A DNA stretch of 64,000 bases, taken from contig MU056434.1 in assembly GCA_013239625.1 (NCBI GenBank), positions 682,001-746,000 on the forward strand, given 5' to 3'. This DNA comes from Lama guanicoe (taxonomy: Eukaryota). Position 1 is the stretch's first letter; each line of letters opens with the position of its first letter. Both the position numbers and the translations under genes were made by a program. The notes beneath the pieces were generated by a model. It saw nothing but the letters and a program-made list of their open reading frames with translations. It was not told the DNA's origin and did no database searches. Of the stretch, positions 1 through 64,000 are shown one piece after another.

Positions 1-1905
1 GGAGGGTGCAGGCAAGAGCAAGTCTTCGCGAGGGTCTGAGACAAGAAGAACCTTGTGTGCCTCTGCGTGGTGAGCCGGGCGTCCCTGAGCAGCTGTGCCA
101 TCTCCTGACGGGTGAGTGCGCATGTGGAGGGGGGAACGACCAGTCCCAGCTCCTTGAGCCCTCGTGTCCGTGTCCTCACACCTCCCACGTGCGTGTGTCC
201 TGCTGGCCCGCCATGCCCCGTGCGCCCTGGGCAGCCACCCTCCCTGCCCGCCGCACCATGTGTACACAGGCTTGTTTTCTCTGCCTCGCAGGCCAGGGGT
301 GTGCTCGTAAATCGTGCAGCCGATGACACATTTATCCCGCGGGCGGCTGGCGGTGTGAATTTATGGCTGTTCCTCCCTCTCGGCGGAGGCAGGACAGGGG
401 CCTGGACACCCCACAGGCAGGCACCTATGCACCACTGGGCCGGGGCTGGGCCAGGAGGGGCTCAGGAGTGCGTCCAAGGTCTTGCCCATTCAGAACCCCA
501 GCGATTTCAGGGGACAGATGGTGGCCGAGAGGCTGAGTTGGCTCAGCTGGGTGGGAGCTGGAAGCTAGAGGCCTGGAGGCCAAGAACCCTCTCCACTGGG
601 CTCCTTGGTCTCCCCACCTATGAACTGGGCAGGACAGGAGGGGCTGCTTCCCTCGATGTGGACTCAGCCCACCCGCTGCTGCTAGGCCTGTTGGAAGCAT
701 CGAGATTTAGGGGAGGACTGTCTGAAGGGTGAGGACCCCGAGGGCAGCTGGGGCTACATACAGGGAAGGAGGGGGATAGGAAAGTCGGGGGGACCCTCAG
801 AATACGCCTGCTCTCCTCCACCTTGCAAAGGTGGGGAAACTGAGGCCCGAGGAGGCGCAGGGCCTCCAGACCCCAGAGTCCTGCTTCCCAGCATGCACTG
901 CCGGGGTCCCAGGCTCGGCCCCCTCCTGGCGGTCTCCTTTGTCCTACAGAGTCTGTGGGTTGGAGTGGGGGCAGCCAGATCCGACAGGAGAGATGATGGA
1001 ACAAGTCAGGTCCTTTGGGCCACGGCAGTTGGGGGATGGGAGCCAGCAGGGGCTGGGGGCCCGGCTGCCTCCCCTGTCCGTCTGTCTGTCTGTGTGCGGG
1101 GTCGGGTCTCCAGGGGACCCTCTGTCGGCTCTCATGCTCCCCTCCACCTCTGGTCCCGGGCCCCCCACCCCCCGCCCGCCTGTCAGGATGAGCGATGACA
1201 GTGCCCCTCCCCGGGCCCTCAGCCCCAGGCTGGTTCCCGCTCATTAGCCGCTGACACTGTTTGCTTTCCCGCCCGGGACGCCCACCCCCGTCACAGGCCA
1301 TTTCTCCCGGCGCCCCCCACCCCTGCGGGCCTGCCCGGGGGTCCAGGGTGCCGGGCAGGACCTGCTCAGCTCCCAGAGTGATGGCCAGACACAGCCCAGC
1401 CCCACCCTCACCTGCAGGCCCTGGAGGACGGCCCTGTCCCTCGCAAAGTTACGCCACAGCAAGAGTGAGTTTGGCCCTGCCCGTGAGCCTCAGCCAGCCT
1501 TGTGGTGAGTATGGGCCTCTGGTGACAGGCTCCAGGCTCACACACCATCTCTGTTTCTCTTGATCATGTGCCCCTGTTTCTTTCTTGTCCCTCTGGGTCT
1601 TTCCCCAGCTTTGTCCTGTAGAATGACCACTGGGCCACCAGCCCCGTACAGAAGGCACGTCTCCCACCTGGTGTCCCTCTGTTCCCTGGAGCAGCCCTGA
1701 TGCACAGCACATGGGTCAGAGGGTAGATCTGTGATGCCCAGGCTTGGGGAGGAAGGTGGTGGGCAGAGGTGGCTGGGCCCTGCACCCCAGCTCCAGAGAG
1801 CTCCAAGCAGGGGAGGCTGCCGTTGGACAGTGGCGGGTGAGCATTGGCTCAGCCTCCGGGACAGCTTTGAGGGGCACGTCGGGGGTGGCAGGCACACCTC
1901 CCTGC

Positions 1906-1950
1906 TGCCACTTGCTGGCTCCCCACAGTGCCACTTGCTGGCTCCCCACA
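1906..1950. repeat. 23-bp tandem duplication TGCCACTTGCTGGCTCCCCACA(G) x2
   Basis: Read directly; lies just before an N gap. Confidence 0.85.
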
Positions 1951-1981
1951 CCCCCTCTCCATCCCCTCCCCCCACCCCACC

Positions 1982-2113
1982 NNNNNNNNNNNNNNNNNNN
2001 NNNNNNNNNNNNNNNNNNNNNNNNNNNNNNNNNNNNNNNNNNNNNNNNNNNNNNNNNNNNNNNNNNNNNNNNNNNNNNNNNNNNNNNNNNNNNNNNNNNN
2101 NNNNNNNNNNNNN
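1982..2113. other. Assembly gap (132 N)
   Basis: Run of N. Confidence 1.
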
Positions 2114-5100
2114 GCCCCCAGCCCATCTGGTTTGACTTTGGCCTGTCGTAGGGTGCCCTGGGGGCCCCACCTTGCCCTGGAGCAGTACCCTCTGACAGAA
2201 GCCCCGGGCCAATGTGGCAGCCCCAAAGTACTTCTAACCTCTGCAGACATTGGTCCCTCTGCGGGAATCACCCCTGCCCCCAGCGAGTGTCCTGCCTGGG
2301 GCTACCCCACTGCCCCCAGGCCTGCAGGCACAGGCATGGGCACTGGCCATGGCCCCAGTGGGCCCACTCCCCCTTACAGAACAGGGGGCGGTGGGTACCT
2401 GGCATGGAAGGGGGCCTGTGGAGGGAGGGCAGAGCAGTGGGGCTGGGGCCTGGCCCGCCTGGCCCCGCCAGGCAACGCATGTGGTCGACGTCAGGAGGAA
2501 TTTCTGACAGGGCTCCCGACCATCCTGCAGCCACTGCGGCCCCCAGACCATCGATTATCCCCAGAGAGCAGCTTCCGGGTCGACCCAGGCTCGGCTGGGG
2601 GGCAGTGAGGTCGGGCCAAGCCCTCTGGGCCCCGGCCCCTCCCTTCCTCTCCTCTCTGAGCTCCTGGAGGTGGGCAGAGCTGGGGGCGCCATCTGCCCCC
2701 AGGCCCTGCTCCTCCCCCAGGGCCCATGGGGAGCACCGCAGAGTGTCTGAGCCCAGGCCCCTGGAAGTGGGTCAGTGTGACCCTGAGAACATGAGCTTAG
2801 GTGTTCCGAGCAAACCTTCCCGAACCCGAGCTGCTAAGGTCACACGCAGGGTTGGACCCTGCCCTCAGTGAGGGGAGAGCAGAGGTGGGGGCTTGGGGGT
2901 CCCCTCGCCCATCTCAGGGGCCTGGGAGCGAGGGAGCAGCCTGAACTGGTCTGTCCCCAGGAGCTGCATCCTCGGTGGCCCAGCCCCTGCCCAGAGGTGG
3001 GGACAGCTGTGGGGGAAGAGGAGGGGCGGCACTGTGTCAGGACCCCCTCCCCCTGAGGCAGGAAAATCCCTCTCCCTCAGTATCACATTGTTGAGAATTA
3101 AGTTTGTTGAAATAAAAATTGGTCTTGGTATTAACTCGGCCTCGAGGATTTTCCCCGGATCGTGGAGGCCACAGAGGGGTCAGACGCCCATTCCCAGAGC
3201 CAGCAGCCACCTTGGGTTTCAGGGGCGCCAACGACCTCCTAATCCTCTCCAGGCTGAGGCTCCCCGCCCGCCACTCGCCCCTCAGGACATGTTCTGGGAT
3301 CGGGGGAGGGGAGCTGCTCCAGCCCTGCATCCTCTGGCCCCAGCCACGAGGCAGGACAGCGTGGACAGTGAGGATCTCGGGGGGGTCTGTCCTTGGTCCC
3401 CTCACCCCTCTTCCCTCCCCCACCACTCCCCTGTCTCCACACGTCATGTGGCAGCCACAGCTGACGTCCACAGGACTCCTCCTTTACCCTCGGCGTCCCG
3501 CCGCAGCCTTGGTTTCCCCATCTATAAAATGGGAGCCCAGCGCTGTGTGGGAGGCCCTGAAAGAAGACAGGGCAGCCAGGCCACCAGACGCTCGAGGGGG
3601 CCCTTCTGAGAGGTGAACACCCTGAGGTGTGGCTGTGGCCGGAGTCCCACTGGTGGGGACAGGGTGGATGGTGCTGAGGGCACACGTGCTTTCGCTGCCT
3701 CAGCCTCAGGTGGCAGTTGGGGTGGGGATGAGGACTGAAACACAGGGTCTCTGAGCCCAGCTCCCCGAGAGGCAGGCAGAGACATGCATTTCCCTGCAGC
3801 CACCAAAACGGTGTCTGTCTGCACCTGCACAGATCTGTGCACAGCTGCTCTGAAGGCCTCCACACAGGCCCTCTGCCCAGTGGGTCCCCTGTGTCTTCCA
3901 CTCCCCTGGAAGAGGTGTGCACCCCCAGAGAGGCTAAGCCCAGGGACATGAGCAGAGGATGGGGCAGGCCAGGAGGGGCCTCGAGGGGCAGGGCCATCCT
4001 GTCTCCCCCACCCCACCAAGGACGCAGTCTGTGTCCTGGTATCGGAGGGTTGGCAAGATTTCCCAGCTGGTGGTCCCCTTGTAGCCTTGCTCAACCACAT
4101 CCCAAGGAGTATGTTTTGTGGGGTGGGGTGCAGCCTGGGAAAAGGCTGGGATGGGGGCCTGGGAACGAAGGCAGGGGCCCCTGGGGGACGCTCGAGTGGG
4201 GCCAGCTGTTGCTGCCTGGCTCCAATTCCCGCTCCGCACTGAGGCTGGTCCCCTGGGCCGAGGCCGGTGGTCTGCCTGGGAGGGAGTGGGCGGGCTGGGG
4301 GGCCTGTGCCTTCTTCTAGGCGGTGGTCCCTGGGGCAGCAGGAGTAGGAGGCAGCCACCTTCATACTGAGTGGCAGCACCAGCCGTCCAAGAGGCCTCTC
4401 CTGCCCCTCCAGCAGCAGGTCCCAAAGCTGGAATCACCCGGCCCCCACCCCACCCTCACCTGGTGTTCTGGCCAACCACCTGCCTGGGCCTCTGTTCCAG
4501 GCCCTTGGGCCCGCCCTCAGGGCCCTCTGTTCTACTCCACCAGCCCGGTACCAGCCTGAACGTGCCAGTCTATCCTCTGTCCAGGGAGCCTAACCACCAG
4601 GACGAGGGCTATCCTGAAACTTCTACACACCCTTTAGGACCCTATGCAAGTGTCCCTGTCTCTGGGCGCCACCCCGAATGCAGGGCCCAGCACCAAACTG
4701 GTGTCACTGTCTTTTCAAGACTCCTCCCTAGAGGCCCTGCACCTGCCCCAGGGCTGGACACCAGGGTGGCCACAAGGCTTCCTGGGGCTTGATTTCCCTA
4801 TCTGAGCTGTCCTTGGCTGAAAGTGTCCACAGATCTTACTAGAGCAAGTTTCAGCTCTGGGGCTCAAAAGCCCCAGAGGGCTCCAAAGAGGTGGGGTTTG
4901 CTGTGGGCAAAGTGGAGTTTCCCCCAGAGGAGAGGGGGGACCAGCAGGCCAACGCCAAACACTTGGCAACCTTCAGCTGAGGCCAAGAGGCTGGCAGAGC
5001 GGCCAGTGGGGTGGGGCTAGAGGGGACTCCTCTTACTCCTGAAATCCCTCCCGTCTGCCCAGCGGCCCCCAGGGACACCCCATGATGCAGGAACCTGATA

Positions 5101-6104
5101 TTTTAAGACTTAAAGCAAATGTTTCTGGAGCCCAAGCTGTGCTGGGGCGCCCTCCCAAGCCTCATGGGGGAAGGGCCAGTCACAGAGGAGAGGACCCCCA
5201 CACTGCCTGCCCCTGAACCAATCCTGCCCCTTCCTGGGCCACAATTTCTGGTGACTCAAGGGGCCATGAGGCTGAAACCCCTGAGGGCCCAGAGCTGGGG
5301 CAGCATCAGCCCCAGGTGGGGGCTTAGTGTTGGCCCCTCTCTCTGCTGGTCCTTCTCTTCAGCTTCCAGCATCATGTGAAGCCTGTCAGGAGCCCTGAAA
5401 CCTCCTGATGTGGGAGTCAAGGCCACTGCCCTCAGGGTGGGCTAGCTAGTTCGTGTGCTGTTTCTGACACACAGGCAGAAGCCCCCTGCAGCTCAGGGCT
5501 GAGAAACCTAAAGCTTCTAGGTCTGAGGAGCAGGAGCTCTGGGATGGATTGGAAATGTCTGCATGGGTTGCAGGAGTGATGGGGGATCCGTGTGCTGGCC
5601 TGGCTTGAAGAAAAAGCAATAAGCCAGGGCTTCTTAACCTCAGCGTCACAAGGAACTCGCCAATGCCTGGATGACAGAGCGGGGCTCAGGCCCAGCAGAG
5701 TGGCCAGGGCAAGGCCCAGGCTCCAGGCCCCACCCGGGCCTCTAGAAGTCTCCCATGTCCTTGAAGGCTGGAGCACTGTGGGTGGAGGGCCCAGGTGGGT
5801 GGGTGGACAGCAAAGAGTAGGGAGGTGGGCCTTTCTGGAGTGGATGGAGATTAGGGGCTAACTTCTAAGAAATGTCTTGGGGGCTGAGCCAGCACAGGCC
5901 CAGCTAGGAATGTGGAGGGTGCGAGCAGATGTTCTGGGGACTCTTCCAGCGCGGGCCATCCTAATGACCCCAGTCAGCCAGGCCCCCAGCCCTTGAAGCA
6001 CCTATGCTGAGTCCTTGCTCTGGTCCTTGCTGGTGGGGCTGGGCCACACCCACAGCCCCAAGCCAGCAAGCCCAACAGAACCAAGACCGTCCTCAGAGGC
6101 CTTA

Positions 6105-6165
6105 AACCATTTTACAGATGGGGAAATAAGAGGCCCAGAGAGGGGACAGGACTTCCAGTCTCCTG
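6105..6165 (-). mobile_element. MIR SINE core fragment
   Basis: ccattttacagatggggaaataagaggcccagagagggg matches the MIR core. Similar short remnants at about 829-860, 3505-3535 and 13310-13330. Confidence 0.65.
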
Positions 6166-9100
6166 GAGAGCCTACAGCCAGCCCCATTGTGTGGATGTCT
6201 CCCCCGCAACCCCTGAGGCCCTCCTGCCTCGACCTGTAGGAGGGTTGAAGCTCTGGGGGACTGTGTGGGTGAGGGACAGACCTGAGTGAATCCCAGGGTC
6301 CTGCTCAGCCCGACCCTTGGCTCCCCGACCCAATGGTGGTTCTGATTCTTACCTGCCCATCTGTCCACTGTCCCCTTGTGCCACCAGGGGCTCAGGGCTT
6401 CCACCCTCACCAGGCCCTGCTGTCTATGGGCAGACCCCTGCTTAAAGGCTCCACCAGACTGTGGGGCTGCAGAACAGTGCTCATCGGGGCTGAGGCCGGC
6501 AGAGCAGCCCCCGCCCAGGGAACCTAGCTGCCCAGAAGCCACCCCTCCCACTGGTCAAGGCCACATTACCCGCCACTGCCACCATCACCCCAGGAGCGCT
6601 CCAGCTACACCACCTGCCACTGCTCTGTCTCAGCACTGCCTTCATTCCTTGGGCCTTGGTTCCCCCCTGTATCTGGAAGAAGGGCAGGTGGGCAGAATTT
6701 GGAAGAGAGGACAGGGTGGCCAGGCAATTCGGGCAGCTGGGGCTGGAGCAGGCACAAGTGGCAAGAGGAAGAAGGAAGACCCCCGTTGGTCCCTCCAGAG
6801 GCACAGAGAGGTCGCGGGCCCCCACGTAGGAAGCAGAGTGGCCCAGTTTTAAACCAAAGGCAGACATGCCATGCGGGAGGGAATGCCTCCTGCCAGACTC
6901 CGCATTCCAGGACCTGGAGCCACTGCCCACTACCCACTGTCCCCAAGCAGCCAAGAACCAAACCTGTCTACTTTCAGGAACTTGCTCGAACTCCTGGCCC
7001 TGTGACCACAGAAGCCCCGTTGAGGCCATGCCTGGGGCCCCTGTCCAGCCTGCACCCAGGCCAGTGGGTAGAGACAGATGGGCTCAGGACTAAGCCTCCT
7101 CTTGGAAGCCTACATGGTGACCCCAGTGGCTTTGGGTGGGGCTCATCTACCTGTCTGCAGGTGAAAGCAGGTACGGATAGGAAGGTGGCAGCAAGGTGGG
7201 GCACAGGAATGGCCTTGCACCCAGGCCCGATCCCTTTCCTCAGCCACACCCCTGCCAGGGTCCTCTCCTCCCCCACCCTCCATTCCCAGGCCCCAAGCCC
7301 TGCCTGGGCTCCCAGGCTCCAAACCAGAAAAACCAGATGAAGAACAAACAGACAAGCTCAGGCTGTGGCCTCCACCCCGTCCAGCGTCCAGTGTCCAGCG
7401 CAGGCCTGGCCCGGGGGCTGGGCCCCCGAGGCTGCCCCACTTGCCTCCCCAGTGGCTTCTGCCATGCCAGCCTCCATCCCTTGCCTGGGCCTCCTTGTCT
7501 CTCCAGGGCTGGGTTTCCGAGATATGCACGCAGCTGTTCTGGTTGCAGGGGGCTCCTCTGGGAGTGAGCCTCTTGTCTCTAGGGGCATGCGAGGAGGGCC
7601 CAGAGACCACAGCAGGGCTGCAGAGGGGAGGCGCAGGCTGGAGGGTCCCACTGGTTCCCCCAAGGTCCTTTTCAGATGCAGCATCCTTAGATCCAAGACC
7701 CCCTCTTCGACCTTGTGGTACAGGGTTCTGATCTCTGGGATGGTGATGGACAGGGACCTCATGTGATGAGGGCAGTGCTGGACTCGTCCCAGCCCCACTT
7801 ATTCAGTGCACAGACACAGTGAGGCCCAGGGGCAGCTGGGTGTCTCCATCCCATCAGCCTCCATCCCCGTCACCCTGCTCCTGCCCCTCCATGCCCTCCC
7901 CCACCATCAGGCTGGACCACCAGGCCCTGTGGTGCCCGGACAGGCCTCCTGCCAACACCTACCACTCCTGCTCCAAGGGCCTTGCACACGACTTTGATAA
8001 CTGGAGGGAGAAACTGTTGATTTGGATTCCAGCAACTGGGATGACCCCAGCCGGAAACCAGGAAGAACCCGTCTCTCCCAGGCACGTGCCAGTAAATTCG
8101 TAGATTCTTGGTTTGATGGGCTCCTCTTCACAGAAAGAAGTGGGAGATAAGTCTTGTGCTTTAGGGGGACCACAGAGGGGCCAGATGGGCAGAGCACATA
8201 GAAGGGTGAGCTGGTGGGTGTCCAGGACTCACTCAGCAAGGGGGTACGCAGGCGAGGGCAGGGCCCGGGGCCCAGGAGAGGGGGGCCAAGGGGCTGGGGA
8301 GAGCACCATGGATCCTGGGGTTGGGCTCTGGCCATGGACTCGGTCCCCAGCTGAGCCCACCTGCCTTCCTTGGACCCCTGACCCCAGAGGTGTGGGGCAT
8401 GACTTCACCTGACTGTCAGTCGGCAGCAGCTTGAGGCTGGGATGGGGTTGAGGACCAGGGGATCCCAGAGTCAAGCTCCATCAGCTCATAACAGCCTGGA
8501 GAAGAGGGCTTTTGGGGGGAAATGGCACAAGAGCAAACACACAGGGCAGGATGAGGCTTGAGGGTGGAAGGGACAGAGGACCCTGTAGGGGAAAGGGACA
8601 GAGGGACATTGGACAGAGCCAGACCATGCTCTGAGCATCCATTCATAGCCCTATGTGGCCAAAGTGATGGTCCGTCACCATGTGGGCTGCAGGGCCCAGG
8701 TCAGAGTGGCCAGGCCGGCCGGTGCTAGGGGGCATGGTGCGGGTCGCCATAAGCAGTTCTGGGTGGGCCAACCTCCCTGGGGCCCCAGTAGCAGCCTCAG
8801 GTGTGGGGTGCAGGAGAGGGCAGGACAGAGGTCTATCCCGAGTAGGATGGGCTGGGCCCCTGGCTGTCCTGTGAGGACACACCGCCCCACCCTAGGGCCT
8901 CACCACTGGACACACACATGACCCACGTCTGGCTGCCTGCCTGGCCGGCATCCCTGCCAATCACATGGCCTTTCCTCCCACCAGCACCTGCTGGGGGCTG
9001 ACAGAGGTCTCTATTCCCAGCCGGGCGCCTGTTCAGGTTATATTTAGGCCGTGGGTGGGGGGTGGCGGTGCGCACTGGGCCCTGACCCCCTCCTGGGGCC

Positions 9101-10440
9101 CAGGCCCAGCCTCGTGGCTTGGGCTGAGCTGTGAGGAGCAGGCTGCTGCCTGAGGGCCTCTGTCTCAGCTCCTGGCCTCAGTCCACAGCCGCGTGCAGGC
9201 TGGGGCGCTGGGCTCTGCCACGGTTCACTTGGGAAACAGTCTGGACTGGGGTTGGCTCTTCTTGCCCGGGGAGAGTAAGGCTGACAGCACTGGAAACTCT
9301 GGGAGCCCAGCCCCAGGGGGAAGAGGGCAGGAGCTCCAGGTCGCGGGTCCGGGAGGCCCAGCCAGCCTCTCAGCTCCAGAGGCTCCAACGTCCATGAGGT
9401 CATTCCCTCCTGGGACCTCCCAGGGCCCTGCCCAAGGGGTTGCCGAGCCCAGGACCTTCCTGCCCACCCGGGCTGGAGCCCTCTTCCCTTATGCTGCTGG
9501 GCAGGATGTTCCTGGGGAGGAAACGGCCCCTCGGAGGCCACCCCATCCCCGCTGAAGTCCAGAGCCACTTCCTGCTGCGCGTGGGCCTTGGTCCTGTCCC
9601 CGATTCTGCCAGCCCAGGCCAGACCCAGACTTCCTGCCCCCAGCAGCGTGGAGGGGCAGGGACAGTCCAATCTCACCAGCCCCGAGGGCCCAAGAGCCTC
9701 TGCCTGGGACCCCAGACCCCTGCCCACAGACCCCCTCCTTCATATGCCCCAGCTCTGGCATCACCTGCTGCCCCCTCAGCCCATCTCTGAGGGGAACTGT
9801 GACCTCAGTGGTCCCTGGCCTGGCCCTGGATGCCCACGGCTGCATCAGTGCATCACCCTGACCATGGCAGAGGTGGGCCAGTCTAGCACCCACAGTGCTG
9901 GCCTTGGCTGGATCCGAAGGGTCCTATGGCGGAGGTCACGACCCTGCTCCATAAGCAGCCTCATCTCCAGGGCGGCCCCTCCTTGTCCCAGTCCCCTCAC
10001 ACCCCTTCAAAGGGGCTTCCTGCCCCTGCCGACCCCAGATCAGGGCCAGTCGCCTGGCCACCCACCTCTGCCCTCTGCCCCTGGAAACAGGCAGCTGGGG
10101 GGTTGGGGGGCTGTGGGACTGGGCTGGAGGAGTCGAGGGCAGGGCTGGGGGTCTGGAGGGAAGTGGGCGGCCCCAGCCCAGCTGGCTCTGAGGTGCAGGA
10201 AGTGGGGGTCTTGGATGCTTCCTCTTGGCCAGACGTACTCGGGGTGGGGCTGGGCAGCTGGGGGTCAGAGGCTTGGCCCCAGCTGCCATTTCCTCTCTAG
10301 CCGGTCACCAGCTGGGTGGCCTGTGAGGCTGCAGGTCTCAGGCTGGGTAGCTGGGTGTCCCTCAGGCCCCACAGGTGGTCAGGACCAGAAGGTCTCTGGG
10401 CCGCGAGTCTAGAAGCATGTCAGCTGTGGCCTCTATGAGT

Positions 10441-10478
10441 CCGTCAGCACCGTCAGCACCGTCAGCACCGTCAGCACC
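10441..10478. repeat. Perfect 9-bp tandem repeat (CCGTCAGCA)x4
   Basis: Read directly from the sequence. Confidence 0.9.
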
Positions 10479-11224
10479 TGGCCCTGCCTGGCAGGAGTCG
10501 CCATCAGATGGGTGTGGCAGGCCCACTCCAGGGGGACCCTCCCTAGCCCAGGCTTGTGTTCCCTCCAGCTGGACTTCCCCTACCCAGGCTTGGTTTGTGC
10601 ATCTGTACAAGACGACAGTCCCTGCCCCAACAGACGGACAGAGGGGCTGCCGGTGAAGGCTGGGACCTGGGATGACTCAGGCAGAGGACCCTGGGGCCTT
10701 CCGGGGCAGTGCAGTGGTTCTCTGCCTGTCAGACCCCCGAGACTCGAGGCTCCACTGCCCTGTCCCCCATTGGGGTGCCTGCCACACCTGCCCCACCAGG
10801 CACCCAGCCCCACACAGCCTGCTCAGCTCACGTGCAGGGGCTGATACAGGCTTCAGAGGACCCCAGCCCATCCAGGCCCAGAATGCCGAAGGCTGAGGAG
10901 GGGGTTCTAACCCTCTGGCAGGCAGGTGGTGGCCTTTGAGGGACCACAGAGGACCTCACCCTCAGATACGTTGGCTGAGCCCCCACCCACAATGGGGGCC
11001 TGCATCAAAGGGGCAACCAAGGCTGGGGGAATGGGTCTCGGTCCATCTGGGTGTCTGGCCTGGGAGGGTCTCAGGGTGGGATGAGGCCAGCACCACGGCT
11101 CAGAGTATGTGTCTGTGCCTGTGTCCAAAGCCTCACTGGGCCCCCGCCCCCAGCCCACACATGATGGGCGGTCGTCCGTCAGCAAGGCCAGCCCCTCTGG
11201 CCATCCATCACCAGCCGCGGCCAC

Positions 11225-11300
11225 AGGAGGAATGGCCTATTTGTTTTGCCAGCTCCGTGTCGCTCCCTGGGGCGTGAGCTGGAGGAAACGGCCATTTCTG
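11225..11300. promoter_or_regulatory. Candidate forkhead-binding upstream enhancer of TBX1
   Basis: TATTTGTTTT (TRTTTRY) at 11238-11247, about 10 kb upstream of the ATG. A Fox-dependent distal enhancer is known for mouse Tbx1; orthology not verified. Confidence 0.4.
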
Positions 11301-13847
11301 CCTGGGAGGGCGGTGGACAGCAGAGGTGTGCAGGCCACCAAGGGTGGGGCCAGGCTGGGATGCAGCAGGACCCTGGCTGGGCAGGCCCCTCGCTGATGCC
11401 TGAGGTCTTGCCTTGCTCTGTGCCTCGGTCTCCCCTCTGGCACCAGGGTGAGTGACACCAGGATTTTTCTGGCTGTTCCCACGGCAGCTGTCTCCAGCCA
11501 GGTCACTCACCCCTGCCCTTGCCACTGGGTCGGGTGGGCTCAGGTGTCAGCTGCCACCAGGTGGGGGGCCCCTGTGTCAGAAATCCAAGATGCTTGATGC
11601 TGGATGTCCACACTGGCTGTGGGGAGCTGCTCTGGGGCTGGGTTCAGGCCAGGTACCAACCAGTGGGGTTGAGGTGGAGGGGCCGGGAGGTCTGGAAGGT
11701 CCTGGGCAACTATTTGGAGATGTCCAACCTCAAGATCAGAACCAGGGACACCTGAGGCCACCTTAAGAGAGACGGCATGTGTAGAATGGAGGAGCATTCC
11801 ATTGCCACAGCAAGAGGGAGTGTCCAGGCACCAGGGCAGCATCCATAGCACCTATATGGTGACCGCTGCTGCCTCGCGCAGTGTGTCCACACAGATGCTC
11901 GGAACCCAATCGCTGATTGCTTCTCACAGCAGCCCCAAGGCTTCCGTGGGCCCGGCCAGGATGGGAGCGTCTTTCACCGGTGCAGCCTTGGACCTCTGCC
12001 CTTTTCCCCGATTAATAACATGGTCCCCTCTCACTGCCTGGCATGGGCTTCCACTGGGCCTGTGGATGAGGGAAGTGGCTCTAAGTCCACAGCATCGGGG
12101 CCACACTTCCAGAGCAGATGCATTGAGGGGAACAGGCTCCTGCTGCGTCTGCAAGGCCTCGTCCCAGGAAGTAAAGCCAGAGGCCGGAAGTGGAAGCCAG
12201 GAAACGCCCTCCTCCCAGGCCACCCTGACCATGCAGAGCACTTCTTCATCTGGGAGCAGCAGTCCCCTTCCAGAACATTCCTTTCTCTGCACTGGCAGTC
12301 CCGCATACGTCCGCAGGGTAGCACCACCTTCTGCCTCAGCTGAAGTAAGACTCTGGCTGGTCCTGGCGGGCATTGGGAAGGAATCTGCAAAACTCCTTCT
12401 AAGGTGAGAATGACTCACAGGCCTCCTGTCCAGAGCTGCGGAGAGGGTGGAGGCGACGTCTGAGCAGCCACGTCTGAGCCACAGGAGGGAACGCTCTAGG
12501 GACTAAGTTGCAAGCTTCCAGGGAGAGAAAGGCCCTCTTCCCGGCCAGGGAAGGCTGACTCCGGGGTCCCAGCCTGGGCCCAGTTCACAAGGGCTGGCTT
12601 AGCCCCACACATGTGCCACCTCCATGTGGACATGCAGGCCTTGCATGAAGATGGCTCGGTCCTGCCTGGCCTCACTGCTGTTCGACACACAAGGGCCTGC
12701 TGGTCTTGTGCCCCCGGGTGCCTGGCCTGGACGGGAACAGTGGCATGACCACCAAACAACTTGGGGGCGAGAGCCCCTGAACCCCAGGCTCAAGGACCAG
12801 GCAGAGCAGCAAAGCAGAGCCAGAGCCCTGCAGGTGCAGAGGACGCAGACCTGAGGTGGCGTGGTTGTTGGGGCAGAACCACGGCACGGAGCCAGGAAGG
12901 AGAGGGCTTGGGGCCGGGGCCTGGGCAGGCAGGCGCTTCGGAGAGCGGCCCGCCGTTGAGTCAGAGAAGAGCTGGTGCTCTGGTGCCATGCTGGCATTGT
13001 GCAGGGCTGCCTCCATTTCTCCAGGGGCACCTAGGAGGCTCATATTGGCCCCAGGGCCTGGCCGTTCCCAGTGAGGCCTGAGACAGCCTGGCGCCCGCCT
13101 ACACCCCGCCCAGCATGGGGCGGCCCGTGCGTTGGATTCTGGCAAACATCCTGGCGGGAGGGGCTCGGTTGGCCCTGGGGCACCGGTGAAAGCTCACGTC
13201 CATCTGTCTGTCCGCCCAGCACAGCTGGTGCTGAGTACTCAGGCCGCTGCCCATGCCTCCCTCCTGCCTCACCTTCAGGAGGCCAAAGCTCATCTCACCC
13301 ACCCTCTCTGCCTCAGTTTCCCCACCTCTGGGAGCCCCCTAGTGGGTAGAGGAGAGGAGGTGAGCCACTCAGCCCCTGCCCTCCGTCCTTCAGGTCCCGG
13401 GCTGGCCACAAGCACCTCCTTCATCCTCTCTTCACCCCTCTGGCACTACCTCCAGGCCCGATAGCTTAGTGTGCGGGGGAACTCTAGTGGGGGCTTAAGC
13501 AGAGGGGAAACCGACCCAGCCCCCGCCCCGCCCAGGAAGACAGCAGGAAGGGCCAGGCCACCCCTACAAGGACACAGACCATGTAGGCAGAAGGGCCCCA
13601 GTGGACGGGGGCGGGTGCAGTGTGAGAACCGCCCCAAGCGAGCCTGGGCCCAGGACCCATTCTGACCGACTGGAGGAGTGGGCCCAAGGGCAGGGGCTCG
13701 GCCCGGCCTCAGCGCTGCCAGGCTGCCCCCTCCCCGCAGCTGTCTCTGGCTCTCCAGGCTCCCACCTCCCCCGCCCACTCCAGGACTCCTATTTCACTGA
13801 GGAGATTAAGACCACCTGGCGAGAGCCCCCCTCTGGCCCCTCCCCAC

Positions 13848-14024
13848 NNNNNNNNNNNNNNNNNNNNNNNNNNNNNNNNNNNNNNNNNNNNNNNNNNNNN
13901 NNNNNNNNNNNNNNNNNNNNNNNNNNNNNNNNNNNNNNNNNNNNNNNNNNNNNNNNNNNNNNNNNNNNNNNNNNNNNNNNNNNNNNNNNNNNNNNNNNNN
14001 NNNNNNNNNNNNNNNNNNNNNNNN
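13848..14024. other. Assembly gap (177 N)
   Basis: Run of N. Confidence 1.
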
Positions 14025-17000
14025 CCACCCCCACATTCCCACATGGCCCCGCAGCCCTGCCTCTGTGCCCAGGGACCCCCCCGACGCATCGATGCACTGA
14101 GCCCCGAGCCCTCCAGTCCTCACCCACTGTGCTCCACCAGCCCTGCCTGGTGGCACAGGCACCACTGCTGTCCCCACGGCGGTCCCTGTCCATGTCCTGC
14201 CCGCCAAGCCCAGGGTCCTTTCTGCTCAGCACAGGCTGCAGCTTCCTGCCGTCCTCTTGGGGTCTCAGGAGCAAACTGAGGCAGCTGGTACTTCGGGGAC
14301 AGCAGCCTCTGAGCCTGGGCCCTGGGGGTCTCAGCCATGGGCCCCGTCCAGCCTGCCGTGGGCGGCCGGCCGGGACTGATGCTGGCTCAGACAGACGGGA
14401 GGGAATCTGAGCTCCTAAAACCACAACGCTGAGCTCTGAGCTCGCCTGTTTGTTTGCTTTTGAGAAATTCCAACCTGGTTCAGCAGAGCCGCAGAGGAGG
14501 GAAGGGATTTGTCTGGCTGAGCTGGGGCGGGGCCGTGCTCAGGGACCCGGGAAGCCAAGGCAGAGTCTGGGCACTTGGGCAGGGTGGAGAAGCCGGGCAG
14601 AGAGGGCCTCCTGGGGGTGCAGCCAGGAGCCCCCTCCCCAAGCCCTGGCAGGGTCTGGAGGCCCCACAGGAGCACAGAGGCAATAGCTTCTTTCCCCAGT
14701 CTTGGGGGACAAGTCTAGGGGTGACACCGGCTGGGGAGCCCCATTTGGGAGCTGATGTGAGCCTCCCTGACTCGCACCGTGGGGTCTCCAGCACTCCCAT
14801 TTCTCAGACAAACTCTGAGGCTTGGAGAGGCCCCAGAGCGCTGCAGGATGAGGCTCACACCTGGCAGTGCTCGTGATGCCTGGGCCACACCATCTGCCCT
14901 GGCTCTGCCTGCTCTGAAGGGCCCCTCTCCTCCACGATGTTGTCCCCACCCTCTTTGCAGCAGCTCCTCCCCTGGAAACGCAGGAGTCCAGGCAGACCCG
15001 CTGGGGAGGGGCCTGGTTGCCTCCACTGTTCTCCCCAGGCCTGGGTCCCCTCTCTGCCCATCCAGCTGCTGGACAGTGTTGCCCAGGCTGGACAGTCCAC
15101 CTGCCTCCCGCCTTCAGCCCCAGGTCAGCAGGCGGAGGGGGAGGGGGAGGGGGTCTGCCGAGGGTAGTAGGCACAGCAGCTCTGGACGCCAGGCCATGGC
15201 ACCTGGGTGAGGTTCTGGGTTCACGGGACCCAGAGTGGATGCAGAAGGACTCCGGCACAGAGCCAATCCTCCACTGACTTGGACTGGACTTCCACCCTGA
15301 GTTTCTCCTGAGAGGCACACTTGGCTGTCACTGCAAGTATATGGACAACTTGAACTGAATTGTTAACTGGATCAAGATTTAATGAAAATTCCAAGTCTGA
15401 TGTATTCAATTCTTTTAACTGCTCTAAGCATCCTGAAGATGAGACACACTATCTCCAAAGACCATAGGGAGCTCGCCCTGGCTGGGCCCCGTTAGCAAGG
15501 TGCCAGTGTCCCTGGTGTGGCGGTGCCTCTCCACTGCCTCTGGCCCCGGCCCCGGTTTCTGCCTCCTCAGAACTTCCTTCCTCATCTCACTCAGCAAGCC
15601 GGAGTCAGGGCTGGGGACTGAGAAGGGCGAGTGACCTCCCAGGTGATTCCACCTGGAAGGGTCCCTGTTGAGTGACCCTGTGAAGGGAGTCTCCTCCTGT
15701 CCCCATGTGCACACACTCACCTGGGGGTGTGTTGGAGGAGGAGCCTGAGGAGAGTGTCTGCAGTGACCATCTTCAGGCCACTCACCCTCAGCCCACACCC
15801 CCCGGGGCTTCTGGGTTCTGGCCCTTTTATTGGAAAGTGTGGCTCTGCTGCCCTGACCACAGAGGGGAGCTGTAGGCAGCCAAAATCTAGGTCACCTGGG
15901 TCTCTGAAAGCCACACCTCTGCCTGGGCTGGAGAGGCCAGTGTGGCCAGTAGATGGACAGACAGATGGACAGCCAGCTCCCCATGTGGCTGGGTCCTCTC
16001 GCCAAGTGGGCAGTTAAATCAACAGGCCCAGAAATCGGAGAGGGGCCCAGGGCCTGCCTGTGTAACGGGCTGTCTGTTTGTTTGTTCTAGACTTGTGGGA
16101 ACTTCCAGCCTGCAGGGGGCCCTGGTGCCCTGTGGGGGTCAGGGGGTGCTATCACCCAGGCCTAGCTGACAGCCCCATCCGGTCCGGCCATCCCTCTCAC
16201 CAGCTCCCTGCATCTGTCCTCCTGGGCACTGGGCCCAGAAGACAGCACCCTCTCGGGGAGAGGGGGGTGCAGCTAGGCCCCGGGGCAGAAGGGAGCTGCA
16301 CCCAGCTGTGCACGGCTGTGCAGACCCTGGCCCAACCCCTCCCAGCTTCCCTTGGCTCATTCTGCAGTTATTGGTCCCCCAGGGTCCAGGCTGGTGGTGC
16401 TGGGGTCCAGGAAGGGTCCCAGGTGATGCCACAGAAGGGGTGAGGGGCCAGCCCCCTCCCTGAGCATGGCTCAGCTCATCCCTACCCGGTGTCATCTCCA
16501 AGGCTGTTTCTGGTTCCCAGCCTTTGCCAAGAACTGCCAGGGTCTGCCAGGTATCTCCACGGAGTCCTCAGTCCCTCTCATGTGAACGGACTGTGCACCT
16601 GGGGCTCCCAGGCAGGGGTCCCCAGAGCTGGGGGGGCACAGGCTCCCCGACTGGAGGTTGGGGTAAGGGCCCAACACGATGGAGGAGGCCTGGGTGGGCT
16701 TGCAGGGACTTCTGCATCAGTTTGAGGCAACCCGGAGGGAGGGTCCAGGGAGCAGTTACGGGCCAATGGAGTCACTGCTCTTCCACGTGACTGAGCCCCA
16801 AGGCTGGGGAGAGGGGGTCGCCTCCTCCAAGAGATCAGGCCAGCAGGGCGGGGGCAGGGAAACCGTCCCTGCCTGGGATGAGGCCTCACCACAAGCTCCC
16901 ACAGGCTCTCGGTCCGGCCCTGCCCCGCCAGCCCCAGGGTCTGCAAAGCCCCCCCTCCCCCGCGATGTGCAGACTGTACTGGGGCCCGCAGGGCCACGAG

Positions 17001-18050
17001 CTGGGCGTGCAAGGGTGACCCGCACAGACTTCGCCCCCATTTCACCCCCACCGCGCAGAGCCTGTGGGTCCTCTCCCACGAAGTGGCTGGGGAGGAGGGG
17101 AGGGAGGTCAGAGCACAGCCTCCCCTACCCGCCCACCTCCAGGGCTGGGGTCGCTGCCCGTCCACGACCACGCGCACTATCCAGAAAGCCGCGTTTGTCT
17201 TTGTTGCGGGCCAAGAGCCTTCCTTCGAAGGAGGAAGATAGGGCGCGCCCAGGGGCCAAGGTCCTGCTCCAGCCTCCCGCGGCGGGTGGGGAGAGGAGAG
17301 AGGGGACGGAGCCGGAGCCGCCCTGCGTCCGCCTCTCCCGGCTCCAGCGAAGGTCGCCCCCTTGCACATCCTGCCAGGCTTGGCCCCGCCGGCCAGCCAG
17401 GAGTGGCTGCCGGCAGCAGAAAGGCAGGGTGCAGGCTGGCCCCAGTGCGGGGCCTTCCTGGGAGACCGCTGAGGCCCGTCTAGGCAGATGCTGGAGGCAG
17501 GTCCGGCTAATCAACCCTGAAATGAATGAACAGGGTCGAGGAAAGCCCGGCCCCTCTCTGAGCCCTGGGTGAGGCAGCCCGGTTCTGTCCGGTCCGTGTT
17601 CTGCTTCCAGGGAGATGGGTCCCCAGCGCAACGTGCTCACACCCCGCGGTCTGTCAGCTCGGATGCTTCTGTGTGCGCCTGTGCCCCAGCTGGCCAGAGA
17701 CCCCGTGGGGAGCGCGGATGGTGTCCACCTTGTCTCGAGGAGCTCATGAGTGTAAGGATCCGTGGGCTTTGCGCCCGCCAGCGATGCACATGGGCGCACA
17801 GTTCCTTCCAAGGATGGGAGCGGAGAGGCCCGGAGTGAATTCTGGGCAGCGGCACAGTGCTGCGGATGTGCCTTTTCAGGGGCCGGAGAGTGAGGAGTGG
17901 GGTCCCGCCAAAAGCTGTGAGGGCGCCAGTCTTGATGGCTCCCCTGAAGGAGCCACGTGCGCTGAGGGGAGGCGGAGCTGGGCGGGAGCTGGCAGCCAGG
18001 ACTCTCCAGGGGCCGCCTCCCCGCGCTGGGGAGAAAACAGGGTTTGCTTC

Positions 18051-18160
18051 GGGCACAACTCTGAGGATGCCGAAGCGGGGCGGGGGTGGGGGTGAGTGAG
18101 TGCTGGGGCTTCAGGCACAACTCCGAGGATGCTGGCGCGGGGGTGAGTGAGTGCTGGGGC
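18051..18160. repeat. Imperfect tandem duplication of about 50-60 bp (GGCACAACTCYGAGGATGC...GGGGGTGAGTGAGTGCTGGGGC x2)
   Basis: Read directly; in the TBX1 distal promoter. Confidence 0.8.
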
Positions 18161-18559
18161 GCATTTGAGTGCCCACATGGGACCCTGCGCAGGGCCCCGA
18201 GGGAGAAGCCAAGGCAGCGGCCCCGTTGGCGTTGGCGCCCAGGAAGGGCCGACGTCTCAGTGCCATCCAGCCCTTGCTGCCTCCAGCCCGCAGCTGGACC
18301 ATTCCGCTGCCAGTCCAAGCCGAGCCTCGGTCTTAAGGACTGTAAAGTGGTCTCATCTTAGTTCTCACCTCGCCACGGGCCGGTGCGGCGAAATGCAGGT
18401 CTTGTCTTCAGTCTGTGTCCCAGGCGGAGGGGCGGACCGCAAAGTCCAGGTCCCAGCCGCGCACCGCAACCTAAGGAGGCTGACCCCGAGTGGCGCCCGA
18501 CCCTGGGCAGCGCCCAGCCCTCCTGGCCCGCGCGTGTGGGGGCCCAGCCGGGCCTCCTA

Positions 18560-18623
18560 CCTCGCACACATGGAGGCTCGGCCGGCAGGGGGAGCGAGGC
18601 AGAAGGGAGTCCAGCCGGTCCAG
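18560..18623 (+). other. TBX1: TBX1 non-coding exon 1 (5' boundary approximate)
   Basis: GGCCGGCAGGGGGAGCGAGG...CCAG followed by a strong donor gtgagg at 18624, inside a CpG island. Resembles the human TBX1 5'UTR exon as recalled. Confidence 0.6.
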
Positions 18624-21425
18624 GTGAGGAAGGAAGGCTTCCTACTCAGGCGGCGGCACGCGCGGACGGGGTGTGTGCGACACGGGACCACCTGGCACGC
18701 GCTCCCTGTGGGCACGGGCACCAGGGTTAGGGCAGGGGCAGGCGGCGAGGAGCCCAGTGGAGCAGCCTCCAGGAGGGACCAAGGAGTGCACCCCCAGAGG
18801 TGGGGGAAGCAGCGACACCCAGGCCAGGCCGGGCTGGAGACTCAGCCTTGCACTTCGGGCCCCTTTGGGCCCCTGCAGTTGGGTTCCAGCAGGGCGCGGG
18901 CATTGACCTAAGGTCCTGGTTCTGCTATCCCTCGGGTGAGTATCTGCAGTGGGTGGAGCAGGGCCGCCGTCAGGCAGGGCTGTCTGTGTGGGGGGCGGGA
19001 GGTCCTGACCTCTTCCAGCGTGCTCTCACCAGAGCTTGCCCACCAGATAGAGTGCCTTCTGTTTCTGCACTTTTTCCCTACCCAGCCTGGCTGCCCAGGT
19101 CCCAGCTCAGGCACTAAGGGGTTAATGAGGGGCTGAGAGGTCTGCCCCACCCCACCCCCACCCCGCTCCTGTCCACCTCAGACTCAGAGGGCCCAGGATC
19201 TCCGGACAGCAGCCAGAGACCCAGGAGGCTCACCTGGAGTATCCAGAAGCTCCAGGATTTTTCACTTTCACTTCTTTCTCCTCAATATTGGTTTCACCGG
19301 TGGACTCCACATCTGCCTTCACGTGTTCGCCCAAGTACACACGAAAATCTCCCCAGGTGCACAGGACACCACCACCACCAGCACCCCCACGTGCCGGGAC
19401 AGCACGCATCCCAGGTAGCACACAACATGCACCCCACAGCCACCTGCAGGGTGGATGCAGACCAGCAACAGGTACTCCTGGTGGCCGCCCTGCACACCTC
19501 TTTGGGTACAGACCACCAGCACTGGGCTCACCTCCTGCAGCTCCACCATGACCCACTCCCACCTACTACCCCCAGCTCCACCCAGCTCTCCTGGACCCTG
19601 CGCAGCTCCAACCTGGGGTTCTAGAGGCAGAGGAGCAGGGACCTGGCTGGTCCCAGGATGGCACTCCTCCCTGGGCCTGTCCCTGGGTGCCACAGATCGC
19701 TGTCACTGTCACAGATCCAGACGGCCACTCAGGCCCGGGGCGTACCCTGGCAACAGCTCCTCTTTCCCTGCCCAGTCCACAAAGCAGCAGCTGTGGCCTG
19801 GGGGTGGGGCAGGGGCTCACTGCACATGAGGTGACCCACGCCCACCCCTTCACACAGCAGGACCCCCATACTCACCTGACTCCACTCCAGCCTCGGACTC
19901 TTTACTGGACCCTAGGCCCGGGAGCCAGGCACTTCCTGCGGGAGCCCACTCCCAGGTCCCCAGTTCCTGGGCCTTCCTGCCCAAAAGCAAGCACCCCCTC
20001 GGCCAGGGGTCTGAGGCCCTGGGTTGTAAAAACCCTGAGAGAGGCTGCTGCCTCCCATCTAGATCCAGGCAATAGCAGGCGAAAACCTACGAGAGGCTTT
20101 GGAGTGGAGGCCTAACTTCCAGAGCTTCAGCGCAGGGCCAGAGAGGATCCTGGGAGCAGGGAGGCTTGGAGCCCCACTGGGGAGACTCTGGATGGCAAGG
20201 CCAAGGATGCCCTGAACTGGGCAGAGGAGGCCCAGAGGCAGGAGGTCGGGGAGGCACAGGCCAAGTCAGGCCCTAGCATCCTGGTTGCCTGGGCCTGGAG
20301 GCCAGAGGCCTTGCTCTGCCTGGCCTAACTGGGCAACAGGGCCTTTCCAGGCAGGCAGGCTGGCGGGCCGGGTGGGTGGTGAGCGAGGGGCAGTACACGA
20401 CCCGGCCAGCGGCCTGAATTCCTCCGACGTGTCCTTCGCTCTCTCGGCCAGTCCAGGCCCCGCCCCCGGCCCTCCCTGCGCCCCGGCCGGTGCGTGGGGA
20501 GGTCGGAGGAGCGGGCACTGCCCACCCTCCGGATGTATAAGCGTCCTGGCCAGAGGCGGGCGGTGCGCGCGAGGGTGCGCGTGACGCTGGGGCTCCTGGG
20601 CTGCGCGGCCTGGGCGGCGTCCCTCTGCTCAGGGTCCCCAGCCAGTTAGCTGACCAACTGGGGCTGGGGGGTGTTTGCTGGGCTGGGTCCTGTCCCTGGG
20701 CGCCGAGGAAAGGACGACGCTGTGGCCCTGGGGCCGTCCGCCTGTGGCCAGTGCTGGAGCCCAGACTGCCCTCTCCTCACCCAGGTGCAGGGGCAGCCGG
20801 GGAGAAGGAGGCGGGAGGAGCCGAGGGCAGGGGCAGGGCTGGGCCCCGAGGCCCCATGGAGCTTCCTCAGTGCCCCGCTGCTGTGGGATGGGGCTGGGAG
20901 TTCCTGGTGTCGCCACCTCCCCTCCGGGGGCTGTAGAAGCTGAGGGCTTCGCTGTACAGAGGGAACCCCGGCCTCGGCAGGAGCAGCAGGAGGTTCAAGG
21001 GGTGCTGGTCATGGAGGCCCCTGGGAGCAAAGGCGAGGGGCCCGGAGCTTGAAAAGCAGGAGGGCCGACACGCCCAGGGCTCTCCACCCGCCTGGGCCCC
21101 CTTGGCTGCCACCGGCCCAGAGTAGGGGGCCGTGACGCCACAATCCCCTGGGCCCAGGGCCGTGGTTGTGAGTGGCACCGCGGGCCCCCGCCCCCGGGGC
21201 CCGTGGGCTGGGCCGGCCTTGGTGGGGCTGGGTGCACGCAGTCGGAGGCGGCGCCGGCCAGGCCGCCAGGCGCCTATGGACGCGCGGAGCCCGCTGTCTC
21301 CCCGGGCCAGCGCGTTCAGCATTGCCTCTCTGGTTGCAGGAGAGACCGCAGAGCGCACCTCTCGCCTGGGCCCTGGGTCCTCTAACTGGGTGAAGCTTGG
21401 CCGGCTGCTGGGATCCCCGGCCGGG

Positions 21426-21459
21426 ATGCACTTCAGCACTGTCACCAGGGACATGGAAG
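21426..21459 (+). CDS. TBX1: TBX1 coding exon MHFSTVTRDME(+1 nt); exon probably starts at 21340 after the acceptor ttgcag
   Basis: gggATGCACTTCAGCACTGTCACCAGGGACATGGAAG|gtgag; matches the classical TBX1 N-terminus. Confidence 0.92.
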
Positions 21460-21689
21460 GTGAGCCTCCCTGCTGAGTGAACTCAGATCCTCTCGCCAGA
21501 CCCCCTGCCCCTGCTGCGGTGGGGCCCAAGCAAAGAGGGTTGGCAGGGTCCGGGCGGAGAGTGGGTAGAGGGAGCACTGGTGGGATGGGGCTTCCAGCTT
21601 GGACTCTGGGGCGGAGAGGAAGGGTGGGCAGGATACCCCCTCCAGCCTGGGGACCCCAACGGAGAGACCCACACCCAGCTAGACGCAGG

Positions 21690-22260
21690 CCCAGAATAAG
21701 GAGAGCAAGGGGGTGGAGGACAGGAGAGGAGGCCAGAGAAAGGGGGCAGAGGTGGCCGTGAGCTCGGAGAGGTGGGAGGAATGGGGAGAGGACTGAGGTG
21801 GGACACGGAAAAGGAAGAGCGAACGGTGGGGGCGGTGGGAAGAAAAGATACTGAGAAAAGGAGAGAAAACCATAAAACGGAAAGATGAAAAACAAAGCAG
21901 AGAGCAAGAACGATAGAGAAGAAAGTGGGGAAAATGGAAGAAACAAAGTCAAGTCACCAAAAAAATTAGACTGCAGTTTTTATTTTTTTTAAAAAAAGAG
22001 TTAAAAAGCGTGAATAACACAGGCACAGAGAGAGATGAGGGGAAAGACAGACTGACCAAAAAGAAAGCGATGAGGGACTAGCAGGAAAAAGAGGCTGAAG
22101 CAGAAAATAAAACAGAAATAACGAGACTTGAAAGAGATAGTGGAGGGAGGACAGAGGATGCGGAGGGGAGGTTCGCACGAGGAAGACAAAGGTAAGGAAA
22201 TAACGAATCGGAAGGAGCCTGGAGAGAGCAGTGCTACGCGGGAGGGCGGCAGAGCGAGGG
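21690..22260 (+). repeat. Purine-rich (GA/A-rich) low-complexity tract in TBX1 intron 2
   Basis: About 550 nt of strong A+G bias on the + strand. Confidence 0.8.
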
Positions 22261-22311
22261 GCGGCCGCAGGGCGCTCGGGGGAGCCGGTCCGGGCGGTCG
22301 GGGGGCCGGGC

Positions 22312-22621
22312 NNNNNNNNNNNNNNNNNNNNNNNNNNNNNNNNNNNNNNNNNNNNNNNNNNNNNNNNNNNNNNNNNNNNNNNNNNNNNNNNNNNNNNNNN
22401 NNNNNNNNNNNNNNNNNNNNNNNNNNNNNNNNNNNNNNNNNNNNNNNNNNNNNNNNNNNNNNNNNNNNNNNNNNNNNNNNNNNNNNNNNNNNNNNNNNNN
22501 NNNNNNNNNNNNNNNNNNNNNNNNNNNNNNNNNNNNNNNNNNNNNNNNNNNNNNNNNNNNNNNNNNNNNNNNNNNNNNNNNNNNNNNNNNNNNNNNNNNN
22601 NNNNNNNNNNNNNNNNNNNNN
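22312..22621. other. Assembly gap (310 N) covering the 5' part of TBX1 exon 3
   Basis: Run of N between GC-rich flanks. Confidence 1.
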
Positions 22622-22929
<308 letters not shown>

Positions 22930-24618
22930 TAGCTCTGCGGTCCCGGGTCCAGCGTCAGCCGCTAAGCGCACGGGCCGAGTGGACGGCCAGGGCCGGGAGA
23001 CTGGCTACCAGGGTGCAGCCGCAGTCCCAGGACTCTGGCCGCCCAATGTGCGGCTGGCTCCGCTCACCCGGCCCTCCCAGGGGCCTCGCCAACCAGGCGG
23101 CTCCCTGTGGATCCCAGCTTCTCAAAGGAAACTCCTTGCTTTGGTTCCCTAGTTCAGTCCATCCGGGATAGATAGAGGTGCAGCCGGTCCATGGTCTGGA
23201 GCGTTGTAGCATAGAGTTAAGCCCCTTAAAAACTGCTGTTCTCGGTAAAGTTGCTACCCAGCTTTCTCAGGCCTGCGTTTCGGGCGACTGTGGGGCCTGG
23301 CTCTGCCGCCCTGGCCGCCGCCTTCAATTGGCCTGTGTTTGTTTTAAGGGCCCAGAGAGAAGGGGAACAAGTTTTGCGATGCAACCGATTTGACCAGCAG
23401 ACAATGGCGGGTGCCGATCTGTGTCTAATGTACACAGGAGACACCGGCTCCGAGTCCGCACAGAGGAGGGGATCTCAGGGCCTGTTTGTAGAGCCTTCTC
23501 GTGGTTTCTCTTTCCCTGCCGCGGTGTCCTCCCTGGGGGAGGCTCCAGCTCCAGGTCAGGGGTCTTCTCCAGGCTCTCCTGCTGTTGCCGAGCACACGGC
23601 CTCCCCCACCCCGCTGCCCACAGGACTGTGCCCCAGCCTCTGGCCCAGTCCAGCCCAGCAAGGGCCTTGGTGCAACCAGGCTTGCCCCAGAAGCCTGCAT
23701 TTTGCAGCTCCCTCCTGCCTGTAGAGGGTGGTGGGAGGGTGAGGCAGGACTGGCCAGGAGGCTGGCTCCGTGGCATCTGCTAACTGCCCACTGCCCACAA
23801 GGAGCTGCCTGTGAGGGGTGGCCGTAGGACGGGCAGGTGGGGGCCAAGCCTCATACTGTCCTCCAGGGCCCAGCGGCCAGCACTGCTATGGCATCAGGAC
23901 AGGGCCGGCCCACGGCCAGCGGCCCATGCAGGAGCTTCAGAATATCCTTTCCAGAGCCTGGAACCATCACCAAGTCAGACTCCAGGGGAGGGGAGAGTTG
24001 GGGGACCACGGAGGCAGGAGCCACATCTGCCCTGAGTAGCTGCCTCTTGGGAACTTGCGTGTGTCCCTGAGGAAGGTGGGGAGACCCCGCACTGGGCAGG
24101 AGGTAGGGCCTCAGAGTCAGGGCTGTGGGCTGCAAAGTTTGGCCTCACCAGAGGGGTAGGGCAGCAGCCGCAGACCCAGCCAAAAGGGCGACCTGGACTC
24201 CTCCGAATCGCACAGACGGCCTCGCTTTCACTTTGTTCGAGCCGGGCGCTTAGGCCATTTGCTTAGATCGAGCTGGAGGAGGTTCTGCTGAGGGCTGCGG
24301 AGGATCCCTGGGAACGCTGGGGTCACCGGCTGAGGCTAACTCCGGCCGGGTGGCTGGAATCACCGTGGGTAGTTGCTTGGTGGGGTCTACACAGGCCGAG
24401 GTTGGGGTGTGGAGGCTCAGCGATGGCGCAGAGTGAGCCACTTTTGTGTTTCAGAGAACGGCCAGGGGCTGTCCTGCCGACCCACTGGCCCTGGCTGGGC
24501 AGGGGCCTGGCCGGTTAAGTGGGGAGCAGGAGAGGAGACCAGGCAGGGAGGCCCCGCGCTGGGCGCTGGGCCGGTCGAGGTGAGTGGCCCTGCCCTCCCC
24601 CACCTGCGGTGACCCTAG

Positions 24619-24738
<120 letters not shown>

Positions 24739-25215
24739 TGAGCGCCTCGCTGGCCTGGGAGGAGGCAGTGGGTCCCTGCGTGGTGAGGTGGGCATGGGCA
24801 GGGTGGCCCAAGACCTGAGCGACATGTGATCCTCCCCACTCCCCTAGACCCCAGACACACACTTCCCACAGCAGTTCTGGGGAGCTCCCCTCAGAGGTCA
24901 CTGGGGCTGGGCTCCCCCAGCACAGGCCGGAGACACCTACACACTTGCACGGCCCCTGCCTTTTTCCGTGTCTTCCTCTCCCATGAGGTGGGCGCCTTGT
25001 CCCTCCCCCAGCCCCTGGAAGCTGGGCCCCTGAGCCGGCAGGAAAGGTGGGGTGGCCCAGAGAGATTATGCAGGGCGGGCCTCAGCTGCCCGGACAATTA
25101 ACAGCAATTAATAAGGAGAGCTCGGTCCGCCCCCACACCCTAGGCTGTCGGCCTGGTCAAATCCAGGCTCCGCTGCACTGGCAACACTGGAGGCCAGCTG
25201 GGAGGCCCAGAGTGA

Positions 25216-25791
<576 letters not shown>

Positions 25792-26104
25792 TAGAGGGGT
25801 CATACTTCTTCCCTTCCCCTACTTCTGTTTTTGGCTGGAAGCTTTTTAGCTGGAAAGGGTGGGGCCATGTGTGGGCGGGTGGGGGCCGCAGCCTCTGGAA
25901 TCCAGGCGGAAAGGCTGGTAGCTGCCCCACACAGAGCAGGCATTGCTTCTCCAGGACCTAAGGAAAGAGGGTCCCAGCTCTGCTTGGCCCCTCAGCCTGG
26001 CCTCACTTAGGGAGTTCAGGATTTTGCCGGGTTGTCTAGAAGTTCGCTGCCTGTCCGGACCTCGGCTGGTTTCCTAGCTCAGACCTCGCCACCTTGTCTT
26101 CCAG

Positions 26105-26260
26105 ATTATTCTCAACTCCATGCATAGATACCAGCCACGCTTCCACGTGGTCTACGTGGACCCGCGCAAAGACAGTGAGAAATACGCAGAGGAGAACTTC
26201 AAAACCTTTGTGTTTGAGGAGACGCGCTTCACCGCGGTCACAGCCTACCAGAACCACCGG
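26105..26260 (+). CDS. TBX1: TBX1 T-box exon (156 nt)
   Basis: ttccag|[52 protein letters not shown]|gtgagg. Confidence 0.97.
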
Positions 26261-26786
26261 GTGAGGCCGAGGCCTGGCACAGTCAACACTTCTGGGAAGG
26301 GGTGCAATTTTCAGTTGCTGCCTGGGGGACAGAGGTTCGGTTCCTGTAAAGCCAGCCCAATGGAGCCCCACCCCTGAGGTCCTCGAGCAGCCGATCCCCC
26401 GAGGAGCCCCCTGCCACAGGCAGGACCAGCCTCCTATCAGGCTGACCTCTCGTGTGGCAACTGTCACTGTGGCCTGAAAGTTTGTTTACCAAACCATTCC
26501 GGAAACTCCCCATCAGGGGCCTGATGAGCGGTTTACCCAGATTCCTAGGGCGCCCCTCCACTCCCCACTGCTGCGGCATGGGGGGTGGAAGTGACCACAT
26601 TCCCATCCCAGCTGGGGGAGGGCACAGGGTCTCCATCCTAACCACTGGGGGCAGAAAAGACGGATTCCTTAGCAATAAAGGGGGCTCCCTGGCACCCCTG
26701 TCGAAGGAGAGAGGCACAGCCTCCACTGGGGAGGGAGCAGTTGTGGGCCCGCTGCTTCTTGTTCGCGGATAGTAGAGGGGCCCTAA

Positions 26787-26960
<174 letters not shown>

Positions 26961-26963
26961 TGA

Positions 26964-27859
<896 letters not shown>

Positions 27860-28207
27860 TGCGGGTGCCCGCCCGTGGGTCCGGTCCACCCAGCGTGGAC
27901 CACCGCGGTGCCCCTTCCCCGGCCTCCAAGCCATCGGGCCCTCCTCCCGCCAGACCCAGAGCCGTCCAAGGACTTGGTGCCCTGGCCCCGGGGCCACTGC
28001 GGGTCCCTCCCCGGGTCCGCGCCGCCAGTGCCAAAGCGCGCGGTTCGCGGCGGAAGGAAGTGATATTTATTGTTCTCCGCGAGACCGCGTCCTCCCCCGG
28101 CCCAGCTGGCAGCTGCAGTGTAGACGACCCGAGAACCCTGTCTGCAGGCGGTGTAGAGACTTGTAGATATTTGTAGATACTGTAGATAACCGTGCCGGCG
28201 CCGACTT

Positions 28208-28213
28208 GATAAA
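28208..28213 (+). terminator. Candidate non-canonical poly(A) signal GATAAA of TBX1
   Basis: About 350 nt after the stop, preceded by five UGUA motifs and followed by U/GU-rich sequence. No AATAAA seen between the stop and this site. Confidence 0.45.
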
Positions 28214-31200
28214 CGGTTTCGCCTCTTTTGGAAGCTGCCTGAGTGTCCATTTCTTTGCGTCCAGTTACATCGCGCGGGATGTCTTGGGGAGAGCGAGTTC
28301 TGTTCGACTCGGGGACTCGCGGTCCCCTCAGCCACGTCCCCACAGTCCGAAGGTCGGGCTCTGCGCGGGGCGGGGGTCCCTGCAGTGCGCTCCGAGCCCC
28401 TCCTCCCAGCCCCCTCCCAGGCCACGCCTCCCAGCGACCTCTCCCGGCTAGTCCGTGCGCCCCGCCCCCACTTCCACCTTGCGTCCCCAGCCCAGCCTCC
28501 CCCTGGTTGTGCTGCCGAGTCTCCTTCATCCCAGGTGTGCAAGGGACCTTGTTACTTAAATTCCTCACCCGGACGTTTCCCTCTTGAGGACTTGGGCCCC
28601 CACTCCTGGCCTGTTCTCAGGACAGATGCCTGTGTTTTTTCTACAGAAGGCAGGACAACAGTCACCATCACACAGGACAGGACACTGTCCGCTGGGGGCA
28701 GGAGGGGAAGAGGGAAAGCCCTGACTCTGTTCGGGAAAGACAAAAACAGACAGTTCTGCTCTGGTAGCGTTTCCCAGTCTGGCCCCGGCCCAGGCCTGCG
28801 TTTTCCCCTGTTTATTGACTTTATTCACTGTGAGTGTCCCCATGGAGTGACCTGGACGGAGGCACAATGACAGTGGTCATGAGTCATCTTGAAACCTGCC
28901 TGTGAAGCGTTTTTCCCAGGCCAGGTGGTGAGGGACCTCTCCCCATCAGCTCAACACCAGGGATGGGGCCAGAGGAACCCTTTGATCCCTCCCTTCCTGA
29001 GTCCAGGCAGGAAGTGCTGATGGACGGCGGTCACCGTCAAGGCTGCCGGCTTGGACACGAGATGGATGGGAAGTGCGAGTGGCTGAGGTTCTGTCCCCCT
29101 TCTGTGCCTGTCCCAGTGTGTTCGTGACAACTGCTGCCATGTGGCCCTGGCAGCCTGGTGCCACCTCTCTGAGGGCCCGGCCAGGCATTTCCTGATGTCC
29201 GCTCTGGGCTGTACTCTTTTTTTTTCCAGATGCGTTTGCCCTGGTGGCGGGAAGTGACCAAGAGCTTAGCAGTCGGATGGCAGGACCTGTTCCTGAGAGG
29301 CAGGTCTAGGAAGGGAGGGGGCAACCAAAGCTGCTGAGGGGTGAGCTCTGGAGCCAGGGCCCCTCAGAGCTTCACAGAGCACCTGCACCAGGGCATGAAG
29401 ACTCGCAGCATCTGGCCAGCAGCTCCCTGGACGTAGCATCAGGAACACACTCCTAAGGGCGGCCCTGGACACCTAGCCCTGATGGGCACCCGTCCACCCC
29501 CAACTGCAGGGCTCCCTCTGGGCAAGCCTGCTGTGTCAATGGGCTCCCTGCTTGGGGTCATGAGTGCACCTGGCACCCACCTTGTCCTGGGAGGCCTGCA
29601 GGAGTGATGGGCAGTGGTCTGCCCAGCTGAGCTGGTCTCCCCTGCAGACACTGGTTCTCGGGCCTCCCTCTTCCCTGAACCATCCAGACCGTGGGGGCTG
29701 GGGGCTTGGGATGGGAACCATGGTTGCAGACATCAAAGCTGAAGTGAGGAGAAGCTCCCCAACACTAACGATGGTGTTTGCAGGTAAGAGGACGCACCCG
29801 TGTGCACAGCCCGCTCCCAAGATCGCCACCCATTTGAGATGCAGAGCTGCACTGCTGTCCGGCACGGGAGCCACTCACACGCTAAGGATCGGGAATGGAA
29901 TCAAGGTGAACAGCAGGCCCCCTGCCAGGCGGCTGGTGGGCGGACACTACAGATGCTTGCCCGGCCTGGGGAGCAGCCCCAGAGTGTGGTTTCCTCCCCA
30001 CGGCCCCTGTGGAGGCCTTTGCCTGGCTGGGAGCAAGTGACATTGGCATGGTGAGCTGAGTGCCTGGCCAACCATGCTGTGCTGGCCAGGTCTCTATTGC
30101 TGACCAGCATCCAGTCCCCGTGAAGGGCAACTGCTGGTTCTCAGGTGGGTGCCCTGCTATCTGCCACCGCCACAGGCTGCTATCACTTTCATCCTGGGGG
30201 TCACAGGGAAGGGCTGGCTAGGGTCATCCAGCTTCTGCCATGCACTCCACATTTCAGAGTGGCGCTCGGGCCATCTCGGGCCCTCGTCCCTGAAACAAGG
30301 GCTAGGTGTGCTCCCCCCCCCACTGCAGGTGCAGTCTGACCTTCCCCGGACAATCCTTGTCCTCCTGTGACTGTCCTCTCCCTCTTCCAGCCCCTCATTC
30401 CTGCTTGGCCATGCCTCTGAGCCGTGCTGTGTGGGGCCCAGATCCTATTCCACCTGCATCTCGTGGGCCCCCCAGAGCATCTTCCTCTGGGCTCCCCGTT
30501 GGCCCAGAGGCCTGCACTGCTCCCCTCGCTCTCTCCAGATGTACAGCTGCTGGGGAGGACGAGAGCTTGGACCAGAGGGTCCTTCAGTCTTTTTTTTTTG
30601 GTCCTTCAGTCTTGAAGCTTTTCTGAAAATGATGGACATCCACTGTGGGAAAGAGGTGACCTTGAGCAAGTGGAGGCAGGTGGGGCCTATCCGCTCCCCT
30701 TTCACACATTTGGCCCCTCATCGGGGCCTCGGGGACCCAAGGACTCTGGGACGTGGTGGGACATCTCCCATGATCCTGGAGCCTCTGTCTGGGATGTGAG
30801 CCGTCCAGCCCCTGGGATGGCTCAGGGAACTGCCCGTCCCTCCCGGTGCCCTGGCACAAGCGGCTGGTGGTTCTGGAGACTTGCCCAGTGCACCCCGCAA
30901 GCCCCCTTCCTCTATGTGCCCAGGGCCCCTATGTAGGAGCCCTGTGACCCCACAGAACTGCTCACTGGTGTGAGGACGCGCTGGATGGACCCCTGCACCA
31001 CACTCGGGTGAGGCTGGGGACCCCAAAGGCCCTTAGGGGATGAGGTGCCCGGTGAGCTATGGGTACAGCAGTCTGGTGACAAATGTCTTGGAGGGGTGGG
31101 TTACACAGCCCCCCGGGGAAGCCTCGTGGGGCCGTGAGCTGAGATCCAGCTCCTGGGGCCTGGAGTTGAGGAGGGAGGGCCCCTGCAGCCCCCTTCTGCC

Positions 31201-33654
31201 CAGCAGAGGAGCCCACAGTGGGTGTGGGACACGTGTGACGCTGCTGGGGGGAGGCACTGGTCTCCAGGTGTGCTGCAGATCAAAGCCTGTGCAGGCAGCC
31301 AGAGGGAGGCGGAGCCCGGGAGAGTGAGTCCGGTGCCTTGCAAATGGGGAGGCCTGTCCTCTGTGAGGGTCCAGAACCCGGCTTCTCCGTGGGGACCTCT
31401 GCACAGCCCTGTCCCCCTCCAACACCTCCAACACCCGCCTTGGAGTGGCCTCTGAGTCCCGACTGGGGTCCAGCAGAGGGGGGGTTGCGGGGGCAGCCCT
31501 GGGCCCCGGGAGGGGTGGGGCTGTTTGCTGGCCTACCTCACATGCTTTCCGTATTTAGGAAAACACAAGTTGTGCTTTGATTCAACTCCCTTTCCCACTT
31601 GTTGTACTTCTTTAAACCAGATGGGTTCACGGGATGAAACTTTGGAATCTCGGCATCTCTATTTTAACTGCTGCCAGGTCTGTGTGTGGGAAACAGCAGA
31701 ACCAGAGGTATTTTGCTGAAAGCAGCCACGTCAGGGGGAAGCCTAGGTTCTAACAGCTTAGTTCCTTAATTAGAAGAGCGGCACCATCGACATCCTTTCT
31801 CCGCCAGCTCTGTCACCTAGAGTCAGCATCAGCTCTCTCCTCCACCACCGCGGCCGGTCGTGAGGCTGCCTGGGCCGGCGGCCCCCAGAGGCTGGCCCTG
31901 ATGGGAAGGCCTCTTCCTCGGTGGCACTGCACCCCAGGAGAGGCCGCATTCTGTCTTCTCAGCCACGTGTGTGCGCCTGCAGGGCAGGGACTGCGAGGCT
32001 CTGGGGCTGGCCTCTCCTGGTGAGGACAGCTAGCCCCGCCCCCCCAGGAGGCACCCCCCCCACCTGAGCGCCCCCCACAGCGGCCGGCCCCTCCCTGCAC
32101 ACCTGTCCTGCCACCTCCCCTGGCTCCTCCCTGTCACCCTGGCCTTGATTCTTCTCCCTTTTTTCCCACCTCTGACTCAACCTTCATCCCAGAATGCATT
32201 TTCTGGATTCTTCCCCAGGACCTCTTGTGACCTCATCACGCAGTGAAGGTGGCGTTGGTGGCCAGGGCTGGCACTCTCGGGCTCCCCAAGGACCACGGCT
32301 GCACATGGACCTTCTCCCGGCAGGGGGTGCATTCCCCTGAGGGCACGTGAGGTCTCCACCGCAGGCCCCCTCCCTGCATGCCCGAGGGCTGCCCGGCCGG
32401 CCAGCTCTGATGAGGCCTGCGGTGGGGCTCAGGGCTGCAAGGAGCCTGGCACAATAGTGTCCCTCAGCCAGTTGGTGTCACTGTCCATCTGCAGTGTGGG
32501 TCAGGCGGAAGGCCGCCCCCTCTTCCCCTCCAACGTGGTGCCGGGGACTCAGAGCCCTGTGAGTGTGGCCATGGGGATGCAGCAAAGTATGGAAGCAGCC
32601 CCATCAATGCAAATAATCCCTTTCCGATGACAGTAAGTAAGGTCTCAGAGGGACTCAGGGAAACAGGCGGCTTCATTAAGATGTGGCTGGCTGGCCTGGA
32701 AGCTCTTGGGCCGGGCCCATCTCTGGGGAGAGCCTGCTGGGCACAGAACTGCAGAGAGCAGAGCTCCCAGGCTGTGCCCCACCTGCGCGCACCTTGGCAG
32801 ACGTGGGCAGTGGGCTGCAGGGGACACTGGGGCCCCAGACTGCCAGCTGAGCGAGGAAGTGGACACAGATGCGCACACATGGACTCACACACCCACCACC
32901 CTGAGGCTGGCCTGTGCCGGGGGCAGCCTCTGGACATCTGGGGCAAAGTCCCCATTCCCACAGGGGTGGCCGAGGAGAGGCTACTGGCCCTGCGAGGGCT
33001 GCTGCTGTGTACCCTGGGCAGCAAGACTGGCGAGTGCTCCCCAAGAGCGAGGGGCAGTGGAACTCCACAGACGGGGCGGACCCAGCACCCTGAGGAGGCC
33101 TGTGGCGGCCCTGCTCCCCCTCCTGTGGGGCTGGGTGGCTTCCGGCACATTTCACCTCCTTGGCTCCGGTGATCAAGCCCTTCCTCTCTCTGGGTAGCTG
33201 GCCTGGAGGGTCCATTTAGAGGCGGGGCCCAGGACTGCAGTCAGCACCCCCTCAGGAGAGCTGGACGCCCCGTCACTGTCCACCAAGCGCTGCACAGCTG
33301 ACCCCAGAGATGCCGCAGGCCGACCACCTTCCTCCATCACCCCCGTGTCCCCATCCTGCCCCTCTAACGGGTGGGCTGTGGGCGGGAGCCCCGGGGATTC
33401 AGGCATCCTGACCCCATTGCTGCCAGGAAGGGGGATGCTCTCGGGTGGGCCAGGCCGCCGCGGGGCCGGGAGGCCTCCTCCCTGTGCTGGCGGGTCCGTT
33501 CACTCCTGGAAGCTGGCCTGCCCTGCACTCAGCTGCTGGGTCCCTCCAGTGGTCAGCTATTGCCCATGCATGTGTCTCGTCCCAGTGAGAAAGTTCCCAG
33601 AAGACAAAGAAATCCTGTCACGTGAACACCCAGAAAATAACCTACAATGAATGA

Positions 33655-34350
33655 AAAACCTGAGTTAAACCACAGCAAGAGACCACTCCATACCAGTTAA
33701 GACTGATGGCTATTACCAAAACGAAACCAAACAAGCAGAAAAGAAGAGATGCTGGAGGAAGGTGGACAGAAACCCCGTGCCCTGTTGGAGGGAATGAAAG
33801 ATGGTGGAGATGCCGCGGAAAACAGTGTGGAGCTTTCTCAAAAAGTTAAACATAGAAGCCCCACAGGAGCCTGCAATCCCACTCGTAGGTGCACAGCCTG
33901 GAGAACCGGAAGCAGGAGCTGGACCTGATAACTTGCCCACCCACATTCACAGCAGCACACACAACTGTCAGCAGCTGATCAGTGGATGAAAGACGTGGTC
34001 TGTCCATACAGTGGAATATTACTGCATCATAAAAAGGACATTCTGACACACAACATAGATGGACCGTGACACTCGAGGAAATTAGTCGGACACAAAAGGA
34101 CAAGTCCTATGTGATTTCACTTATGTGAGGTCCCTGGAGTTGTCAGATTCACACAGTCGGACGGCGGGGGTGGGGCCGGGGGAGGGAGTGGGGTTAATGG
34201 TTGGTGGAGATAGTGTCAGCTGGGAAGGATGAAAAGTTCTGGTGGTGGCGGCTGCACAACAGTGTGAATGTACTTAATGCCGCTACGCCGTGCACTTAAA
34301 GGTGGTTAAGATGGGATGGTTTGTAACGCATTTATGTCTATTTAACAACT
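33655..34350 (+). mobile_element. LINE-1 (L1M, L1MB-like) ORF2 end and 3' UTR fragment
   Basis: Hallmarks tttctcaaaaagttaaacataga, gcaatcccact, atacagtggaatattact, gatgaaaagttctgg, gtgaatgtacttaatgcc. Confidence 0.88.
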
Positions 34351-34424
34351 AAAACCCTGGGACCATCCAGAGTCTGCAAAAACCATGCTGTTCATCTTGA
34401 CTTGATGAAGTCGGTCCTCACCTG

Positions 34425-34560
34425 CCTCTAAACCTGCGGTGTTTCGCGTGGCAGTTTTGTCCCCAGAGGCCTCCGGCAGCATCTGGAGACACCTTTGCTG
34501 TCATGCTGTGGGTGGAGGCACAGGGCGCCCACGACACAGACTCATCAGGGCAGACGTTAC
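34425..34560 (+). mobile_element. MER20-like (hAT) DNA transposon fragment
   Basis: ggcagttttgtccccagagg...ggcagcatctggagacacctttgctgtca resembles the MER20 consensus as recalled. Confidence 0.5.
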
Positions 34561-37500
34561 AGGGTCATGGTCAGGGTCAGCCCTCGGGGCGGCCCAACTG
34601 CGCTGAGCCTTGGCGCGGCCTGGCACGTGGCTGGGCGGCAGCTGGATGGGTGAGCGCCCTCCCGAGGGGGCTGCCCTCCCACTGTGCTGCCACCAGGCCG
34701 AGTCCCCTTGGGCCTGGGGACCCGGCTCCCCGTGAGACAGGCAGTCTGGCCCCCAGCTAGAGTCTGGGTGTGGGGTCCAGACCCCCAGAAGTGGCCAGTG
34801 TGCCTGGCCAGTCCAACTGGTGGGACAGAAGATGCCTGCTGGGATAGGAGTGAGCTTTCACGGACCCCGGTGGGCACTGCCAGAACTACCAGGAAAGTCT
34901 GCCCATCCTGACCCTGACCCTGGGAACCCGGGCTTTTGCTGGTCCCTCCTCCTCGCCCCTCCTGGCCAGCTGAGCATCTGTCTCAGCACCCTGGGCTCCA
35001 TCTGGCCCACGAGCAGACACACGTTCAGAGAGGACTCCTCCAGGCCCGGCTGCTGGGCTGGTGCCCCCTTCTGGGCTGGCACCCCTGTTCCGGGCTGGGC
35101 GTCCAGGAGCTCACCTGATACCTGGAGCCTGGGAGGCCGCTGCTTCACGTCGAAGGGTCAGGTTGAAGCCGCACGCTGGCTCCAGGGCTGCCGTTTCCCC
35201 TCCTTTAGGTCTGTGCTTGAAATTTCCAAAATAAACACAATGTCAATTGTTCAGTAAATTCTCAAGATCCACAAAGCGTACGTCATGTAGTGAGAATTCC
35301 CTCCACAGCCAATTGTAACTCAGTTACTAAATCACAACTTATGGACGTAATACACCAAAATTTCCCCAACACTTACACGTTGTTTGTAAATTCTTTAGAA
35401 ACACTTCCAAATATTTAAGAGAAGGACAAGACTAACTTACATGTGAACGCGTTCTAATGGGACCCAGGGAGCCGCTTCTCCCCTCCTGCAGTGAGTCCTT
35501 GGTGGGGCCCCGGGCAGGCGGCAGCCGACAAGGTCGTGGGAGCTCAGCTTGGGCCCCACCCAGCCCATGAGGGCCTGGTGACTTCTCACAGGGGCTGCCC
35601 CCGGCCCAGAAAAAGCCTCCCCACAGGGTCAGGAGCTCTGAACCACAGCCCTGTCCCTCCTGGTCATCTTCAGTCTGACCCTTGGCATCTCCCCTGGGAT
35701 GAGGGGCTCTGGCTTCACATGGACGGCGGTCCTGACAGGCTGGGATGAGAAACGTCCTTGGAGAGCAGGGCTGAAGGAGGGGCGTGCGTAGCTGGAGGGA
35801 GAGGGCGGCAGGGCGCTCCACCTGCGGACGGGAGGAGGACTGGGCACGCAGTCCCCACCCTGGCTCTGTCCGCAGGTCTGGGGTCTCACTTTATGAAGGC
35901 TGCACTCTTGCTAACTCCCCCATTAGGAGGTGGGGTCTATGCCCTCCTGCCAGTACCAGTAAGGAAGGCTCCAGGCGCCCACCTGGCTCACTGGCCGAGC
36001 CCTCAGTTCCCCCATGGAAGAATGACTCCAAGTCCGCCATGCTGAGGGCCCCCTGAAGGTGCCCTCGTGAGCAGCGCCCTACCCCGTGCCCACATGCCTA
36101 AAGAGGGGGCAGGAGGCCTGGCAGGAGCCAGCTCACTAGTGTCCGTTTACCGATGGAGGAGCAACGCCTGCACCTGACTTGACAGGTTTTACTGCCTGTG
36201 GGGGAACATCTGAGGGGGGTCCTTTGTATTGTGGTGAAACGAGAACAAGAGGTGCCCACTCTCCGCCCCAGCTGCAGGCGCCCAGAGCAGCCTCTGCAGC
36301 CCTGTCGGGCCTGGGGGACTCCCTGCTGCGGGTGAAGCCCTGGCGGGCTGCCCTCCGCCGCACCCCACTCACCTCGCAGCAGCCGCTGGGGCTGCTGTGA
36401 TTTCCGCTGCGTGGGAAGGAACAGAAGCAGCCATCCAGGGTGTTGGAGGCATGGCCCTGAGGGTGCACACGGCGCCAGGAGGCTCCTGTTGGCGGAGGCC
36501 GGGCCACTCTGAGCCCACTCGGATGGACAGGATGCTGGAGACCCATCCTGCCCGCGTGGGTCCCACAGGTGGCCGGCCTCCTGCATGGGGCAGCTCTGGG
36601 GAAGGACTCGGCTGTGGATATGACCAGGACAACCCGGGGTTTTGCCCACATGCAGCATCCTCCTGGGCTGGGCTGGGCATCCAGCGGGGCCCTGTTTCTT
36701 ATTGAGCTGTTGGGGTTTGAGGCTGGGCAGGTCCTTGGCGATCTGCTGCCATGTAAGTTGGGGCCTCATGATGGTTCCAGGGTAGTGGGCGCCCTCCGCC
36801 TGGCGCCCACAGGCCTGGAGGCTGAGGAGCCTGCCTGCGCCTGAACCCGGCCCACAGCCCGCGGGCTCGAGGTCTGAGGGCTGTGTCAGGCACACAGGGC
36901 TGATGGGGCTGTCACAGCCAGACCTGTGCCCACACACGGAGATTCGGCCACAAGGCACCCCGGGACACCGGCCACAGCACGTGGCCTTGGCGGAAGCCCA
37001 GAGCCCAGCACGGGGTCAGCCCTGTGGGTGCCTCTGACACAGGTGGGGCCAGATCCAGACGACTCCAGTCTGCGTCCAAGTCTGCTGGAGTGCTGGTCAT
37101 CCTTGGAGAAGAGACGCAGCAGCCCCCACTCTCTGGGGCATCACTGGCCCTCATGCTCCTCACGCTCTTGTGCTGCCCTGTCCCTCATCCCAGGCGCACG
37201 CTTCCATGGCTGCTTTTATAAATTCAGTGATTCTGCCAAAGGACAGCCAAGCTGACCACACAGACACAAACGGGCAGGGGTACCCCATCCTCAGCCAGGG
37301 CACTGCCTGGCGCCTGGTGGCTCAGGGCCACAGCTGCGGAAGGACCTGCAGAAGGACTGACGGGGCTCAGCCCCCTTCCCTGCCAAGCAGCCCCCTCCGG
37401 AGAGCAGCAGTGAGGATGGACGTCGGCACCAGTCTCCCTGCGGTTCATGGCTGTGCTACAGTGAAGCCAGGCAGGTTCTGAGACAGAGTCCCTTGCAGTT

Positions 37501-39235
37501 TAGCAGCTGCTGTGGCTGCCGTCACCTCTGGTCCCGTCTCCAGGACAGGCTCCCACAGAGGGACGCTGGCCAGGACATCACGCTTTGCTGGGGGTCGGGG
37601 GCACATGTGGGAGCCCAGTGGGGCAGGTTGGGCAGGTCTTCCTCCGGAGATGAGCATGGCCTCCAGCATGTCAGCAAACGGCACCTCACATGGAGAAAGT
37701 GGAGGGCGGTGTCCTGAGTGGAATGTGGTGCCCGGAAGACACCCCGCACACGCCTCCTTGTCTATGTCTGACGAGGTTCCAGCTGCTGCTGCCTAAACAG
37801 AGCTGCCCTCCTTTCTGACACTAGTGATGTTCCCCCACATCCTGGTGGCCTGGCCATGGGTATAGAACACACAGGGGCTGGCATGGCCCTTCCTAGAGGT
37901 GATGGAGGACACCCAGCAGGACCTCTGTCCAGCAGGCCAGCAGTAAGGTCTGTCTGTCTGCCGGGACAGCGCACAGCCCCCGGGGAGGGAAGGGGCTGTG
38001 GGGAGCTCAGGCGATAACAGCTCACACGGCGGATGCCGGGGTCTGACCGAGGGGCAGATACCTGCCTGTCTGGGTGGCCGGGGTCAGACGCCTGTTCCGT
38101 GCACATGGACCAGCCAGGGCTCAGCAGCCGCCAGTCAGCCCCTTTCCTAGGATACAGGGTCACTAGCCCACACCTACAGCCCTGGACCCCACTGTCCACC
38201 ATGAGGTCCTGCTAGCCCGGGTTCCCTGTTCCCAGTGAAGCTTCCGACCTTCAGGGAAGAGTGATCACAGAGCTTTCCAAGGATGTGGGTGCCCCTTGCA
38301 GCTGCGGGGAAGGCATGTCCCCTGGAGCCCCTGCAGAGGACGAGCTGGCGTTGCGGGGTAAGTCCTTCCAGCACCCCCACCCAGACTGCACCCTCTCAGC
38401 AACACACGGTGCTGGCATGTCAATCGCACTGGGGTCCCAGCCCGTGGCCCCTGCTTCAATCAACCAACCAAACCTCAGAGCCCGTCACCCCCGAGCAGGA
38501 CCTAGAGGCCAGACCCTCCAGCAGGGGGACTGCTCCAGTGGATTCAATATCTTGCCACTCAGACACGCACGTGTAACCCAGATTCCCTGGGGAGCAGCAG
38601 CCCTCCTGGGGCACACACACTGAGGGCTCCACTCCCTCAGGCAAAGCGGGGTGGGATCCTGAGCATCCCACAGGGTCCTCCGGCCTGAGAGGGGCTGACT
38701 TCAGGCAGGGCACCTGGGGGCTCTCCCAGCCTCGTCAGGGGCCCCCCACAGCCCCCATGTCAACTTCCAGGGTCCCCTCCTTCCTATCAACAGCCCAGCT
38801 TTAAGAGTAGCTGCCCTGACTTCTGGCCTGGCCCCACATAGGAGCCAGCGGCTGCCCCATGCGTGGTTGTGATGGTGCCCTTGGGTGCCCACCAGTCTCC
38901 CTTGAGCTGGTGCTTTATGCCCAGAAGCTGCCCTGGGATGGCCTCTTGTGTCCCCTGACTTCACTCTGGGGGGCAGCACCTCCTCCCTCCCACTGATCCA
39001 GCTCAGCCCCAAGCCTGTTGGCATCTGCCACCCCCAGCCCTGTGATACAGGAGCTCCTGGCCATCCTTGGGGTGGGGAGCCCAGGACCTGGGCACCATGC
39101 CTAGTGTCCTTGCTGGAGGGCCCGACCACCCTACCTAGTGGAGGTTCTGAGGATGGCTCTGGGCTCTGACCCCAAGGGAACCAGGGGGTCACCCTGGAGA
39201 ATTCGTACCTCAAGCCTGCAGGTTTGCAAACAGAG

Positions 39236-39241
39236 TTTATT
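39236..39241 (-). terminator. GNB1L poly(A) signal AATAAA
   Basis: TTTATT on the + strand, about 180 nt past the GNB1L stop codon. Confidence 0.7.
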
Positions 39242-39423
39242 GTCAGGCGCCCCCAGTCGGCCTTTGACCTGGGCTACAGGTGCCTGGTGTCCAGCCCAGT
39301 TACACTTTAAATCGCAGTCACTGTCCCATACCCAAAGAAGCAAGTGTCAAGCCAGAAGGATGTTGGCTCTTCCCATAATGGAGCCCTCGTGATCTGCGCA
39401 CCCACCTCCCTGCTGTCAGCATG

Positions 39424-39675
39424 TCACATGCGCGGGTAGAGCGACCACACACTGATGCGCTGATCCCCGGAGCCCGCGGCCAGCAGGCCATCCGTGGCGA
39501 AGGCCAGGCAGTGAACAGCGGCGCTGTGGAAGGCCAGCACGGCCAGCGGCTTCATCGTCCGCCAGTGAAACACACGGATGCGATGGTCCCAGCCCGCGGT
39601 GGCCAGGAGCCTACGGTCTGGCCGGATCCTGACGTCGGCGACCCCAGGGTTGGTGAGCTGGTGAGTTCTGTGCAC
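39424..39675 (-). CDS. GNB1L: GNB1L last coding exon (252 nt including TGA)
   Basis: VHRTHQLTNPGVADVRIRPDRRLLATAGWDHRIRVFHWRTMKPLAVLAFHSAAVHCLAFATDGLLAAGSGDQRISVWSLYPRM*. The six exons sum to 978 nt (325 aa) with consistent phases. Confidence 0.96.
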   Translation of the reverse strand: MHRTHQLTNPGVADVRIRPDRRLLATAGWDHRIRVFHWRTMKPLAVLAFHSAAVHCLAFATDGLLAAGSGDQRISVWSLYPRM

Positions 39676-40749
39676 CTGTGATCGAGAGAGTGGTGGGGAG
39701 GATCGTTAGGGGGCTTCCCAGGACAGGCTGTCTGGAGCCAGAGACCTCTGCCCTTGGCCAGACCCTTAGGCTGAGATAGGAAAGACCTCATGGGCAGGGT
39801 CCTGGGACCCACCCCATGGAAATACTGCCCCCCGGCGTCCAGGTGGCACAGCAGCACGAAGTCGGTGCAGAAATCTCAGCACAGCCAAGGCGGGTAAGAG
39901 GATGCAGACCCCACCGGCAGCACAGGTGGGAGTGACAGTGAAGGCTGCCCAGGGTGGGACACGCAGGAGTGGGCGGGCGACTGGCCACAGGAGGCCTGGG
40001 CCAGGTTCTGAGAGGGGCAGGGCCATGTCACAGGGCACTGCAGGCACATCTGTCCACATGAGCTCTCAGCGGGGCTGGGCCTCCCCACACGCCTTCCCGC
40101 AGCCCCTCTGGTCCGGCCACTCTTGGTTCCAGGACTGTGTGTGCCACGGGGGCCACTTGGCACCTCTGCCCCTTCATCACGACAACCCAACTGGCCACGT
40201 CCTTCCACCCTTCCTGCCTCGGCCCAGCCCCAGGCACCAGGAGCTCTTCTGCCCCAAAGTCGCCTGTGAGCCTGCAGAAACTCCCCTTTCTCTCCAAATT
40301 CACCTCCTGATGGGGCCATAGTGAGACAGGTGGCACCTGGGACCCTGGGCTGCAGTGCTTACACCAGGACAACACAGCACAAAGGGACCATAAGGGACTA
40401 AAGATAACTGCACACACGCACAGCTGGGCCAAATTGTGAGCGGATACACAGAGGCCAAAACGTAAGTGCCACCTCTGGGTGCGAGGACCAGAGGCAGGTC
40501 CTGTGCACGGTCCCTGCCCACGGCCCCACCGAGGGGGTGGCCAGACCCCTGATCTGCCCCCACCCCCACCCCATTTCAGAGAGCAGCTCCCTCCTCGGGA
40601 CCGAGCAAGGTCCCTCTGCTGCAGCACAAGTCCCAGTGAAGCCTCCATGCATGTCTCGTCCAGCCGCTCATCAGCTTCTATTGATTAAAGGGTCCAATAA
40701 CCCAGGCTGGTAACACGGCTGCCTCTAGGGAGAGTCGTTCGCGTCTACA

Positions 40750-43260
40750 AAGACAACGCAAGAGAACAGGAGGAAAGAGATGTGGGGAAAAAGAGGGTCG
40801 CTGTTCTTGGAAGCAACAGGACACTCACCGGGCACTTTTGCCATACATCAGCAAAAAAAAAAAGTTGGTGAATCAACTACGTCCATACAACTAGAACTGA
40901 AGGGCAGACACATAGCGGGCAGCCTGACTGTGGGGCAGCGCGCTGCTAAGGGAAGTGGAGGAAACACTCAAGACGTGGGGGATCAGACAAGACAGCAAAG
41001 GCAAGAGTGACCCAAAGTGAGCAAAGCACCCAGAAACAGCCGTGGCAACTGGAAGACCTTCACTGAATTAGGGAGTCAACTCTCGCTCCTGGAAACTGAA
41101 GCTGTGGATCCAGGCTCTGGAACGGTCAGAGGGAAGGTGTGCTTAGTAACATTGCTGGACTCCAAGCAGAAGACGTGCTCCCAGGAGCCAGGCAACCAGA
41201 TGGAGTCAAGCACCAGGGCAAGGGTTGGGCTGATGTCCCGTGGCCAAGTCTGTGCCAGGTGGGAGATGACGCCCACAAGGCTCGGGGGAGGCCCAGAAAT
41301 TTTATATCCAGCCAAACTGTCGCTCAGGTCTGAGAACAACAGACCAGCATTTCTGAACACATAAGAAATCAGGGAAGCATCCCAGAAGCTCTTCCTGGAG
41401 CACACGTGGCCACGCCCCAAGAGAGTGATCACACTGTGGCTGGGGTCTACTCTCACCACCGTGACAAAGCTGGAGACCAGGCCTCACAAGCCTGAAGGGC
41501 AGGCAGAGTTTGGAAAGAGCGTCCCACCCCATCACAGGAGCCGGGGGAGGACCCTGGGCCCCCAGCTGCCCCGACAAAGCAGGTGAACAGCCCATGGGAA
41601 CAAGAGAGATCCCTCTGCAGAGCCGATCAACAGAACCCTCTCCACCTTGTGTCGTTCACACAAACAAAAGTTACCAGGCACGCGGAGAAGTGGGAGGAGA
41701 GGACCTGTCGTCAAGGGAAGAGCAGCAACAGCAAGGGGCCCAGAATGGCACAGGTGCAGAGCCTGTCGGACCAGGACTTTGCAGCAGCAGTTAAACGTCC
41801 CTTCCAGACAATGAAAAGAAACGTTCAAATAATGACCAAAACATTGTCGTGATGAGGGAACATATAGGAGCTACGAGCAGAGAAATGGAAATTATAAAAA
41901 AGCACAGACCCTAAACAGTCAACTGAATGTGGAAGGAGAAAAGTCGAGTCCGGACGGACGTCAACACTGACTCCGAGACGTGCTAGGAAGTCAGAGGAAT
42001 GAAGGCGCTGGGCATCGGCGACGGACAGACAGCCCGGAAACAGGCCCCTGTGTACACCATCTCTGACACAGGAGCAAAGAGTCTCTCCAACAAACGGTGC
42101 TGGAGCACCGGGGCATCCACACACGTAGAAACCCCCAAGGCCGAACTGACGCCAGCACAGAAACTAACCTACAGGTCAGCTGCAAAGACGGAAGCCTCCT
42201 GTGAGGTAACAGAGGGGGCAGGCACCAGGACAGCCCCATGTGCAGACACAGCCTCGTGTGCAGACACAGCATGGAAAGGCCAACTGGCGGGGCCGCCCAG
42301 CGGGACACAGTGGGGACACCTGAGTGCTGCATTCCCAGGGTCAGGGCAACCAAGTTCCTGAAGCTGCTCAGTCCGGATGAAGCACGAGGCTGACCGACGG
42401 GAAAGGACGCTGGGACCCGCCCTCGCAGACCGACAGCCCCGGTCCGGCAGCTGAGAGCCCGTCCACGGACAGCAGGGCCAGGCCTGACGTGGCCTTGCCG
42501 GACCGCCAGCCCTGACAGCAGAGCTGAGATCAGCAACCTCTACAAAATCAACAAATGCGCGGGAATTAAGTAGTGGATTTCTAAGGAAGCACCGGATCAA
42601 AGGAGAAATCACAAGGGAAAACGAAGATACAAAAATGGACGCTTGTGGGATGGGCCCAGGGATGCTGCACAAACCAGGAGGGACGCCAGCAGTGGGCCCC
42701 GTGGCCACGCAGAGCCCGCTGTCTGGCTGCAGGAGGCAGCCCTGGGCAGCGTTCACCAGCAAAACAGTAGCGTGAGCCGAGGTCACGTGGAAGCCACCTC
42801 TGGGAGAGGGACGCTGGCCTGAGAAGGAGACTGAAGGCTAAAGAGGGAAAAATAAAAGGCACAAAACCAGGAGAAGCTTGGCCTGAGCCTCCTGAATCGT
42901 TGCCAGGACAAACTTTTTAGGCAAAAATCCTTTCCAGAGACAAGGGTTCAATTCCCTGGGAAGAGACATTCCCACCCAGCGTCCACGCACAGAGACCGGG
43001 AGCACGTGGGACACGGGAAAGGCATGGGTGTCCCCGGGGCCCGGGACCCAGGCGGCTGCAGCCGTGCGCTGGGCACTGAGAAACACGCGGGACACTTTGG
43101 AAAGCCTCCTGGCTTCCACACTTCAGAGAGCGGACACCACTCAGAACTCATTCCCCAAACGCAGAGGATCAAGTGAGAAACTGAGAAGTAGAAAGTAATG
43201 CGGGCAGAATCAAACATTTGGAAACACAAACACTCTAATCAGCTCTGCAGTCAGAGAACA
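40750..43260 (+). mobile_element. Highly decayed ancient L1 (ORF1/ORF2 remnants) in the last GNB1L intron
   Basis: A-rich + strand; ttttatatccagccaaactgtc (ORF1 end) and gatcaaaggagaaatcacaaggg...ttgtgggat (ORF2). Boundaries approximate and probably several fragments. Confidence 0.6.
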
Positions 43261-46200
43261 GACTGAACCAGGGCTGCCCGGAACTGAGTGTGAGGAAGGG
43301 TCCCAGATGCAGCCAGCCTTCGCTGCTGCACATGCCCCACCGGGTCAGAGCAGCATATGGAGGCCAAGAGACTCGGCAGAGGGAGAGGAAGATGGAGGGA
43401 AATGGTGCAACAGAAAGGGATGCTTACAGATAACAAACACAGGCTGCTCAGGAGCAAAAAGGGACCAGCCTGCAGACACAGAAATCCAAACGGTCATCAC
43501 AAAAAACTGAGGAAGGTCAGTGTGACCCGCATGTGGGCAGCATCCGCAGCAGCAACCTGTCCAGCCACCTCCATGCCTGCCCCGCATCTCATGCCCAACC
43601 TCCTGCCCTTCCAGCCACCGCTGTTCAGCACCCGGCCCTCCTCCTCCAACGTCCACTGTGGCCGCCAGCGGCCCCGCGTGTCCTGTGCTCTCTGCCAGCC
43701 TTCGACTGCCCTCTCCCGGCAGAGTCTGGGCCCAGGGTCAGGTCACAGGAACAGCCCACAGCCCTCAACTCTCACTGGGTGTTAACCGTGGGGACGTCTC
43801 CCAGGGAGACAAGGGCTGCTTCCAAACCTGCAGTCTGCAGATGAGCGCCGGGGGCCCCAGGAACCGTGCGCGAGCTTCAGTGGAGCCCGAGCCGTGGTCC
43901 TCACGTGGCCAACTCGGGCACAGGGCAGAGATGCCCAGTACCACCCACGAGGACAGAGGATGGGACTCACGTGCTCCCACCTTGCAGCCCCTCCCGGAAG
44001 TGCTGTGGCATCAAGGCACAAGGCCTGTCATGGGGACCTGGGCTGGTCAGTGCCCATTCATGGCCATGGCTGCTGCCCTTCCACCATGTCCTGAGAAGTC
44101 CAGTGGGTGGGTCATGCCCACAGCTCCTCAGCCCAGAGTCCCGTGGTCTCCCTCTCACTGGACCCGTGTCCTGCTGCTGACACTTTAGAGGGAGGCCCCC
44201 GGGAGGGCCAGCGAGGGGATGGCAGTAGCCACGCAGCGGGAACGAGGGGACGCTCGGCCGACTAGGAGTGTGGTGGGGATAGTGTGGTTGTCCGACTCCC
44301 AGCCTAGGCTGGCTGGGGTGGGGGCCCATTATTATTCAAAGGCTTAAAAACACTGCTGGCTGTAAAACAGCCCTGGTTCAAGGCCATGGACCCTGCCCCA
44401 AGTGTGGGAGGGAGAAGCAGGTCTGCACACCACCTGCGCCTGACAGAGACGCGCCCAAGCCCCGGGCTCCAGGGAAGCCATCTCCGTAGGCAGGTGAGCA
44501 GCCCAGTGTTCACCCCAGGACGGTGGCCAAAGGCTCCGGTCACCACTGCAGCCCCTGGCTGAGCCTGTCTTGGACCAGGACCCTCCGGGAGGGGTCCCGG
44601 CACCAGTGGCTCTCACAGCGCATGACATCAGGTGCCAAGAATGCGCACGCGGCGGCCCATCTGGTTCCCATTACCCACGCTCTGCTCAGGAGCCCGTCTC
44701 CGCCCGCCCGCCCGGAGATTGATTTGGGCTCCTTAGAGCAGCAGGCTGTGAGGTGAGGCACACCTTCACCCACGTGGTTCCAGGGCCAGCCTGCAGGGCC
44801 ACCGCAGCACCAAGGGCCCATGGGCGAGGCCGTCTTGGACACTGCAAATGCCGAGGGCGTCAAGGCCCCGAGGCTTCCTCCTTGAGGCCAGTGCTCCACC
44901 ACCTGAAGGTGTCTGTCAGGGTCTCTGGGGGCGTGGATGTCTCTAGCAGGGGGCGGTGGGAGGAGCAGTGCCTCCTGGATCACCTCCTGGGTCGTGTGCT
45001 GCTGAGGGGGGCCTCTCCCTCCCGTGCCCCCTCCCCCTCCCCAGACCCCACAGGGCTGCTCCCACCTCAGGGCCCCACCCACTTGCGCTGGTTCTAGCTT
45101 GGTCCCCCCACTGACTGTGTGTTTTAGGAAGCCAGCAGCCCCTCCAGCTGCCGAGTGAGAGGTCTCCCTGCATGACTGCAATGTTTGTCCTGGTCTCCCA
45201 GGACTTCTCGCCCGCCGGTGACAGCCCTGCCCCGGCTGTCCGGTGCCCAGGCTGGCGATGCCTGCTGAGCATTGCAGCCTGTCCTGATCCTCACCCATGC
45301 CCCCTCCCCCACCCCACCCAAGTGCCCAGAGACTCCTCCCTGGCTGTGGGGGCCCAGGGCTGGGCAAGGCCTCCCCATATGGGGGGGCCCAAGAGATGCC
45401 CTCTCCCTGCAGCCACCTGTCTGCAGCACAGCCTGGACTGCAGGGGACCCCCCTACAGACCCGGTCCTCCAGTGCTCCAGGGACAAGAGCCCAGGTGGGG
45501 CCAGGAGCAGGGCCACAAGCTTCTACCTGGGGCCCTGCTCCCCTACCATACCTGTGTTCACAGAGCTGCCTTTCAAGGAAGTTCCCTTCACTGGCTGTGG
45601 TCAGGTCTCAGCCTCCAGAGGCTACCTGGCTAATGGGGGCTCCTCTCCTCCCTAAAAGCTAGGGTGCACCCAGGCTGCCCTCTGGGGTCTGACAGGGACA
45701 GGACACACCAGCACTGCATCCCCTAGGATCTGCACCAGAGTGGGGTTTGGACAAGGGGCTGCCGTCCACCAACTCCGTCGCCCCACCCCAGCCAGGCTGA
45801 GCCCCGAACACAGGTCCAGACATGGCCCCAGGGTCCCTGCGGGCCCCATGGGATGGGGCGGCGTGCACAGACGTGCCGCGAAGGCGCCCACAGCGCCCAC
45901 TCTGCCCGAGCCCCGCCCCTCCCTGCCTCCCTGGGCGGCCTGCGGGCGGCTACAGAGGCCTGACTCCGTGGACTTCCCTACATCGGGTTTTGGGTATTTT
46001 TTTTTCTTCTTTTTGATTAATCAGTTCCTTACTGACCAAATTCCTCTGAGTTTTGCAAACGCGCTTGCATGGTCCTGGATTCTACATGCCTTTTCTCTAG
46101 ATGGACGAGACGTGACCGCTGTTCCCCGAGGTCTAAGAGAAACCCACACCACATGAGCAGCTCACAAACGCCCAGCCCGCCCGCCGGCTCCCGGTGATTA

Positions 46201-46308
46201 ATTAGCCCAGGGTCTGCACCGGCTCCTCTTCATGCCTAAATATTGTTTCAGCCCATCAGACTGTTAGTGCAGAGCAGGATAAATGACACCTCAGTCTGGC
46301 CCACTGAC

Positions 46309-46524
46309 CTGCAAGGCTCGCTGCTCATCCAGGCTCCAGACGGCCAGTGCCTTTTCTGCAGAGCCCGAGACACCCCTGGCCTTCTGGGAGTCGAAGTCCA
46401 GGCCCATGACGGGCTCCTCATGGCAGGCGACACGGCTGCACACCTTCCGTGCAGAGACATCCCACAGGGCCACCGAGCCGTCCTCATAGCCAGCCAGGAG
46501 GAGTGGGAGGGGACTGGAGTCAGC
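46309..46524 (-). CDS. GNB1L: GNB1L coding exon 5 (216 nt)
   Basis: ADSSPLPLLLAGYEDGSVALWDVSARKVCSRVACHEEPVMGLDFDSQKARGVSGSAEKALAVWSLDEQRALQ; WD40 repeats; ctgcag / gtcagt boundaries. Confidence 0.96.
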
Positions 46525-49269
46525 CTGCAGGGACAGCATGCAGTCAGCCGTGGGGGGCAGGGGCTCAGGCCAGCCTTGGCTGGGGGGTGCCCAGGGACCC
46601 GGACAGAGAGCACTTGCTGCACCACCCTTGCTGGCCCCCGTCCTTCCCGCCAGACGACTCAGCCACCCCTGGGTGGGGCCGGTCACCTGTATGAACTGCC
46701 GGCCAAAGAAAGCCTCAAACTCCTCTCAGTGAAAAATGAGCCTTCTGTACTTTGTCAAGGTCGCTGCGGAAGCCCCCCGACCGCCAAGCCTGGAGAGTGC
46801 CGGCGCTGACGGTGCACACTCCACTGGCCCAGCCGCGTGATGGATGAGGCCGCAGGTCAGAGGGCTCTGTGGCGCCTGCGGGGGAGCGTGGGGACCCCGG
46901 GTCGCCCTGGCACCGATCGAGTGGCGGCCCTGCCAGGTACCCAGTCCCAGCAATGTCTCTTCCTCTCCACTGGCCTCTGCCTCCCCCACGGAGCTCCCGG
47001 GGCTCAGAAACTCCAAGCACACCTCCTCACAGCGCACTTCCCTCAGTGAGGCCAGTGCTGAGCCTGGGGCCTGGGGCTGGTCAGTGAGGCAGCCTCCCTC
47101 TTGGGTCACCTGCCCTCTGAGGAGAATCCACTGCTGGTGGGTAAGGCTGGGCCTCCCCACCTGCTGCTGGGGCAGCGAACGTGGGTATGGGGTTCCGCCT
47201 GCCCAGAGGCGCTGGGGGCCCAGGTGCCACACATGCATACACAGCAGCTCTCTGCGAGAGCCCTCACTCAGCTGGGCAAGGCAACCTGGTTTCGCCAGAA
47301 GGCACCGTGTGTGTCTAACATGTGTGGACACTGCACCCTCAACCCAAGGAAGTGTAGTGGCTGTATGTGGTGCTTGAGGTGCCTCCTTGGGGCCCCCTGC
47401 AGGCTGCAGCCCCCACAGGCCCTACTGGGTGAGTGGCCCCACAACCATGGACCTCGAGGGGCAGTGCACTGATCACCACCTCCACCCACCTCCCTGCAGC
47501 AGCCCTGGGAGCCGGTGCTTGCCAGCACTTCCCCGACAGTGAAGAGCCCCCCCCCACCTTTCAGGTAGCCCAACGGTGACCACCTGGGTGGCTGGCATGA
47601 TTCACACCACTTTCCCCACAGACGTCTGCTGTGTTGTAAGGGGTGGTCAGGCCCTCTGCTCAGGCAGCCATGCCTCTGCAGACAGGCCCCCCCGGAAGCC
47701 AAGGCAGGGTGAGGGCAGGTCAGCACAGTCCAAATGCATGGCCTGCGCCCCAGACCAGGACTGCAGACCCATCCGAGGGCACTGGGAGGAAATGCAGAGA
47801 CGGGGGACTCTGAAGACCGGCCTACTTGGGTCCCCCGGGGCACTACTCTGTCCTCCCACCCTCGTCACCTCAGCCCAGCCTGCACTCCGGCCCCCACCAC
47901 ACATGTTCCTCCCACGCCCGGGCTCCCCCCATCACTGACACACAGGTTCTGGTCAGTCTCTGCAGCCCAACCCCCCTCAAGGTCTGTGATCTGGGGGTCC
48001 TGAGCACCTAGGCTACTGCAGGTCCAGGCACCACGGGGCAGCCAGAGCAGGAGCCAGCCCGGCCTTGGGAGCTTGCCCTGCGGTTGCCGAGGGTCCCAAG
48101 TGCTGAGGTCCCCCCTGCTGGCGTTGTGCTGCAGCTCCCCCCAGGCCTCTCTCCCGGCACACAGGACCCCTGTGGCCCCCAGAGACAGGCCCTGCCCACA
48201 GCCTCAAGCCTCTGAAGGCCATGCCCTCAATGCCAGGCTGACCTCCACGGGCGAGGTTGACGTGAGGACCCGTCGCCTGGGGGACCCAGCAGGCAGGCCG
48301 TGCCCCGCAGCACCTCGAGGTTCCCAGGGAGCCCTCAGCTCAGAGACCCCTGGGGGGGGGCTCCGAGGCCTGACCACCCACGCTGACGACTGTCCTCGCC
48401 ACGCAGGTCAGCTGCTCTGAGGCGCAGATAAGGAGTCATCTGGATGTTGCAGAAAGAAACCCCAGGTCAGGCCCCTCTGCCTGATTAATACAGCCAGACA
48501 ATGAGTGACAACCTGGACCTTCAGGTTGAGGGGGAAAAAGGACGTGTCAGATCAACATTGCCTTCCTTCAATAGGCTGCTCTGCTCTGGAGCCGCGTCTG
48601 CTGACAACACAGCTGTCCTACCCTCAGCCGCGTCAATTACCACAACCAGGTTGCACATCCCGTTTCTACACATCTTCCTTAGAATCTTACACGATTAGGC
48701 AATGATTGTTTCCAGGAAGCAGAGAGTGAGCGGAGGCAGAGATGTCCCGCCCCAGACCTGCAGCCTTCGGTGTTCCCAGCACGCGCCCGCCACCAACCCG
48801 CTGGCACCAGCAGCTCTGTCACTCAGGTGAGCCTGGAGCCCCCACCTCCTTAACCCCAGGGGCTTCCGTCAGTTAAAACTGCAGGGAAACCAACTGCAAG
48901 AAAGGGCAGTGCCCTGGAGGGACGAGCTGGGGCAGGGCACCTGGGGTCCCGGCCCGTGGATCCTGCATCTCCAAATGCTGAGCTCCTCTGTCCAGCGCAT
49001 GGAAGCTAGAGCAGAGGCAAGAACGGCCCCCTCCTGGTCCCGGGCAGCCCAGGGCGGCTCTCGGGAGGCCCGTCCTCGTCCCAGCCCCTGCAGGCTCCAT
49101 GGGTTGCCGGGTGATGAGGAACAGCGCCCCCCCTCATCCAGGGAGGGCCATGTAGGTCCGGGAGGGGAGTGTTGACTAACCCTGCAGGCCTGCACCACCC
49201 TGCTTTTCTGGGATTAATTTTTGTTACTTCTTTGCCTCATAGAGGCAGGAGTGGGCTTAATATGCTGAT

Positions 49270-49425
49270 AGGGATGAGGACGTGGACACGGGGACAGAGA
49301 CGAAGACAGGGTTGGGAACAAGGATGGGGTCGGGGGTGGGGACACAGGGACAGGGACACAGGGACAGGACGGGGACAAGGACGGGCTCAGGGGTGGGGTT
49401 GGGGATGAGGACAGGGATGCGGATG
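49270..49425 (+). repeat. G-rich degenerate hexamer repeat (GGGACA/GGGGTG-like)
   Basis: Read directly; in a GNB1L intron. Confidence 0.75.
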
Positions 49426-49645
49426 GCGACAGTGACAAGCTGGGTGTCCCTATGGGGTCTGCAGGGCTCCCTGGCAGCAGCAGGAGGGCGCAGGGGCCAC
49501 AGGCCAGCCAGGCTGCGAAGGACAGTGTGTAAATGCCTCCCATGGGTCAACCACCTGGCGGTGACAGAGAGCCAGTCCCCGACAGGCATGATTCACGGTC
49601 GGTGGGCGTGGCGGGCAGGCGTGGCCGGCGGGCGCTGGGCCTTAC

Positions 49646-49744
49646 CTGCCAGAGCTGCAGGCACATGGGCATGCCCGGCCTGGCCTCAGCCTCAAGCTTC
49701 AGGGAGCACACTGACGTCTTGGATGGCATCTCCAGAATCTGAAC
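49646..49744 (-). CDS. GNB1L: GNB1L coding exon 4 (99 nt)
   Basis: VQILEMPSKTSVCSLKLEAEARPGMPMCLQLWQ; tgtcag / gtaagg boundaries. Confidence 0.95.
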
Positions 49745-52428
49745 CTGACAGTAAGAAAACAAGCTGACTTGGGCCGGTGCCAAGTCGAGTCTGCACTACA
49801 CAAACAGGAGGCTCTCCGGGTGCTCAGCAAGGAGTCCATGAGCTTCTCTGCTCTGGCAGGAACCCAGGCCCAGCCTCCTGGTTGGGCTCACAGGCGCGTG
49901 GGCTCGGGGCCTTGTGAAATGCACGTGTCATTCATGAGTGACCTGCTCGGGCAGTGAGTGGCGTAAACTCTTCTGGTTTTCCCACTGGCCACTCAGCCCT
50001 GACTCATCTGGAGGGCCCTAAACTCTCGCGGGCATGTGGTAATGGAACAGAGACTGCACACCAGGCCTGGCACCCCCACCCTCACCCTGCATGCTGGCCA
50101 CGTTAAGGGTCACCTGCGTGCTGACACGGGGCCCTCCTGGCCCCCACGGCTGGCTCACACTCCAGCCCGTCCACCTGAGCTGGGCCAGGCTCTGCTCGCA
50201 GTTGCAGGGATAGCCGAGGCTGCCAGAAGTAGGCTTAGGGAACTCAGGGTGCAGATGAGGGTCGGGCCCAAGCCACCTGTGACCCTCACCTGCCAAGCGG
50301 GGACAAGGGTACAGCCCCCTGTGGGGTTTGGAAGAGGGGGCTTGGCCAAGTGCCCCCACGTGGTGGGGAGGCTCAGCCAGCCTCAGCTGCCCCAAGTTGG
50401 ACGAAAGCAGCTCTACCAGTAATATCACAGGGTGTGCAGCCCCCACAGGGCTGACCGAGAAAACAGTGAGTGGGAGGGAGGCTGTGCCCACCCCAGGGCC
50501 ACGCCCACCCAGCCCCGCCTCGACGTGGGCAGGGCCCTCACTGCTGGCCCACAGTCCGGAAGGTCAGAGACCAAGGTGCTGGGGCAGGACCCCTGACTCC
50601 CTACTTTCCGCATGGCCCCCATGCCAGGTGTCCTCCACTGAGGTTCATCCTCTCATCACATCAAGAGAACGTACTGGTGTCAGGGTGCTGGCTGTTGGGG
50701 AGGAAGGGCCTTCGGCACATGCAGATGCCAGGGGAGGGGTGGGGGTGGGATGCGGGGGAAGCAGAAGTTGCTGGACACCGTCTGCACCCTAGACAGCTGA
50801 CACCTGGGTTCCTGGGTACCTGAGGGACGGCTGGTGATGGTGAGGAGGGTGAGGGCAAGGGAACTGGGCAGGGCCAGAACCAGGCAGGGTGGGAGCCCAG
50901 GGCAGCCCAAGGCCTGAGCCAGGTGCCCTGGGAGGGGACGTGGGGGTGGCACCCAGAGCAAGTGGCCCTTGACCTGAGGCCCAGGGTGTCTGTGGCCTAA
51001 GGAAGGCTCAGCGCTCTGGCTGGGTACCCCCACACCCAGCCTGCTTCTACCTGGCACTCAAGGGCAACTGTTGTTTCCAGAAGGAAAAATGTTTGGTTCA
51101 GGCAAGTGTGGCCACCCAGACAGCCGAGCCCAGGAGGAGCACGTCTTCCCGGCATTGTCTGGGCACAGGCCGGGCAGAATCCAGATGGGAACATGGAAAA
51201 CAGCTGCTTTTCCAGGATGTGTGAGGCCCCCAGACCTGCAACTCCTGCCAGGGAGAACTGGGACCAGTCGGTGTAAAACGGCCTGGAGCAGAGGGGCTGG
51301 CGGTCCCAGGGCCCAGGCCGCCGCGGGGCAGAGGGCAAGGGGCAGCAGCTCAGGAGGGAGGCTCGGCGCTGCTGTCCGCAAGGAAGCACAGCTGCCTCTT
51401 CTCACATTAATAAAATTTTTAACAAGTTTTTGGCAACCTGGCAAGAAAAGTACATGTAGTGCCTAATTGGAGATTTAAATGCCGTTGTGAACAAACAGAT
51501 GCCTGTTCCTGCCTCGTTATTTATGCACTGAATCTGCTTTAAGATTCACAAGGCCTCTTGGGCGGGGGCCCAGACTTCTCGTGCAAGGCTCACATCCCTG
51601 CCCGCCCCACCCACGGCAAGGCCCTCAAGGGTCGTGGGGAGGCCAGGGAGCGGCCAGGAAGGGGCTCCCCTGCACGCGTGCCCCGGCCCCACCACCCACC
51701 TTTGGAGCCCAGTCGGCCCCCCTCCTCTGCCCTTGCTTCCTGCCCAGTCGGCCCCACGTCCTGGGCTCTGCTTCCTTTGGGGGTTCTGCCTCTTCTGTCC
51801 TTGGGGTGCAAACACTGCTGTCCAGCCTGACCAGTTCTCTGCCACCCCTCGCTGCTGGCCACTGGCCTGAGCCCCATCTGACAGTGACCTCGGAAGCTCT
51901 GCCAGGCCTCGGTCCTGGGAGCTCCATCTTCTGAAGTGCCCATGCTCGTCGGTGCCCCTCTGTGCTGCCATCACCACCTCGGTGCCAGCCCTCACCCCCG
52001 CATCCCAGCTCTGCTCAAGGACTCTCACACCAGGGCCCAGTTCTGCTCCCCAAAAGGCGCCCTCCCCTGCTGCCTGGGCTCCAAGGCCCGCCTTGACCTC
52101 ACAGGGTCTGCCTGGGGCTTCCCTCTACACGCGCTGGCTCCCAAGTCCTCTGATGACCTTGCCTGGCAGTCTTTCCCCAGTGCCCCTGCCAGCCTCAGGC
52201 CCTGACCCCCGTCCATCCTGTGCTGCCCCAGGCCTCCCAGAGACATCGGCCCACCGCAGCCCCCTTCCCGACTCTTACGACCAGGGCTACCTCATAGGTG
52301 ACCAGGCCCAGACTGGCCCAAGGCCCCGGAGCTACGTGGGTCCCTGAGCCGGCCAGGTGTTCCCTCAACGTGGGGTGGAGGGTGAGTGCCTGGGGCTCAT
52401 AAACCAGGTCTGGGAGGCCAGCACTCAC

Positions 52429-52591
52429 CTCGTCGCCGCCTTTCCCTGGCATGGCCAGCATCCAGCGCTGAGGCCCACAGGCCAGGATGGAGCCCCTGCA
52501 GAAGCCCACGCTCTCCAGGCACACAGAGTCCACGATGGCATTCCTGCCCTCTGCCAGGTCCCACACGTGCACCCTCAGGTCCCGGCCCTGG
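52429..52591 (-). CDS. GNB1L: GNB1L coding exon 3 (163 nt)
   Basis: QGRDLRVHVWDLAEGRNAIVDSVCLESVGFCRGSILACGPQRWMLAMPGKGGDE; WD motif; ggcag / gtgagt boundaries. Confidence 0.95.
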
Positions 52592-53959
52592 CTGCCGAAA
52601 GCAGGTGAGGACAAATGTCAACACCGAGGAAAGGCCTCACATGAGTCTGTGCGCAAGGCGTCTGGGGCCAGGACCTGCTCACGGGCCACCCTGGGGACGG
52701 CTGAAGACCGAGGCCTGGGCATTCCATGGCACACACCCTGTGGCCTTCCCCCGCGGCCTTCCCGCTGCCTCCTGTGCTGCCAAATTGTGTGCCCTCCCCC
52801 TCCTGCCTTCTGCCCCTTTGAGAATTAACTGTGACCACCCGGTAGCACCCCTGTCAGGTGGGGGAGGGGGAGGTCCACACAGGCCAGGGGCCCACTGTGT
52901 CATCAGGACATGCCGGACACTGGGGGCAGGAGGCACAGGGATGAGGCTGCACTGCCTGTCGGGACAGCAATGCCAGAGAAAAGACGAGGCCTCGGCTGGC
53001 AGCAGCCGCACTGAGAGCAGAGGACTGGCCTGTTTCTAAGCAACTTTATTTTGAATGTTTCAAACTCCCAGAGCAGTGGTTCCGAGCCTTCTCCACCCTG
53101 TACTCCAGGGCTGCACACATTATGGCCGCCCCACTACCTCCCCCGCCAAGGAGACCCCACGGAGTGGCATCACTGCTCTCGAGCAGCCGGCTCAGGGCCC
53201 AGGGGGAGCGCTGGGCTGGTCAGTCCTCACCAGAGGCCCTTCCTCTGTCCCTCATGTGCCTTTTATCCCTAGGGTGACATTTCCACATGTGGGGAGGACA
53301 GCACGGGGACAACAACGCACATGAGGCCAACTGCCCATACCGCTTGCCTGGACGGAGGCACTGGCCAGGAGTGTCCTGTGCAAAGCCCTCACCCCACTAT
53401 GGTCAGGACTGTGGGAAGGAGACCGTGGCATCCGCCCACTCCCAGCTGTAGGCCCACCGCCGCACACACCTACTTTATACACACATCTCTCTCACACACA
53501 CACACAACTCTTTCTGTATCTCTCTCTGTGCATGTATTTTCAAAACTCCACAAGTTCACAGCAATGCCCTGCCAGTTCTTTCTCCCCTTCCTCCTCCTTG
53601 GGTTTGGGACTGTCTTCCCTCACAGGGAAACACCCGGCTCCCACTGTCCTCAAGATACATACTGACACACTCAGCTGATGAAGTTGCCACTCTGAGACCT
53701 GCCCCCACCAGCCTGCTCCTCTCCCCACTGGGCACGTTACTGCCGACAACTCTGTGGACAATTCTCCCTCACTGAAGGGGGAGTGAGTGCTTCCTCTGAA
53801 ATTGGAGGGGGAGTGAGTGCTGGGAAGATGGGACCCCAGAGTATCCATAAGGAATCAAAAAACACTCATCCACACCAACAGAGATTCCAGGTGAAGTGTG
53901 GACAAAGGGAACAGTGACAACCTGGTGCTGGCTCCTTCCCAAGACACAGATGCATGAGC

Positions 53960-54730
53960 CATGGAGGGAAAGATGCCACGTTAGAGTATGCAAAACTGAC
54001 CACCTTCAGCTCATTAAAGATACCACGAAGAGTGAGAAATGACAGTCACCATGTCAGAGAAGTAACCGGTGACACAGAAACACCTTCCACATCTAGACTG
54101 TGAGACGAACACCTGTAACTCAGTGAGAAGGAAGCAGTCAATCCAAAAGAGAAATGGGCATTTAGCAGAAAGTCCATCCAAGGGGCTGCCACATGCAGAG
54201 GAGGGTTTGGCTCACTATGTGGTCAGAAGAACACAAATGAGGCCACAGCCAGAAGCTCCATGCCCGGGCGGTGGCAGCGGGGGGGTTGGGGTGCAGCCTG
54301 GTGACCTCCGGGCAGCCCCCTCTGGGTCCAGTGTGCACCCAAGCCTCATCCAACAGTCCCAAGTGGACAGCCCAGACCCCCATGACAGCAGAATGGTGAG
54401 GAAGCTGGGTATCCCTGTTCACAGGGACAGGACAGGAAGCCCCACACTGCAGCACTCACATCCCAATGCATCGCAGTCAAGTGGAAGTCAGGTGCAAAGG
54501 AAGCAGTTCCGTATGGCTGTTTGTTTACATTAAAAAAAAACATAAAATGAGTCTGCTTTTTGGAGACACATATTCAGACGGTAAAGCAAGAATGAGGCAG
54601 GGGCTGCCTCCTGAGGGTGATGAGACGGGGGGGCTGGCGGGTAGGGAGGTCTGGGAGTGGTGACCCAGGCGCCCACTCGGTGGTCACAACACGGCCTGAC
54701 TTGCTCGTACACCTTCCTGTGAGCACGTCG
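53960..54730 (+). mobile_element. Decayed L1M(E)-like 3' fragment
   Basis: aatccaaaagagaaatgggca, acaaatgaggccac and aaggaagcagttccgtatgg; A-biased sequence. Confidence 0.55.
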
Positions 54731-56404
54731 CATCTCCCAGTAAAAGAGGTGGGAAGAAGACGCACCCAGGCAGCCACAGGTGCGTCCTAGGGGTGCGGGT
54801 GGGGCGGGGGTGCCTGCAGAGCCAGGCCAGGCTGGGGCCCTGGCTCCCAGCTTTCTGTCCTCTCGCCGCCCCTGAACATGAAAGCACATCTTCCCCGTCA
54901 AGGGCCACTTTGGAGACTTGCTTCCAAACACAGCTGGGCGCCCGGCCTCTAAGTGCAGCGTAAACGCACCTGGGCACTCCACGCACCTGCACGGTCTGCA
55001 CCCCCGCCTGCAGCAGGGTTCCAGCGGCGCCAGCCAGCACACACGCACTCCCAGAGTGCCCCTGGAGCCTGCCTCCTGCACAGCATCAGCCGGTCCTCCA
55101 GGGAGTGGGCCCCCGGGCAGGGGCTCCCTGAAGACAGCCCAGGGTGCCTGGGCCCTGGAGGAGCAGGAGGCCCTGAAGGGCCTACATTGCAGCTGAAAAC
55201 TCAGGAGGAAGGTTTACCAGCAGCAACTGTGGACACAGGCAGCTTAGCAGGGTCCTTGGACACCATGTCTGTTCTAACCGTCAAGGAAAGAGCAAAGCCA
55301 TACGGGGACCCCTGCAGCACGAGGAGGCATCTGAGCAGCTGGGCAGGGAGCAGAACGGCCTGTGAGGATGGCCCTCAGGGAGCACACGTCCAGGGCACCA
55401 CCTCCCGCACGCCCTGGGCCCCCAGACCCCGCAGGGCGTGGCACCAGCTGGAGTCCAGCACGAAAGTGCTTTGAAGCCCAGTGGGGGCCCAGCAGGCCTT
55501 GTTTTCTGGGGCTTGGGCTCCAAGTCCGGAGCAGGAGGAAAGTAGAGCTGTCCTGGAGTTCCGGGGGCAGAGGGCGCTCGGGAAAGCCCTCTGTGACCTG
55601 GTAGATTTCTGGTACAGCGACCCCTGTACAGGGGCAGAAATTGGAGCAACCTCAGCCTCTGGCCACCTGACGGCCCCGCTCTCCCAGGCCCTCCTGGTCT
55701 GTGAACGCCCCGGACCACCCTTCCCTCCAGGGAAAGGATGGAAGCCCACCCAACTCACTCCTTCATCCACCAGCCCCTGTCTGCTGCCTCTGGCCCACCT
55801 CCCACTGGAGTCCTGGCCCGTCACCTCCACAGGCCCCCTCCCCTGCTCTGTGCAGGCCAGCCCCCCACCCCCACAGCCCCTCTTGACACTCACAGGCTGG
55901 AACCACCACGGCCTTAGGGAGCCAGAACCCCCTGGCTCCACCATCTCCCACTCCCAGAACCCCAGGTACACGGGGGATGGAGCGCAGCCCTGTCAGGCTG
56001 GGTGGGCTCCAGGCACAGACTCTGGGCCACTCTGCCAACCAGTCCTCCCTGCCTCACAGGAGGGTGGAGAGAAGGCCACCTGCAGGGTGGCAAGCGTGAT
56101 ACCATGGACCGGCCTGCAGGAGAGGACTGAGGCTCCTCTGAGGGGGGCCCTAGCCCTTGCCCTGGGCATCTTGGCAGGCCAGGGTGGGCTCTGCTCAGAC
56201 TACAGGCAGCGTGTGTCCGTCAAGCTCTCCTCAGAGAGCAGCTGCCGGGCACCCCGCACCCCTGGTGGCGCTGCCTTGGGATGGGTCCCGTCCTATTCTG
56301 CCACTGGGAGCCAGCCGTCTTGGCAGCTGGGGAGGCCCCCAGGCCCCCACTGAGGGCCACAGCCTGGCTCCCTGGGAGCTACACTCACTGCCACCAAGAC
56401 CCAC

Positions 56405-56530
56405 CTGAGGAGCTGGGGCCCTGGGGGCAGAGTCTGAAGCCAGGTCACACACTTGCCCGTGTGGCCATCCAGGGTGGCGAGCACTCTCCGTGTCTGCAGG
56501 CTCCAGATGTGCACCAGCCCGTGCAGGGAC
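56405..56530 (-). CDS. GNB1L: GNB1L coding exon 2 (126 nt)
   Basis: SLHGLVHIWSLQTRRVLATLDGHTGKCVTWLQTLPPGPQLL(S); aacag / gtgggt boundaries. Confidence 0.94.
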
Positions 56531-56840
56531 CTGTTCAGAGGAGGACCCCGCACAGCTGGCAGACAGGCGTTTAGCCAGCAGCTCCCAGTCGAGGTGACCT
56601 GAATGCGAGCTGAGCCAAGGAAGGCGGGCAGGGCCCTGGGGAGCCTCTTCTTGGGGAGACGGGGGTTAGGGTTAGGGTGAGCTGGTCCCAGCTCCAGGGG
56701 AGAGTGTCCCTGACTCCTTCTTGGGGGACACCCAAGGGGACAGCCTGTCGAGAGGGCTCTGAAAGGGCAGAGTGCCTGGCTCACTGCTAGCCGCCCCCCC
56801 CCGACTTCGCCCGGAGTCCCCTGGACCAGGGGGTACTCAC

Positions 56841-56962
56841 CCTGAGAGGAGCAGCGGCTGCCCCTGCCCTTGGGCTCCTCCGCAGAAGTGCAGCGCATGC
56901 ACTGCTGACTGGGCGCCTCGGAGGACAAACTGAGGGTCTGGCGGTGGGGGCGGTGGGGCCAT
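56841..56962 (-). CDS. GNB1L: GNB1L first coding exon (exon spans 56841-56982)
   Basis: Kozak agcATGG; MAPPPPPPDPQFVLRGAQSAVHALHFCGGAQGQGQPLLLS(G); acceptor ccccag and donor gtgagt on the - strand. Confidence 0.93.
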
Positions 56963-59900
56963 GCTGGGCAGGATGCAGTCACCTGGGGACCGAAGGAGGG
57001 CGTGAGTGACCTCCCTCAGGAAGGCACCGGAGCCTCCCTGCATACTGCCCACCCCTAAACCCCTCTTCCATCTGCTCCCGGCCTCTGCACCCAGGGGCAC
57101 CCCCGTCCCAACACCGGCCTCCCCAGGCAGGCCCAGCAGCACCACGCCCTCCCACCGTGCCCTGTACCTGCCTCTGTTCACCCACCAGCTGCACTTCCTG
57201 CTTTCTGAGTCCCCTGGCCAGCACTGTCCCACTGGGGCAGGATCCTGCTCCTCTGGGCTCTTCACCCACCTGGAGTGTCCCTGCCCTCAGTCCAGGCCTC
57301 ACTCCAGCTCCTCCCAGCAAAGTCAGACGTGTGCGAGGTCCCCGGTGCCAGAGGCATGAGCAGGACTCAAAGACGGAGGGGAGCTTATTCCTTGTGAGCT
57401 GCAGACACGGCCCGCCAGGTCCCAGTCCTGCACATCACAACTTCCAATTGTCACAGCCACCCAGGGACAGTCAGAGAGCCACCCTACGCCTCCAGGCTCA
57501 CACCTCAAATGCTTCAGAGCTTGCACTGCCACCAAGCAGCAGGGGACCAGTTACCCTGTCACCACAGGAGGGCCGCCCCTCACAGAGAAGAGACCCTTCC
57601 TCTAATCACTGGTCCTGCATGTAAGGCCTGCTGGGCCCACCCACCCAAAGGAGAAGCGCCAGGGTTCCTACCAAGCCCACTTGATCGCCACCTCAGTCCC
57701 ATAGGCAGCGAGAGCCACCTCCGTCTGCCCGCAGGCCCCGGGCGGGCTGAGGGGGGGAGGGAAAGGCTGGAGCAGCTGGGTGGAGGCCTTTTCTGTGGGC
57801 TCTGCAGGATGGGGCCAGGGCCAAGGCCACACAGCCACCAGTGGGGGGGACGGGAAAATGTGAGGGTGGGACGCTAGGAAGGGCTCTGGGAGGACAGCTG
57901 GGGCTGAGGAAAGGGTGGCTGGTCCCTGGGCTTCGCCCCTTCAGACGTTGAGCCCCACACCTCCCCACCCCAGAGATGGGACAGCCTTTCCTTCCAGCCC
58001 CGGGCTTCGGAAGAGGCCCAGGAGCAGTGTGACTGGAGCAAAAGGTTCAAAACCCAAGAAGTGGTGCTACTGAGGCAGCAGGGGCCTGGCAGCCCCGAGG
58101 AGCAGAGGGCAGGCAGTGACAGGAGCCTGGAGGTCACCAGGTCTGGCCCACTGGAGGGCAGTTGAAGCAGGGCTGGGCCAAGATGCCAAGGCCCAGGAAG
58201 GGGTGGCCGCAGGTCTGACTCGGGCGACTGTTACCTTCACCACGGAGCCTGCAGGGGCAGACGCTCCACCCTGACATCTTGCCTCTGTCACAGGGTTTCA
58301 GGGAGGAGGGGCCAGGGACACGGTTCACAGCGGCCGAGTCTCTGCTTGTCTGTGTCTCTGTCTCTGTTTCTCTCTCCTTTAGGGTTTTCAGCCAAATAGT
58401 CCCTCCCACCTTTGGCTAAAAGCCAACTGACTCCTAGATGCAAGGACGGCTGCCTGGACCGGCTGGCCTGAGGACATGTTTGGAGGGGCAGCTGTGGGAC
58501 CCTCAGAAGCCACTGCCCACCTGTGCCACACCTGCCCCAGAGACCGCTGGCCAGTGACGGGAGCAGGGCTGCAGGACCCCAGGCTCAGAGAAACCCAAGG
58601 ACGCAGACCCTGCTAAAGCACCTCAGCCCAGCAGAGAGGCCCCTGTCCAGGACCGGGGGTGCAGCCCCCACTCAGCCCAGGCTGCAGTGACAGGCCACCT
58701 GCACACAGGCTCCCATCGTGCAGTCCTGACATGCACACACGTGCTAACACCTGTGGACACACATGTACATACGTGCTCACACATGTGCTCACACAGGCGC
58801 CCGCACACACACACGCAGGTGGCGGGGCGCCCTGCACAGCACCAGCACAAGCCCAGCCCACACTTGCCACCTGCCTGCGGCCTGACGGAGTTTCCAGAAC
58901 CTTGCGCATCAGGCTCACTGCGAGGTGATGAAATCCAGCACCCCCGTCTCCCCAGGACCGCAGGGAAAAATCTGTTGTGTCATTACAGCACTGGACACTC
59001 AGCCAAAACGAAGCATCGGCAATTAAGGGCTCCATCATTTGAAGCAATTAAAGTAAATGCTTTATTTGAAAACTAATTAATTCTAGCTACATACTTTCCC
59101 CATGACAATATCCCGTGATGACTTGATTTATGACGTCTAATTATTCCTTATTACTCTAACTGAGAAGAATCACATTATCCTATCTCCTGGCACCAGGCCA
59201 CCCGAGCAGAGGCTGTGGCCCTGGAAGCCGGGGTGCATGTCAGTCTGGCTCCCTGCTCTGTCCTGCAGGCAGAGGAGCCCGAACTGTCACCCGCACAGCA
59301 CAGCCCCGGTGTTGCGAGACACAGTCCTTTACAGTGGAAAAGGGAGACAGTCTGACACCACCTGCCCAGGCTGACAGCCTCGCCAACTGTGGCCACAAAC
59401 GCCCCCGAACCCTGGCCCCATGTCCCTCTGCGCTAGCTTTGGCAGTGGCCATAGGCCTCATGGGAACCGCTCGAGGGGGACCGACCTCCCACTGTGGGAG
59501 TGGTGGAGGGGCAGCACAGGGGAGGCAGGAGCCCACACACAGCCGCGGGGCCGGGAACCTGTGCAATTCGAGAGGCAGGGGAGGCAGGGCTGGGCAGGGG
59601 CCTGGTGTCCAAAGACCACAGGTCCCACCCCACGTTCCTGGGCTGCTGGGGGTCTGTACCAACAGGACCACCAACCCCAGCCCCTGCCCGCCCCCAGCCT
59701 GCAGGTCCTCATCACTGCTGCCTGTGCGACAGTGCGAGCTAGGTCGCAGCGGACATGGGACAAGAGCGAGGTTCCCCCAGCAGTCCCAGGCCCTGATGCT
59801 CCTCGCCAGGGCGGCGCCCCTTCCAGCAGGATGGAGGCCTGACTGGCCCTCTCCCCAGAACAACTGAAAATGCTGATAAAGGAGAAACCAAACTCTTCGA

Positions 59901-60729
59901 TACTGTGTTGGTAAGAAAAAGCCTAGAAACTTCAGAGGCAAAACGCTCATCAAGGTCAAACCTGGAGAAGCCTGCAGAGCCCGCAGCTGGCCCTGCCCTC
60001 GGGCCCTTGCAGCCCTACACCTGAAGCCTGGCCCAAGGATGGTGATCTCAAAGGAGCCCCACTAAGACGAGACCCCTGGGCTGTATGTTCGGTGTCAGAC
60101 AGAACCAGATCTCACTGCACCCACAGGGCCAGAATGATGCCCGCCCTCCAGCTGCAGCCCAAACCTCACTGCTGTCTCTCAGAAGGAGCCCCCCTCCACT
60201 GCCCTGGGCCTCAGTGAACCCACAGGAAAAACCCTGAGAAGTGCAGACTTCTGGGCAGCACTACAGGACCAGACCAGGAGACCCAGCCGCCACGAGGAGG
60301 ACTCCAGGGGCAAAAGCAGCAGGGCACCCCGGCATTGGGGCTGCGAGATACAGGCTCGTCACGGTTCCAGAGGCAAGAAGACAGAACGGCCAATACAGAC
60401 AAGGAGCGAGAGACAACGTCGCCTCTCAGATGTGGAGAAGGACCTGGCGGTGAAGGGCTGCTGGTGGGCAGACGTGCTCAGGGTCAGGGTCGCAGTGTGG
60501 CTCCACAGGCCACTCCCACCAAGGAGGAGACGCTCCTGCCCAGGGCAGACACCTGGCTCTCACGGCTCCCCCTCCATGGGCACCAGCAGGCACACTCCCA
60601 CCCTGGCCCTGACCTGCCAATCGGGTGGAAAAGGTCAAGGGCAAAGAGCAAGGGCAGCAGCAGGGAGTCTCTTCCACATGCAGAGACTGGAGAGCCTCAC
60701 GGCCACACGTGGTGTGCAGGCCCCAGGAG

Positions 60730-63700
60730 ATCCTGAGTCAAAAAATGAGGCCACGAGCACAGTTCTGGCACAACTTGGCTGCTGATAATACGGAATGAGC
60801 ATTGCTAATTTTCTTGGGGAAAACAATGGTGTTTTATGCAGAAGAGTGCCCTCATTCTCAGGTTGCAGCATCTTAGAGGTGAAATGTCTGCAATCTGTTT
60901 TCAAATGTTTCAGAAAAGCCCCATGCAAGTCTCTCCCTACCTCCATGCAAGTACACAGTAAAGCAAGTACCAGCAGGCGCAGGTGCAGGGTACACAAGTG
61001 TCGTTTACCACACTGGTGACTTCTCTGTAATTCAGAATATAAACGTGTGTGGGGGCAGGGCGGGAGACAAACCCACCCGGGACTTGAGTGCTTCCGGAAC
61101 AGACAGAGAACACAGAGCAACACAATAAAAAAGCAAACACCAAATGAAAAATGAGCAAAAGCCTTGAACAGACATTTCACGAGAAACATACATGTCCAAT
61201 AAACACATGAAAGATGTTTAACCTAATTAATAACCTTGGAAATGCCTGTCAAAACCACCATGTGCTATGACTGCACTCCTGGCAGATTTGCAAAAATTAA
61301 ACAGTCTGTCAAATGTTGACCAAGATGTGAGGCAACTGGGGCAAAATCTAAAACAGTCACTTTGGAAAGCAGGCGGGGACTGTCTCGCACACCTTGTGAC
61401 CCAGCAGCCGCTCTTAACACCCTAAAGGCGTCCGCACGGCTGTGCACAAGGACGTGTGCCGGGACGCTCACAGCAGCACCGTGGACGGTAGCCGGGCCTG
61501 GCGCTACCCGAGCGGCCACCGGCTGCAGCATGCGACAGAACACTCCACAGAGCAGAAAATGTCACATGGACCAAGTTCAAAATCACAGTTTCCTTCAGAA
61601 GACCTCACTGAAGTCAGAAATGTGGCCAGAAACAGGGAGGAAACAGTCACGGCGCAGCACGCACAAGTCAATACGGGAAAAATTAGTAAAGTGACTCCAA
61701 GAGGCAAAAATGAGAGACAAAGACATACCAGGCAAACGGAAGCAGTGAGGAAGCAGAAATAAAGCAGAAAGCAGTGGAAATACCGGCGTAAAACTACCGT
61801 AAGAGTCTTCTGGCTCTGGCCGGGGGCAGTAGGCTCCCTATCGCCTCTCTGCTCTCTACCTGCCTGACTGCAACTAAAAACTCGAGACAAAAAATGAACA
61901 TCACTTACCCGAAAACTCTGAAAAGTGAACAACAGCAGAAAGACTTCGGAGACAAGCAAAAACTTGGAGAACTGACCTGTATGGGCCCAGGTTTCCTGTT
62001 TTTCTTCCGTGTCTTGGGGCACTGCCTTGAGGGTGGGTCCACGCTGCACAGCTGCAAGGCAGCAGTGCCTAAAACTTGGATAGAAACTGATTTCTGAACA
62101 GCAGTGCAGAGAAAAAGTGTAAGTCTTAGATTTGGTTAAAAAGATAGTATACAATATAAGAGGTATAGCCAAAAAGCCATAGAAAATCCTAGTTTCTAAA
62201 AAGTCAAAAGACAAGCTCCCTGATGGTTTGTGTTTCTGTTTGCTCTGCCACTGCCCCAGCGATGGCTGGATCTGGAGCTGCCTGGATGTGACTCTGAGAG
62301 AAACCCCGTCTTTCTGTCCAGCTGGGTCCTCTGGGAAGGGATGAAGAAAAAGACCCCTTATTTCTGTGATTGAGCCCAGGAAAACCTCAGGCGCCCCCAA
62401 GCAGCACACGCCCAGGACAGACCCAAAGCAGCGTATCAAAGTTTTGAAAATGGAAACGAGATTAAAACTATAGCCCACAGAGGGTGAGACAGAACTTGTG
62501 GTGCAAATCTGACTGAGCTGACTACCTGTTACTCCAAATTCAACATTCTCCAGAGTGCCCAATGTCATACTCAACGCAAGGTATGTCCAGGGCACAATAC
62601 AGAAGTGCTCCACACACAAGAACTGGGCAATGAGATTACTTCTCCAAGGAAACGATTTACAGACACCAGCCTCGATACCGTTCAGATGTTGGAATGTGAG
62701 ATAAGGATTTTAAAGCAGCTTTTATGAGTATACTCCACGAAGCAAAGGTAAACACGTCGGAAATGAATGAAGGCAAGTTCTCAGCAGAGAGAGAACTTTT
62801 TTTTTAAAAAAGAAACTTCAGAACAGAATAATACGATTACTGAAACAAAAACACTCAGCAATGGAATGGGAGATCATAAAGGTGAGAGTCAGAGACATGA
62901 AGGTTGGTCAAGAGAAATGACCCAGTGTGAGACCACAAAGACAGAGGATGGGCGTAAACGACCAGAGCAGTGGGGATTTGTGGGATGACAGCAGAAGTCT
63001 AATGTTCACATCACCAGAGTCTGAGGAGAAGAGGAAAAGATGGAGTAGGAAAATTACCTGAATAAATAATGCCTGAACTTTTACATATTTGGGAAAAGAC
63101 AAAAATTTATAGATTCAAGAACTCAATGAATCATAAACAGGATAAATGCAAAGAAAATCATACATCACAATTAAACTGCTCAAAAGTCACAGCAATAAAA
63201 CCTGGGCAGTATCGGCACACCACACACAGGGAACTAACGATCTGAATGAATGTGAGTGTCTCATCAGAACCGCAGGAGTCAGAAGGCAGTACTGAGAGAA
63301 AAGGACTCCTCACCCAGCAAGTCTTCCTTTGGGCATGAAGGCAAAATAAAGGCACCCTCAGACGAATGAAAACCAAGAGATGTGCTCTAAAAGAAATATT
63401 AGAGGAGATTCTACAGCTCAGAAGAAAGAAAGAAGTGTGGACCTTCAAGAAGGCAGAGGAAGGAAAATGCTAACTATCTGGGTAAATTACTATAAAAGAC
63501 AGCACGTGCTTAGCATGCACAAGGTCCTGCGTCCAATCCCCAGAACTTCATTAAAAGGTAAGCAAACAAACAAACAAACCAAATTACCTAATTACCTCCC
63601 CCCACCGAAAAAAAGAGAATGTGAAAGAAAAATTTTCTCCTCTGAAGCAAACATGTATATTGTTAAAGATACTAACACTGTCTAGTGGGATTTTCAATAC

Positions 63701-64000
63701 ATGAAGGGCGGAGGGTGAGGGGACCCATGTGGTTGTAAGCTTTCTATGTTTTACTTGCAATGGAAAAAAACAGCTCTAAGAAAACTGCAAAAGGTTAAGC
63801 AGATACAGTGTAATCCCTAGAACAACTACTAAATACATAGTATTTCACACAAGAGATACAGTCAAAAAGTCAATAGAAAATTTAAAAGGTATTTGAAAAT
63901 ATCCAGAAAACCCAAAAGAGGGCTAGAAGGAGAGGGCAGCAGACCAAAACTTCAAGAAAAAGAGAAAACAACAAAATGAGACACCAAAATAGAGCCGTAA
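60730..64000 (+). mobile_element. Cluster of old L1M fragments (3' UTR/ORF2 end at about 60.7-61.6 kb; 5'/ORF1 region at about 61.8-64 kb)
   Basis: aaatgagcaaaagccttgaacagacatttcac, aataaacacatgaaagatgtt, atagattcaagaactcaatgaa and cagatgttggaa...aaggattttaaagcagct; abrupt drop in GC; no intact ORF. Confidence 0.85.
63501..63615 (+). mobile_element. 5'-truncated tRNA-derived SINE, resembling the camelid Vic-1 family, inserted in L1
   Basis: gtgcttagcatgcacaaggtcctg-(degenerate B box)-caatccccag...cctaattacctcccc followed by an A tail. Confidence 0.65.

Follow-up and report, generated by a model that had tools for sequence, protein, structure and literature searches.

TBX1, described in print as lacking an eh1 motif, probably exists in forms with and without one: sequence comparison of an upstream start codon and exon conserved between sea anemones and mammals

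Functional eh1 motifs have been reported in several T-box transcription factors. According to the respective reports, the eh1 of TBX20 is essential in the mouse heart (PMC10629681) and that of TBX18 accounts for half of the repression exerted by this protein (PMC6071992). Further, the C. elegans Tbx1-subfamily factor MLS-1 is described in PMC3154951 as bearing an N-terminal eh1 which binds the Groucho protein UNC-37 and is needed in vivo. TBX1 itself, presented in PMC6176997 as the main gene of the 22q11.2 deletion syndrome, acts as a repressor when RIPPLY3 bridges Groucho/TLE to it (PMC6151064 and PMC6176997). Copley 2005 (PMC1310626) describes TBX1, TBX10 and org-1 as apparently lacking an eh1. 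How TBX1 might repress is a question left open in this literature, and an eh1-bearing isoform would offer one direct test of it.

The window analyzed here is a stretch of 64,000 nucleotides of DNA from the guanaco (Lama guanicoe), in which tblastn searches with the mouse and human TBX1 proteins place a mammalian TBX1 gene on the plus strand. Its T-box exons are 85-100% identical to those of mouse and human TBX1, which assigns the gene to the Tbx1/10 orthology group, and the blocks matched over the downstream exons lie at 22627-22860, 24640-24738, 25453-25635, 26105-26263, 26865-27149 and 27641-27856. The features of the locus considered below are the following:

18580..18625, plus strand: candidate distal non-coding first exon with donor GT at 18624-18625 and a provisional 5' coordinate (AG/GTRAG match, CpG-rich stretch)
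21276..21459, plus strand: putative first coding exon of ancestral Tbx1, beginning with the upstream ATG and ending at the phase-1 donor, 61 codons and 1 nt long (sequence; related loci; mouse, rat and human models)
21276..21278, plus strand: upstream start codon in a weak context, with C at -3 and G at +4 (sequence; related loci)
21291..21335, plus strand: eh1 motif (core FSIASLV at 21315-21335) together with the conserved residues leading into it, PLSPRASAFSIASLV (sequence, invariant residues, matrix score)
21320..21339, plus strand: internal 3' splice site, a pyrimidine tract and AG (21338-21339) inside the eh1 codons, phase 1, splitting codon 22 (sequence; gene models)
21340..21425, plus strand: spacer, coding in the long form and 5' UTR in the spliced forms, without an ATG (pairwise comparison with a related mammalian locus, sequence)
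21426..21428, plus strand: internal start codon of the MHFS form, with a purine at -3 (sequence; Met conservation)
21460..21461, plus strand: phase-1 splice donor (GT) common to the long and MHFS forms (sequence; related loci)
22627..27856, plus strand: downstream TBX1 coding exons including the T-box, with approximate limits (tblastn with mouse and human TBX1)

The ATG at 21276 is the next in frame after an upstream TAG at 21123-21125, and it lies 150 nt upstream of the MHFS ATG at 21426 in the same frame, thereby adding 50 residues; these coordinates, together with those of FSIASLV and the AG at 21338-21339, had been given in a preliminary description of the locus and proved exact on rechecking, and the 50 residues likewise agree with that description. 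The frame runs open to a donor which joins it to the coding exons, as seen in the sequence, the annotated models and the related loci. As stand-alone evidence, the open frame was rejected, the probability of 50 open codons being 0.40 at the local GC content and that of meeting an in-frame ATG short of the nearest stop upstream being 0.30. Because a 50-codon open frame is this common, it is the motif and the conservation of the motif that carry the case for the exon. A search of the animal's own genome with the 61 residues recovered this locus (E 5e-33) and two chance matches containing stops, with no hidden TBX10 copy seen at the limited sensitivity of this search, which did not recover TBX15, TBX18, TBX20 or TBX22 either. 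A PDB sequence search gave nothing relevant (three chance-level matches), and a bacterial promoter scan of the window, a type of scan not applicable to a mammal, gave 0 sites.

FSIASLV satisfies the eh1 core pattern F-S/T-I/V-x-x-L/I-hydrophobic, and at 32.8 bits it is the top of 97,018 positions in the six frames of the window, with the runner-up at 8.9. The training set of the matrix comprised 26 eh1 motifs from T-box proteins outside the Tbx1/10 clade; these motifs have a leave-one-out median of 35.5 and, having been chosen by a regular expression, share their core by construction; the strict regular expression matches twice in 127,996 positions of the window. The earlier assignment of this heptapeptide to eh1 is thus upheld. 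The N-termini of the two classical mouse proteins score at best -9.0 on the same matrix. Residues A11, A13, F14 and L19 are invariant in all 67 distinct vertebrate 33-mers, and the motif, which lies outside the DNA-binding domain, is conserved in TBX1 orthologues and is also found in five invertebrate Tbx1 records. Two models, of the electric eel and a ray (P0153, P0166), read FRIASLI instead of FSIASLI.

By analogy with the paralogues TBX20 and TBX18 and with MLS-1, the TBX1 motif likely recruits Groucho/TLE co-repressors directly, and binding of TLE by eh1-bearing TBX1 is considered probable. It could alternatively be envisaged that the long form is made, but that its motif mainly governs turnover or engages a partner other than TLE, so as to tune TBX1 dose more than repression. 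A 2026 preprint (PMC13308096) describes TLE-linked proteasomal degradation of repressive transcription factors and lists TBX15, TBX18, TBX20 and TBX22 constructs; however, TBX1 is not among the matches in its text, and its motif scores like those of the TLE-binding paralogues. A mainly turnover-related role appears very improbable, and it is in any case compatible with direct recruitment of TLE, the reading preferred here.

Database records indicate that the segment is already annotated as protein. The 61-residue query retrieved 37 mammalian matches, 35 of them with the motif and with a spacing to MHFS of 50 residues in 32 and 47 in three. A cluster look-up revealed that mouse TBX1 isoform 4 (NP_001360867.1, 529 aa) and rat TBX1 isoform 1 (NP_001402633.1, 530 aa) begin with the segment; both are NP records, which are curated and backed by transcript evidence. 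Human TBX1 isoform X4 (XP_016884417.1), a predicted record only, also begins with it, and the 61 residues from the window are 75-82% identical to these mouse, rat and human N-termini. The earlier suspicion that such an isoform might already exist in databases was therefore well founded, with the form being curated in mouse and rat and only predicted in human. More broadly, a strict regular expression finds the motif in 58 of the best 120 of 784 T-box matches, and a looser one in 98 of 171 vertebrate TBX1 records pooled from the 61-residue search, the cluster look-up and the same best 120 of 784, although predicted-protein databases show open frames only and such figures overstate frame preservation. 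The motif-bearing vertebrates comprise sharks, rays, bichir, sturgeon, gar, teleosts, coelacanth, amphibians, turtles, alligator, lizard, birds and a marsupial, the remaining records being partial or showing an MHFS start, an MISA start or other upstream sequence.

Beyond vertebrates, the motif is present in Tbx1-like proteins of Patiria, Solemya, Physella, Actinostola and Sanderia (50%-identity representatives). These five group within the Tbx1/10 clade, with moderate SH-aLRT support of 80-84 at its base, in a quick tree of 70 rows chosen out of 141 new representatives and named records; in the same tree, eh1 is absent from 14 of 14 other invertebrate-type Tbx1 rows (arthropod-type, including Drosophila simulans) and from 4 of 4 TBX10-like rows. 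A metagenome scan yielded 30 loci, 13 of them distinct across the match, of which, labelled by similarity only, one is fish-like, one mammalian, one echinoderm-like and the rest cnidarian-like. A phase-1 GT follows x-M-E, as it does at 21460, in 24 of 29 related loci (four of the others are spliced and one is at a contig end), and this donor, in phase 1, is also present in the echinoderm-like locus. Whether the locus is of fish, mammal, cnidarian or echinoderm type, eh1 and spacer form one contiguous exon; an intron between motif and spacer in non-mammals, entertained as a candidate, was rejected on this ground for the fish, cnidarian-like and echinoderm-like loci. Additionally, in two spliced loci an intronless ORF of 442 aa joins the eh1 exon to a TBX1-like T-box, with scores of 818-820 for TBX1, 655-657 for TBX18-like and 591-594 for TBX20-like proteins.

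The same start, motif and donor across the related loci point to one old exon. The preliminary description had regarded the segment as a hidden extension, that is, an addition to the classical protein, a reading that does not hold: since start, motif and phase-1 donor recur in DNA of fish, of echinoderm-like and of cnidarian-like type, and TBX1 models between sharks and mammals carry them too, 21276-21459 is more aptly seen as the first coding exon that Tbx1 had ancestrally, the eh1-less forms being the derived ones.

Several further observations concern this exon in other lineages. Three cnidarian-like contigs each carry two differing Tbx1-like eh1 exons 6-11 kb apart (L012/L031, L014/L023, L019/L027), likely a tandem duplicate Tbx1 pair. 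Patiria miniata also has an eh1-less model, in which a different first exon is connected downstream of the M-E donor (P0313 versus P0184/P0314), so that omission of eh1 may have arisen repeatedly. The exon-end peptide T-R/K-D/E-M-E (21447-21459 in the window) is kept from cnidarian-like loci to mammals, and a resembling M-E-A-C occurs in arthropod-type records without eh1.

Pairwise comparisons with two of the metagenome loci allow the selective regime to be gauged. Codons 1-21 show a pN of 0.022 and a pS of 0.112 against the mammalian locus (L005; 1 and 2 changes), and 0.173 and 0.66 against the fish locus (L004), where 11 of 19 changes fall at third positions and five of six eh1 core codons are identical; these are two comparisons with few changes, and they agree with the protein data. 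The 150 nt contain no indel, as against two 1-nt indels in the upstream 300 nt and five indels in the first 150 intron bases. The spacer, likewise free of indels, evolves at a neutral-like rate against the mammalian locus (pN 0.161, pS 0.179). Hence, the frame-preservation check proposed earlier came out in favor of the exon, with an uninterrupted frame, a conserved ATG and pN below pS in codons 1-21 against both mammal and fish, and coding constraint on the segment is supported at the level of sequence.

The identity of five of six core codons to the fish locus also hints at nucleotide-level constraint. Together with the weak context of the first ATG, the predicted status of the human form and the neutral-like spacer, it might be taken to mean that the mammalian long form is vestigial or negligible, with the segment being retained chiefly for its function in splice acceptance and as part of a promoter. 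This is unlikely, given that codons 1-13, although located before the pyrimidine tract, show conservation at the amino acid level, that the changes relative to fish are mostly at third positions, that the 150 nt lack frameshifts whereas the flanks have 1-nt indels, and that curated long records exist in mouse and rat. The frame, the motif, the exon limits, their deep conservation and their annotation are direct observations, and coding use of the segment in mammals is very likely.

The eh1 codons also harbor a pyrimidine tract and an AG, placed inside a coding exon and used by other gene models in mammals. With 12 pyrimidines among the 17 upstream bases, a simple measure on which 13 of 232 AGs in 18625-21425 do as well, the AG at 21338-21339 ranks first among AGs after 21000, and it occurs at this place in both mammalian DNAs, i.e., the window and L005. 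The fish locus has no AG at codons 21/22 (codon 21 is TCG), and shows a phase-1 CAG 6 nt downstream with 12 of 17 pyrimidines; the notion of an AG at one fixed place across jawed vertebrates failed on this one fish DNA. In gene models, some of them ab initio, all 13 records in which other sequence precedes MHxS rejoin at residue 22 (judged by eye, with alanine runs blurring four), as do 8 of 15 in a second record set, the other seven starting at a nearby Met. Models rejoining at this residue are found in mammals (P0036, P0037, P0118, P0171, P0389) as well as in a shark, frog, caecilian and bird context, and long and rejoined models coexist in five species (Engystomops, Eleutherodactylus, Cygnus, Anser and Oxyura). 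Several rejoined models alter residue 22 as a phase-1 split codon would, the clearest being that of Engystomops, in which one upstream exon is joined either at residue 22 (Ala to Thr) or at the next exon. Further, residues 21/22 fit NCA/G in 50 of 51 distinct motifs versus 6 of 39 controls, a contrast which is inflated by relatedness. An internal acceptor is thus well supported in mammals and, perhaps at a shifted position, probable in other vertebrates.

The earlier proposal that splicing from a distal exon 1 deletes the eh1 is borne out insofar as gene models use the acceptor, but more routes than a single distal exon appear to exist: additional upstream exons, a downstream MISAV-type start and possibly leaky scanning. 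The candidate distal donor at 18624 is the only perfect AG/GTRAG in 18300-21339 and lies in a CpG-rich stretch; the candidate exon at 18580..18625 resembles, we presume, the human TBX1 first exon. An ATG at 18570, 54 nt before this donor, would be out of frame with TBX1 once spliced and could be a uORF if transcribed. Additional conserved upstream segments serve as exons in mammalian models joining at residue 22: that of a bovid (P0389) matches the window at 20206-20232, with a GT at 20245, and those of a bat, fox, yak, langur and tenrec match at about 20.5-20.8 kb, where a CpG-rich region contains GC boxes and a TATA-like box. These matches suggest that at least two upstream promoters feed the acceptor. 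Separately, models of birds, fish, sharks and amphibians (P0069, P0073, P0139, P0144 and others) point to two next-exon acceptors 17 codons apart, which give DMEAISSPW and DMEAFT forms; the corresponding stretch of the window reads N.

Conservation of the two start codons bears on which protein is made from an mRNA containing the whole exon. The first ATG has a C at -3 in the window, L005 and the fish L004, all three sharing the same four upstream bases, and a Pro precedes the first Met in all 15 records that extend upstream in frame. All 78 distinct long N-termini of vertebrates retain the internal MHFS Met; in 60 of them the residue before it is G, K, A, T or N, which places a purine at -3, in 17 it is R and in one Q. 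As the first ATG context is weak and the second Met is kept, leaky scanning from a long mRNA is plausible. For the species itself, 20 of 24 listed sequencing runs contain part of 21100-21500 as sequence words. Eight runs recorded as RNA (2 studies), with those of guessed or unknown kind (X1, X4-X6, X13-X20) and four unindexed raw-read runs left out of the count, hold 0.51-0.54 of the 39 words of this interval, a share which pre-mRNA, DNA or a related species could also give; the spliced exon alone would give 0.24 (P of 20 or more ~1e-4) and 21240-21459 would give 0.51. This share hints at transcripts that include the ATG and motif. In the PMC11317171 supplement, which deals with translated human 5' UTRs, TBX1 is not listed.

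These data could also be read to mean that the long form is the main TBX1 protein, a TLE-dependent repressor, with the eh1-less reference forms being minor or 5'-incomplete and no regulated switch existing. In keeping with this, the eh1 exon is the sole N-terminus seen in cnidarian and mollusc records, eh1 is the commonest class among vertebrate models (51 of 112 in a second set, besides the above 98 of 171), and the RNA runs exceed, in word share only, what the spliced exon alone would give. Nevertheless, this appears improbable in light of the curated eh1-less TBX1 proteins of mouse, rat, human and Xenopus, the unfailing retention of the internal Met, and a MISA-type start conserved from sharks to mammals.

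We favor, as the likely explanation, that the eh1 exon recruits TLE and that jawed vertebrates also make eh1-less TBX1 from the same locus through upstream exons spliced into the acceptor behind the motif. A promoter close upstream of 21276 would yield an mRNA with the whole exon and a protein 50 residues longer, whose eh1 would dock on the TLE WD40 domain as in TBX15, TBX18, TBX20 and MLS-1, making T-box-bound TBX1 a direct repressor. Transcripts from upstream exons would be spliced in at 21340 and so lack both the first ATG and the motif, with translation starting at MHFS, while a third, MISAV-type start would bypass the exon altogether. Additionally, the weak first ATG followed by a stronger second one may let the long mRNA yield both proteins. 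The proportion of TBX1 that acts as a repressor would then depend on promoter use, and promoter choice, the acceptor and the weak first ATG would together likely determine the ratio of eh1-bearing to eh1-less protein. Within the class of outcomes in which the segment is coding, a regulated long-to-short ratio is rather likely; tissue-specific switching is less so than the core explanation. A bolder proposition, which is possible but doubtful, is that TBX1 has been a switchable repressor since the jawed-vertebrate ancestor, with promoter choice, an acceptor in the eh1 codons and a conserved weak start tuning the eh1 share. The eh1 form would then be the missing link for repression and histone deacetylation in mesoderm without Ripply3, and variants in the 64-nt stretch could alter both protein and splicing in 22q11-like heart disease.

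Some practical consequences would follow. The assays in PMC6151064 used the eh1-less cDNA NM_080647.1, and assays with such a cDNA could miss the predicted eh1 activity. Variant screens may likewise overlook 21 conserved codons, and the 64-nt stretch is now read as intronic against the eh1-less reference transcripts.

The long TBX1 isoform is at odds with two published statements that TBX1 has no eh1. Neither a description of an eh1 in this isoform nor an experiment on the isoform was found in the searched literature, in which subscription papers are mostly not covered and motifs given only in figures are unsearchable, so that absence from print is unproven; the very same N-terminus is known in the form of database entries (NP_001360867.1, NP_001402633.1 and XP_016884417.1) and has apparently gone unrecognized as eh1-bearing. 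With respect to the known systems, TBX15, TBX18, TBX20 and TBX22 belong to the same subfamily and share with TBX1 the same near-N-terminal eh1 and the same lead-in, which reads LSSRANAFSIAALM in the record P0311, taken by us to be TBX20-like. Unlike in these paralogues, the TBX1 motif is droppable on account of the internal acceptor behind it and the conserved internal Met, and the studied TBX1 reference proteins are without it. MLS-1 differs from TBX1 in being closer to Tbx15/18/22 according to PMC3154951, whose available text describes no eh1-less MLS-1 isoform. The RIPPLY3 route is indirect and depends on a WRPW adaptor which in mouse is restricted to pharyngeal endoderm, whereas eh1-bearing TBX1 would need no adaptor. 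The locus thus apparently combines a known motif and a known family in a new arrangement.
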